Program-made: the position numbers and the translations under genes | Assembly: GCA_964016885.1 (NCBI GenBank) | Contig: OZ024741.1 | Coordinates: 61,752,001 to 61,816,000, forward strand | Length of the DNA: 64,000 bases | Reading direction: 5' to 3' | From: Eledone cirrhosa | Taxonomy: Eukaryota | In this document: positions 1 to 64,000 of the stretch, one piece after another | Layout: each line of letters starts with the position of its first letter | How positions within the stretch are numbered: the stretch's first letter is position 1 | Notes under the pieces: model-generated | Seen by the model: the letters and a program-made list of their open reading frames with translations, nothing else | The model's database searches: none | What the model was told of the DNA's origin: nothing

Positions 1-13132: not shown

Positions 13133-13689
13133 CACCCCCTACAATAAGATCAGCTTGAATTAGCAAGGTGTATATTTTATCTGAGAGAAAAAGGCAGATA
13201 TTCTAAGTAACTTGATGCATGTGGCACTAAGTGTATTTGTTCTAAACCTAATCAAATTGTCTTCTACAGAGCTGAACTCATGGCCCCCATGAAGTTGGCA
13301 TTGGATGGTTATATCCATTCAACCTTTTCACCTCTGCACTCTTTATTGTATAACAATATTCAACAAATTGCATTTAGTTTCTAAAGATCAAGACAGTTGA
13401 GGCTAACAAATCTGAAGAGAATTAAAACGAGGGAAGTAGCATGTTGAATAAGCATGATACGACACTACTAATGTAAATATATCCTTTTGAAGATTCTCAT
13501 ACCATGCTGATGTAATTAGACAGCATTAAGATTTATATAATATATTTTGAATATTACAACATGAAATGAACTGAACATGGGAGTAGAACAGTTCAACAAA
13601 GATACTTAATTCATTATATGAAATAATCTGTTTGATATTTACATAAGAACAATCTAGAATAGATATTATTGCAGTTGTTCTATAACTCT

Positions 13690-14096
13690 TGTGTTGCGTG
13701 CTTTTTGTCGTGTCTCCTACATGACCACTTTACAGTGTGGGCTGGGTGCTTTTTGTCATGACACCTACATGACCACTATACACATATGTGTGTGTGTATA
13801 TGTATACGTGTATGTCTGTGTCAGTTTGTCTTCTAACTTTGGGGTTTGACAAAAAATAGATTGATAGAATAAATCAAGGCAGTACCATGGATATGCTATG
13901 GTACTGCCTTGATTTATTCTATCAATCTATTTTTTGTCAAACCCCAAAGTTAGAAGACAAACTGACACAGACATACACGTATACATATACACACACACAT
14001 GTGTGTATAGTGGTCATGTAGGTGTCATGACAAAAAGCACCCACCCCACACTGTAAAGTGGTCATGTAGGAGACACGACAAAAAGCACGCAACACA
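13690..14096. repeat. Long near-perfect palindrome (199-bp arms, 9-nt loop)
   Basis: 13690-13888 pairs with 13898-14096; two mismatches seen by eye; centre 13893. Confidence 0.95.
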
Positions 14097-14258
14097 CTGT
14101 AAATGTGGTTGGCATTAAGAAGAGCATCCAGTCATAGAAATCTTGCCAGAAACACTACAGCAAGACACAATAACCCAACCCAACTTCCCTCTAATGGGAC
14201 AAACCCGTCTAACCCATGCTACTGTGGAAAAGAGACGTAAAACGATGATGATGATGAT
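14008..14258 (+). mobile_element. RTE 3'UTR fragment with (GAT)n tail
   Basis: Two about 41-bp UTR subrepeats, then CCATGCTACTGTGG...GACGTAAAAC(GAT)n. Confidence 0.85.
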
Positions 14259-14604
14259 TATATATGTATACATGACAGGTTTCTTCAGTTTCTCTCTACC
14301 ATATTCCACTCACAAGATATTGGTCAAGCTGAAGCAGAGAGATTTTCCAAAATTGCCATACAGTAGGACAGAACACAGAACCACTGGTTGTCAAGTGAAC
14401 ACTTTAGCCACTCAACCGTCTTCGCACTTATGTATATAAATATTCATAGGCAGACATTTTTCTTTGCTCAAAGCCATTTTCAAATGACTCCTTATGCTAA
14501 AAATATCTAAAAATGAATATATAAATGAATCACAAATAAAATATGACCATGTATATTCCCCATTTACTGGACAATAAAAAAAGGTGAACATAAAATATAT
14601 GAAC

Positions 14605-15074
<470 letters not shown>

Positions 15075-15673
15075 AAAGGCAAATATTTCTTTTAATATTA
15101 AAAAAAATATTTTCCAATGAAGCTCTCCAAATTTTACTCACGTTTCAGCAAAGAATGTTTTTATTTATTTTACTTTTTCGTTTCATCCCAAGCCTTTCAG
15201 CTGAACACAACACATTTGGTGTAAGTGGCTATCTATCTAGTCAATCTATCTTATCTCTCTATCTATCTATTTAGCTCTCTAACTATTTACTTATCTATTT
15301 TTCTACCTATCTATCCACTTGTCTGCCCAGGCCACCTGTCTGTCAGTCTAGCTAGCTATCTACCAAAATATCTGCCTGTCTTTCTGTCTATTCATCTATC
15401 ATCACAAGAGTTGAATAATAGAATAAACTAGAAAGGTAGGTGGGGACAGTCTGTATTTATAGATTTTATAGATGTTCTTAAAAAAAATTGTCTGTGACAG
15501 ACTAGTTTCAATTGTTTTTTTCATTGCTGATACAATCTGGTGGTCATAACTCCTGTAAAGGTTTGAACTCAGAACATACAGACCTGAATCAGTTATCATA
15601 GAGCATCCCACACAACTCTTTGACTCTCCTGTCAATCCACTTCTTCAATATATGAATGTGTACATGATTATAT

Positions 15674-15790
15674 ATTTATTATTAGTACAGATTAAAGTGT
15701 AAGCAAAGCATTTCTGCTTTCACCTTATTACGGTAATAGGGTGAAAGCAGAAATGCTTTGCTTAAACTTTAATCTGTACTAATAATAAAT
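15674..15790. repeat. Hairpin palindrome (57-bp arms, 3-nt loop CGG)
   Basis: Arms pair around 15732 with two non-Watson-Crick positions; one arm recurs, diverged, at about 25011-25063. Confidence 0.92.
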
Positions 15791-15852
15791 GTTTACTCTA
15801 TGGCCTTATATATACATTATATATATATATATATATATATATAAATATATAT

Positions 15853-16298
15853 AGACAATGTCACTGGAGCGAGATCTTTGGCGGTACTCAGTAATAGAGA
15901 AGACCCGCCTTACCTGAATACAAAGTAAAACCTACTACAGTCAGTAGGCATCTCTAACAAAACACACCCGTGTCCCACCACCCCCACCCCATTCAATGTA
16001 AAGTTATGTTTGTGCCGCGCCATCCAGGCCGAAACAAATGAGATCGTGTAGGTGTCATGACAAAAAAACACACAGTCCACGCTGTAATGTGGCCGTGTAG
16101 GCAACACGGTAAAAACCTCCCAGCCCCACACTGTAAATGTGGTTGGTGTTAGGAAGGGCATCCGGCTGTAGAAAACCCGCCAGACAGTCCTATGCGAGCA
16201 AGACAACCACTCTTGCCTGAAGTGGGAAAACTCCCGTCCAAACCCATGCAAGCGTGGAACATGGACGTTAAATGATGATGATGATGATGATGATGATG

Positions 16299-16300
<2 letters not shown>
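15853..16300 (+). mobile_element. RTE family A 3' end (last codons, 3'UTR, (GAT)n) inserted in (TA)n
   Basis: Matches 7708-8155; TA runs on both sides. Confidence 0.92.
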
Positions 16301-16355
<55 letters not shown>

Positions 16356-16356
<1 letters not shown>

Positions 16357-16911
16357 TGGAAGATCACTGATGAAGGACTAAATTTATTCATATGTAACCC
16401 ATTTGCAACCACGCACCACGCCATGTTTTCATATTCATATATAATTTCCTCCGCTGTGACCCGTCTGTTTCTTTCTTATTGCTTCACCTTTTCTCTGTAT
16501 CGCTCACTTCCTTTTACCCCCTCTGCTAGTCACCTTCTCTCAGCTAGCCTCTTCCTCACACTTTCACTCACTCACTCTCTGCTACTCCCTCTCCTACTTC
16601 CTCCCGTTTGACCTGTGCGAGATTCTTTCCTCACGCACACTTTGACCAGGTCGGATGGTCTTTATTCTCTCTCGTCTACGATTTCACAGAACTTATGTTC
16701 ATCGATGTCACGGACTTGACTCCTTCTTCCTCACTTTTTGTTGCATTACCATCTTTGATTGTTTACTGTCTCGCTCGTTCCCCCTATTTTACGTGTCCCA
16801 ACGACTTTCTTTAGCCGTTGCTCGCACCAACTGGAGGTATATGGTCTTTAAAGCGATGAAATACCAATGAAGGTTGGAAGATCACTGATGAAGGACTAAA
16901 TTTATTCATAT
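16356..16911 (+). mobile_element. Short element bounded by 38-bp direct repeats containing CTGATGA; probable Penelope-like pseudo-LTR partial tandem
   Basis: TTGGAAGATCACTGATGAAGGACTAAATTTATTCATAT at 16356-16393 and 16874-16911 (period 518); CT-rich body; (TA)n on both sides. Confidence 0.6.
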
Positions 16912-16925
16912 ATATATATATCTAT

Positions 16926-17472
16926 CTAAGGCGGGTAAAATTCCCGAGATCCATGGACGAGTTCTCTCCAGCGGTCTCTGTCCCTCAGTATCGCTGCCAT
17001 GTCCTGCGTCTCCAACAGACTAGTGTCTGTCCTTAGGGCATCAACATATGTTAACCTTGGTCTTCCTCTTCTAGCGTGTCCATGTAGGGGCTCCCAAAGG
17101 AGCACTGAGTGCAATGTCAACTCTGGATGTCGACGGAGGATGATGTGGTTGAGAGGAAGAGCAAGGCCTGGGCGGCGTGCCACAGCTTGAGATCGGTGTG
17201 GAAGTCGGACCTTCGTAGAGACCTGAAAGTCCGCCTCTTCATTGCTGTAGTGGAGTCTGTGCTGCTGTATGGGTCTGAGACTTGGACACTGACCAAGAAA
17301 CTCACTCAGATGGTGGATGGGTGCTACACGAGAATGCTGAGGATGGCTCTGAACATTAATCAGTATACACTGAGGATGAAAAACTCAGAGCTGTATGGGA
17401 GCATCCCAAAAGTCAGCTCAAAAGTGACACAGAGGAGACTGAGGTTAGCTGGACATGCTCACCGACATCCAG

Positions 17473-17473
<1 letters not shown>
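16926..17473 (-). mobile_element. RTE-like LINE 3' fragment with a 5' inversion
   Basis: Minus segment 17132-16926 encodes RHPELTLHSVLLWEP...RGRPRLTY..DRDRWR; plus segment 17133-17473 encodes the preceding region (ESVLLYGSETW...RRLRLAGHAHRHP). Confidence 0.88.
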
Positions 17474-17524
<51 letters not shown>

Positions 17525-17629
17525 ATCCCTATCAATTCCTCTTCGGATTTTGGTCTTCGTAATTATTATTAGTAAATATATATATATATAAACAAATGCA
17601 CTCTATAAGATGGTAGTACTGGTGACATG

Positions 17630-17947
17630 GCAGGAGACCCCTGTAATGCTGGAGACATGAAAAAAAAGCACTCAGTACACCCCTTAAGGTGGTCATGCTG
17701 GTGATATGACAAAAAACGCCCTGTCCACCCTGTTAGATAATCGTTTTGGTGCCACAATAAAATGCACCCAGTCCACACTAACATGTATGGTGTTAGAAAG
17801 AACATCTAGCCATAGAAACTAAGCCAAAATACAGATCCATATGAGCAAGGTGTGGTCTACTGATCTGACTTGTCTTGTAACATACTGAGCTATCTAACTC
17901 ATGCAAGCATGGAAAATGAATGTTATATGATGATGATGATGATGATA
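17630..17947 (+). mobile_element. Diverged RTE 3'UTR fragment with (GAT)n tail
   Basis: UTR subrepeats and CATGCAAGCATGGAAAA...(GAT)n. Confidence 0.7.
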
Positions 17948-17969
17948 TAAGTAAAGATAAATGTATATT

Positions 17970-18275
17970 TGTAAAGTGGTCATGTAGGCGTCACAACAAA
18001 AAAGTACCCAGTACTCACTGTAAAGTGGTCGTGTAGGTGTCACAACAAAAGTGCCTAGTTCGCAGTGTAAAGTGTTTTCATGTAAGCATCACAACAAAAA
18101 GTACCCAGAACTCACTGTAAATGAGGATGACATTAGGAAGGGCATCCAGAAACAAAACCAAAATCAGTTCTGTATGAGCAAGACAGTCACCTGACATGGC
18201 ATTGCCCGCAGCAGGACAATTCGCCTAACCCATACTAGCATGGAAAAATGGATGTAAAACGGGGATGATGATGAT
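17970..18275 (+). mobile_element. RTE family B-like 3'UTR fragment with three subrepeats and (GAT)n tail
   Basis: Three CTGTAAAGTG..GTAGG..TCACAACAAAA units; terminal GGATGTAAAACGGG(GAT)n. Confidence 0.8.
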
Positions 18276-18448
18276 ATATATATATAACATTTTGTAAATA
18301 AACATTGGAATGTCAAGTGAGTTGAAATGTTAAGAAATGTAAAACATTTCCAACACGAGAAAAAAATGTTCTATTCAGAATTTTCAGAATTACTTCAACA
18401 AAAGCTTGTTTTTCAAACTTTGACCGTAAACCAAAACAAAACATCTCA

Positions 18449-18490
18449 TATTCACTGATGATGGTCTCTTTAGACTGAAAATCCTGAATA
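18449..18490 (+). ncRNA. Degenerate minimal type I hammerhead ribozyme motif (Penelope-like)
   Basis: TATTCA-CTGATGA-T-GGTCT-CTTT-AGACT-GAAA-ATCC-TGAATA: stem I TATTCA/TGAATA, stem II GGTCT/AGACT; stem III and cleavage triplet imperfect; AATAAA overlaps the 3' end. Confidence 0.55.
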
Positions 18491-18859
18491 AAACACTACG
18501 TTTTAATTATTTTTATACATTGTTTGTGGCTCTTTAATCATTTGAAATATATATATATATATATGTACATATATATATGTATATACACACACACAGACAT
18601 ATATGTTAAATGGGTAACTACAGTTACATGCAGTGCACCATTCAAAGCACTCAATGCTGTTATGAAGTCCATCTCATGTTGAGTTGTATTCCTGTGTTAG
18701 TGTAAAGGCAGCTGTAGTCTGCAGAGTGTCATTTGAGGAAATAGAATCTAAGTGTTTAGATGAGCAATATCGAAACAATAGTAATATGCCAATAAAGTTT
18801 GTACATATGCTGCATCACAGACTTCGATTTTACACCCCCCACCCTCTTTCTCTCTCTCT

Positions 18860-18889
<30 letters not shown>

Positions 18890-18890
<1 letters not shown>

Positions 18891-19109
18891 CATCATTTTA
18901 CGTCCGCTTTTCCTTGCTTGCAAGAGTGGGACAGGTCCTATTTAGCACAGCATCTCTCCACTTGTCACGGTCCTTCATCATCTACTCCATGAGCTTCAGC
19001 GATCTGAGGTCTGCTCTCCCCACCTCTGCCCATGTTTTTTGTGGTCCTCCTCTACTGCGTCTTCCTTCGACTGGGATTTCTTGGCACTTCTTTACCCAGT
19101 AGTCATCCT

Positions 19110-19112
<3 letters not shown>
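18890..19112 (-). mobile_element. RTE family C 3' end
   Basis: Reverse complement matches 22475-22700; bounded by (TA)n. Confidence 0.88.
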
Positions 19113-19153
<41 letters not shown>

Positions 19154-19239
19154 TACATGAATCAAAGTTCTGTTCAAATCATTTATTCGCATTACTGTCT
19201 TTCACTGTTTAGGGTTTAAAATATATGTACATCCCAACA

Positions 19240-21835
19240 TAGCTTAGTTGTCAGCGACCTCACGGTCAAAACTAGACGAACCCGGAAACAGAGGCCAACC
19301 TGGAGAAGAAAGATCTGGAAGCTGAAAGTCCCCTCAACCAGTAACAGATTTTAAAGATATTTTACTCAACGCCTACGACAGTAAAGAAGAACAGATACAG
19401 ACATTTAATGTAGAAGAGAACTGGGACTTCCTAAAAAATAATTTACTAGAGGCGACGGATGAGGTCTGTGGCTGGAGTAAGACCTCAAGCAGGAGGAGAG
19501 TGACTTGGTGGTGGAACAATAAGGTAGATGAAGCAGTTAAGGCCAAGAGACAGGCATGGAAAGAATGGAAGAACGGGGGGAGCAGGGTACATTACATAGA
19601 GACCAAGAGGGAAGCTAGGCGACAAGTATACTTAGCTAGGAGGGAAGCAGAGAAGAGAAAATTCAAGCATGTTTTACAACGTGAGGACCAGAAACAGGAG
19701 GTATTCAAGATTGCGAGGCAGTGTGTCAGAGATAGTTGCGATGTCATTGGAGAGAAGTGTATCTGGAATGATAAAGGTGAGCTTGCCCTCACAAGTGCTG
19801 AGAAGAAAGATGCATGGAAGAGTCATTATGATAGATTACTAAATGAGGAGAATGCATGGGAAGAAGAGACCCTACCCCAAGTAGACCCTATAGAGGGACC
19901 AGCAGTACAAGTCAGCAGCAGCGTAGTAAGTAAGGCAATCAAAGATATGAAGATGGGGAAGGCAACCGGTCCATCGGGTATAGCTGCCGAGATGCTGAAG
20001 GCATCTGGGTCTGTAGGTCACACTATAACCACACGTATCGTTAACCAGGTAATACTAGAAGGGGCCATACCAAAAGATTGGTGCAGTAGCATCATTGTCA
20101 ACTGCTACAAAGGTAAAGGCGATGCACTAGATAGAGGAAACTATAGAGGTATAAAGTTGATGGACCAGGTCATGAAAGTAACAGAAAGAGTTATAGCACA
20201 GCTGATTAGGGACCGGGTGAATATAGACGAGATGCAATTTGGGTTTGTACCAGGAAGAGGCACCACTGATGCCCTCTTCCTTGTGAGGCAATTACAGGAA
20301 AAGTACCTAGCTAAAAGTAAGCCACTCTACTTGACATTTGTGGACCTTGAGAAAGCCTTTGACAGAGTTCCTAGTGCTGTAATCTGGTGGGCTCTTAGAA
20401 AACTAGGAGTAGATGAATGGCTTGTGAAAGCGGTACAAGCCATGTATAGGGGAGCAGTCAGCAAAGTTAGGATTAGCAATGAGTATAGCGAGGAATTTAG
20501 CGTACAGGTTGGGGTCCACCAGGGCTCTGTTCTTAGCCCTCTCCTGTTCATCATAGTCCTGCAGGCAATAACGGAGGAGTTTAAGACCGGATGCCCATGG
20601 GAACTCCTGTATGCTGATGACCTCGCACTCATAGCTGAATCTATGGTAGAACTAGAGAATAAATTCCAAACCTGGAAGCAGGGACTAGAGAGAAAGGGTC
20701 TCAAAGTCAACATGACAAAGACTAAGGTCCTTGTAAGTAGACGAGAAAACAGAACCCAGATCCCCTCAGGGAAATGGCCTTGCTCAGTATGTAGGAAAGG
20801 TGTAGGTAGGAACTCCATTCTCTGCCCCAAATGCAAACAATGGGTACACAAGACATGTAGCGGGATCTCAGGAAGCTTAATTAAGAATGTAGGAGTCACA
20901 TGCAGCAGCTGTGCTGAAACAGCAAGCAGCAAACAGCCACAGGAAACAAGTACCACCAATCTCTGGGAGGGCCCTGTAGAAACAGTAGACAGCTTCTGCT
21001 ACCTAGGTGACCGAATTAGCAGCGGAGGTGGGTGTTCAGAAAGTACAATAACTAGGGTAAGAACGGGATCGAAGAAGTTTAGGGAACTACTACCACTGCT
21101 AGCTGCAAAAGGCTTCTCCCTCAGAATGAAAGGCAGACTGTATGATGCGTGTATCCGAACAGCGATGTTGCATGGTAGTGAGACCTGGGCGCTGAAGGTG
21201 GAAGACTTACGTAGATTAGAGAGAAACGAAGCCTGCATGCTCCGATGGATGTGTAACAGTAATATACGTGAACGACAAAGCATAAATGAATTGAGAGAGA
21301 GACTGAGCATAAGAGGAATCAAATGCTGTGTGCAGGAGAGGCGGTTGCGCTGGTATGGACATGCGATGCGTATGAAGGATGACAGCTGCATAAAAAGGTG
21401 CAGAGCACTAGAAGTTGATGGAAACCGCGGAGTGGGGAGACCCAAGATGACCTGGGATGAGGTGATAAAAGCCGACCTTACCCAATTAAACCTCTCAAAG
21501 ACAATGACACACGACCGTGACTTCTGGCGTCACGCAGTAATACAGAGTACCCGACCTCCCATGGGTACATGCTGAAGCATATAAACAATATGCCCCCACA
21601 CCCCCCAACGCAAGGTGGTCGTGGAGGTGCCACGGCAAAAAAAGCACCCAGCCCACACTGTAAAAGAGGTTGGTGTTAGGAAGGGCATCCAGCTGTAGAA
21701 ATCAAGCCAGATCAGTTCCTGTATGAGCAAGGCATGGTCAGTCGACCAGACACTGCACACAACAGGACAACCTGTCTAACCCATGCTAGCGTGGAAGAAC
21801 GGACGTAAAACGGTGATGATGATGATGATGATAAT
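19240..21835 (+). mobile_element. RTE-clade LINE, family B, 5'-truncated (lacks endonuclease)
   Basis: Long RT ORF, 3'UTR and GGACGTAAAACG(GTGAT)(GAT)n tail; begins at the end of the EN region. Confidence 0.95.
19500..21575 (+). CDS. Retrotransposon ORF remnant: reverse transcriptase (YADD at 20610-20621), PHD-like zinc finger, RTE C-terminal domain
   Basis: 691-aa open frame with QFGFVPGRGTTDA, FVDLEKAFDRV, GVHQGSVLSPLLF, YADD, FCYLG, RRLRWYGH and GRPKMTW. Start is not the native one; upstream part is disrupted. Confidence 0.88.
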   Translation: MTWWWNNKVDEAVKAKRQAWKEWKNGGSRVHYIETKREARRQVYLARREAEKRKFKHVLQREDQKQEVFKIARQCVRDSCDVIGEKCIWNDKGELALTSAEKKDAWKSHYDRLLNEENAWEEETLPQVDPIEGPAVQVSSSVVSKAIKDMKMGKATGPSGIAAEMLKASGSVGHTITTRIVNQVILEGAIPKDWCSSIIVNCYKGKGDALDRGNYRGIKLMDQVMKVTERVIAQLIRDRVNIDEMQFGFVPGRGTTDALFLVRQLQEKYLAKSKPLYLTFVDLEKAFDRVPSAVIWWALRKLGVDEWLVKAVQAMYRGAVSKVRISNEYSEEFSVQVGVHQGSVLSPLLFIIVLQAITEEFKTGCPWELLYADDLALIAESMVELENKFQTWKQGLERKGLKVNMTKTKVLVSRRENRTQIPSGKWPCSVCRKGVGRNSILCPKCKQWVHKTCSGISGSLIKNVGVTCSSCAETASSKQPQETSTTNLWEGPVETVDSFCYLGDRISSGGGCSESTITRVRTGSKKFRELLPLLAAKGFSLRMKGRLYDACIRTAMLHGSETWALKVEDLRRLERNEACMLRWMCNSNIRERQSINELRERLSIRGIKCCVQERRLRWYGHAMRMKDDSCIKRCRALEVDGNRGVGRPKMTWDEVIKADLTQLNLSKTMTHDRDFWRHAVIQSTRPPMGTC

Positions 21836-21894
21836 GATAAAAGGTTTTAGTATATACATAACCATAAATAGTATCCTTAATACTATATATATAT

Positions 21895-22705
21895 ATATAT
21901 ATGGCCATGTTTGATATGTAGGAAAGGAACTGGCATAAATTCCATAAAATGTGCGCAATGCAGATGTTGGGTACACAAGAGATGTAGCAGGCAAATTAAC
22001 AGGTAGGGAAAACTATGTATGCAGTAGATGTACAGGGAAAGTTGGCAGTAGTAATCGCAGTGATAGACATCATTTTCCAATGCAGGTGGGTTCTATAGAA
22101 GTGGTTGATAGCTTCCGGTACCTAGGTAATCAGATTAGCATGGGAGGTTGGTGTTCCGAGGCCATAGTATCTAGAATAAGGATGGGTTGGAAGTTTAGGG
22201 AGCTGCTTCTTCTGTTGACAAAGAATGGTTTCTCCCTGCATACGAAAGGACGGTTATATGATGCCTGTGTGAGATGCACAATGCTGCTTGGTAGTGAAAC
22301 ATGGGCAGCTGCAGAAGATATGCGACAGCTGGAGAGAAATGAAGCAAGTATGCTCCGTTGGATGTGCAATGTCAATGTGCATAGATGAGTTGAGAAAGAA
22401 ACTGGGTATAAGAGGGATAAGTTGTGGTGTGCAGGAGAGAAGGCTGAGATGGTATTGACATGTGATGCACATGGAGGATGACCGCTGGGTAAAGAAATGC
22501 CAAGAAATCCCAGTAGAAGGAAGACGCAGTAGAGGTAGACCACGAAAAACATGGGCGGAGGTGGTGAGAGCAGACCTCAGATCGCCGAAACTCACTGAGG
22601 AGATGACGAAGGACTGTGACAAGTGGAGAGATGCTGTGCTGAATAGGACCCGTCCAACCCATGCAAGCAGGAAAAAGCAGACGTAAAATGATGATGATGA
22701 TGATA
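21895..22705 (+). mobile_element. RTE family C 3' portion (PHD-like finger onward), decayed
   Basis: PCLICRKGTGINSIKCAQCRCWVH, FRYLG, RGRPRKTW; frameshifts; (GAT)n tail; (TA)n on both sides. Confidence 0.9.
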
Positions 22706-22958
22706 TATATATATATATATATAAAATCATCATTATCACCAAATTTGGCTGTTCTGACCTGGAGAGGGATGCTTTCTGTCAGGATTGAATGCGCAAGACA
22801 AAATATGCATCAGAGTGGCAGCCATAGGACTCCATCTGGGCTTATAGAATCTTTCCCTATTTTTCTTCATGATGTTCAAGTAAAAGAAAGAAAATGTGTA
22901 AGATAAACTGTAGCTGTGATAGAAAGGAAATAAAAATATAACAATGTTTCAATCTTAC

Positions 22959-23054
22959 CTGTTTACACATTAATTAAAACCAACAATAAACCACTTTAAA
23001 TGTTTCATATTCACAATAATATTGAAGAACTTACCTGAAAAAGAAAACAAAAGA
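22959..23054 (-). other. Candidate recursive splice site with 76-nt cryptic RS-exon
   Basis: Minus strand TCTTTTGTTTTCTTTTTCAG/GTAAGTT (AG at 23036-23035, GT at 23034-23033); second donor CAG/GTAAGA at 22959/22958. Confidence 0.65.
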
Positions 23055-23222
23055 TATTCTTTAAAGATTTTTTAAATGAAAGGATTTCATATGAGATGTT
23101 TTAATCAGTTATATTATATGTTAAGGATTAATCATTTTAACCATTCAAAAAACACAAAAACTGTTAAATTCCCTTTACATTTATCATTTATTTCCTGGTG
23201 ACATAACTTTCATTACATTCTT

Positions 23223-23365
23223 TGTGACCTGGTCACTGACACAGTGTAATTGCAATGCAACTCTATCAGTGACCAGGTCACAGACAGTGCAACATTGTCA
23301 CTGACACAGTTTCACAGTACATGTGGAAGTGTGTCAGAGACCAGGTCAGAGACAGTGTGACCTGG
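23223..23365. repeat. Cluster of short palindromic repeats (GTGACCWGGTCAC, ACAGTG)
   Basis: Perfect 17-bp inverted repeat 23223-23239/23266-23282 plus further partial copies. Confidence 0.75.
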
Positions 23366-23843
23366 CATATTTAATGTATTTTTAATGTATATTAATGTAT
23401 TAAATGTCCCTTCCATGATGTAATTACATTAATTGCAACACATGGTTTCAGATCACATCATTTACCAGACTAGTACAACTCTTGTGTAACTTCAACATAA
23501 AAATCTTGCTCATACTTTCTGTTTGTGGCATGGCTTCCATGGCTGGATGCTTCTCTTAATATCAACCACATGACAGGGTGTACTGGATGCATTTTATCAT
23601 GATGCTGGCACTATCACTTTACAGAATGTACTATGATGATGATGATGATGACAAACAACATGCTTGGCCAGATGGAAAAGTCCTTGCTACCCTATATCAG
23701 CTCTATTCAATTGCCAGCCACTTTACAGAGTGTATTGGGTGCCTTTAAAAATGGGTAGTTAAAAAATAAAAATAAAAATAGTAAAAGTAGGAAAAAGAGC
23801 AAAACAAAACTGTAAAACCAATAATTGAAAATCAAAGAGAGTG

Positions 23844-23955
23844 ATGTATGTATGTATGTATGTATGTATGTATGTATGTATGTATGTATGTATGTATGTA
23901 TGTATGTATGTATGTATGAATGTATGTATGTATGTTTGAATGTATGTATGTATAT
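23844..23955. repeat. (ATGT)n microsatellite
   Basis: About 18 perfect units, then degenerate units. Confidence 0.95.
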
Positions 23956-24274
23956 ATGTAGCTGGGGGAATGAGGATTTTGTTATGAGATGTATGATTCT
24001 GAAGTGGAGGGAGGGGGCAAAATATGATGTTGGAATTCCTTGTATGGGGCTGGGTGGGCGGATAATGAGGAAGGAAGAAATTAATAAATAAGGGGATAAT
24101 GGGCAAAATACCCTATACCCTCTTACAAATGACACTATGCCTTCCCTCTTCTCCATAATGCACACATATACATAGATATATTTATATACACACATTCATA
24201 TACCACAGACAAGCATATATGCATACATGCAATACACACACACACATCTGCACATACACACAATACACAGACAC

Positions 24275-24329
<55 letters not shown>

Positions 24330-24634
24330 TATGAGTGTACATAGACACTTACACACACACACATATTCATACATACATATGTAGCAGTTTTATGAAAGAG
24401 ACTTAACATTGAATGAATTCCTGGTTCCCCTCCACTCCTCCTCTCCACTCTGGTAAATACATTATATATAGAAATGTGAAGCATTTTCATTAGTGTGTAA
24501 GATATAACTAGTAGAGAAGAGTGAGGGTGCCTTAAACATACCTATATATACATACATATACACCCATACATTCATACAAGCACGTACATTCATACAAACA
24601 CATACAGTCATACACACACACATGTATATTTATA

Positions 24635-24674
<40 letters not shown>

Positions 24675-24685
24675 ATAATAATAAT

Positions 24686-25063
24686 GGTTCTGTCTTTGCG
24701 TGCAATTGTTCTCCACGGTCCACATATGACGTATTATCTTCGTTTTTTTCGTTCATTGCCAGAGAACGTCTCTATGAACCACCTAAGAGAACATTAGTCT
24801 ACAACCTCTTTTATACCATAAACGTGGTTCTGTCATTGCGCGTAATTGTTTTTCACCGCTCCTATTAATGACGTATTATATTCGTTTTTTCCCGTTCTTT
24901 GCCAGCGAACGTTTCCACGAACCAAGTATCGTCTTCCTGTCTTCCTCCGGTTGCAACGTTTTTTTAAATATCCAGTTCTGCGTTTACAGATTGACTTTAC
25001 AGATCCCGTTAAGGGTGAAAGCAGCAATTCTTTGCTTAAACTTTAATCTGTTATTTTAATAAA
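24686..25063. mobile_element. Unclassified repeat with imperfect 140-bp tandem duplication, flanked by (TA)n
   Basis: GGTTCTGTC..GCG..AATTGTT..ATGACGTATTAT..TTGCCAG.GAACG at 24686 and 24826; right end matches one arm of the 15674-15790 hairpin. Confidence 0.55.
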
Positions 25064-25070
25064 TATATAT

Positions 25071-28035
25071 ATCATCATCATCATCATCATCATCAACGTT
25101 TAACGTCCGTGTTCCACGCTTGCATGGGTTTGGACGGGGGTAGTCCCACTTGAGGCAAGAGTGATTGTCTTGCTCGCATAGGACTGTCTGGCAGGTTTTC
25201 TACAGTTGGATGCCCTTCCTAACACCAACCACATTTACAGTGTGGGTCTGGGAGGTTTTTACCGTGTTGCCTACACGGCCACATTACAGCGTGGACTGTG
25301 TGTTTTTTTGTCGTGACACCTACACGATCTCATTTGTTTCGGCCTCGATGGCGCGGCACCAACATAACTTTACATAGAACGGGGTGGTGTGGATGGGGTG
25401 GGGGTGGGGGTGGTGGGACGGGGTGTATTTTGTTAGAGATGCCTACTGGCTGGAGTAGGTTTTACTATATATTTAGGTAAGGCGGGTCTTCTCTGTTACT
25501 GAGTACCGCCAAAGGTCTCGGTCCAGTGACATTGGCTTGGAGAGGTGTAAGTGTGTGATGTCGGAGTTTATCAGCTCGTCCCAGGTTTTTCTAGGTCTGC
25601 CTATTCCGTGACTACCATCTATCTTTATTGCCCTGCACTTTGTTATACAGCTATCGACTTTCATGCGAATCACGTGTCCATACCAACGTAGCCTTCTCTC
25701 GAGTAAACAACATCTGATCCCTCTTATCTCTAATTTTTTCCTTAGTTCGTTTATGCTTTGCCGTTCACGTATATTACTGTTACACATCCAGCGGAGCATG
25801 CAAGCTTCGTTCCTCTCTAGTCTGCGTATATCCTCTGCACACAATGCCCAGGTCTCACTGCCATGCAGCATTGCTGTTCGTATGCAGGCATCGTACAACC
25901 TGCCTTTCATTTTTAGGGAGAACCCTTTAGCAGCTAATAGTGGTATAAGCTCTCTGAACTTTTTCCAACCAGTTCTGACTCTAGCTACAGTACTTTCAGA
26001 GCACCCTCCCCCACTGCTGATTTTATCGCCCAGGTAACGGAAGCTGTCCACTATTTCTATAGAACCCTCTGCGCAATTGAAAGAGCTAGTATTTTGTGGG
26101 CACTTGCTGCTACTTATTGCACCAGAACACCGGCCACATGTAAAATCTATGTTCTTAGTTAGCTTACCTGTGATCCCACTACATCTTTTATGCACCCATA
26201 CTTTGCATTTAGGACATAAAATGGAGTTTCTACCTACGCCTTTCCTACACACCGAGCACGACCATTTCCCAGAAGGGACCGCCGCCTTGTTTTCTTTCCT
26301 ACAAACTAGTACTTTGGTCTTAGCCAGGTTAATTTTAAGTCCTTTTGACTCTAGGCCGTACTTCCATGTTTGGAATTTCTTCTCTAGCTCGGCCATTGAT
26401 TCCGCTATGAGTGGCAGGTCGTCTGCGTATAGGAGTTCCCATGGGCAGCCTGTCTTGAACTCCTCTGTTATAGCCTGAAGGGCAATAATAAATAGTAGGG
26501 GGCTGAGAACAGAGCCCTGATGGACGCCAACTTTTACGCTAAACTCTTCACTATATTCGTTGTTAATTCTAACCTTGCTGACTGTTTCTTTATACATGGC
26601 TTGTATAGCCCTCACAAGCCATTCGTCAACGCCTAGTTTTCTAAGAGCCCACCAGATAATGGAGCGGGGGACTCTGTCGAAGGCTTTCTCCAAGTCGACA
26701 AAAGCTAAGTAGAGGGGTTTACCTTTAGCTAGGTACTTCTCCTGTAGTTGTCGTACTATGAAAAGAGCGTCTGTGGTACTTTTGCCTGACACAAACTGTC
26801 TTTCTCCCATTTATTCTTCTCATTTAGTAGCCTTTCATAGTGACACTTCCAAGCTACCTTCTTATCAGCGTCGGTGATGGCAAGTGTGCCATCGTCGTTT
26901 AGTACACACTTCTCCCTGGCAATATCACGGTTTTCCTTGACGCATTGCCTAGCAATCCTGAACACCTCACGTTTTTGGTCATCGCGTTGTAGAACATGCT
27001 TGAACTTTCTTTCCTCAGCTTCCCTTCTTGCTAAGTACACTTGTCTCCTAGCTTCCCTCCTGGCCACTTGATAGTCTTCTCTACTTCCCCCATCCCGCCA
27101 TACTTTCCAAGCCTGCTTTTTGGCCTTAATTGACCCCTCCACCTTACTGTTCCACCACCATGTTACTCTCCTCCTGCCTACAGGCCTGCTCCAGCCACAG
27201 ACTTCGTCTGTCGCCAACAGCAGGTTTGCTTTCAGAAATTCCCACTCTCCCTCTGTATTGTCCGACTCTAAATGTTCTTCCTTAATGTCGAAAGAATCAA
27301 GTAATATGCTTTGAAATTTATTCCTGGCTGTGGGGTCCTTTAGCTTCCATATTTTTCTCCTGAGGATAGTCCTCTTCTGCTGTCGAGTACGTCTCGTCCT
27401 GACTATGAGGTCGCTAATTATCAGTCTATGTTGGGAGGTGCATTCTTCATGGGGGAGGGATTTAGTGTTTACAACAGACACTCTGTCACGTCTTCTGGTA
27501 AGGATATAATCTACCTGGCTTGTGTGTTCCCCGGATCTATAGGTGATCAGGTGACTGTCACGTTTTTTGAAGTTAGTGTTACAGATAGTTAGGTTATTTG
27601 CATCACAGAATTCCAGGATTCTGGAGCCTTCCTCATTTCTAGTACCAAACCCATAGCCTCCATGGATTTCGTCGTAGCCGTCACAATGTTGTCCAACGTG
27701 ACCATTTAGGTCGCCTGCGATAATTATATAGTCACTGTCGGATATTTGGGAGGTAGTTAGCATCAGTGTCTCATAGAATCTGTCTTTTATAGTGCCGGGC
27801 AGTCCGGATTGGGGTGCGTACGCAGATATTACTGTCACCGTAGTTCTATTGAGGACAAGTCGTATTTTAATTATTCTGTCGTTCACTCTATTTACGTCTA
27901 TTATCTTATCTGCCCACTTTTCTGCTACCATGATTCCTACTCCACCCAGTCCATCGTCGTTTCCCACCCAGAAAAGCTTATAACATCGTTTTTTACCCTC
28001 AATGTACCTAGCAGACCCACCCCTCCACCTGGTCT
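25071..28035 (-). mobile_element. RTE family A copy with APE endonuclease and RT, internal deletion, 5'-truncated
   Basis: ORF 26756-27967 has GVGI, SAYAPQ, AGDLNGHVG and QVDYIL (APE); ORF 25473-26810 has RT with YADD and PHD-like finger; (GAT)n tail at 25071-25094. Confidence 0.96.
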
Positions 28036-28040
28036 CTTAT

Positions 28041-28119
<79 letters not shown>

Positions 28120-28125
28120 TATATA

Positions 28126-28543
28126 TACGCAGACTAGAGAGGAACGAAGCTTGCATGCTCCGCTGGATGTGTAACAGTAATATACGTGAACGGCAAAGCA
28201 TAAACGAACTAAGGAAAAAATTAGAAATAAGAGGGATCAGATGTTGTTTACTCGAGAGAAGGCTACGTTGGTATGGACACGTGATGCGCATGAAAGTCGA
28301 TAGCTGTATAACAAAGTGCAGGGCAATAAAGATAGACGGTAGCCACGGAATAGGCAGACCTAGAAAAACCTGGGACGAGCTGATAAACTCCGACCTCACA
28401 CACTTACACCTCTCCAAGACAATGTCACTGGACCGAGACCTTTGGCGGTACTCAGTAACAGAGAAGACCAGCCTTACCTAAATACATAGTAAAACCTACT
28501 ACAGCCAGTAGGCATCTCTAACAAAATACACCCCGTCCCACCA
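28126..28543 (+). mobile_element. RTE family A C-terminal fragment, inverted relative to 25411-25830
   Basis: ORF 28155-28481 nearly identical to the C-terminus of ORF 25473-26810. Confidence 0.92.
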
Positions 28544-28880
28544 GGGGATTAAATGGTGTGACCATGTAACAAACCAGGAAGTCAGGAACCGCACCAACCA
28601 GCAGCTAGTCTCTTCTACCATCTGCAAGCGACGCCTGGGCTGGTTTGGACACGCTTTGAGACTTCCCCCAGAGAGACTGGCGAACCAAGTACTTAAATGG
28701 AACCCAGAGGGAAGCAGACGGAGAAGGCGACCCAAAATGAACTGGTGCCAGACAGTTGAGAGGGACCTTCGAGCAACAAACAGACAATGGCGGGACGCTG
28801 TGCAACTGGCTGCTGAGTAAACGCGATGGAACACTATGATTGTCTCATGCATCGCAAGACGCGGGAGCTTCTGAGTCTGA
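28544..28880 (+). mobile_element. C-terminal fragment of a different RTE-like LINE
   Basis: Reads GIKWCDHVTNQEVRNRT...RRLGWFGHALRL...GSRRRRRPKMNW...; abuts the family A fragment. Confidence 0.8.
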
Positions 28881-29042
28881 TACATATATATAAACATATA
28901 TATATACATATATATATATAGAACAATGGCTTGAGCTCTGCCATCGGGGTCATACTTGTTCCTATTACCCACTCTACTACCCTAAGTATTGAGTACTTTG
29001 GTGCGTTATGGGCCATCTGGTTCCTTACCACATTTCCTTCGT

Positions 29043-29514
<472 letters not shown>

Positions 29515-29516
<2 letters not shown>

Positions 29517-30122
29517 TGGCTGCCAACTCGTTTTCGAGTACGGCCACTACTTTATATCCATGTAGGAGAACCCCTACCGATGCGCTGAATGAGTGTGACT
29601 TTCTAGTCCAGCCAGCGACTTGAAAACTCTGGTACAAACACTACACTTGTTACAATTATTGACACATAGTGCTGGGCCCATGGTACCATGTGACGACAAG
29701 TACAGAGAGATCTCCAGATATAAAGCAATGCCTGTGCCGTGAAGCTTTTATAGTGAGCAAAGGCACTGCACAAAGCCAGTCCCACTCTTTTAACCAATAT
29801 GATATTTACCAAAAAGAAGAACAAGTCAACATCATTGGATACCATCAGGGTTGCAGGTGTTATATCAGAGTTTTCCTTCTCCTAGAATTCTGCCTTGACA
29901 AAGGCTAAGGGGTCATCTCTCCCGGTGATTTTGGATGGCTATTGACTCTTAAGAGCTCCCTTGCCCTTTGACAGGTTTTGTTTTTAGTCCTGCAGGATGT
30001 CCAAAGTCACCCTCCTCACCAAGAAATCTTGGTGGGGTTGCCAGTTTAGTCGCCAACGACCCGACCATGAGACAGGTTGTACTGGGATACATGTTACCAG
30101 TAGCACCAACTGGTGACCTGAC
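29515..30122 (-). mobile_element. Probable 5' region (UTR) of an RTE-like retroelement
   Basis: Non-coding, moderately GC-rich island between two TA tracts; minus-strand GTTGGCGACTAAACTGGCAACCCC resembles RTE 5'UTR-type sequence (recognition only). Confidence 0.35.
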
Positions 30123-30124
30123 AT

Positions 30125-30816
<692 letters not shown>

Positions 30817-31110
30817 ATCAAAAGATGGTTAAAAGAGTTCCATGTATTTTATTATGCGCATTTCAAAAACAAATATTGCGTTTTCGTCAGATAAAATAGT
30901 GAGACATGATATGAAGATTAAAAAACACTTGTGAATAGTGCAGTTTTAAATCAACATATGAAAAGTAATTTAAGACTGATGTGTGATATTTGGAAAAAAA
31001 TGAGGGGGGGGGGGATGAAAAAGAGGAGGAGATGAGAGTAAAGAATGGTGGGGGAGGAGTATAATAAGGAAGGATGAGATAGAAGGAGAGATGGGTGATA
31101 GAAAGAGAGA

Positions 31111-31455
31111 GATCATCATCATCATCATCATTTTACGTCCACTTTTCCCTGCTTGCAAGGGTAGGACGGGAACTGATTCTGGCTTGATTTCTACAGCTGG
31201 ATGCCCTTCCTAACACCAACCTCATTTACAGTGAGTGCTGGGTGCTTTTTTTTTTTTACGTGGCACCTCCACCTTGCAGTGGAATGATAGGGACCCCAGT
31301 CCCTATCATCTCATTTCTACAGCTGAGTAAACTGGAGCAATGTGAAATAAAGTGTCTTGCTCAAGGAAACAACACATCACCCGGTCTGAGAATTGAACTC
31401 ACAACCTTTCTATTGCAAGGCCAATGCTCTAACCACTAAGCCATGTGCCTCCACA
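31111..31455 (-). mobile_element. Near full-length tRNA-derived SINE (A box, B box, CORE-like domain, RTE tail)
   Basis: Minus strand TGGCTTAGTGG (A box), GAGTTCAATTC (B box), TCCTTGAGCAAGACACTT, then RTE 3'UTR and (GAT)n. Confidence 0.9.
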
Positions 31456-31644
31456 TAGAGATAGCCTTTATAACTGAGAAAAATATATATTGTTTCACAG
31501 AGAGAGGTTAAAAGAATTTGAAAATTGTTGAAGAGAAAAAATTAAGAATAATATTAAATTAAGGTTTGTATATTGAAGGGTTTAATAATATGTGCGATGA
31601 AAAGAAATTGTTAATATGTATTGTTAAAATAAAAATAAAAATAT

Positions 31645-32221
31645 TATATACTTACCTTATGCATATTAACGGCTGAGGAGATGTTTGTTTACAAACACAC
31701 CGAGCATTATAATAAATGTTCAGTGAATCCATACGTACATATATATATGTGTGCATGTATGTATAAATATATACATACTACTGTACGTCTGTATACATAT
31801 ATGTATGTACGTGTACATACTTATATTTAAGTAACAGCCGTACTAAGAGTGGGAAATGAAATTTTGTTTTATTTTTTCCATTTATCATTTTCGGTGCACC
31901 CGGCCAATTAACGCACTCAATATGCAAATTGGGCTCCTCAGCCGTTAATATGCATAAGGTAAGTATATACGTTCAACAATCTGGCAGGAAGGTATACGTT
32001 GCTGACGATAGCTAATAAGCTTGAAACTAGTACAGCGTTCCTTTGTCAGTGTTGAACAAATGAGCAACAATGGTTGCTAGACACTACGGCTTAATACAGG
32101 ATGTTTGTTTACAAACAAACCAAGCATTATAATAAATGTTTAGTGAATTCATACGTACATATATGTGTGCATGTATGGATATACATACTACTGTACGTCT
32201 GTATACATATATGTATGTACA

Positions 32222-32230
<9 letters not shown>
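31645..32230 (+). mobile_element. Non-autonomous Penelope-like/retrozyme-like element: 36-bp 5' inversion plus 420-bp partial tandem
   Basis: 31645-31680 is the exact reverse complement of 31934-31969; 31681-31815 repeats at 32101-32230; contains a hammerhead motif. Confidence 0.72.
31996..32038 (+). ncRNA. Minimal type I hammerhead ribozyme with palindromic stem III
   Basis: ACGTTG-CTGACGA-T-AGCT-AATA-AGCT-T-GAAA-CTAG-TA-CAGCGT: 6-bp stem I, CUGANGA, 4-bp stem II, GAAA, ACTAGT palindrome, GUA cleavage triplet ending at 32032. Confidence 0.78.
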
Positions 32231-32271
<41 letters not shown>

Positions 32272-32375
32272 TATATATATACATATATATAAATATATAT
32301 ATATATAAATATATATATATAAATATATATATATACATATATATATAAATATAGATATATATATACACATATATA

Positions 32376-32413
<38 letters not shown>

Positions 32414-32432
32414 CATTTATATATACACACAC

Positions 32433-32479
<47 letters not shown>

Positions 32480-32560
32480 CACACACATATATATATATAT
32501 ACACATGTATATATATATATATATATATACACACATGCACATACGCATACACACTCACAG
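32225..32560. repeat. Compound (TA)n/(CA)n microsatellite
   Basis: Direct reading. Confidence 0.93.
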
Positions 32561-32694
32561 CACACATACAGACAAATGACAAATACAGCAATGTTTATTT
32601 ACTCTATTCATGATTGTTCTACCATGCTAAATATTCCATATTACCTACTTAACATGTTCAGCAATTTTGAAAGAGAATGCATTGTTATTATTCT

Positions 32695-33100
32695 GATGGT
32701 TATGTTAATGGTGGCATGTGGGGGGGTCTTGTAGTGGTGGTGCATCTGGTGGTTGGAGTGAGGTAGCAGCTGGCAGTGATTGTGGTGGTGGTGATTGTGG
32801 TGGTGGTGATCGTGGTGGTGGTGATTGTGGTGGTGGTGGTGATTATTATAATGGTGTTGGTGTTGAGAGTATTGTTGGTAATTGTGGTGGTGGTGGTGGT
32901 TATTGTTATTCTAGTGATTATTGCTATGGTGGTGATGATCGGTACTCAAAGTCATAATGTTACTATCTAATAGTGAGTCTAGTAGTTGCACGGGAAGTTG
33001 GCAATAATGGTGGAGGTGGTTGTGGTGGTGATTGTGATAGTGGTGGTGGTGTTGGGGGTAGTAGCTGTGTTTCTGATGCTTGTGGTGGTGGTTGATGTTG
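32695..33100. repeat. Degenerate (GGT)n-rich low-complexity tract with 15-bp GGTGATTGTGGTGGT subrepeats
   Basis: Direct reading; stops in the G-rich frame. Confidence 0.85.
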
Positions 33101-33312
33101 AAGAGTGTAAGCCCAACCCCAACCTTCAAGGATGCTTAACAAATATTATAACTTGTCACTGAACCCCATGAAACCACCTCTAGTTCTGCAAAAGTATTTA
33201 TATTAGTTTCAAAATCTATCAATTTTATGTCAGAACTTTTAAGTTATGCTCCAAATACCAGTTTTATAACGAGACATTTAGTTATATTATTAAATCCTTC
33301 CAATTTACTGAT

Positions 33313-33765
33313 TTCTTCTTCTTCTTCACCCACTTATTCCTAAAAGGGTCTTAGGAGTAGAGTCCTCAAACACTCCTTTCTGCAGGTCCTGTCAGAAGCA
33401 ACCATCTCCAACTGATCCAGCTGGATCCCCAATCGAGACTATTTAAGCTCATAGATTTACCCAACCATCTTGCTCAGGGTCTACCCCTGGGTCTCCTGCC
33501 AGTTGGTTTTGCCTGTAAAATATGTCCAGCAATTCTTTCTTGAGACATTCTAACCACATCTCCATAGTATTGGAGCTGTGATCTCTCGATTTGGAGAAGC
33601 AGCAGCTCTACCTGGAGTGACTCTCTGTTCTCTGAGCTATGCTCTCTATCAAGTAACATAATTCCAAAGACCCTTCAGAAGAACCCCATTTTGGCCACTT
33701 ATATTCACGATTGTATTCTTTCGGTCATTTCCCAAAATTCATGACGATAGGTAACGGTTGGCATG
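33313..33765 (-). mobile_element. Decayed RTE-like LINE 3' fragment with (GAA)n tail
   Basis: Minus ORF IERSQLQYYGDVVRMSQERIAGHILQAKPTGRRPRGRP; (CTT)n at 33314-33327. Confidence 0.8.
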
Positions 33766-34563
33766 AATACCGAATTGAGGATTTTAAAAAATTATATGAA
33801 AATTATAGGCAGTGTTTTTCATTAGAAATATATATAAATGAACAAATTAAAATTTTTTGTTTTTTGAGCTCAGTAAAACTTTCAGAAAGCATAACATATT
33901 TTACTTTAATTTTATTTCAAAATTTCTCATATCAAAAGTCAGAAATTTTTGTAATATTCTCTGATGGTTTACTTTGATTTTCTTTTCTCTTTCTAGTTTT
34001 CTGAATTAGTGAATTTCCTAATGACTTTCATGCTTTGTTTAACTCTTAATATCCTGTACCACATGAAAACACATGAGCAAGACATTCTTGAAAATACATA
34101 ACTGCATTATGACAACATCACAGGAAAAATTAAAGCCTTTACTCTAATATTGCAAATGTTCACAATAATCCGTTCATTAGTAAAGGCACAATAAACATTT
34201 GAATTAACAAACCTATTTTTAAACACTTTCTCCTAAATCATTGCAGGATGTTAAAAAGTTCCCCTTCTATAATATCTTTCTAACACACACACACAAAAAA
34301 AAGAACACCCCTTCTATGAATCTCTAACATCTATAATATCCATCTAGCACCCAAGAAACCTTTTAGGTAAACACGCCACCATATCTTTCCAGCCCACATA
34401 ATATATTCTCCAACTCTAAGAACAAACAAGTTCCTTCTATTTTGCACAATACTAAATAAGAGTTATCCCCCCACACACACTTTTCTAACTCACAATCGAA
34501 TCCTCAAGTTCTCTTCTCTTCCATAAGAACTCCTAAGTAGAACTTTAATGATAATAAAGATGA

Positions 34564-34614
34564 TGGACTGATGAGCTGTGGAAAACAATTTCCCCAGTGA
34601 AACATAACTATTCG
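34564..34614 (+). ncRNA. Degenerate hammerhead ribozyme motif
   Basis: CTGATGA-GCTG-T-GGAAA-ACAA-TTTCC-C-CAGT-GAAAC: 9-bp stem II between intact core boxes; stems I and III weak. Confidence 0.5.
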
Positions 34615-34794
34615 CCAGATGAAAATGATGTGAATTAAGTAACAAAAGAAAGGAAGAGGTGAGGAGACCTTTTTAATTTTCAATGTGCCAGATCCACCAC
34701 CAACAACAACAACACCACCACCACTAGTATAACTTCAGATCCACTATATCAGTTACTATGTCATCCAGATCACATTATCTTGGACTGATCTGTT

Positions 34795-34985
34795 AAATAA
34801 TTGTTTCTACTTTTGGCACAAGGCCAGCAATTACCCCAGTGTATTACTGGTACTTTATTTTATCGACCCTGTAAGAATGAAGGGCAAAGTTAACCTTGGC
34901 GGGATTTGAACTCAGACCATAATGGGCCATAACTTTATGCTGCAAAGTATGGCATCCGACCATCTACCGATACTGCCAATCCACA
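34795..34985 (-). mobile_element. tRNA-derived SINE with Meta-like domain
   Basis: Reverse complement of 38285-38450; GAGTTCAAATCC B box and GCCYTTCATYCTTACAGGGTCGATAAAATAAAGTACCAG. Confidence 0.85.
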
Positions 34986-36609
34986 AGTTTTAAGATAAAT
35001 ATACATCTACATGCACTCACACACACAATACAAAATATATTCCTATGCCATTAAATCATGATGATGATGATACATATGTGTATTTACAAGTATTTATATG
35101 CATACACACACACACTTTCTCAAATAACGTCACACCTCAATGCACATGCAATGACCTTACAATAACTGACCAGCAATCACAGGCACATACACAAATATAG
35201 AACAATGAAATTTCCCCCAAAACTGTCATGCTTCAACACACATTAATCACTTTCCAACAACTGACCAACTGATGGTTTATGAAATCACAGTCAAGAAAAG
35301 AGGTCAAGTTAGAGATATTTAGAGTATTCTGCTAAGAAAAGATAACTATCTAGCTATTAGAAAATAACAATGATTTGGCTATACAGATATAAGGGGAAAT
35401 AGGAAAGGAGATGAATTAGCTAAAGATGAAGCACAAAAAGAAATAATAGATATAGATTACATTACTAAATCAAATCATTCAGCAAAAACATAATAAGTCA
35501 AGGGTGGAACAAATTTGGGCAAGAGTTTAGAGATAAGCTCTCACATTCCAATTTTCCATTGTCTAAGTTAGATGTGCTAACATTTAAAATGTATCAGACA
35601 CTGAATAATATTAATACAGAAAGACTATGTTTGCTATGAATAGGTCATATACCATTGAATTATATTTCATCATAAACAAGTTGTATAGAAGAAATAACCT
35701 CTTTGCAGTCTTGTCAGCACCACTGTGCCCTAGACCTAGAGCCCATCACCCTCCACTTCCCATTCTTCTGTGACCCTAGAGACCTTGCATTTCCCTTCAT
35801 TTCCCGTTTTTACATATCCATAGTGTTGTTGTTATTTGAAATAGATTTGTTTATGATTCTTTTGATTTTTAATCATAAAATGCTTTTGTTAATTTCTGTC
35901 AGTATAAAGACCTGAAAGTATTCATTAATGTAAGTACTATGTCTGCTAATATTGTAGGCTTATGTTAACACTTCTCACTTGAGAAATATTTGTTTTTCTT
36001 TGTTTCTTTCATTATTGGAAATATAAAAATAACCTCTATGGTCTTGTGAAGACTACCCGGAAACTCTATGACACTATATATCCAATGAAAACACTACCAG
36101 TAAACAGTAGACATCTTGAAGATATTCTTTAAGAAGACTACCAAGATTGGATGTGCAATATATTGTCAAAGGGCTACCAGTTATTAACAAGATCTTTCAG
36201 GACATTTAGCTGCTTTATAGTTATCTATGTTTTTCACCATTTTTCCTATCTGTTCTCCCTTTGCCTCCTGTTATCCTCTTTCTTTTCTCTTTTCTTTCTT
36301 GTTTTTGTTTCATATTTGTAGGGGGTAATAGATAGCTCTCCTAGTTAATCATGACTTACTAGCTTGATAAGACATTTAAATTGGTTGAATAAATAAATGC
36401 ACACACATCTCTCTATATATATGAATATGTTTACTCTCATGATGCCCACATATGCTCACAAAACAACTCAGAACAACTTCCATTATGTACAAAAATAATG
36501 AAATATATATATATATATTTTATACACACATTTCCATACATATATATGTATATATATTTACATACAGATATAAACATACACACACATATATATACATATA
36601 TATATACAC

Positions 36610-36990
36610 ATGCATGACAAGGTCACTTCAGAAGCTCTCTACATTCTAGAACCACATCATGAAACTTATGACTGGCAAGCGGCTCAGCGACCATATCCGT
36701 ATCAGTGAGCTGCTCAACATTACCAAACTTAGACCAATTATATCAATTGCCAAGTCAAGAGTACTCAAATTATACGGCCATATAAAAAGATCAACTCATG
36801 GTGTGAGTAGGTTATGCCTGGAAGGAAGGTTGGCTGGTAAGAGAAGCAGAGGCCAGCAGCCAAAATGATGGCTTGACAATGTCAATTCATGAACTGGACT
36901 TGATCTTTGAACTCTGCTGCTGGTGATCGAAATTTGTGGAAAGAGATATCACATGTTAATGCGCAGTCTGCAACTGGCAGAGTTTAGAGT
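36610..36990 (+). mobile_element. Decayed RTE-like LINE C-terminal fragment
   Basis: KSRVLKLYGHIKRS...LEGRLAGKRSRGQQPK*WLDNV...DRNLWK. Confidence 0.75.
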
Positions 36991-37399
36991 CACAAGAAAA
37001 AAAATAGACATGCACATGCACACCTTTTAGTTGAATAGTAAATTGTTAGACATTGTATTCAATATTTAATCATCATCATCATCATTTTAGGTCCACTTTC
37101 CATGCTGTCATACATTGGACAGGTTGTCACAGTTCAAGACTAGACAAGTTGAAGTGACCTCATATGTTCCATAATCATTTCTATTCAGAAGATGTGGATA
37201 CTTTTGTTAATGAAGTCACAGAAGAAATGCTTACAGTGGATTTTAATGATCTTGAGAAAGTACTTAATGCATGGTGGGCAAGCAGAAATGTGGGGTGTTC
37301 TGAATCGACTTCACTAGTGGGTTCCTACATGTGGGGATGGGTAACCTTAAATGTTGTTTTGTTTTATAGCATATCATGTGTTAATTATTGTGTTTTATA

Positions 37400-37655
37400 A
37401 TAAGGCCTGAGGCTTTGAGATAGGATGTTTGCGAGTTTGATTCCCGGTGGTGCATTATGTCCTTCAGCAAGACACTTTATTTCATATTGCTCCAGTCCAC
37501 TCAGTCGGTGAAAATGAGTTGTACCTGTAGTCTGTGTCACACTGAATCTCCCTGAGAACTATGTTAAGGGTCTGTGGAATGCTCAGCCACTTGCATGTTA
37601 ATTTCATGTTCTGTTGATCAGATCAATTGGAACATTCATCATAACCAACGGAATG
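37400..37655 (+). mobile_element. Decayed tRNA-derived CORE-like SINE with a different 3' body
   Basis: GAGTTTGATTCCC, TGTCCTTCAGCAAGACACTTTATTTCATATTGCTCCAG; body recurs inverted at about 45660-45815. Confidence 0.7.
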
Positions 37656-37844
37656 CCACAGATAATAACTTGATATTTATATCATGTTTTATCAAATTCA
37701 TTTGTTTATTATATAATGTCCTTGCTCTACACTTTTATATAACTTTGTCCAGCCCTATATGTAATTTAACCCCTGTGTTTATGTTTACTATATTTCTATA
37801 TGCAAGCTCTTGTGGCAAATCAAAAAATTGTTATTATTATCATT

Positions 37845-38450
37845 AGGGCGGGGTAATTGCTGGCTTTGTGTCAAAAGTAGAAGCAATTATCATTAGGGCG
37901 GGGATTTAGAGTGTCAATAGAGCATTGGACAACATGCTTAGCAGCATATAGGTACATCTCTTTACATTCTGAGTTCAAATCCCACTGAGGTTAGCTTTGC
38001 CTTTCATCCTTATGGGGGCGATAAAATAAAGCATCAGTAATGCACTGGGGTTGATTTAATCGACTTTCCCCTCCCCTAAAAGCATTGACCTTGTGCCTAA
38101 CTCAGAAACCATTACTATTATTTTGTTATTAAATTTGCCTTTCATCTTTGCAGGGTCAATAAAATAAAGTTCCAGCCAAGTACAAGGATTCATTTAATTG
38201 ACTTTCCTGTCCCCACAACTACTAGCCTTGTGCCTAAAGTAAAACTCATCATTATTATTATTATTATTATGTAAACCAGACACTGGTGGATTGGCAGTAT
38301 CAGTAGAGGGTCGGACGCCCTTGCCATTCTGAGTTCAAATCCCGCCGAGGTTAACTTTGCCTTTCATCCTTACAGGGTCGATAAAATAAAGTACCAGTAA
38401 TGCACTGGGTAATTGCTGGCCTTGTACCAAAAAGTAGAAACAATTATTAT
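37845..38450 (+). mobile_element. Cluster of three to four Meta-like SINE copies and fragments with (ATT)n tails
   Basis: TTTGCCTTTCATC..GG.CRATAAAATAAAG at about 37995, 38133 and 38355; B boxes GAGTTCAAATCCC at 37971 and 38331. Confidence 0.85.
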
Positions 38451-39629
38451 GTAAACCAGACAATTTTTCTCTATAAGATGATGTAACACTCCATTTTGAA
38501 ATATATACAGTAAATAACAAGCATCCAACTAATATCAAATATAGAATATAGAATTCTACCATAATTTCTAAGATGTTTCACAATCCAGATGAACATTGGG
38601 AAGCTAACACACAGGTCCTTTGTCTTTCAAACAACAGAAGAGAAAGCAAAAGAAGAAGAAGAAGAAGAAGAAGAAGAAACAAGATAGATATATTAAAGCA
38701 GTAGCTAGCTCGTGAGACATGACTACATTAATTTCAATGCATTACTTGAGAAGAGAAATTTTAACTATAGCAACGTTAATTAACTCGATGAACCATTTAC
38801 TGTATAGTAGTGAAGATAATAAGCCATGACTGAATCACATTGCATATTGTTATTATCTCATAGGAAGTTGATGATAAACTACAGCTCTTTAAAGTGTAAA
38901 AGAACTACAGCAGCTGTCAGTTCTCAAACACTGTCAGAAAGTACTAAAGTATACTAGATCCAATAGACACTAGAAGTTGCTGGCCACAATACACAGATAT
39001 CTTACAGAGATACAACTGTCAATGGAACATGAGTGAAGAGAAAGTAGAACCTGACAAGTGAATAGTAACCATTGTATGCTATTATTTCCCTGAAGGCACA
39101 TCAAGAACAGTAACTCTGTCAATTGATATTGAACAACATTAGATTTCAACAAATATTTTTCTCATTTTTCCTCTCCTTTCCTTTGTCCAAGAAGTTATCC
39201 AAAATGTTTCACTATTTAACATGAGATAGCAATTAGCCTAAAAAGAAAAGACACAAGCCAAGCCATTGGTATTTCCATTGCTGATATAAAAGCTGTATTA
39301 TTCATAACTAAACTAAAGCCTAGGGGCTCCACAGGGAATTGAACTCATGACCTTGCGATCATGAGCCAAACATTCTAAATACTAAGACATGTGCCTTCAC
39401 AAAGATATATAGATATATCAATACGCTTTTGTGTTGAAAGATACAAAACAATCTCTCTGGTATTGGTGCCATGAAACCATACACCCAGTATGCACTGTAA
39501 AATGATTAGTAAATGAGTGGAGACAACATAGGTTTGAGATGACCCTTTTATCTTGTCATGAAATACAGCATGAAATAAAGATTGCTCAAGAACACAATGT
39601 ACTGGCTATTTCAAGGACGAAACCCACAA

Positions 39630-39670
<41 letters not shown>

Positions 39671-40111
39671 GAAGTTATAGTGAGCTAGTTCACTATTTTC
39701 ATTGGTAAGATAAGTTAAGTTCAATGCCCTCTTTTAGCCTTATTTCACAAAAATGCTTGGTATAACTAATTGACAAGTTAAATGTGTTTGAACATATGTA
39801 TGAAGAACACACATAACCTTTTATTTTGCATGTCCAGTAACTATGTTCACAAGCCTACTCTCCTGCTTATGTACTATGAATCTTGTGTAATTCTTGATAT
39901 TTTGCCTTTTGATGTTAAACAAATTATTGTTTTATTGTATTTCCTGAAGAGATATGGCTTGGAGTAAAGCACCTATGGTGGAGTTAATTAACTGATAATT
40001 TTCGATTGTTAATTTCGATTGATAATTCTGGTTGCATTGAAACATTCATAGATGTATAAATAAACAACAATATTATTAATCCTTGGTCTTACTGAATTTT
40101 GAATTATATAT

Positions 40112-40470
40112 ATATCATCATCATTTAACGTCTATCTTCCACGCTAGCATGGGTTAGATGGGAGTTGTCCCACTTGAGGCAAGATTGGTTGAGTGGCCAT
40201 GTCTCACTCGTATAAGACTATCTGGCAGGTTTTCTATGGCTGGAAGCCCTTCCTAACACCAACCACATTTACAGTGTGGACTGGGAGCTTTTTACCGTGT
40301 TACCTACACAACCACATTACAGCGTGGACTATGTATTTTTTTGTCGTGACACCTACACAACCTCATTAGTTTGGACTGGATGTTGTGGTACCAACATAAC
40401 TTTATAGAGAAAGGGTGGTGATGGTGGGGGTGGGAGGATGGAGTAGGGGTAGTGGGTTGGGGTGTATGTT
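40112..40470 (-). mobile_element. RTE family A 3'UTR fragment
   Basis: Similar to 25071-25430; (CAT)n at the left end. Confidence 0.85.
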
Positions 40471-41708
40471 TATATGTATATGTGTCTGTAACTCTAAGAT
40501 TTACACACACATACAATGCATTTCTTATATCAGTCAATAGGAAGTTCACTTTCTTATCACAAGGTCCTGGGTTCTAACCATCCACTTGTCCCTGTAGATA
40601 GTTATTTCTTCAAAGTTACTCATAGATTTAATCCCGTATGTCACTTGTACTTATATGCTGAACATTGATGTAATTATATCTTAGAAATATATCATTAAAA
40701 TATAATTTGTATCTTTAATCACTGCCACATGTCAGTAATCAACAGATCATTAGTCCACAAGTTTTATATACATGTGATGTTGTAGGTCTAGCAGGCAGCA
40801 TACAAGACTGTATCACATAGATTTCTTGGGTGTTTTAATAATAGGGATCCCAATCCTATCATGGACAGCAACATGAAATAAAACATCTTTTTCAAGAACA
40901 CTGCAATGCCCAGTTCAGGAATCGAACTCAAAATCTTACAATTGAGAGTCAAACACTCTAATCATTAAGATATGTCCCTGGTGAGTAAAGTACATGCCAA
41001 TTAGTCAGGTAAAGTTTTTGCCAAGAACAAAACTTTGAAGAGTGCAGAAGTTGAAAGCATTTGGAAGAGACAGAATACTTGAAATCTTAGCTGTAGAATT
41101 CAGTTATCAAAGAGCATGGCCTTTCCAAATTTCACTTGCATTTTAATTATCTCTGGCATTGATGAAAGGAATTTCAACAGCATTTATTTTGGCTGAATTG
41201 GAATGGAATATGAGAAAGGTAAGGTAAACCCCATTGAATATAAGGTGAGTAGGATGGGAAAAACAGAGTGTGTGAAGAACACAGAGAGAAAGAGAGGAAA
41301 AGAGAGACAGACATTCAGAGAACGAGAGCAGTAGAGAGACAGGCAGACAGATGGAAAGACAAAGAGTGTGAGAAAATGAAAGACAGTCAGACAAGAGAAA
41401 AGGAGAGAGAGCGTTAGCTGGAATGGCTGAAATAAAAAGCTATTTGAATGACGACTAAAAGAATGAAATGAGGGATGACATTAGTTACTGGGAGACAGAA
41501 GGAACTATAGAATGGTTAATATATTCTCTTATTCTTTTAAGTTTCAGTTATTGGATTGCAGCAATTATTTAGAAGGGATTTAGTCGATCATATCAACTCT
41601 AATACATATATTTTCAAACCTAGGACTTATTTAATCGATCTCACTTTTGTTTAACTTAAGTTAGAGGACATGAACATGGACACAAACATAAAGACAGATA
41701 AATGTGCA

Positions 41709-41740
<32 letters not shown>

Positions 41741-42446
41741 ATGCTTTAGTAGCTGTTAACATTTCAGTACCCTCTACAATAATGGAGGTCACTCCCCATC
41801 CCACTCATCACCATGCCAAATCTCACCATGACAACATGCCCTCTTCCCACCATAGGGTAGTGAGGGCTTTACTTTTGAAGCAATGAATAACAACTTCTGT
41901 AGTGCTGCTTTTATTAAAAATGTACTCAGTACACCCTGTAAGGTAGTTGGCAACAGGAAGTGCATCCTACTGTAGAAACAAAGCCAAAAGATTCGAGAGG
42001 ATATCATCAGTTGTGTTAACGATATGACAACCTCTCTAGTGTTGGTGATCTACATGATAATATCACTAACCACTTTCTGTAAAGTGGTTAGTGATAGAAA
42101 GGACATAAAGCACAGAAAACCTGCCAAACAAAGGTTCGAGAAAATTCTTTAGATGTGTAAACGACATGACAACCCTTTTAGTGCTGGTGCCACAATAAAA
42201 TGCATATTGTGAACTTTAAATGACAATGATAATGATTATATATATATATATATTATCATCATCATCGTTATATATCATCATCACCGTTTTACGTCCGTTC
42301 TTCCACGCTAGCATGGGTTAGACGGTGATATATATATATATATATATAGTTCAAAATAACAAACAAACAAATAGAGAAGTAAATGGTATATGGTGTTATT
42401 AGCTCCACACTTGGTGAGTGTGCGTGTGTGGGGGGTTCTTATATGT

Positions 42447-42504
<58 letters not shown>

Positions 42505-42506
<2 letters not shown>

Positions 42507-42770
42507 GTTGTTTCCTTGAGGAAGACACTTTATTTCACATTGCTCCAGTTTACTCAGCTGTAGAAATGTGATGATAGGGACTGGGGTCCATATCATTCCA
42601 CTGCAAAGTGGTCGTGGAGGTGCCACAGCAAAAAAGCACCCAGCACTCACTGTAGATGAGGTTGGTGTTAGGAAGGGCATCCGGCTGTAGAAATCAAGCC
42701 AGAATCAGTTCCCGTCCCACCCTTGCAAGCAGGGAAAAGCGGACGTAAAATGAAATGAAATGATGAATGA
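42505..42770 (+). mobile_element. 5'-truncated CORE-like SINE with RTE tail
   Basis: Reverse complement of 9494-9750; preceded by (TA)n. Confidence 0.87.
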
Positions 42771-43159
42771 ATACACTATAAATGAGAATGTATGTGTGTA
42801 TATTTATATGTTTCTCAAAGACTCTGAAGTGGTGTATCCTAGAGAAAAACGATTTTCATTTTCGTAATCTGCATCCCAAGGAGAATGTTTTAGCATTGTT
42901 AGTTATCAAAAAATGTAATTGTTACATGATATAAATCAACTTCAAATCGCCAATATAGAATATCATTAGAATCCACAACTGTCAGAATTCCTCTCTATAT
43001 ATATTTATCTGTCTCTCTGCATTTTATACTTTTACCCTCTGTATATATCTTTACCACACTCTCTCACTCTCTTTCTATATCTTCTATGGTGGGAGGGTAG
43101 TAGTGGTGATGGTGGTAGTAATAGTTGTAGTAGTAGTAGTGGTGGTGGTAGTGGCAGTA

Positions 43160-44445
43160 CACACCCATGGCAGATTTTAACACCCACATTGAATGGTTTT
43201 GACTTAGCACCATTTATCCAAACAAAGACATCATGGCAACAAGAGGTTGCCACTGATTCCATACTCCTGCAGATGTGGCCATATACCTTTTCGAAGTCTA
43301 TGAAACAAGCATACACCTCTTGGCAGATCTCCTACAACTTCTCAAAGACCTGCCACAGAGTGACTGTTTGGTCAGATGTTCTGCATCTGGTGTGAAAACA
43401 ACACTGTTCATCAGCTAGCTTGGACTTAACAATATCCTTACATCTTGCCAGCCACTTAGCATAGACTTTACCAAGGAGGCTTCACAAGAAGATTCCTCTA
43501 TAATTGAAACAATCTCTCTTGTCTCCCTTTTTGAAAATTAGGATTATCACTCCTGATTGCCATTGTTTAGGTACCTTTCCAGAGATCCAAGCCACCTGAC
43601 ACACATGACAGCCAGACGATGCCTTCACTATTCAAGGCTTTTAACTTCTCGGGCAGACATCCATGCCACATTTGCATTCCTGTATGTTCAGCTGAAACTG
43701 CAAGTATTGTGGGCTTTCCTGATTTTAGGTAGTTTCAGATTGCAGATAACTAGATTGTGACCAGTTAACACCCCAGACACTCTCTTAACACATACATCCA
43801 GCAGAGAATCAAAGAGATTAGATACAATAACAAAATCAAATATTGATCTCAGTCCCCTATTCCTTTTATACCATGTGTCTTTATGAATGACCTTGTGCTG
43901 GAAGAAGGTGTTCATAACAGAGAACCAATTACTAGAACAAAAGTCTAGTAAGGCATCTTTTCTGGTGCCACACCTGAATAATGCAGTTTCTGTCCTCCAT
44001 CCAAATCTACAGTACCAGAGCCACAAAACTTTGTTAAGGAAACTCTGACTATATTTAGCTGATAGAATCTGGTGTCCCCCACTACTTCCTGCTCCTTGGC
44101 TGTAAGGGTTGTAACATTCCAGTAATCAATTGTCAAAATTTTCTCCTTTCTGAATCCTCTTTGGGATCTCGAGATACATAAACTTCATGCTTCCATCCCT
44201 TGCCTCCCAGATCAAGTTGTAGGCTCATCACAAGTTTTGCAGCATTAAGTGGAGACTGCAATATATTTTTCAAAGAAGCCCCCTCCCATTGTGCCATCTC
44301 TGCTAGTAAATTACTACCGTTGGTCTGTGGTTGCTTATTTGTTTGGCAGGATCCCACTATATTGCAACTAATCATCATATCTGGCGGTCGTATTGCTATC
44401 CACCACCTGCAACCATTCTCTAGCAGAATGGCTCTGCTGTGAAAG
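43160..44445 (-). mobile_element. Highly decayed RTE-like LINE (5'UTR, EN and RT fragments, internally deleted)
   Basis: Minus ORFs WNVTTL..KEQEVV (EN start), LLDFCSSN..VMNTFFQHK..SIFDFVIV (EN) and YACFIDFEKVY (RT). Confidence 0.8.
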
Positions 44446-45659
44446 CATAATATATTGATTAAAAAAAAAAATGTTGAATGTTGATCTGTTGTCCATGAGA
44501 TATGTCATAAAATCAAAATATTTTTGCCAAAAGTAGGGGGTTGAGTTTTATACAATTGATTAACTTTTACACAAGTATATATGGTACATTTATTGTAATT
44601 GAAAATGCATTGAAAATTATCAATGAAAGATTTGCCAAATATCTTCTCCCACTAGTAATCTCCATGAAAACCTGTATTTCTTTGAATTAAGTTAAGACAA
44701 GTTAAATGTCAGCTAATGGTGTCATAGGGAACCAAATTTTATAGCAGTGCTACACAAAAATGCAGCCTCTGTTTTATGAAATTTAATCCGGTTCTTTTGT
44801 TGGATGGCAAGAATCTAATTATTCTCTGAGCAGGAAATGTAGCCATTAATGGAGATTTCAGGCAATTTATCAAATTTTCAATAGAGAGAAGTAGAAAGAG
44901 AAATAGATAGAGATAAGGATAGTGGAGTTGTTTGTCTATATAACAATTGGTCTTCTATCTTCTTTCTCTTTCCCTTCCTTCTTTCTGTCTTTTACTTCTT
45001 TCTCCTTTTATTCCTTGTTTCTCCTCATCCTTCTTCACTTATGTATTTTTATTCTTCTTTCTCCTTTTTTTCCTTCGCCTTCTCTTTTCCCTTCTTTACC
45101 CTCTTCTTCTTTAGATGATGTGATGTTGAAATCGGACTTGATAGGCATCATTACCTGAGATGACCCTATATTAATTCCATCCATTTTTACTTTAGAATTA
45201 GCTGAACTGAATAGAAACAGTGAATTAAATCAGTGGTGTGTTTAAACTAGTTGGTTGCCTGGCCAGTTAGTGGGAGGAAAACACACATACATACACAAAA
45301 AAAGAGAGGTCTCTTTCTTTGTAGCTGACTGATGAAGGTCCAGTGAGTGTATGTATGTATGTATGTACAAGTAGCAGTACTAATGTTGGTTTAACTTATG
45401 CCAGAGATGACATCAGTGGACTTTATGGCCTTTGAATATCTCATTATGGGTTTTATTTATTATAGATAAAACTGAAAGTAAATCTGAAAGGGAGAGATAT
45501 AATATATCTTATACGACCTGAAATGCTACAGCAAGCATATGTTCATGGCTGCACATCAATAAAGAAATGCCTGCGATGAATACAAAAATGATACAGTAAA
45601 ACTAATCAACTGTTATCTTACTTAGTGCCATTAACGTAATGGCAATAAGTGTTCACCAA

Positions 45660-45985
45660 TGAGTGTTCTCATTGCTTGATCAATGGAACAACCTCCTCAA
45701 GAAATTAGCATGAAAGTAGCTGAACATTACACAGACGTGTAAACTTAATATAATTCCCAGGGAGATTCAATATGACACAATGTTTGACAAGACTGATACT
45801 TTGAATTAAAGGTACAGAATATCTAACGGGCTTCCTAATAGCTACTGTCTATCCGGTTTCACTGAGAAAGATATGAGTCAACCTGAGGTGACAGTAAATA
45901 ACACTTGCACATGATGCCATTCTGTGGGATCGAACATTGACCTATTGATTGTAAAGCAAGCCTGTTAACCATTCAGCCATTCTGC
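45660..45985 (-). mobile_element. Decayed SINE remnants directly abutting the satellite start
   Basis: Minus strand TGGCTGAATGG (A box-like) and GTTCGATCCC (B box); body similar to 37530-37640. Confidence 0.6.
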
Positions 45986-46282
45986 ATTGACTGTGCCATT
46001 AATATTCTATAGATGTGATATTGACATATGACTATAGACAGTGTCATAAATATTCTATAGATGTGATATTGACATATGACTATCCACAGTGTCATTAATA
46101 TTCTATAGATGTGATATTGACATATGACTATCCACAGTGTCATTAATATTCTATAGATGTGATATTGACATATGACTATCCACAGTGTCATTAATATTCT
46201 ATAGATGTGATATTGACATATGACTATCCACAGTGTCATTAATATTCTATAGATGTGATATTTACATATGACTATCCACAGT

Positions 46283-47250
46283 CCAATCTCTGGGAGGGCT
46301 CTGTAGAAACAGTAGACAGCTTCTGCTACCTAGGTGACCGAATTAGCAGCGGAGGTGGGTGTTCAGAAAGTACAATAACTAGGGTAAGAACGGGATCGAT
46401 GAAGTTTAGGGAACTACTACCACTGCTAGCTGCAAAAAGCTTCTCCCTCAGAATGAAAGGCAGACTGTATGATGCGGGTATCCGAACAACAATGTTACAT
46501 GGTAGTGAGACCTGTGCGCTGAAGGTGGAAGACTTACGTAGATTAGAGAGAAACGAAGCCTGCATGCTCCGATGGATGTGTAATAGTAATATACGTGAAC
46601 GACAAAGCATAAATGAATTGAGAGAGAGACTGAGCATAAGAGGAATCAAATGCTGTGTGCAGGAGAGGCGGTTGCGCTGGTATGGACATGTGATGCGTAT
46701 GAAGGATGACAGCTGCATAAAAAGGTGCAGAGCACTAGAAGATGATGGAAACCGCGGAGTGGGGAGACCCAAGATGACCTGGGATGAGGTGATAAAAGCC
46801 GACCTTACCCAATTACACCTCTCAAAGGCAATGACACACGACCGTGACCTCTGGCGTCACGCAGCAAAACAGAGTACCCGACCTCCCATGGGTACAAGCT
46901 GAAGCATATAGACAATATGCCCCCACAACCCCCACCGCAAGATGGTCGTGGAGGTGCCACGGCAAAAAAGCACCCAGCCCACGCTGTAAAGTGGACGTGT
47001 AGGCGCCACGAAAAAGCACCCAGCACTCACTGTAAAGTGGACGTGTAAGCGCCACAAGGAAAGCACCCAGCACTCACTGTAAATGAGGTTGGTGTTAGGA
47101 AGGGAATCCAGCTGTAGAAATCAAGCCAAATCAGTTCCTGTATGAGCAAGGCATGGTCGGCCGACCAGACACTGCCCACAAGAGGACAACCCGTCTAACC
47201 CATGCTAGCGTGGAAAAACGGACGTAAAACGGTGATGATGATGATGATGA
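46283..47250 (+). mobile_element. 968-bp 5'-truncated RTE family B insertion in satellite, copy 1
   Basis: Homologous to 20956-21830; flanked by duplicated (A)CAGT; (GAT)n tail. Confidence 0.97.
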
Positions 47251-50200
47251 CAGTGTCATTAATATTCTATAGATGTGATATTGACATATGACTATAGACA
47301 GTGTCATTAATATTCTATAGATGTGATATTGACATATGACTATAGACAGTGTCATTAATATTCTATAGATGTGATATTGACATATGACTATCCACAGTGC
47401 CATTAATATTCTATAGATGTGATATTGACATATGACTATCCACAGTGTCATTAATATTCTATAGATGTGATATTGACATATGACTATCCACAGTGCCATT
47501 AATATTCTATAGATGTAATATTGACATATGACTATAGACAGTGTCATTAATATTCTATAGATGTGATATTGACATATGACTATAGACAGTGCCATTAATA
47601 TTCTATAGATGTGATATTGACATATGACTATAGACTGTATCATTAATATTCTATAGATGTGATATTGACATATGACTATCCACAGTGTCATTAATATTCT
47701 ATAGATGTGATATTGACATATGACTATAGACAGTGTCATTAATATTCTATAGATGTGATATTGACATATGACTATCCACAGTGCCATTAATATTCTATAG
47801 ATGTGATATTGACATATGACTATCCACAGTGTCATTAATATTCTATAGATGTGATATTGACATATGGCTATAGACAGTGTCATTAATATTCTATAGATGT
47901 GATATTGACATATGACTATCCACAGTGCCTTTAACATTCTATAGATGTGATATTGATATATGGCTATCCACAGTGTCATTAATATTCTATAGATGTGATA
48001 TTGACATATGACTATCCCCAGTGTCATTAATATTCTATAGATGTGATATTGACATATGGCTATAGACAGTGTCATTAATATTCTATAGATGTGATATTGA
48101 CATATGACTATCCACAGTGCCTTTAATATTCTATAGATGTGATGTTGATATATGGCTATCCACAGTGTCATTAATATTCTATAGATGTGATATTGACATA
48201 TGACTATCCACAGTGCCTTTAATATTCTATAGATGTGATATTGATATATGGCTATCCACAGTGTCATTAATATTCTATAGATGTGATATTGACATATGAC
48301 TATCCCCAGTGTCATTAATATTCTATAGATGTGATATTGACACATGACTATCCACAGTGTCATTAATATTCTATAGATGTGATATTGACATATGACTATA
48401 GACAGTGTCATTAATATTCTATAGATGTGATATTGACATATGACTATCCACAGTGTCATTAATATTCTATAGATGTGATATTGACATATGACTATCCACA
48501 GTGCCATTAATATTCTATAGATGTGATATTGACATATGACTATAGACAGTGCCATTAATATTCTATAGATGTGATATTGACATATGACTATAGACTGTAT
48601 AATTAATATTCTATAGATGTGATATTGACATATGACTATCCACAGTGTCATTAATATTCTATAGATGTGATATTGACATATGACTATAGACAGTGTCATT
48701 AATGTTCTATAGATGTGATATTGACATATGACTATCCACAGTGCCATTAATATTCTATAGATGTGATATTGACATATGACTATCCACAGTGTCATTAATA
48801 TTCTATAGATGTGATATTGACATTTGGCTATAGACAGTGTCATTAATATTCTATAGATGTGATATTGACATATGACTATCCACAGTGCCTTTAATATTCT
48901 ATAGATGTGATATTGATATATGGCTATCCACAGTGTCATTAATATTCTATAGATGTGATATTGACATATGACTATCCCCAGTGTCATTAATATTCTATAG
49001 ATGTGATATTGACATATGACTATCCACAGTGTCATTAATATTCTATAGATGTGATATTGACACATGACTATCCACAGTGTCATTAATATTCTATAGATGT
49101 GATATTGACATATGACTATAGACAGTGTCATTAATATTCTATAGATGTGATATTGACATATGACAATCCACAGTGCCTTAAATATTCTATAGATGTGATA
49201 TTGACATATGGCTATCCACAGTGCCTTAAATATTCTATATATGTGATATTGACATATGACTATCCGCAGTGTCATTAATATTCTATAGATGTGATATTGA
49301 CATATGACTATCCACAGTGCCATTTATATTCTATAGATGTCATATTGACATATGACTATCCACAGTGTCATTAATATTCTATAGATGTGATATTGATATA
49401 TGACTATCCACAGTGTCATTAATATTCTATAGATGTGATATTGACATATGCCTATCCACAGTGTCATTAATATTCTATAGATGTGATATTGACATATGAC
49501 TATAGACAGTGTCATTAATATTCTATAGATGTGATATTGACATATGACTATAGACAGTGTCATTAATATTCTATAGATGTGATATTGACATATGACTATA
49601 GACAGTGTCATTAATATTCTATAGATGTGATATTGACGTATGACTATCCACAGTGTCATTAATATTCTATAGATGTGATATTGACATATGACTATAGACA
49701 GTGTCATTAATATTCTATAGATGTGATATTGACATATGACTATCCACAGTGTTATTAATATTCTATAGATGTGATATTGACATATGACTATAGACAGTGT
49801 CATTAATATTCTATAGCTGTCATATTGACATATGACTATAGACTGTGTCATTAATATTCTATAGATGTGATATTGACATATGCCTATCCACAGTGCCATT
49901 AATATTCTATAGATGTGATATTGACATATGACTATAGACTGTGTCATTAATATTCTATAGATGTGATATTGACATATGCCTATCCACAGTGTCATTAATA
50001 TTCTATAGATGTGATATTGACATATGCCTATCCACAGTGTCATTAATATTCTATAGATGTGATATTGACATATGACTATCCACAGTGTCATTAATATTCT
50101 ATAGATGTGATATTGACATATGACTATAGACTGTGTCATTAATATTCTATAGATGTGATATTGACGTATGACTATAGACAGTGTCATTAATATTCTATAG

Positions 50201-53200
50201 ATGTGATATTGACGTATGACTATAGACAGTGTCATTAATATTCTATAGATGAGATATTGACATATGACTATAGACAGTGTCATTAATATTCTATAGATGT
50301 GATATTGACATATGACTATCCACAGTGTCATTAATATTCTATAGATGTGATATTGACATATGACTATCCACAGTGTCATTAATATTCTATAGCTGTCATA
50401 TTGACATAGGACTATAGACAGTGTCATTAATATTCTATAGATGTGATATTGACATATGACTATAGACAGTGTCATTAATATTCTATAGATGTGATATTGA
50501 CATATGACTATCCACAGTGTCATTAATATTCTATAGCTGTCATATTGACATATGACTATAGACTGTGTCATTAATATTCTATAGATGTGATATAGACATA
50601 TGACTATAGACTGTGTCATTAATATTCTATAGATGTGATATTGACATATGACTATAGACAGTGTCATTAATATTCTATAGATGTGATATTGACATATGAC
50701 TATAGACAGTGTCATTAATATTCTATAGATGTGATATTGACATATGACTATCCACAGTATCATTAATATTCTATAGATGTGATATTGACGTATGACTATA
50801 GACAGTGTCATTAATATTCTATAGATGTGATATTGACGTATGACTATCCACAGTGTCATTAATATTCTATAGATGTGATATTGACATATGACTATAGACT
50901 GTGCCATTAATATTCTATAGATGTGATATTGACATATGACTATAGACTGTGTTATTAATATTCTATAGATGTGATATTGACATATGACTATGGACAGTGT
51001 CATTAATATTCTATAGATGTGATATTGACATATGACTATCCACAGTGTCATTAATATTCTATAGATGTGATATTGACATATGACTATAAACAGTGTCATT
51101 AATATTCTATAGATGTGATATTGACATATGACTATAGACAGTGTCATTAATATTCTATAGATGTGATATTGACATCTGACTATAGACAGTGTCAGTAATA
51201 TTCTATAGATGTGATATTGACAAATGACTATCCACAGTGCCATTAATATTCTATAGATGTGATATTGACATATGACAATATATAGTATCATTAATATTCT
51301 ATAGATGTGATATTGACATCTGACTATCCATAGTGTCATTAATATTCTATAGATGTGATATTGACATATGACTATCCACAGTGTCATTAATATTCTATAG
51401 ATGTGATATTGACATATGACTATAGACAGTGTCATTAATATTCTATAGATGTGATATTGACGTATGACTATAGACAGTGTCATTAATATTCTATAGATGT
51501 GATATTGACATATGACTATCCACAGTGTCATTAATATTCTATAGATGTGATATTGACATCTGACTATCCATAGTGTCATTAATATTCTATAGATGTGATA
51601 TTGACATATGACTATATACAGTGTCATTAATATTCTATAGATGTGATATTGACATCTGACTATCCATAGTGTCATTAATATTCTATAGATGTGATACTGA
51701 CATATGACTATAGACAGTGTCATTAATATTCTATAGATGTGATATTGACATATGGCTATAGACAGTGTCATTAATATTCTATAGATGTGATATTGACATC
51801 TAACTATCCATAGTGTCATTAATATTCTATAGATGTGATATTGACATATGACTATAGACAGTGTCATTAATATTCTATAGATGTGATATTGACATATGAC
51901 TATAGACAGTGTCATTAATATTCTATAGATGTGATATTGACATATGACTATCCACAGTGTCATTAATATTCTATAGATGTGATATTGACATATGACTATA
52001 GACAGTGTCATTAATATTCTATAGATGTGATATTGACATCTGACTATCCACAGTGTCATTAATATTCTATAGATGTGATATTGACGTATGACTATAGACA
52101 GTGTCATTAATATTCTATAGATGTGATATTGACATCTAACTATCCATAGTGTCATTAATATTCTATAGATGTGATATTGACATATGACTATAGACAGTGT
52201 CATTAATATTCTATAGATGTGATATTGACATATGACTATAGACAGTGTCATTAATATTCTATAGATGTGATATTGACATATGACTATCCACAGTGTCATT
52301 AATATTCTATAGATGTGATATTGACGTATGACTATAGACCGTGTCATTAATATTCTATAGATGTGATATTGACGTATGACTATAGACAGTGTCATTAATA
52401 TTCTATAGATGTGATATTGACGTATGACTATAGACAGTGTCATTAATATTCTATAGATGTGATATTGACATATGACTATAGACTGTATCATTAATATTCT
52501 ATAGATGTGATATTGACATATGACTATCCACAGTGTCATTAATACTCTATAGATGTGATATTGACATATGACTATAGACAGTGTCATTAATATTCTATAG
52601 ATGTGATATTGACGTATGACTATAGACCGTGTCATTAATATTCTATAGATGTGATATTGACGTATGACTATAGACAGTGTCATTAATATTCTATAGATGT
52701 GATATTGACATATGACTATCCACAGTATCATTAATATTCTATAGATGTGATATTGACGTATGACTATAGACCGTGTCATTAATATTCTATAGATGTGATA
52801 TTGACGTATGACTATAGACAGTGTCATTAATATTCTATAGATGTGATATTGACGTATGACTATAGACAGTGTCATTAATATTCTATGGATGTGATATTGA
52901 CGTATGACTATAGACAGTGTCATTAATATTCTATAGATGTGATATTGACGTATGACTATAGACAGTGTCATTAATATTCTATAGATGTGATATTGACATA
53001 TGACTATCCACAGTATCATTAATATTCTATAGATGTGATATTGACGTATGACTATAGACCGTGTCATTAATATTCTATAGATGTGATATTGACGTATGAC
53101 TATAGACAGTGTCATTAATATTCTATAGATGTGATATTGACATATGACTATCCACAGTGTCATTAATATTCTATAGATGTGATATTGACATATGACTATC

Positions 53201-53350
53201 CACAGTGTCATTAATATTCTATAGATGTGATATTGACATATGACTATCCACAGTGTCATTAATATTCTATAGATGTGATATTTACATATGACTATCCACA
53301 GTGTCATTAATATTCTATAGATGTGATATTGACATATGACTATCCACAGT

Positions 53351-54318
53351 CCAATCTCTGGGAGGGCTCTGTAGAAACAGTAGACAGCTTCTGCTACCTA
53401 GGTGACCGAATTAGCAGCGGAGGTGGGTGTTCAGAAAGTACAATAACTAGGGTAAGAACGGGATCGATGAAGTTTAGGGAACTACTACCACTGCTAGCTG
53501 CAAAAAGCTTCTCCCTCAGAATGAAAGGCAGACTGTATGATGCGGGTATCCGAACAACAATGTTACATGGTAGTGAGACCTGTGCGCTGAAGGTGGAAGA
53601 CTTACGTAGATTAGAGAGAAACGAAGCCTGCATGCTCCGATGGATGTGTAATAGTAATATACGTGAACGACAAAGCATAAATGAATTGAGAGAGAGACTG
53701 AGCATAAGAGGAATCAAATGCTGTGTGCAGGAGAGGCGGTTGCGCTGGTATGGAAATGTGATGCGTATGAAGGATGACAGCTGCATAAAAAGGTGCAGAG
53801 CACTAGAAGATGATGGAAACCGCGGAGTGGGGAGACCCAAGATGACCTGGGATGAGGTGATAAAAGCCGACCTTACCCAATTACACCTCTCAAAGGCAAT
53901 GACACACGACCGTGACCTCTGGCGTCACGCAGCAAAACAGAGTACCCGACCTCCCATGGGTACAAGCTGAAGCATATAGACAATATGCCCCCACAACCCC
54001 CACCGCAAGGTGGTCGTGGAGGTGCCACGGCAAAAAAGCACCCAGCCCACGCTGTAAAGTGTACGTGTAGGCGCCACGAAAAAGCACCCAGCACTCACTG
54101 TAAAGTGGACGTGTAAGCGCCACAAGGAAAGCACCCAGCACTCACTGTAAATGAGGTTGGTGTTAGGAAGGGAATCCAGCTGTAGAAATCAAGCCAAATC
54201 AGTTCCTGTATGAGCAAGGCATGGTCGGCCGACCAGACACTGCCCACAAGAGGACAACCCGTCTAACCCATGCTAGCGTGGAAAAACGGACGTAAAACGG
54301 TGATGATGATGATGATGA
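53351..54318 (+). mobile_element. 968-bp 5'-truncated RTE family B insertion in satellite, copy 2
   Basis: Same 5' breakpoint, tail length and flanks as copy 1. Confidence 0.97.
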
Positions 54319-57300
54319 CAGTGTCATTAATATTCTATAGATGTGATATTGACATATGACTATAGACAGTGTCATTAATATTCTATAGATGTGATATTGA
54401 CATATGACTATAGACAGTGTCATTAATATTCTATAGATGTGATATTGACATATGACTATCCACAGTGCCATTAATATTCTATAGATGTGATATTGACATA
54501 TGACTATCCACAGTGTCATTAATATTCTATAGATGTGATATTGATATATGACTATCCACAGTGCCATTAATATTCTATAGATGTAATATTGACATATGAC
54601 TATAGACAGTGTCATTAATATTCTATAGATGTGATATTGACATATGACTATAGACAGTGCCATTAATATTCTATAGATGTGATATTGACATATGACTATA
54701 GACTGTATCATTAATATTCTATAGATGTGATATTGACATATGACTATCCACAGTGTCATTAATATTCTATAGATGTGATATTGACATATGACTATAGACA
54801 GTGTCATTAATATTCTATAGATGTGATATTGACATATGACTATCCACAGTGCCATTAATATTCTATAGATGTGATATTGACATATGACTATCCACAGTGT
54901 CATTAATATTCTATAGATGTGATATTGACATATGGCTATAGACAGTGTCATTAATATTCTATAGATGTGATATTGACATATGACTATCCACAGTGCCTTT
55001 AACATTCTATAGATGTGATATTGATATATGGCTATCCACAGTGTCATTAATATTCTATAGATGTGATATTGACATATGACTATCCCCAGTGTCATTAATA
55101 TTCTATAGATGTGATATTAGACATATGGCTATAGACAGTGTCATTAATATTCTATAGATGTGATATTGACATATGACTATCCACAGTGCCATTAATATTC
55201 TATAGATGTGATATTGACATATGACTATCCACAGTGTCATTAATATTCTATAGATGTGATATTGACATTTGGCTATAGACAGTGTCATTAATATTCTATA
55301 GATGTGATATTGACATATGACTATCCACAGTGCCTTTAATATTCTATAGATGTGATATTGATATATGGCTATCCACAGTGTCATTAATATTCTATAGATG
55401 TGATATTGACATATGACTATCCCCAGTGTCATTAATATTCTATAGATGTGATATTGACATATGACTATCCACAGTGTCATTAATATTCTATAGATGTGAT
55501 ATTGACACATGACTATCCACAGTGTCATTAATATTCTATAGATGTGATATTGACATATGACTATAGACAGTGTCATTAATATTCTATAGATGTGATATTG
55601 ACATATGACAATCCACAGTGCCTTAAATATTCTATAGATGTGATATTGACATATGGCTATCCACAGTGCCTTAAATATTCTATATATGTGATATTGACAT
55701 ATGACTATCCGCAGTGTCATTAATATTCTATAGATGTGATATTGACATATGACTATCCACAGTGCCATTTATATTCTATAGATGTCATATTGACATATGA
55801 CTATCCACAGTGTCATTAATATTCTATAGATGTGATATTGATATATGACTATCCACAGTGTCATTAATATTCTATAGATGTGATATTGACATATGCCTAT
55901 CCACAGTGTCATTAATATTCTATAGATGTGATATTGACATATGACTATAGACAGTGTCATTAATATTCTATAGATGTGATATTGACATATGACTATAGAC
56001 AGTGTCATTAATATTCTATAGATGTGATATTGACATATGACTATAGACAGTGTCATTAATATTCTATAGATGTGATATTGACGTATGACTATCCACAGTG
56101 TCATTAATATTCTATAGATGTGATATTGACATATGACTATAGACAGTGTCATTAATATTCTATAGATGTGATATTGACATATGACTATCCACAGTGTTAT
56201 TAATATTCTATAGATGTGATATTGACATATGACTATAGACAGTGTCATTAATATTCTATAGCTGTCATATTGACATATGACTATAGACTGTGTCATTAAT
56301 ATTCTATAGATGTGATATTGACATATGCCTATCCACAGTGCCATTAATATTCTATAGATGTGATATTGACATATGACTATAGACTGTGTCATTAATATTC
56401 TATAGATGTGATATTGACATATGCCTATCCACAGTGTCATTAATATTCTATAGATGTGATATTGACATATGCCTATCCACAGTGTCATTAATATTCTATA
56501 GATGTGATATTGACATATGACTATCCACAGTGTCATTAATATTCTATAGATGTGATATTGACATATGACTATAGACTGTGTCATTAATATTCTATAGATG
56601 TGATATTGACGTATGACTATAGACAGTGTCATTAATATTCTATAGATGTGATATTGACGTATGACTATAGACAGTGTCATTAATATTCTATAGATGAGAT
56701 ATTGACATATGACTATAGACAGTGTCATTAATATTCTATAGATGTGATATTGACATATGACTATCCACAGTGTCATTAATATTCTATAGATGTGATATTG
56801 ACATATGACTATCCACAGTGTCATTAATATTCTATAGCTGTCATATTGACATAGGACTATAGACAGTGTCATTAATATTCTATAGATGTGATATTGACAT
56901 ATGACTATAGACAGTGTCATTAATATTCTATAGATGTGATATTGACATATGACTATCCACAGTGTCATTAATATTCTATAGCTGTCATATTGACATATGA
57001 CTATAGACTGTGTCATTAATATTCTATAGATGTGATATAGACATATGACTATAGACTGTGTCATTAATATTCTATAGATGTGATATTGACATATGACTAT
57101 AGACAGTGTCATTAATATTCTATAGATGTGATATTGACATATGACTATAGACAGTGTCATTAATATTCTATAGATGTGATATTGACATATGACTATCCAC
57201 AGTATCATTAATATTCTATAGATGTGATATTGACGTATGACTATAGACAGTGTCATTAATATTCTATAGATGTGATATTGACGTATGACTATCCACAGTG

Positions 57301-59795
57301 TCATTAATATTCTATAGATGTGATATTGACATATGACTATAGACTGTGCCATTAATATTCTATAGATGTGATATTGACATATGACTATAGACTGTGTTAT
57401 TAATATTCTATAGATGTGATATTGACATATGACTATGGACAGTGTCATTAATATTCTATAGATGTGATATTGACATATGACTATCCACAGTGTCATTAAT
57501 ATTCTATAGATGTGATATTGACATATGACTATAAACAGTGTCATTAATATTCTATAGATGTGATATTGACATATGACTATAGACAGTGTCATTAATATTC
57601 TATAGATGTGATATTGACATCTGACTATAGACAGTGTCAGTAATATTCTATAGATGTGATATTGACAAATGACTATCCACAGTGCCATTAATATTCTATA
57701 GATGTGATATTGACATATGACAATATATAGTATCATTAATATTCTATAGATGTGATATTGACATCTGACTATCCATAGTGTCATTAATATTCTATAGATG
57801 TGATATTGACATATGACTATCCACAGTGTCATTAATATTCTATAGATGTGATATTGACATATGACTATAGACAGTGTCATTAATATTCTATAGATGTGAT
57901 ATTGACGTATGACTATAGACAGTGTCATTAATATTCTATAGATGTGATATTGACATATGACTATCCACAGTGTCATTAATATTCTATAGATGTGATATTG
58001 ACATCTGACTATCCATAGTGTCATTAATATTCTATAGATGTGATATTGACATATGACTATATACAGTGTCATTAATATTCTATAGATGTGATATTGACAT
58101 CTGACTATCCATAGTGTCATTAATATTCTATAGATGTGATACTGACATATGACTATAGACAGTGTCATTAATATTCTATAGATGTGATATTGACATATGG
58201 CTATAGACAGTGTCATTAATATTCTATAGATGTGATATTGACATCTAACTATCCATAGTGTCATTAATATTCTATAGATGTGATATTGACATATGACTAT
58301 AGACAGTGTCATTAATATTCTATAGATGTGATATTGACATATGACTATAGACAGTGTCATTAATATTCTATAGATGTGATATTGACATATGACTATCCAC
58401 AGTGTCATTAATATTCTATAGATGTGATATTGACATATGACTATAGACAGTGTCATTAATATTCTATAGATGTGATATTGACATCTGACTATCCACAGTG
58501 TCATTAATATTCTATAGATGTGATATTGACGTATGACTATAGACAGTGTCATTAATATTCTATAGATGTGATATTGACATCTAACTATCCATAGTGTCAT
58601 TAATATTCTATAGATGTGATATTGACATATGACTATAGACAGTGTCATTAATATTCTATAGATGTGATATTGACATATGACTATAGACAGTGTCATTAAT
58701 ATTCTATAGATGTGATATTGACATATGACTATCCACAGTGTCATTAATATTCTATAGATGTGATATTGACGTATGACTATAGACCGTGTCATTAATATTC
58801 TATAGATGTGATATTGACGTATGACTATAGACAGTGTCATTAATATTCTATAGATGTGATATTGACGTATGACTATAGACAGTGTCATTAATATTCTATA
58901 GATGTGATATTGACATATGACTATAGACTGTATCATTAATATTCTATAGATGTGATATTGACATATGACTATCCACAGTGTCATTAATACTCTATAGATG
59001 TGATATTGACATATGACTATAGACAGTGTCATTAATATTCTATAGATGTGATATTGACGTATGACTATAGACCGTGTCATTAATATTCTATAGATGTGAT
59101 ATTGACGTATGACTATAGACAGTGTCATTAATATTCTATAGATGTGATATTGACATATGACTATCCACAGTATCATTAATATTCTATAGATGTGATATTG
59201 ACGTATGACTATAGACCGTGTCATTAATATTCTATAGATGTGATATTGACGTATGACTATAGACAGTGTCATTAATATTCTATAGATGTGATATTGACGT
59301 ATGACTATAGACAGTGTCATTAATATTCTATGGATGTGATATTGACGTATGACTATAGACAGTGTCATTAATATTCTATAGATGTGATATTGACGTATGA
59401 CTATAGACAGTGTCATTAATATTCTATAGATGTGATATTGACATATGACTATCCACAGTATCATTAATATTCTATAGATGTGATATTGACGTATGACTAT
59501 AGACCGTGTCATTAATATTCTATAGATGTGATATTGACGTATGACTATAGACAGTGTCATTAATATTCTATAGATGTGATATTGACATATGACTATCCAC
59601 AGTGTCATTAATATTCTATAGATGTGATATTGACATATGACTATCCACAGTGTCATTAATATTCTATAGATGTGATATTGACATATGACTATCCACAGTG
59701 TCATTAATATTCTATAGATGTGATATTTACATATGACTATCCACAGTGTCATTAATATTCTATAGATGTGATATTGACATATGACTATCCACAGT

Positions 59796-60763
59796 CCAAT
59801 CTCTGGGAGGGCTCTGTAGAAACAGTAGACAGCTTCTGCTACCTAGGTGACCGAATTAGCAGCGGAGGTGGGTGTTCAGAAAGTACAATAACTAGGGTAA
59901 GAACGGGATCGATGAAGTTTAGGGAACTACTACCACTGCTAGCTGCAAAAAGCTTCTCCCTCAGAATGAAAGGCAGACTGTATGATGCGGGTATCCGAAC
60001 AACAATGTTACATGGTAGTGAGACCTGTGCGCTGAAGGTGGAAGACTTACGTAGATTAGAGAGAAACGAAGCCTGCATGCTCCGATGGATGTGTAATAGT
60101 AATATACGTGAACGACAAAGCATAAATGAATTGAGAGAGAGACTGAGCATAAGAGGAATCAAATGCTGTGTGCAGGAGAGGCGGTTGCGCTGGTATGGAA
60201 ATGTGATGCGTATGAAGGATGACAGCTGCATAAAAAGGTGCAGAGCACTAGAAGATGATGGAAACCGCGGAGTGGGGAGACCCAAGATGACCTGGGATGA
60301 GGTGATAAAAGCCGACCTTACCCAATTACACCTCTCAAAGGCAATGACACACGACCGTGACCTCTGGCGTCACGCAGCAAAACAGAGTACCCGACCTCCC
60401 ATGGGTACAAGCTGAAGCATATAGACAATATGCCCCCACAACCCCCACCGCAAGGTGGTCGTGGAGGTGCCACGGCAAAAAAGCACCCAGCCCACGCTGT
60501 AAAGTGTACGTGTAGGCGCCACGAAAAAGCACCCAGCACTCACTGTAAAGTGGACGTGTAAGCGCCACAAGGAAAGCACCCAGCACTCACTGTAAATGAG
60601 GTTGGTGTTAGGAAGGGAATCCAGCTGTAGAAATCAAGCCAAATCAGTTCCTGTATGAGCAAGGCATGGTCGGCCGACCAGACACTGCCCACAAGAGGAC
60701 AACCCGTCTAACCCATGCTAGCGTGGAAAAACGGACGTAAAACGGTGATGATGATGATGATGA
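59796..60763 (+). mobile_element. 968-bp 5'-truncated RTE family B insertion in satellite, copy 3
   Basis: Appears identical to copy 2; offset 6445 bp. Confidence 0.97.
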
Positions 60764-63700
60764 CAGTGTCATTAATATTCTATAGATGTGATATTGACAT
60801 ATGACTATAGACAGTGTCATTAATATTCTATAGATGTGATATTGACATATGACTATAGACAGTGTCATTAATATTCTATAGATGTGATATTGACATATGA
60901 CTATCCACAGTGCCATTAATATTCTATAGATGTGATATTGACATATGACTATCCACAGTGTCATTAATATTCTATAGATGTGATATTGATATATGACTAT
61001 CCACAGTGCCATTAATATTCTATAGATGTAATATTGACATATGACTATAGACAGTGTCATTAATATTCTATAGATGTGATATTGACATATGACTATAGAC
61101 AGTGCCATTAATATTCTATAGATGTGATATTGACATATGACTATAGACTGTATCATTAATATTCTATAGATGTGATATTGACATATGACTATCCACAGTG
61201 TCATTAATATTCTATAGATGTGATATTGACATATGACTATAGACAGTGTCATTAATATTCTATAGATGTGATATTGACATATGACTATCCACAGTGCCAT
61301 TAATATTCTATAGATGTGATATTGACATATGACTATCCACAGTGTCATTAATATTCTATAGATGTGATATTGACATATGGCTATAGACAGTGTCATTAAT
61401 ATTCTATAGATGTGATATTGACATATGACTATCCACAGTGCCTATAACATTCTATAGATGTGATATTGATATATGGCTATCCACAGTGTCATTAATATTC
61501 TATAGATGTGATATTGACATATGACTATCCCCAGTGTCATTAATATTCTATAGATGTGATATTAGACATATGGCTATAGACAGTGTCATTAATATTCTAT
61601 AGATGTGATATTGACATATGACTATCCACAGTGCCTTTAATATTCTATAGATGTGATATTGATATATGGCTATCCACAGTGTCATTAATATTCTATAGAT
61701 GTGATATTGACATATGACTATCCACAGTGCCTTTAATATTCTATAGATGTGATATTGATATATGGCTATCCACAGTGTCATTAATATTCTATAGATGTGA
61801 TATTGACATATGACTATCCCCAGTGTCATTAATATTCTATAGATGTGATATTGACACATGACTATCCACAGTGTCATTAATATTCTATAGATGTGATATT
61901 GACATATGACTATAGACAGTGTCATTAATATTCTATAGATGTGATATTGACATATGACTATCCACAGTGCCATTAATATTCTATAGATGTGATATTGACA
62001 TATGACTATAGACAGTGCCATTAATATTCTATAGATGTGATATTGACATATGACTATAGACTGTATCATTAATATTCTATAGATGTGATATTGACATATG
62101 ACTATCCACAGTGTCATTAATATTCTATAGATGTGATATTGACATATGACTATAGACAGTGTCATTAATGTTCTATAGATGTGATATTGACATATGACTA
62201 TCCACAGTGCCATTAATATTCTATAGATGTGATATTGACATATGACTATCCACAGTGTCATTAATATTCTATAGATGTGATATTGACATATGGCTATAGA
62301 CAGTGTCATTAATATTCTATAGATGTGATATTGACATATGACTATCCACAGTGCCTTTAATATTCTATAGATGTGATATTGATATATGGCTATCCACAGT
62401 GTCATTAATATTCTATAGATGTGATATTGACATATGACTATCCCCAGTGTCATTAATATTCTATAGATGTGATATTGACATATGACTATCCACAGTGTCA
62501 TTAATATTCTATAGATGTGATATTGACACATGACTATCCACAGTGTCATTAATATTCTATAGATGTGATATTGACATATGACTATAGACAGTGTCATTAA
62601 TATTCTATAGATGTGATATTGACATATGGCTATCCACAGTGCCTTAAATATTCTATAGATGTGATATTGACATATGACTATCCGCAGTGTCATTAATATT
62701 CTATAGATGTGATATTGACATATGACTATCCACAGTGCCATTTATATTCTATAGATGTCATATTGACATATGACTATCCACAGTGTCATTAATATTCTAT
62801 AGATGTGATATTGATATATGACTATCCACAGTGTCATTAATATTCTATAGATGTGATATTGACATATGCCTATCCACAGTGTCATTAATATTCTATAGAT
62901 GTGATATTGACATATGACTATCCACAGTGCCTTTAATATTCTATAGATGTGATATTGACATATGACTATAGACAGTGTCATTAATATTCTATAGATGTGA
63001 TATTGACATATGACTATAGACAGTGTCATTAATATTCTATAGATGTGATATTGACGTATGACTATCCACAGTGTCATTAATATTCTATAGATGTGATATT
63101 GACATATGACTATAGACAGTGTCATTAATATTCTATAGATGTGATATTGACATATGACTATCCACAGTGTCATTAATATTCTATAGCTGTCATATTGACA
63201 TATGACTATAGACTGTGTCATTAATATTCTATAGATGTGATATTGACATATGCCTATCCACAGTGCCATTAATATTCTATAGATGTGATATTGACATATG
63301 ACTATAGACAGTGTCATTAATATTCTATAGATGTGATATTGACATATGACTATCCACAGTGTCATTAATATTCTATAGCTGTCATATTGACATATGACTA
63401 TAGACTGTGTCATTAATATTCTATAGATGTGATATTGACATATGCCTATCCACAGTGTCATTAATATTCTATAGATGTGATATTGACATATGACTATCCA
63501 CAGTGTCATTAATATTCTATAGATGTGATATTGACATATGACTATAGACTGTGTCATTAATATTCTATAGATGTGATATTGACGTATGACTATAGACAGT
63601 GTCATTAATATTCTATAGATGTGATATTGACGTATGACTATAGACAGTGTCATTAATATTCTATAGATGAGATATTGACATATGACTATAGACAGTGTCA

Positions 63701-64000
63701 TTAATATTCTATAGATGTGATATTGACATATGACTATCCACAGTGTCATTAATATTCTATAGATGTGATATTGACATATGACTATCCACAGTGTCATTAA
63801 AATTCTATAGCTGTCATATTGACATAGGACTATAGACAGTGTCATTAATATTCTATAGATGTGATATTGACATATGACTATAGACAGTGTCATTAATATT
63901 CTATAGATGTGATATTGACATATGACTATCCACAGTGTCATTAATATTCTATAGCTGTCATATTGACATATCACTATAGACTGTGTCATTAATATTCTAT

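Follow-up and report, generated by a model that had tools for sequence, protein, structure and literature searches.

A putative recursive-splicing site with a short cryptic exon, and its copies, in a 417-kb intron of THUMPD3 in Eledone cirrhosa

We have analyzed a stretch of 64,000 nt of Eledone cirrhosa DNA, here called the window, corresponding to G000:C2:61,752,001-61,816,000 in a 3.0-Gb genome. All of it lies within intron 3 of the THUMPD3 gene, which is read from the minus strand. The intron is 417,439 nt in length with no N gap in the assembly, and the splice motif described below is on its sense strand, bearing out the proposal of an initial annotation made from the letters alone that the window is part of a giant minus-strand intron. 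Introns 4 and 5 are 153,500 and 80,004 nt long.

No host exon was recognized in the first 560 kb examined. A 677-nt exon located 151 kb upstream of the site on the minus strand encodes a THUMP domain, with its best match (70%) to the THUMPD3-like protein of Argonauta hians; comparing the THUMPD3 exon with solved structures gave no match. Mapping the Argonauta protein onto the genome gave eight exons, with a break of frame between two of them. The break predicted a microexon of 14 nt, which was then found where expected, being one of two genome-wide matches to the search pattern. The nine exons make an intact gene with canonical intron ends, encoding 527 aa with no internal stop, and 415 of the 519 residues aligned with the Argonauta protein (80%) are identical. 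Exon 3 ends in CAG, in phase 2. A 42-bp tandem repeat forms a 32-copy array (C2:61,354,806-61,356,089, minus strand) whose last unit provides the acceptor of exon 5, so that about 30 look-alike acceptors precede the true one.

The front of the gene is scattered in the assembly. Exon 1 is found at C2:58.296 Mb, 3.6 Mb from exons 3-9 and not on the side of them where it belongs; exon 2 lies at 130.5 kb on the unplaced scaffold C1182, and the remainder at C2:61.23-61.93 Mb. The order of this part is therefore most likely wrong, through a scaffolding error at N gaps. No overlap joining C1182, or the scaffold C1054 discussed below, to the chromosome was found among the ends compared, a set without the far end of C1182. 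Added together, the exon-bearing pieces give THUMPD3 a span of at least 1.0 Mb. The accessible text of PMC8599901 describes human THUMPD3-TRMT112 as making m2G6 in tRNA. The host is thus a housekeeping-type tRNA methyltransferase gene, not a neuronal one.

The features of the locus are as follows, with positions in the window unless a C2 coordinate is given.

1-64000, minus strand: part of THUMPD3 intron 3 (C2:61,508,387-61,925,825), containing none of the nine coding exons.
23132-23358, no strand assigned: dispersed repeat with inverted arms, 5' of the acceptor, common only to the copy at C2:58.14 Mb.
23035-23054, minus strand: 3' splice site (CAG) of the putative ratchet point with its pyrimidine tract, 150.8 kb 3' of the exon 3 donor.
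23029-23034, minus strand: GTAAGT directly after the acceptor, a putative recursive donor that would be rebuilt as CAG/GTAAGT on joining exon 3.
22959-23034, minus strand: candidate cryptic RS-exon of 76 nt, with stops in all three frames and a 3' end of CAG.
22971-22989, minus strand: U-rich core of 19 nt (TTATTGTTGGTTTTAATTA), the same in each of the four copies, even in the one that is 76% identical overall.
22953-22961, minus strand: downstream donor CAG/GTAAGA (GTAAGA at 22958-22953), which would define the cryptic exon.
22883-23357, minus strand: homology with the copy at C2:58,143,464 (80% over 505 nt).
C2:61,253,242-61,253,255, minus strand: THUMPD3 coding microexon of 14 nt, flanked by strong splice sites and required for the frame.

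The strong acceptor fused to a consensus donor and the second donor 76 nt later that the initial annotation had described are both present. At 23054-23035 there are 17 pyrimidine-rich nucleotides followed by CAG, and GTAAGTT begins directly after this at 23034. The interval to the second donor does have stops in every frame and, as had been stated, is not a multiple of three (76 mod 3 = 1), so it would break the reading frame. Placed after exon 3 it would encode arginine and then a stop (N-M-L-R-stop from the tail of exon 3 onward), upstream of the methyltransferase part of the protein. The claim that the site occupies a small non-repetitive island requires more revision. The element is not single-copy, having three homologous copies elsewhere, and the dispersed repeat, which is probably MITE-like, starts about 95 nt upstream (23132).

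The window has a single match to 11 pyrimidines followed by AG and GTAAGT, and none of 100 dinucleotide shuffles has any. We scored splice sites using a crude, untrained weight matrix of our own, on which all the scores given here depend. With a score of 29.2 the window site ranks first among the 1,199 AGGT sites on the sense strand of intron 3, the 1,352 antisense sites reaching 18.6 at most, and it ties with its own paralog for the top place among 9,099 AGGT sites in the 1.55 Mb examined. The three top scores in the intron (29.2, 25.7 and 25.6) all belong to sense-strand copies of the same element, that is, the window copy, the copy at C2:61,656,262 and, 68 nt upstream of the latter, its partial duplicate; the next is 19.2. 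The donor that would be rebuilt on exon 3 (CAG/GTAAGT) scores 13.1 versus 11.5 for the downstream donor (CAG/GTAAGA). A weaker AG/GTATGT at 12592 on the minus strand, with a donor 78 nt downstream, scores 19.2, close to the antisense background. Reads from runs X1-X3 over the element and its flanks give coverage of genomic-DNA type with the letters of paralogs mixed in and no splice joint listed, and exon 3 is nearly devoid of coverage in the filtered runs; both observations are neutral on expression.

A DNA search of the 3-Gb genome found four full homologous copies of this cassette including that of the window, plus two partial ones, and there are five exact matches to its pattern. The full copies outside the window are as follows.

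C2:61,656,262, sense strand of intron 3: exon identity of 73/76 with the window copy.
C2:58,143,464, same strand as exon 1: exon identity of 72/76 with the window copy.
Scaffold C1054:68,181: copy with an exon of 70 nt, 76% identical over the cassette.

The two partial copies adjoin the C2:61,656,262 copy in tandem. In the region C2:61,655,800-61,656,335 the acceptor/donor junction is partly duplicated 68 nt upstream of this second intron-3 cassette, and the 3' half of the cassette is present as two 184-bp tandem repeats, each having a donor-like end. The copy at C2:58.14 Mb is on the strand of exon 1 and 152 kb downstream of it, and is therefore likely to sit in THUMPD3 intron 1, an assembly gap standing in the way of a firmer tie. 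Scaffold C1054 is unplaced and has no recognized exon, and gaps block its tie to THUMPD3.

All four copies retain the pyrimidine tract, AG/GTAAG, the 19-nt core and CAG/GTAAG, the last being at +76 or +70, and 64 of 121 alignment columns are invariant. Between the window copy and that at C2:58.14 Mb the exon is better conserved than its flanks (72/76 versus 316/384 positions or gaps; Fisher p = 0.005), and the most diverged copy, that on C1054, keeps both junctions and the core. This is conservation between paralogs within one genome. The core may be a splicing-regulatory element or an internal branch region. A TTAAT branch-like segment directly upstream of the acceptor is present in the three other copies and deleted in that of the window. 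In the three chromosome copies the fused donor has a higher score than the donor of the exon; for the C1054 copy the downstream donor (12.4) exceeds the donor that would be rebuilt by exon 1 or 2 (10.5-10.6). For four pairs of copies no collinear homology of the flanks was found within 15 kb on either side, and the islands of homology extend over only about 110-500 nt. A genome-wide search with the double-junction pattern gave 10 matches, against 2 for the backward control; four belong to this cassette family and at least two are visibly tandem repeats. One metagenome scan, made as a check on other organisms, returned a single match with the pattern alone in common. The cassettes probably descend from a single ratchet module that was duplicated, and would have been kept because they are functional.

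The two cassettes placed in intron 3 are both on the sense strand, and divide it into segments of 150,792, 118,772 and 147,875 nt. When two cuts are placed at random, the largest piece is as small as this in 0.7% of trials, the test being post hoc. No cassette was found in the 153.5-kb intron 4, where the best of 535 sense AGGT sites scores only 14.8.

Sites of the same kind occur in a second gene, encoding a Kv4 (Shal/KCND-like) channel.

C12:45,297,997, 45,315,603 and 45,354,589, plus strand: three sites resembling ratchet points, each followed by a donor at +127 or +129 nt.

All are in sense orientation within an intron of 173 kb that includes one assembly gap. Two of them are 96% identical over 200 nt, with the third, weakly similar, between them, and there is a 75% relative on scaffold C1200. 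The Kv4 cassette gave no match to the THUMPD3 cassette profile, so this is an unrelated set. The intron is divided into segments of 87, 18, 39 and 29 kb, and this unevenness argues against any general 150-kb ruler.

Over the whole genome the pattern of twelve pyrimidines followed by AG-GTAAGT is found 79 times, and 57 times in a backward control. Two variants with a dead donor are found 66 times (backward control 172; some 20 resemble one repeat by eye) and 21 times (backward control 67). The raw count of 79 is thus no excess over 66, and an excess is seen only against 21 and against the backward-read controls; as a ratio to its own backward control the 79-site pattern differs 3.6- and 4.4-fold from the two variants. 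Neighboring sites within 1 Mb of each other make nine same-strand pairs and no opposite-strand pair, a division that was reached in none of 20,000 uniform placements, and the controls gave 0/2 and 1/0. We examined 20 of the 79 sites in detail, a non-random sample of 16 clustered, three small-scaffold and one single site that was reduced to 18 by dropping two near-duplicates. A donor lies 25-150 nt downstream in nine of these 18 (background 11-13%, p = 0.0002). All 18 have a YTNAY branch-like motif, with a background of 41-45%, a contrast partly inflated by the pyrimidine context. Three pairs of sites are homologous, on C12 (96% over 200 nt), at C2:373 Mb (94% over 558 nt) and at C4:229 Mb (69% over 270 nt). 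The members of the C2:373 Mb pair are 330 kb apart, and other same-strand pairs are seen at C2:81 Mb, C3:65 and 259 Mb, and C15:6 Mb. Four strong acceptor/GTAAGT sites, with donors 35-113 nt downstream, fall within 1.2 Mb on the minus strand at C4:227.98, 228.69, 228.86 and 229.16 Mb, a cluster that is likely to mark another giant gene.

The window site has every feature of a ratchet point that we tested at the level of sequence, i.e. YAG/GT, a place on the sense strand of a giant intron, a downstream donor and a stronger predicted rebuilt donor. We consider it probable that it is a ratchet point for recursive splicing whose cryptic exon is skipped, that such sites were spread by duplication, and that the intron is removed stepwise. 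The downstream CAG/GTAAGA would define the 76-nt exon, exon 3 would be joined to the acceptor at 23035, and the first 151 kb would leave. Joining would rebuild CAG/GTAAGT, predicted to beat the weaker downstream donor, so that the 76 nt would depart together with the next 119-kb segment on splicing to the homologous cassette at C2:61,656,262. The cycle would be repeated there, and the last 148 kb removed on splicing to exon 4, leaving no trace in the mRNA. Rare inclusion of the 76 nt would bring an immediate stop, and probably nonsense-mediated decay. Among the observations that weaken this interpretation are the atypical conservation of the exon, the absence of a raw genome-wide excess of such sites over one donor-dead variant (79 versus 66), the loss of the branch-like segment from the window copy, the reversed ranking of the donors in the C1054 copy, and the uneven segments of the Kv4 intron. 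The conserved exon content is atypical by comparison with flies, and could point to an exon that is expressed or regulated, or to gene conversion.

The 76 nt might mainly be a regulated poison or decoy exon, whose partial inclusion leads to nonsense-mediated decay or a delay in splicing, with subdivision of the intron a side effect. The strong sites at both ends, the stop immediately after exon 3 and an interior conserved between copies, as for a regulatory exon bound by protein, would all fit. Yet one such exon should be enough, whereas two copies divide the longest intron almost equally and the 153-kb intron has none. Moreover, in each of the three chromosome copies the fused donor scores above the other, and the same layout recurs in the unrelated Kv4 gene, so we regard a primarily regulatory exon as unlikely. 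The exon-like layout, with a conserved sequence and no conserved reading frame, is also what would be expected of exons of a nested non-coding transcript, or of a non-coding isoform of THUMPD3, on the same strand. But an ordinary exon does not need a consensus donor at its start, and all four copies have one. The regions around the copies share no further unique exon, Rfam has no match, and there is no stable fold (z = 0.36 and 0.91). Such a transcript is improbable.

The cassettes might alternatively be neutral remnants of duplicated or repeat DNA that carry splice signals as chance passengers. Some 60-70% of the region is repeat-masked, local duplication is common (the 184-bp tandem copies at C2:61.656 Mb and the 32-copy array at the exon 5 acceptor are examples), and the copies are not independent observations. 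Neutral decay does not readily account for an exon better conserved than its flanks, for the retention of exactly the splice signals in the most diverged copy, for the presence of merely four full copies in 3 Gb, or for the sense orientation shared by the two copies placed in intron 3 and the three sites in Kv4; we give it little credence. Lastly the conserved part might be a DNA element or a small RNA, the splice motifs being incidental. The invariant 19-nt AT-rich core is consistent with this, and TAATTA, which we take to be a homeodomain-type site, would be an example of a motif for such a core. The conservation is strand-specific, however, with peaks at both AG/GTAAG junctions and the pyrimidine tract, and neither an Rfam match nor a significant fold was obtained, making this very improbable. 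A ratchet point with a skipped cryptic exon remains the reading that we prefer.

Several other identities were rejected. The Rfam search of the cassette returned no match at the gathering score and the folding z-scores were not significant, which disposes of a structured RNA, mirtron or snoRNA. The 3' end of the cassette has what we presume to be a resemblance to nematode spliced leaders; a spliced-leader exon is contradicted by the conserved acceptor upstream and the absence, by eye, of an Sm-type site downstream. A coding exon, microexon or signal peptide is inconsistent with stops in all frames of three of the four copies, and THUMPD3 is complete without the 76 nt; the lone open frame, in the C1054 copy, is shifted relative to the others. 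The cassette does not appear to derive from a THUMPD3 exon, as no exon tested beat shuffled sequences (exon 5 and the microexon fell outside the valid test). A tandem gene family sharing an exon was rejected for want of a second shared unique exon, and a large segmental duplication because the four copy pairs lack collinear flanks within 15 kb. With four full and two partial copies this is not a high-copy mobile element, the upstream flank alone being a dispersed repeat.

The literature comparisons that follow refer to the accessible text of each source. Drosophila ratchet points (Ubx, kuz, Bx, luna; Duff et al., 10.1101/006163; Joseph et al., PMC8605326) similarly have a fused AG/GT in a very long intron, a short cryptic exon that is out of frame and has a donor downstream, a ratchet donor stronger than the exon donor, and several sites per intron. 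Fly recursive introns are 11-133 kb long with segments of 2.6-63.6 kb (10.1101/006163), whereas the intron here is 417 kb and its 119-151-kb segments are about twice the fly maximum. The fly cryptic exons are skipped by donor competition and their content is poorly conserved (PMC8605326), whereas the sites here are homologous copies with a conserved core. The fly sites have been shown by RNA, while those of THUMPD3 are known from sequence. Vertebrate RS-exons (Sibley et al. 2015, as given in PMC8605326 and PMC5126111) resemble the cassette in having YAG/GT defined through an exon that leads to decay if included; mammalian RS-exons contain stops (PMC5126111), and few mammalian sites are fully skipped (PMC8605326). 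The vertebrate sites are in long brain genes, unlike a tRNA methyltransferase gene in a mollusc, and the second case here is an ion-channel gene. Exon-distal recursive sites have also been described (Hoppe et al., PMC10156609). Like these, the 3' end of the cassette has YAG/GT after a T-rich, TTAAT-containing stretch, and one might speculate that it serves as a second acceptor; unlike them its AG has no adjoining pyrimidine tract and the distance from branch to AG is short. Poison cassette exons are likewise frame-breaking, stop-containing and conserved, but here the exon begins with a consensus donor and has spaced copies in giant introns.

In Octopus bimaculoides the long genes are neuronal, and the word 'recursive' is absent from the accessible text of that study (PMC7222433). 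In the literature searched, a set that excludes most subscription papers, we came across no account of recursive splicing in cephalopods or other molluscs, nor, judging from titles and the start of abstracts, of duplicated ratchet points or their origin by duplication. The accessible parts of PMC6110457 and PMC7222433 have nothing on how ratchet points originate. What would be new here is thus the lineage, the megabase housekeeping host, the length of the segments and the apparent copying of sites from one another.

This leads us to a broader and more tentative suggestion, to which we give somewhat less than an even chance. Ratchet points in this genome may be copyable modules of 100-500 nt, each comprising branch region, acceptor, fused donor, cryptic exon and second donor, that were duplicated into transposon-inflated introns and kept, separately and from differing cassettes in THUMPD3, Kv4 and at least two further loci. 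If so, a copied cassette would reset the length that is spliced in each step, to around 150 kb in THUMPD3, and even the gene of a housekeeping enzyme could exceed 1 Mb. Use of the sites would extend recursive splicing to the molluscs. It would also bear on how ratchet points originate during intron growth, a question that we did not find addressed in the literature searched. Since the sites are recognizable copies, the order in which they arose could be dated against intron expansion using octopod genomes. The 19-nt core is a candidate for an element by which a cryptic exon is recognized yet skipped, and the Kv4 cassettes could affect ion-channel expression in cephalopod neurons.

The remainder of the window is largely repetitive. 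Open reading frames of at least 110 aa within 5,300-47,000 look, by eye, like simple repeats or pieces of LINEs; satellite makes up the rest of the window. Translations judged by eye indicate LINE-like reverse-transcriptase fragments on both strands at 5549-7168, 19326-21575 and 25473-28036, and there are broken Helitron-like Rep/helicase frames, labeled in the same way, elsewhere in intron 3 at C2:61,726,200-61,730,500. A (TGG)n array occupies 7-5226. From 45993 to 64000 there is a 48-bp satellite of more than 300 units, in which an insert with a 46-bp period recurs at about 46,940, 54,010 and 60,455, suggesting a higher-order repeat of 6-7 kb.

Follow-up and report, generated by a model that had tools for sequence, protein, structure and literature searches.

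Three copies of one truncated LINE insertion in a single-locus 48-bp minisatellite of Eledone cirrhosa, most likely multiplied by successive tandem block duplications

Passenger retroelements in tandem arrays

Retroelements that were copied together with a surrounding tandem repeat have been described in human satellite DNA. In human alpha-satellite arrays, for example D2Z1 on chromosome 2, L1HS copies are mostly duplications of a single element; approximately three of them are present per D2Z1 array, typically in a peripheral position, and they are usable as tags of expansion, as stated in the available part of that report (10.1101/2024.09.24.614721). In the human Yq12 region, the Alu elements A1 and A2, as well as lineage-specific Alus, were shown to have expanded with DYZ repeat units (10.1101/2022.12.01.518658), and the Alu copies trace tandem duplications (10.1101/2024.09.24.614721; 10.1101/2022.12.01.518658), for which slippage, non-allelic recombination or conversion has been proposed in the sections accessible (10.1101/2022.12.01.518658). 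DYZ2/HSat1B represents a mature composite satellite with an AluY subunit, its fixed unit of ~2.5 kb extending over 14 Mb, according to the accessible text (10.1101/2022.12.01.518724). In Arabidopsis CEN178 arrays, register-preserving tandem duplications of 1-31 units were observed directly, again as given in the available portion of the source (10.1101/2025.06.02.657473). Less close cases are covered by PMC5932611 (tandem TE dimers), PMC4857426 (rye) and 10.1101/2021.07.12.452052, each available in part. A literature search, outside which most subscription journals and supplements fell, returned no work on the repeat described here or on cephalopod centromeric satellites.

The present locus is comparable to L1HS and Alu in human alpha satellite, in that the copies of one retroelement insertion arose as the tandem repeat around it was duplicated. 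In contrast to D2Z1, a megabase centromeric higher-order repeat (HOR), it is a 26-kb single-locus 48-bp minisatellite of an invertebrate, and it displays neither an HOR nor any indication of centromere function. It also resembles the Yq12 Alus, where insertion into a repeat unit was followed by expansion and contraction, although Yq12 encompasses tens of megabases of heterochromatin with copy numbers tracked across individuals, whereas a single assembly is considered here. As in DYZ2, a retroelement fragment lies within a tandemly repeated multi-kb block, but the three units are of unequal length, and the locus represents at most a first step towards a composite satellite. Gains and losses of whole monomers, mosaic duplications and local conversion between neighbours are shared with CEN178, which is centromeric and duplicates in steps of 1-31 units, whereas 114-127 units plus a LINE are involved here, outside any shown centromere. 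On this comparison, the process appears to be an ordinary and already described one, with the locus probably working in the manner of the human L1HS and Alu cases.

The array and its LINE copies

The window, i.e. the whole 64-kb stretch of DNA analysed here (positions 61,752,001-61,816,000 of the 416-Mb contig OZ024741.1, within an assembly of 3.0 Gb), was examined together with 150 kb downstream and 50 kb upstream, giving 264 kb in which the assembly contains no N; coordinates above 64000 continue the window numbering past its end. A tandem array of 48-bp monomers was found to extend from 45990 to ~71850 (~25.9 kb), comprising 478 monomers and three LINE copies, with 6, 127, 114 and 231 monomers in successive blocks from left to right. 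Its left edge at ~45990 is sharp, in agreement with the array edge reported in the preliminary description, and its right edge lies ~7.85 kb beyond the window end (~61,823,850 on the contig). When read to this right end, the array contained no fourth LINE copy, its last 11 kb being LINE-free. All 409 matches of the core 21-mer of the monomer in the assembly, and 431 of the 434 matches of a 17-mer, are located at this locus. With its 48-bp unit, kilobase-scale length (~25.9 kb) and one location in the assembly, the array corresponds to a minisatellite.

All features are given on the plus strand. The left edge (45990..46282) consists of six monomers and the first ACAGT of the target site, and is followed by LINE copy 1 (46283..47249). 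Monomer block 1 (47250..53350; 127 monomers) starts with the duplicated ACAGT and ends with monomers resembling those of the left edge, and LINE copy 2 (53351..54317) separates it from monomer block 2 (54318..59795; 114 monomers, one of them of 49 bp), the head of which corresponds to block 3 and the tail to block 1. LINE copy 3 (59796..60762) precedes the LINE-free monomer block 3, which starts within the window (60763..64000), continues for ~7.85 kb past it and contains 231 monomers in total. The LINE-bearing units are referred to here as units 1, 2 and 3, with 127, 114 and an open-ended number of monomers, respectively.

Each LINE copy is a 5'-truncated 3' end, encompassing the last 205 codons of an ORF, a 3' UTR with three ~46-bp repeats and a (GAT)n tail. 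The element measures 967 bp with an ACAGT target duplication, or 968 bp with CAGT, a target duplication inside a tandem array being definable only modulo 48 bp, so that 4-5 bp is the simplest reading. The 5' and 3' junctions are identical in all three copies (starts at 46283, 53351 and 59796), as the preliminary description had reported for the 5' truncation, the tail and the (A)CAGT duplication. Copies 2 and 3 exhibit no differences, while copy 1 differs from them at 3 of 968 sites. The changes were polarised against seven close relatives from elsewhere, selected as the best matches to the first 117 bases of the LINE, with 5-7 of the 7 informative per site; a derived change at 46942 proved private to copy 1, and two further derived changes are common to copies 2 and 3.

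The LINE sequence continues upstream of the shared 5' break in all seven relatives, and the break is therefore not a natural end of the element. Furthermore, six changes in 620 sites of the coding part are common to the three array copies and occur in none of the relatives examined. The 29-base junction between satellite and LINE occurs three times in the 3.0-Gb assembly, each time at this locus, and the variants among flanking monomers follow the same order from copy to copy. The three LINE copies, with their common 5' break, tail and target site, are one insertion multiplied, and the earlier proposal of a single insertion amplified together with its flanking 48-mers is borne out by the junction counts, the six common changes and the ordered flanks.

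The family is abundant: in the 264 kb, 18 matches, among them the three array copies, reach 150 bp and 85% identity. A longer relative, located ~25 kb upstream at 19326-21572, shares 96.8% identity over 709 bp and has an RVT_1 match (1e-32), while a more distant one (26759-28036) has an Exo_endo_phos_2 match; the (GAT)n tail is present in six of the seven relatives. The array piece (205 residues) had no Pfam match of its own. A family with an APE endonuclease and a reverse transcriptase, 5'-truncated copies, a simple-repeat tail and a short target duplication is characteristic of non-LTR LINEs; to judge from C-terminal motifs and the short-repeat tail, it probably belongs to the RTE clade. In Octopus vulgaris, RTE families are described as recently active in the available part of one report (PMC13282606).

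Several further features of the family were observed. In the 3' UTR of the array copies (46943-47083, and the homologous sites of copies 2 and 3), one extra ~46-bp repeat is present relative to five of the seven aligned relatives. The longer family copy, when followed over 19326-21831, contains a 749-codon open stretch in which the RVT_1 match is followed by a PHD-finger-like match below the Pfam cut-off; in a relative at 25476-26810, such a match lies above the cut-off. A PHD finger behind a reverse transcriptase domain may be unusual.

Block structure and order of events

The LINE-to-LINE periods of 7068 and 6445 bp given in the preliminary description were recomputed exactly as multiples of the monomer plus the LINE, i.e. 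967+5+127x48 for the first and 967+5+114x48+1 for the second. The 3984-bp blocks 49324-53307 and 55769-59752, previously described as identical, were confirmed to be so (no mismatches), and they form part of an even longer exact repeat, in which 48705-54998 equals 55150-61443 (6294 bp). At a lag of 6445, identity extends over 6486 bp (48705-55190) and is broken once, by a mismatch at 54999, a site occupied by T in units 1 and 2 and by A in unit 3. The earlier claim of a recent multi-kb tandem amplification is supported. Comparison of unit 1 with unit 2 revealed 112 identical monomers, 2 differing and 13 missing from unit 2, while units 1 and 3 have 94 identical and 23 differing monomers with 13 gaps, and no exact common run above 832 bp. 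The head of unit 2 bears marks of unit 3, and one rare monomer type, present at the left edge, is otherwise found only directly before LINE copies 2 and 3.

One private change in copy 1 and two changes common to copies 2 and 3 are indicative of two nested events, and the order of insertion, first duplication and second duplication is inferred from these sequence comparisons. First, target-primed reverse transcription would have placed a 5'-truncated LINE six monomers in from the array's left edge. Monomers on the left side of the LINE would then have exchanged with monomers lying ~127 units to the right of it, duplicating ~7 kb and giving rise to units 1 and 3, which presumably diverged afterwards through point changes, monomer gains and losses, and conversion. 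Much later, a duplication of 6445 bp whose register was shifted by 13 monomers relative to the first would have generated unit 2, its head being derived from unit 3 and its tail from unit 1. The two tandem copies of this youngest duplication (48705-55149 and 55150-61594) together occupy 48705..61594 on the plus strand, and its crossover can be placed, by identity at lag 6445, in a 41-bp window inside monomers (55150..55190, plus strand).

Rough divergence values per lineage follow the same order: 1.0% (0.4-2.1%; 6 of 620) before the first duplication, which is an upper bound as some changes may stem from the source element, 0.15% (0.03-0.45%; from three changes) for the first duplication and 0.008% (0.0002-0.04%; from one change) for the second.

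The proposed route is a misaligned exchange or repair between out-of-register 48-mers; unequal crossover, slippage, template switching and break-induced or synthesis-dependent repair look alike in one sequence. Neither breakpoint uses the LINE, which is consequently regarded as a passenger. In the last block, the monomer lag of 39/40 reached a count of 15 against a null maximum of 10, a signal that corresponds to a single local duplication of 39-40 monomers (~1.9 kb) in the distal array (65132-68830). As this duplication is LINE-free, block duplication appears to proceed independently of the LINE. In summary, the array is read as a single-locus 48-bp minisatellite in which one truncated LINE insertion is present three times, most likely through two successive tandem block duplications via out-of-register 48-mers with the LINE as a passenger, to which we assign a probability of about 0.82.

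Alternative readings were weighed against this interpretation, the most serious being that only two LINE-bearing units, 1 and 3, exist at the real locus, the 6445-bp unit between them having arisen in the assembly through false duplication or through the joining of haplotypes differing in length. Such an artefact would be in keeping with the near-perfect youngest repeat (exact over 6294 bp, with one mismatch over 6486 bp), with a unit 2 that has no private monomer type and with reads that gave a family-wide signal and no junction-spanning piece. A run search returned nine sequencing runs, three of which (from one sample) contained more than 80% of the words. When three contig sets and one RAD run were compared with a LINE copy plus one monomer on each side, the summed depth was 10^4-10^6, a signal from the whole abundant LINE family; the locus was swamped by family-wide pieces, and among those listed none extended across the satellite/LINE junction. 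Array-private LINE alleles were mostly absent from contigs, but contigs drop rare variants; for the monomer bin, one run gave a summed depth of 4119, a value uncalibrated against single-copy sequence. A join, however, would need an exact overlap of only 41 bp, 13 monomers out of register, and units 1 and 3 have no exact run above 832 bp in common by which an overlap could be misled. At 54999, moreover, unit 2 equals unit 1 while being flanked by sites at which it equals unit 3 (the 54510 block and the 49-bp monomer), so that a pure chimera would presuppose three switches or an error in the consensus, and the 264 kb are free of N. A false duplication is accordingly considered unlikely, and even under it two real LINE copies remain.

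A further reading, close to that of the preliminary description, makes the array a border or starting point of a centromeric or pericentromeric higher-order satellite, with a LINE and ~120 monomers as its unit; it is now regarded as very improbable. Composite satellites with a retroelement part are known, as the accessible text on DYZ2/HSat1B states (10.1101/2022.12.01.518724), the region is repeat-rich with no host gene domain above the cut-off in 150 ORFs scanned, and ~48.8 of the 264 kb are tandem array. Nevertheless, an alpha-satellite-type HOR has a fixed multi-monomer unit repeated many times, whereas three unequal units (127, 114 and open-ended) were found here, with unequal block periods (7068, 6445 and ~1900 bp) and no monomer periodicity in unit 1 above shuffles (top count of 4, null maximum of 5 in 200 shuffles). 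Centromeric satellites extend over hundreds of kb to Mb or are abundant in the genome; the present array totals ~26 kb, its core 21-mer is confined to one locus as assembled, its last 11 kb lack a LINE, and neighbouring arrays are built of unrelated units. Neither the higher-order nor the centromeric or heterochromatic claim is therefore supported, and the locus is best regarded as real in the assembly and, on present sequence evidence, not centromeric. A minus-strand frame with a stop-free 16-residue repeat, open for up to 1357 codons, raised the further idea of a coding repeat, with stops arising from 1 of 61 distinct monomer variants versus 9 of 138 possible. This deficit is not significant (p = 0.19), the frame is interrupted by stops, three 49-bp monomers and the LINE copies, one such frame had no Pfam match, and no RNA run was among those listed in one DNA-directed run search; the idea, to which we attach hardly any likelihood, was rejected. 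Satellite-targeting LINEs exist, and in a family this abundant (18 matches, array copies included) a short non-autonomous element could in principle have inserted three times, independently and site-specifically, at the same position of the 48-mer. Three such insertions are effectively refuted by the sequence upstream of the break in 7/7 relatives, the six common changes absent from all relatives examined and kilobases of flanking monomer variants shared in order.

Neighbourhood and significance

Four older monomers, 80-90% similar to those of the array, were identified ~2.7-3.0 kb to its right, beyond microsatellites and a mariner-like element. They form two pairs (~61,826,510-61,826,900; L012:511-607 and L012:808-903) split by an intervening sequence that is presumably SINE-like, and are probable relics of an ancestral array; their survival suggests an old local repeat of which the left part expanded. 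The idea that the 48-mer arose from a dispersed element was considered and discarded, as diverged outlying monomers match this locus only (90 matches from 20 candidates, common words having been skipped).

Five further tandem arrays, 0.7-10 kb long and built of unrelated units, are present within these 264 kb, and no foreign inserts of at least 120 bp were found in four other nearby arrays. These neighbours include arrays of 34 bp x 311 (10.3 kb; L023:2495 to L024:2801), an unrelated 48 bp x 63 (3.0 kb; L025:3605-6610) and a CAA-rich 36 bp x 55 (2.0 kb; L018:5188-7152), as well as a strongly strand-biased (TGT/TGG)n array of ~6.8 kb with a 51-bp period (window 1-5258 plus L026:8486-10000), which has Thr/Asn/Pro-rich frames on the minus strand. 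A Helitron Rep/PIF1 helicase gene lies in pieces ~25 kb upstream of the window (L028:4737-8522), and the mariner-like element, which has terminal inverted repeats and an HTH_48 remnant and is dispersed in the genome, is located 200 bp to the right of the array end (L011:8050-8915). The 264 kb contain 931 stop-to-stop frames with a length of 70 aa or more; filtering retained 300, of which the 150 longest were compared with Pfam, a scan that would miss short exons. Matches were obtained for nine of these 150 frames (three Helitron, three mariner, one DUF6451 and two below the cut-off, namely Toddler and DUF3439), and none of the 150 had a host gene domain above the cut-off.

The locus likely has no function and reflects neutral repeat turnover, revealing neither a new mechanism nor a centromere. 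It represents a clean and fully readable case of a passenger insertion being copied by a tandem array, in which the steps can be ordered and one crossover narrowed down to 41 bp, and it might be used to mark repeat turnover or to test how accurate an assembly is. A more speculative reading, which we hold to be possible but improbable, is that of a composite satellite caught at birth, i.e. a private 48-bp minisatellite switching to a LINE-plus-monomer unit of 6.4-7 kb, still gaining units, with a LINE copy number that varies among living individuals. If this were true, the LINE tags would allow the rates of large-block exchange to be measured for a minisatellite outside the centromere in animals of this group.
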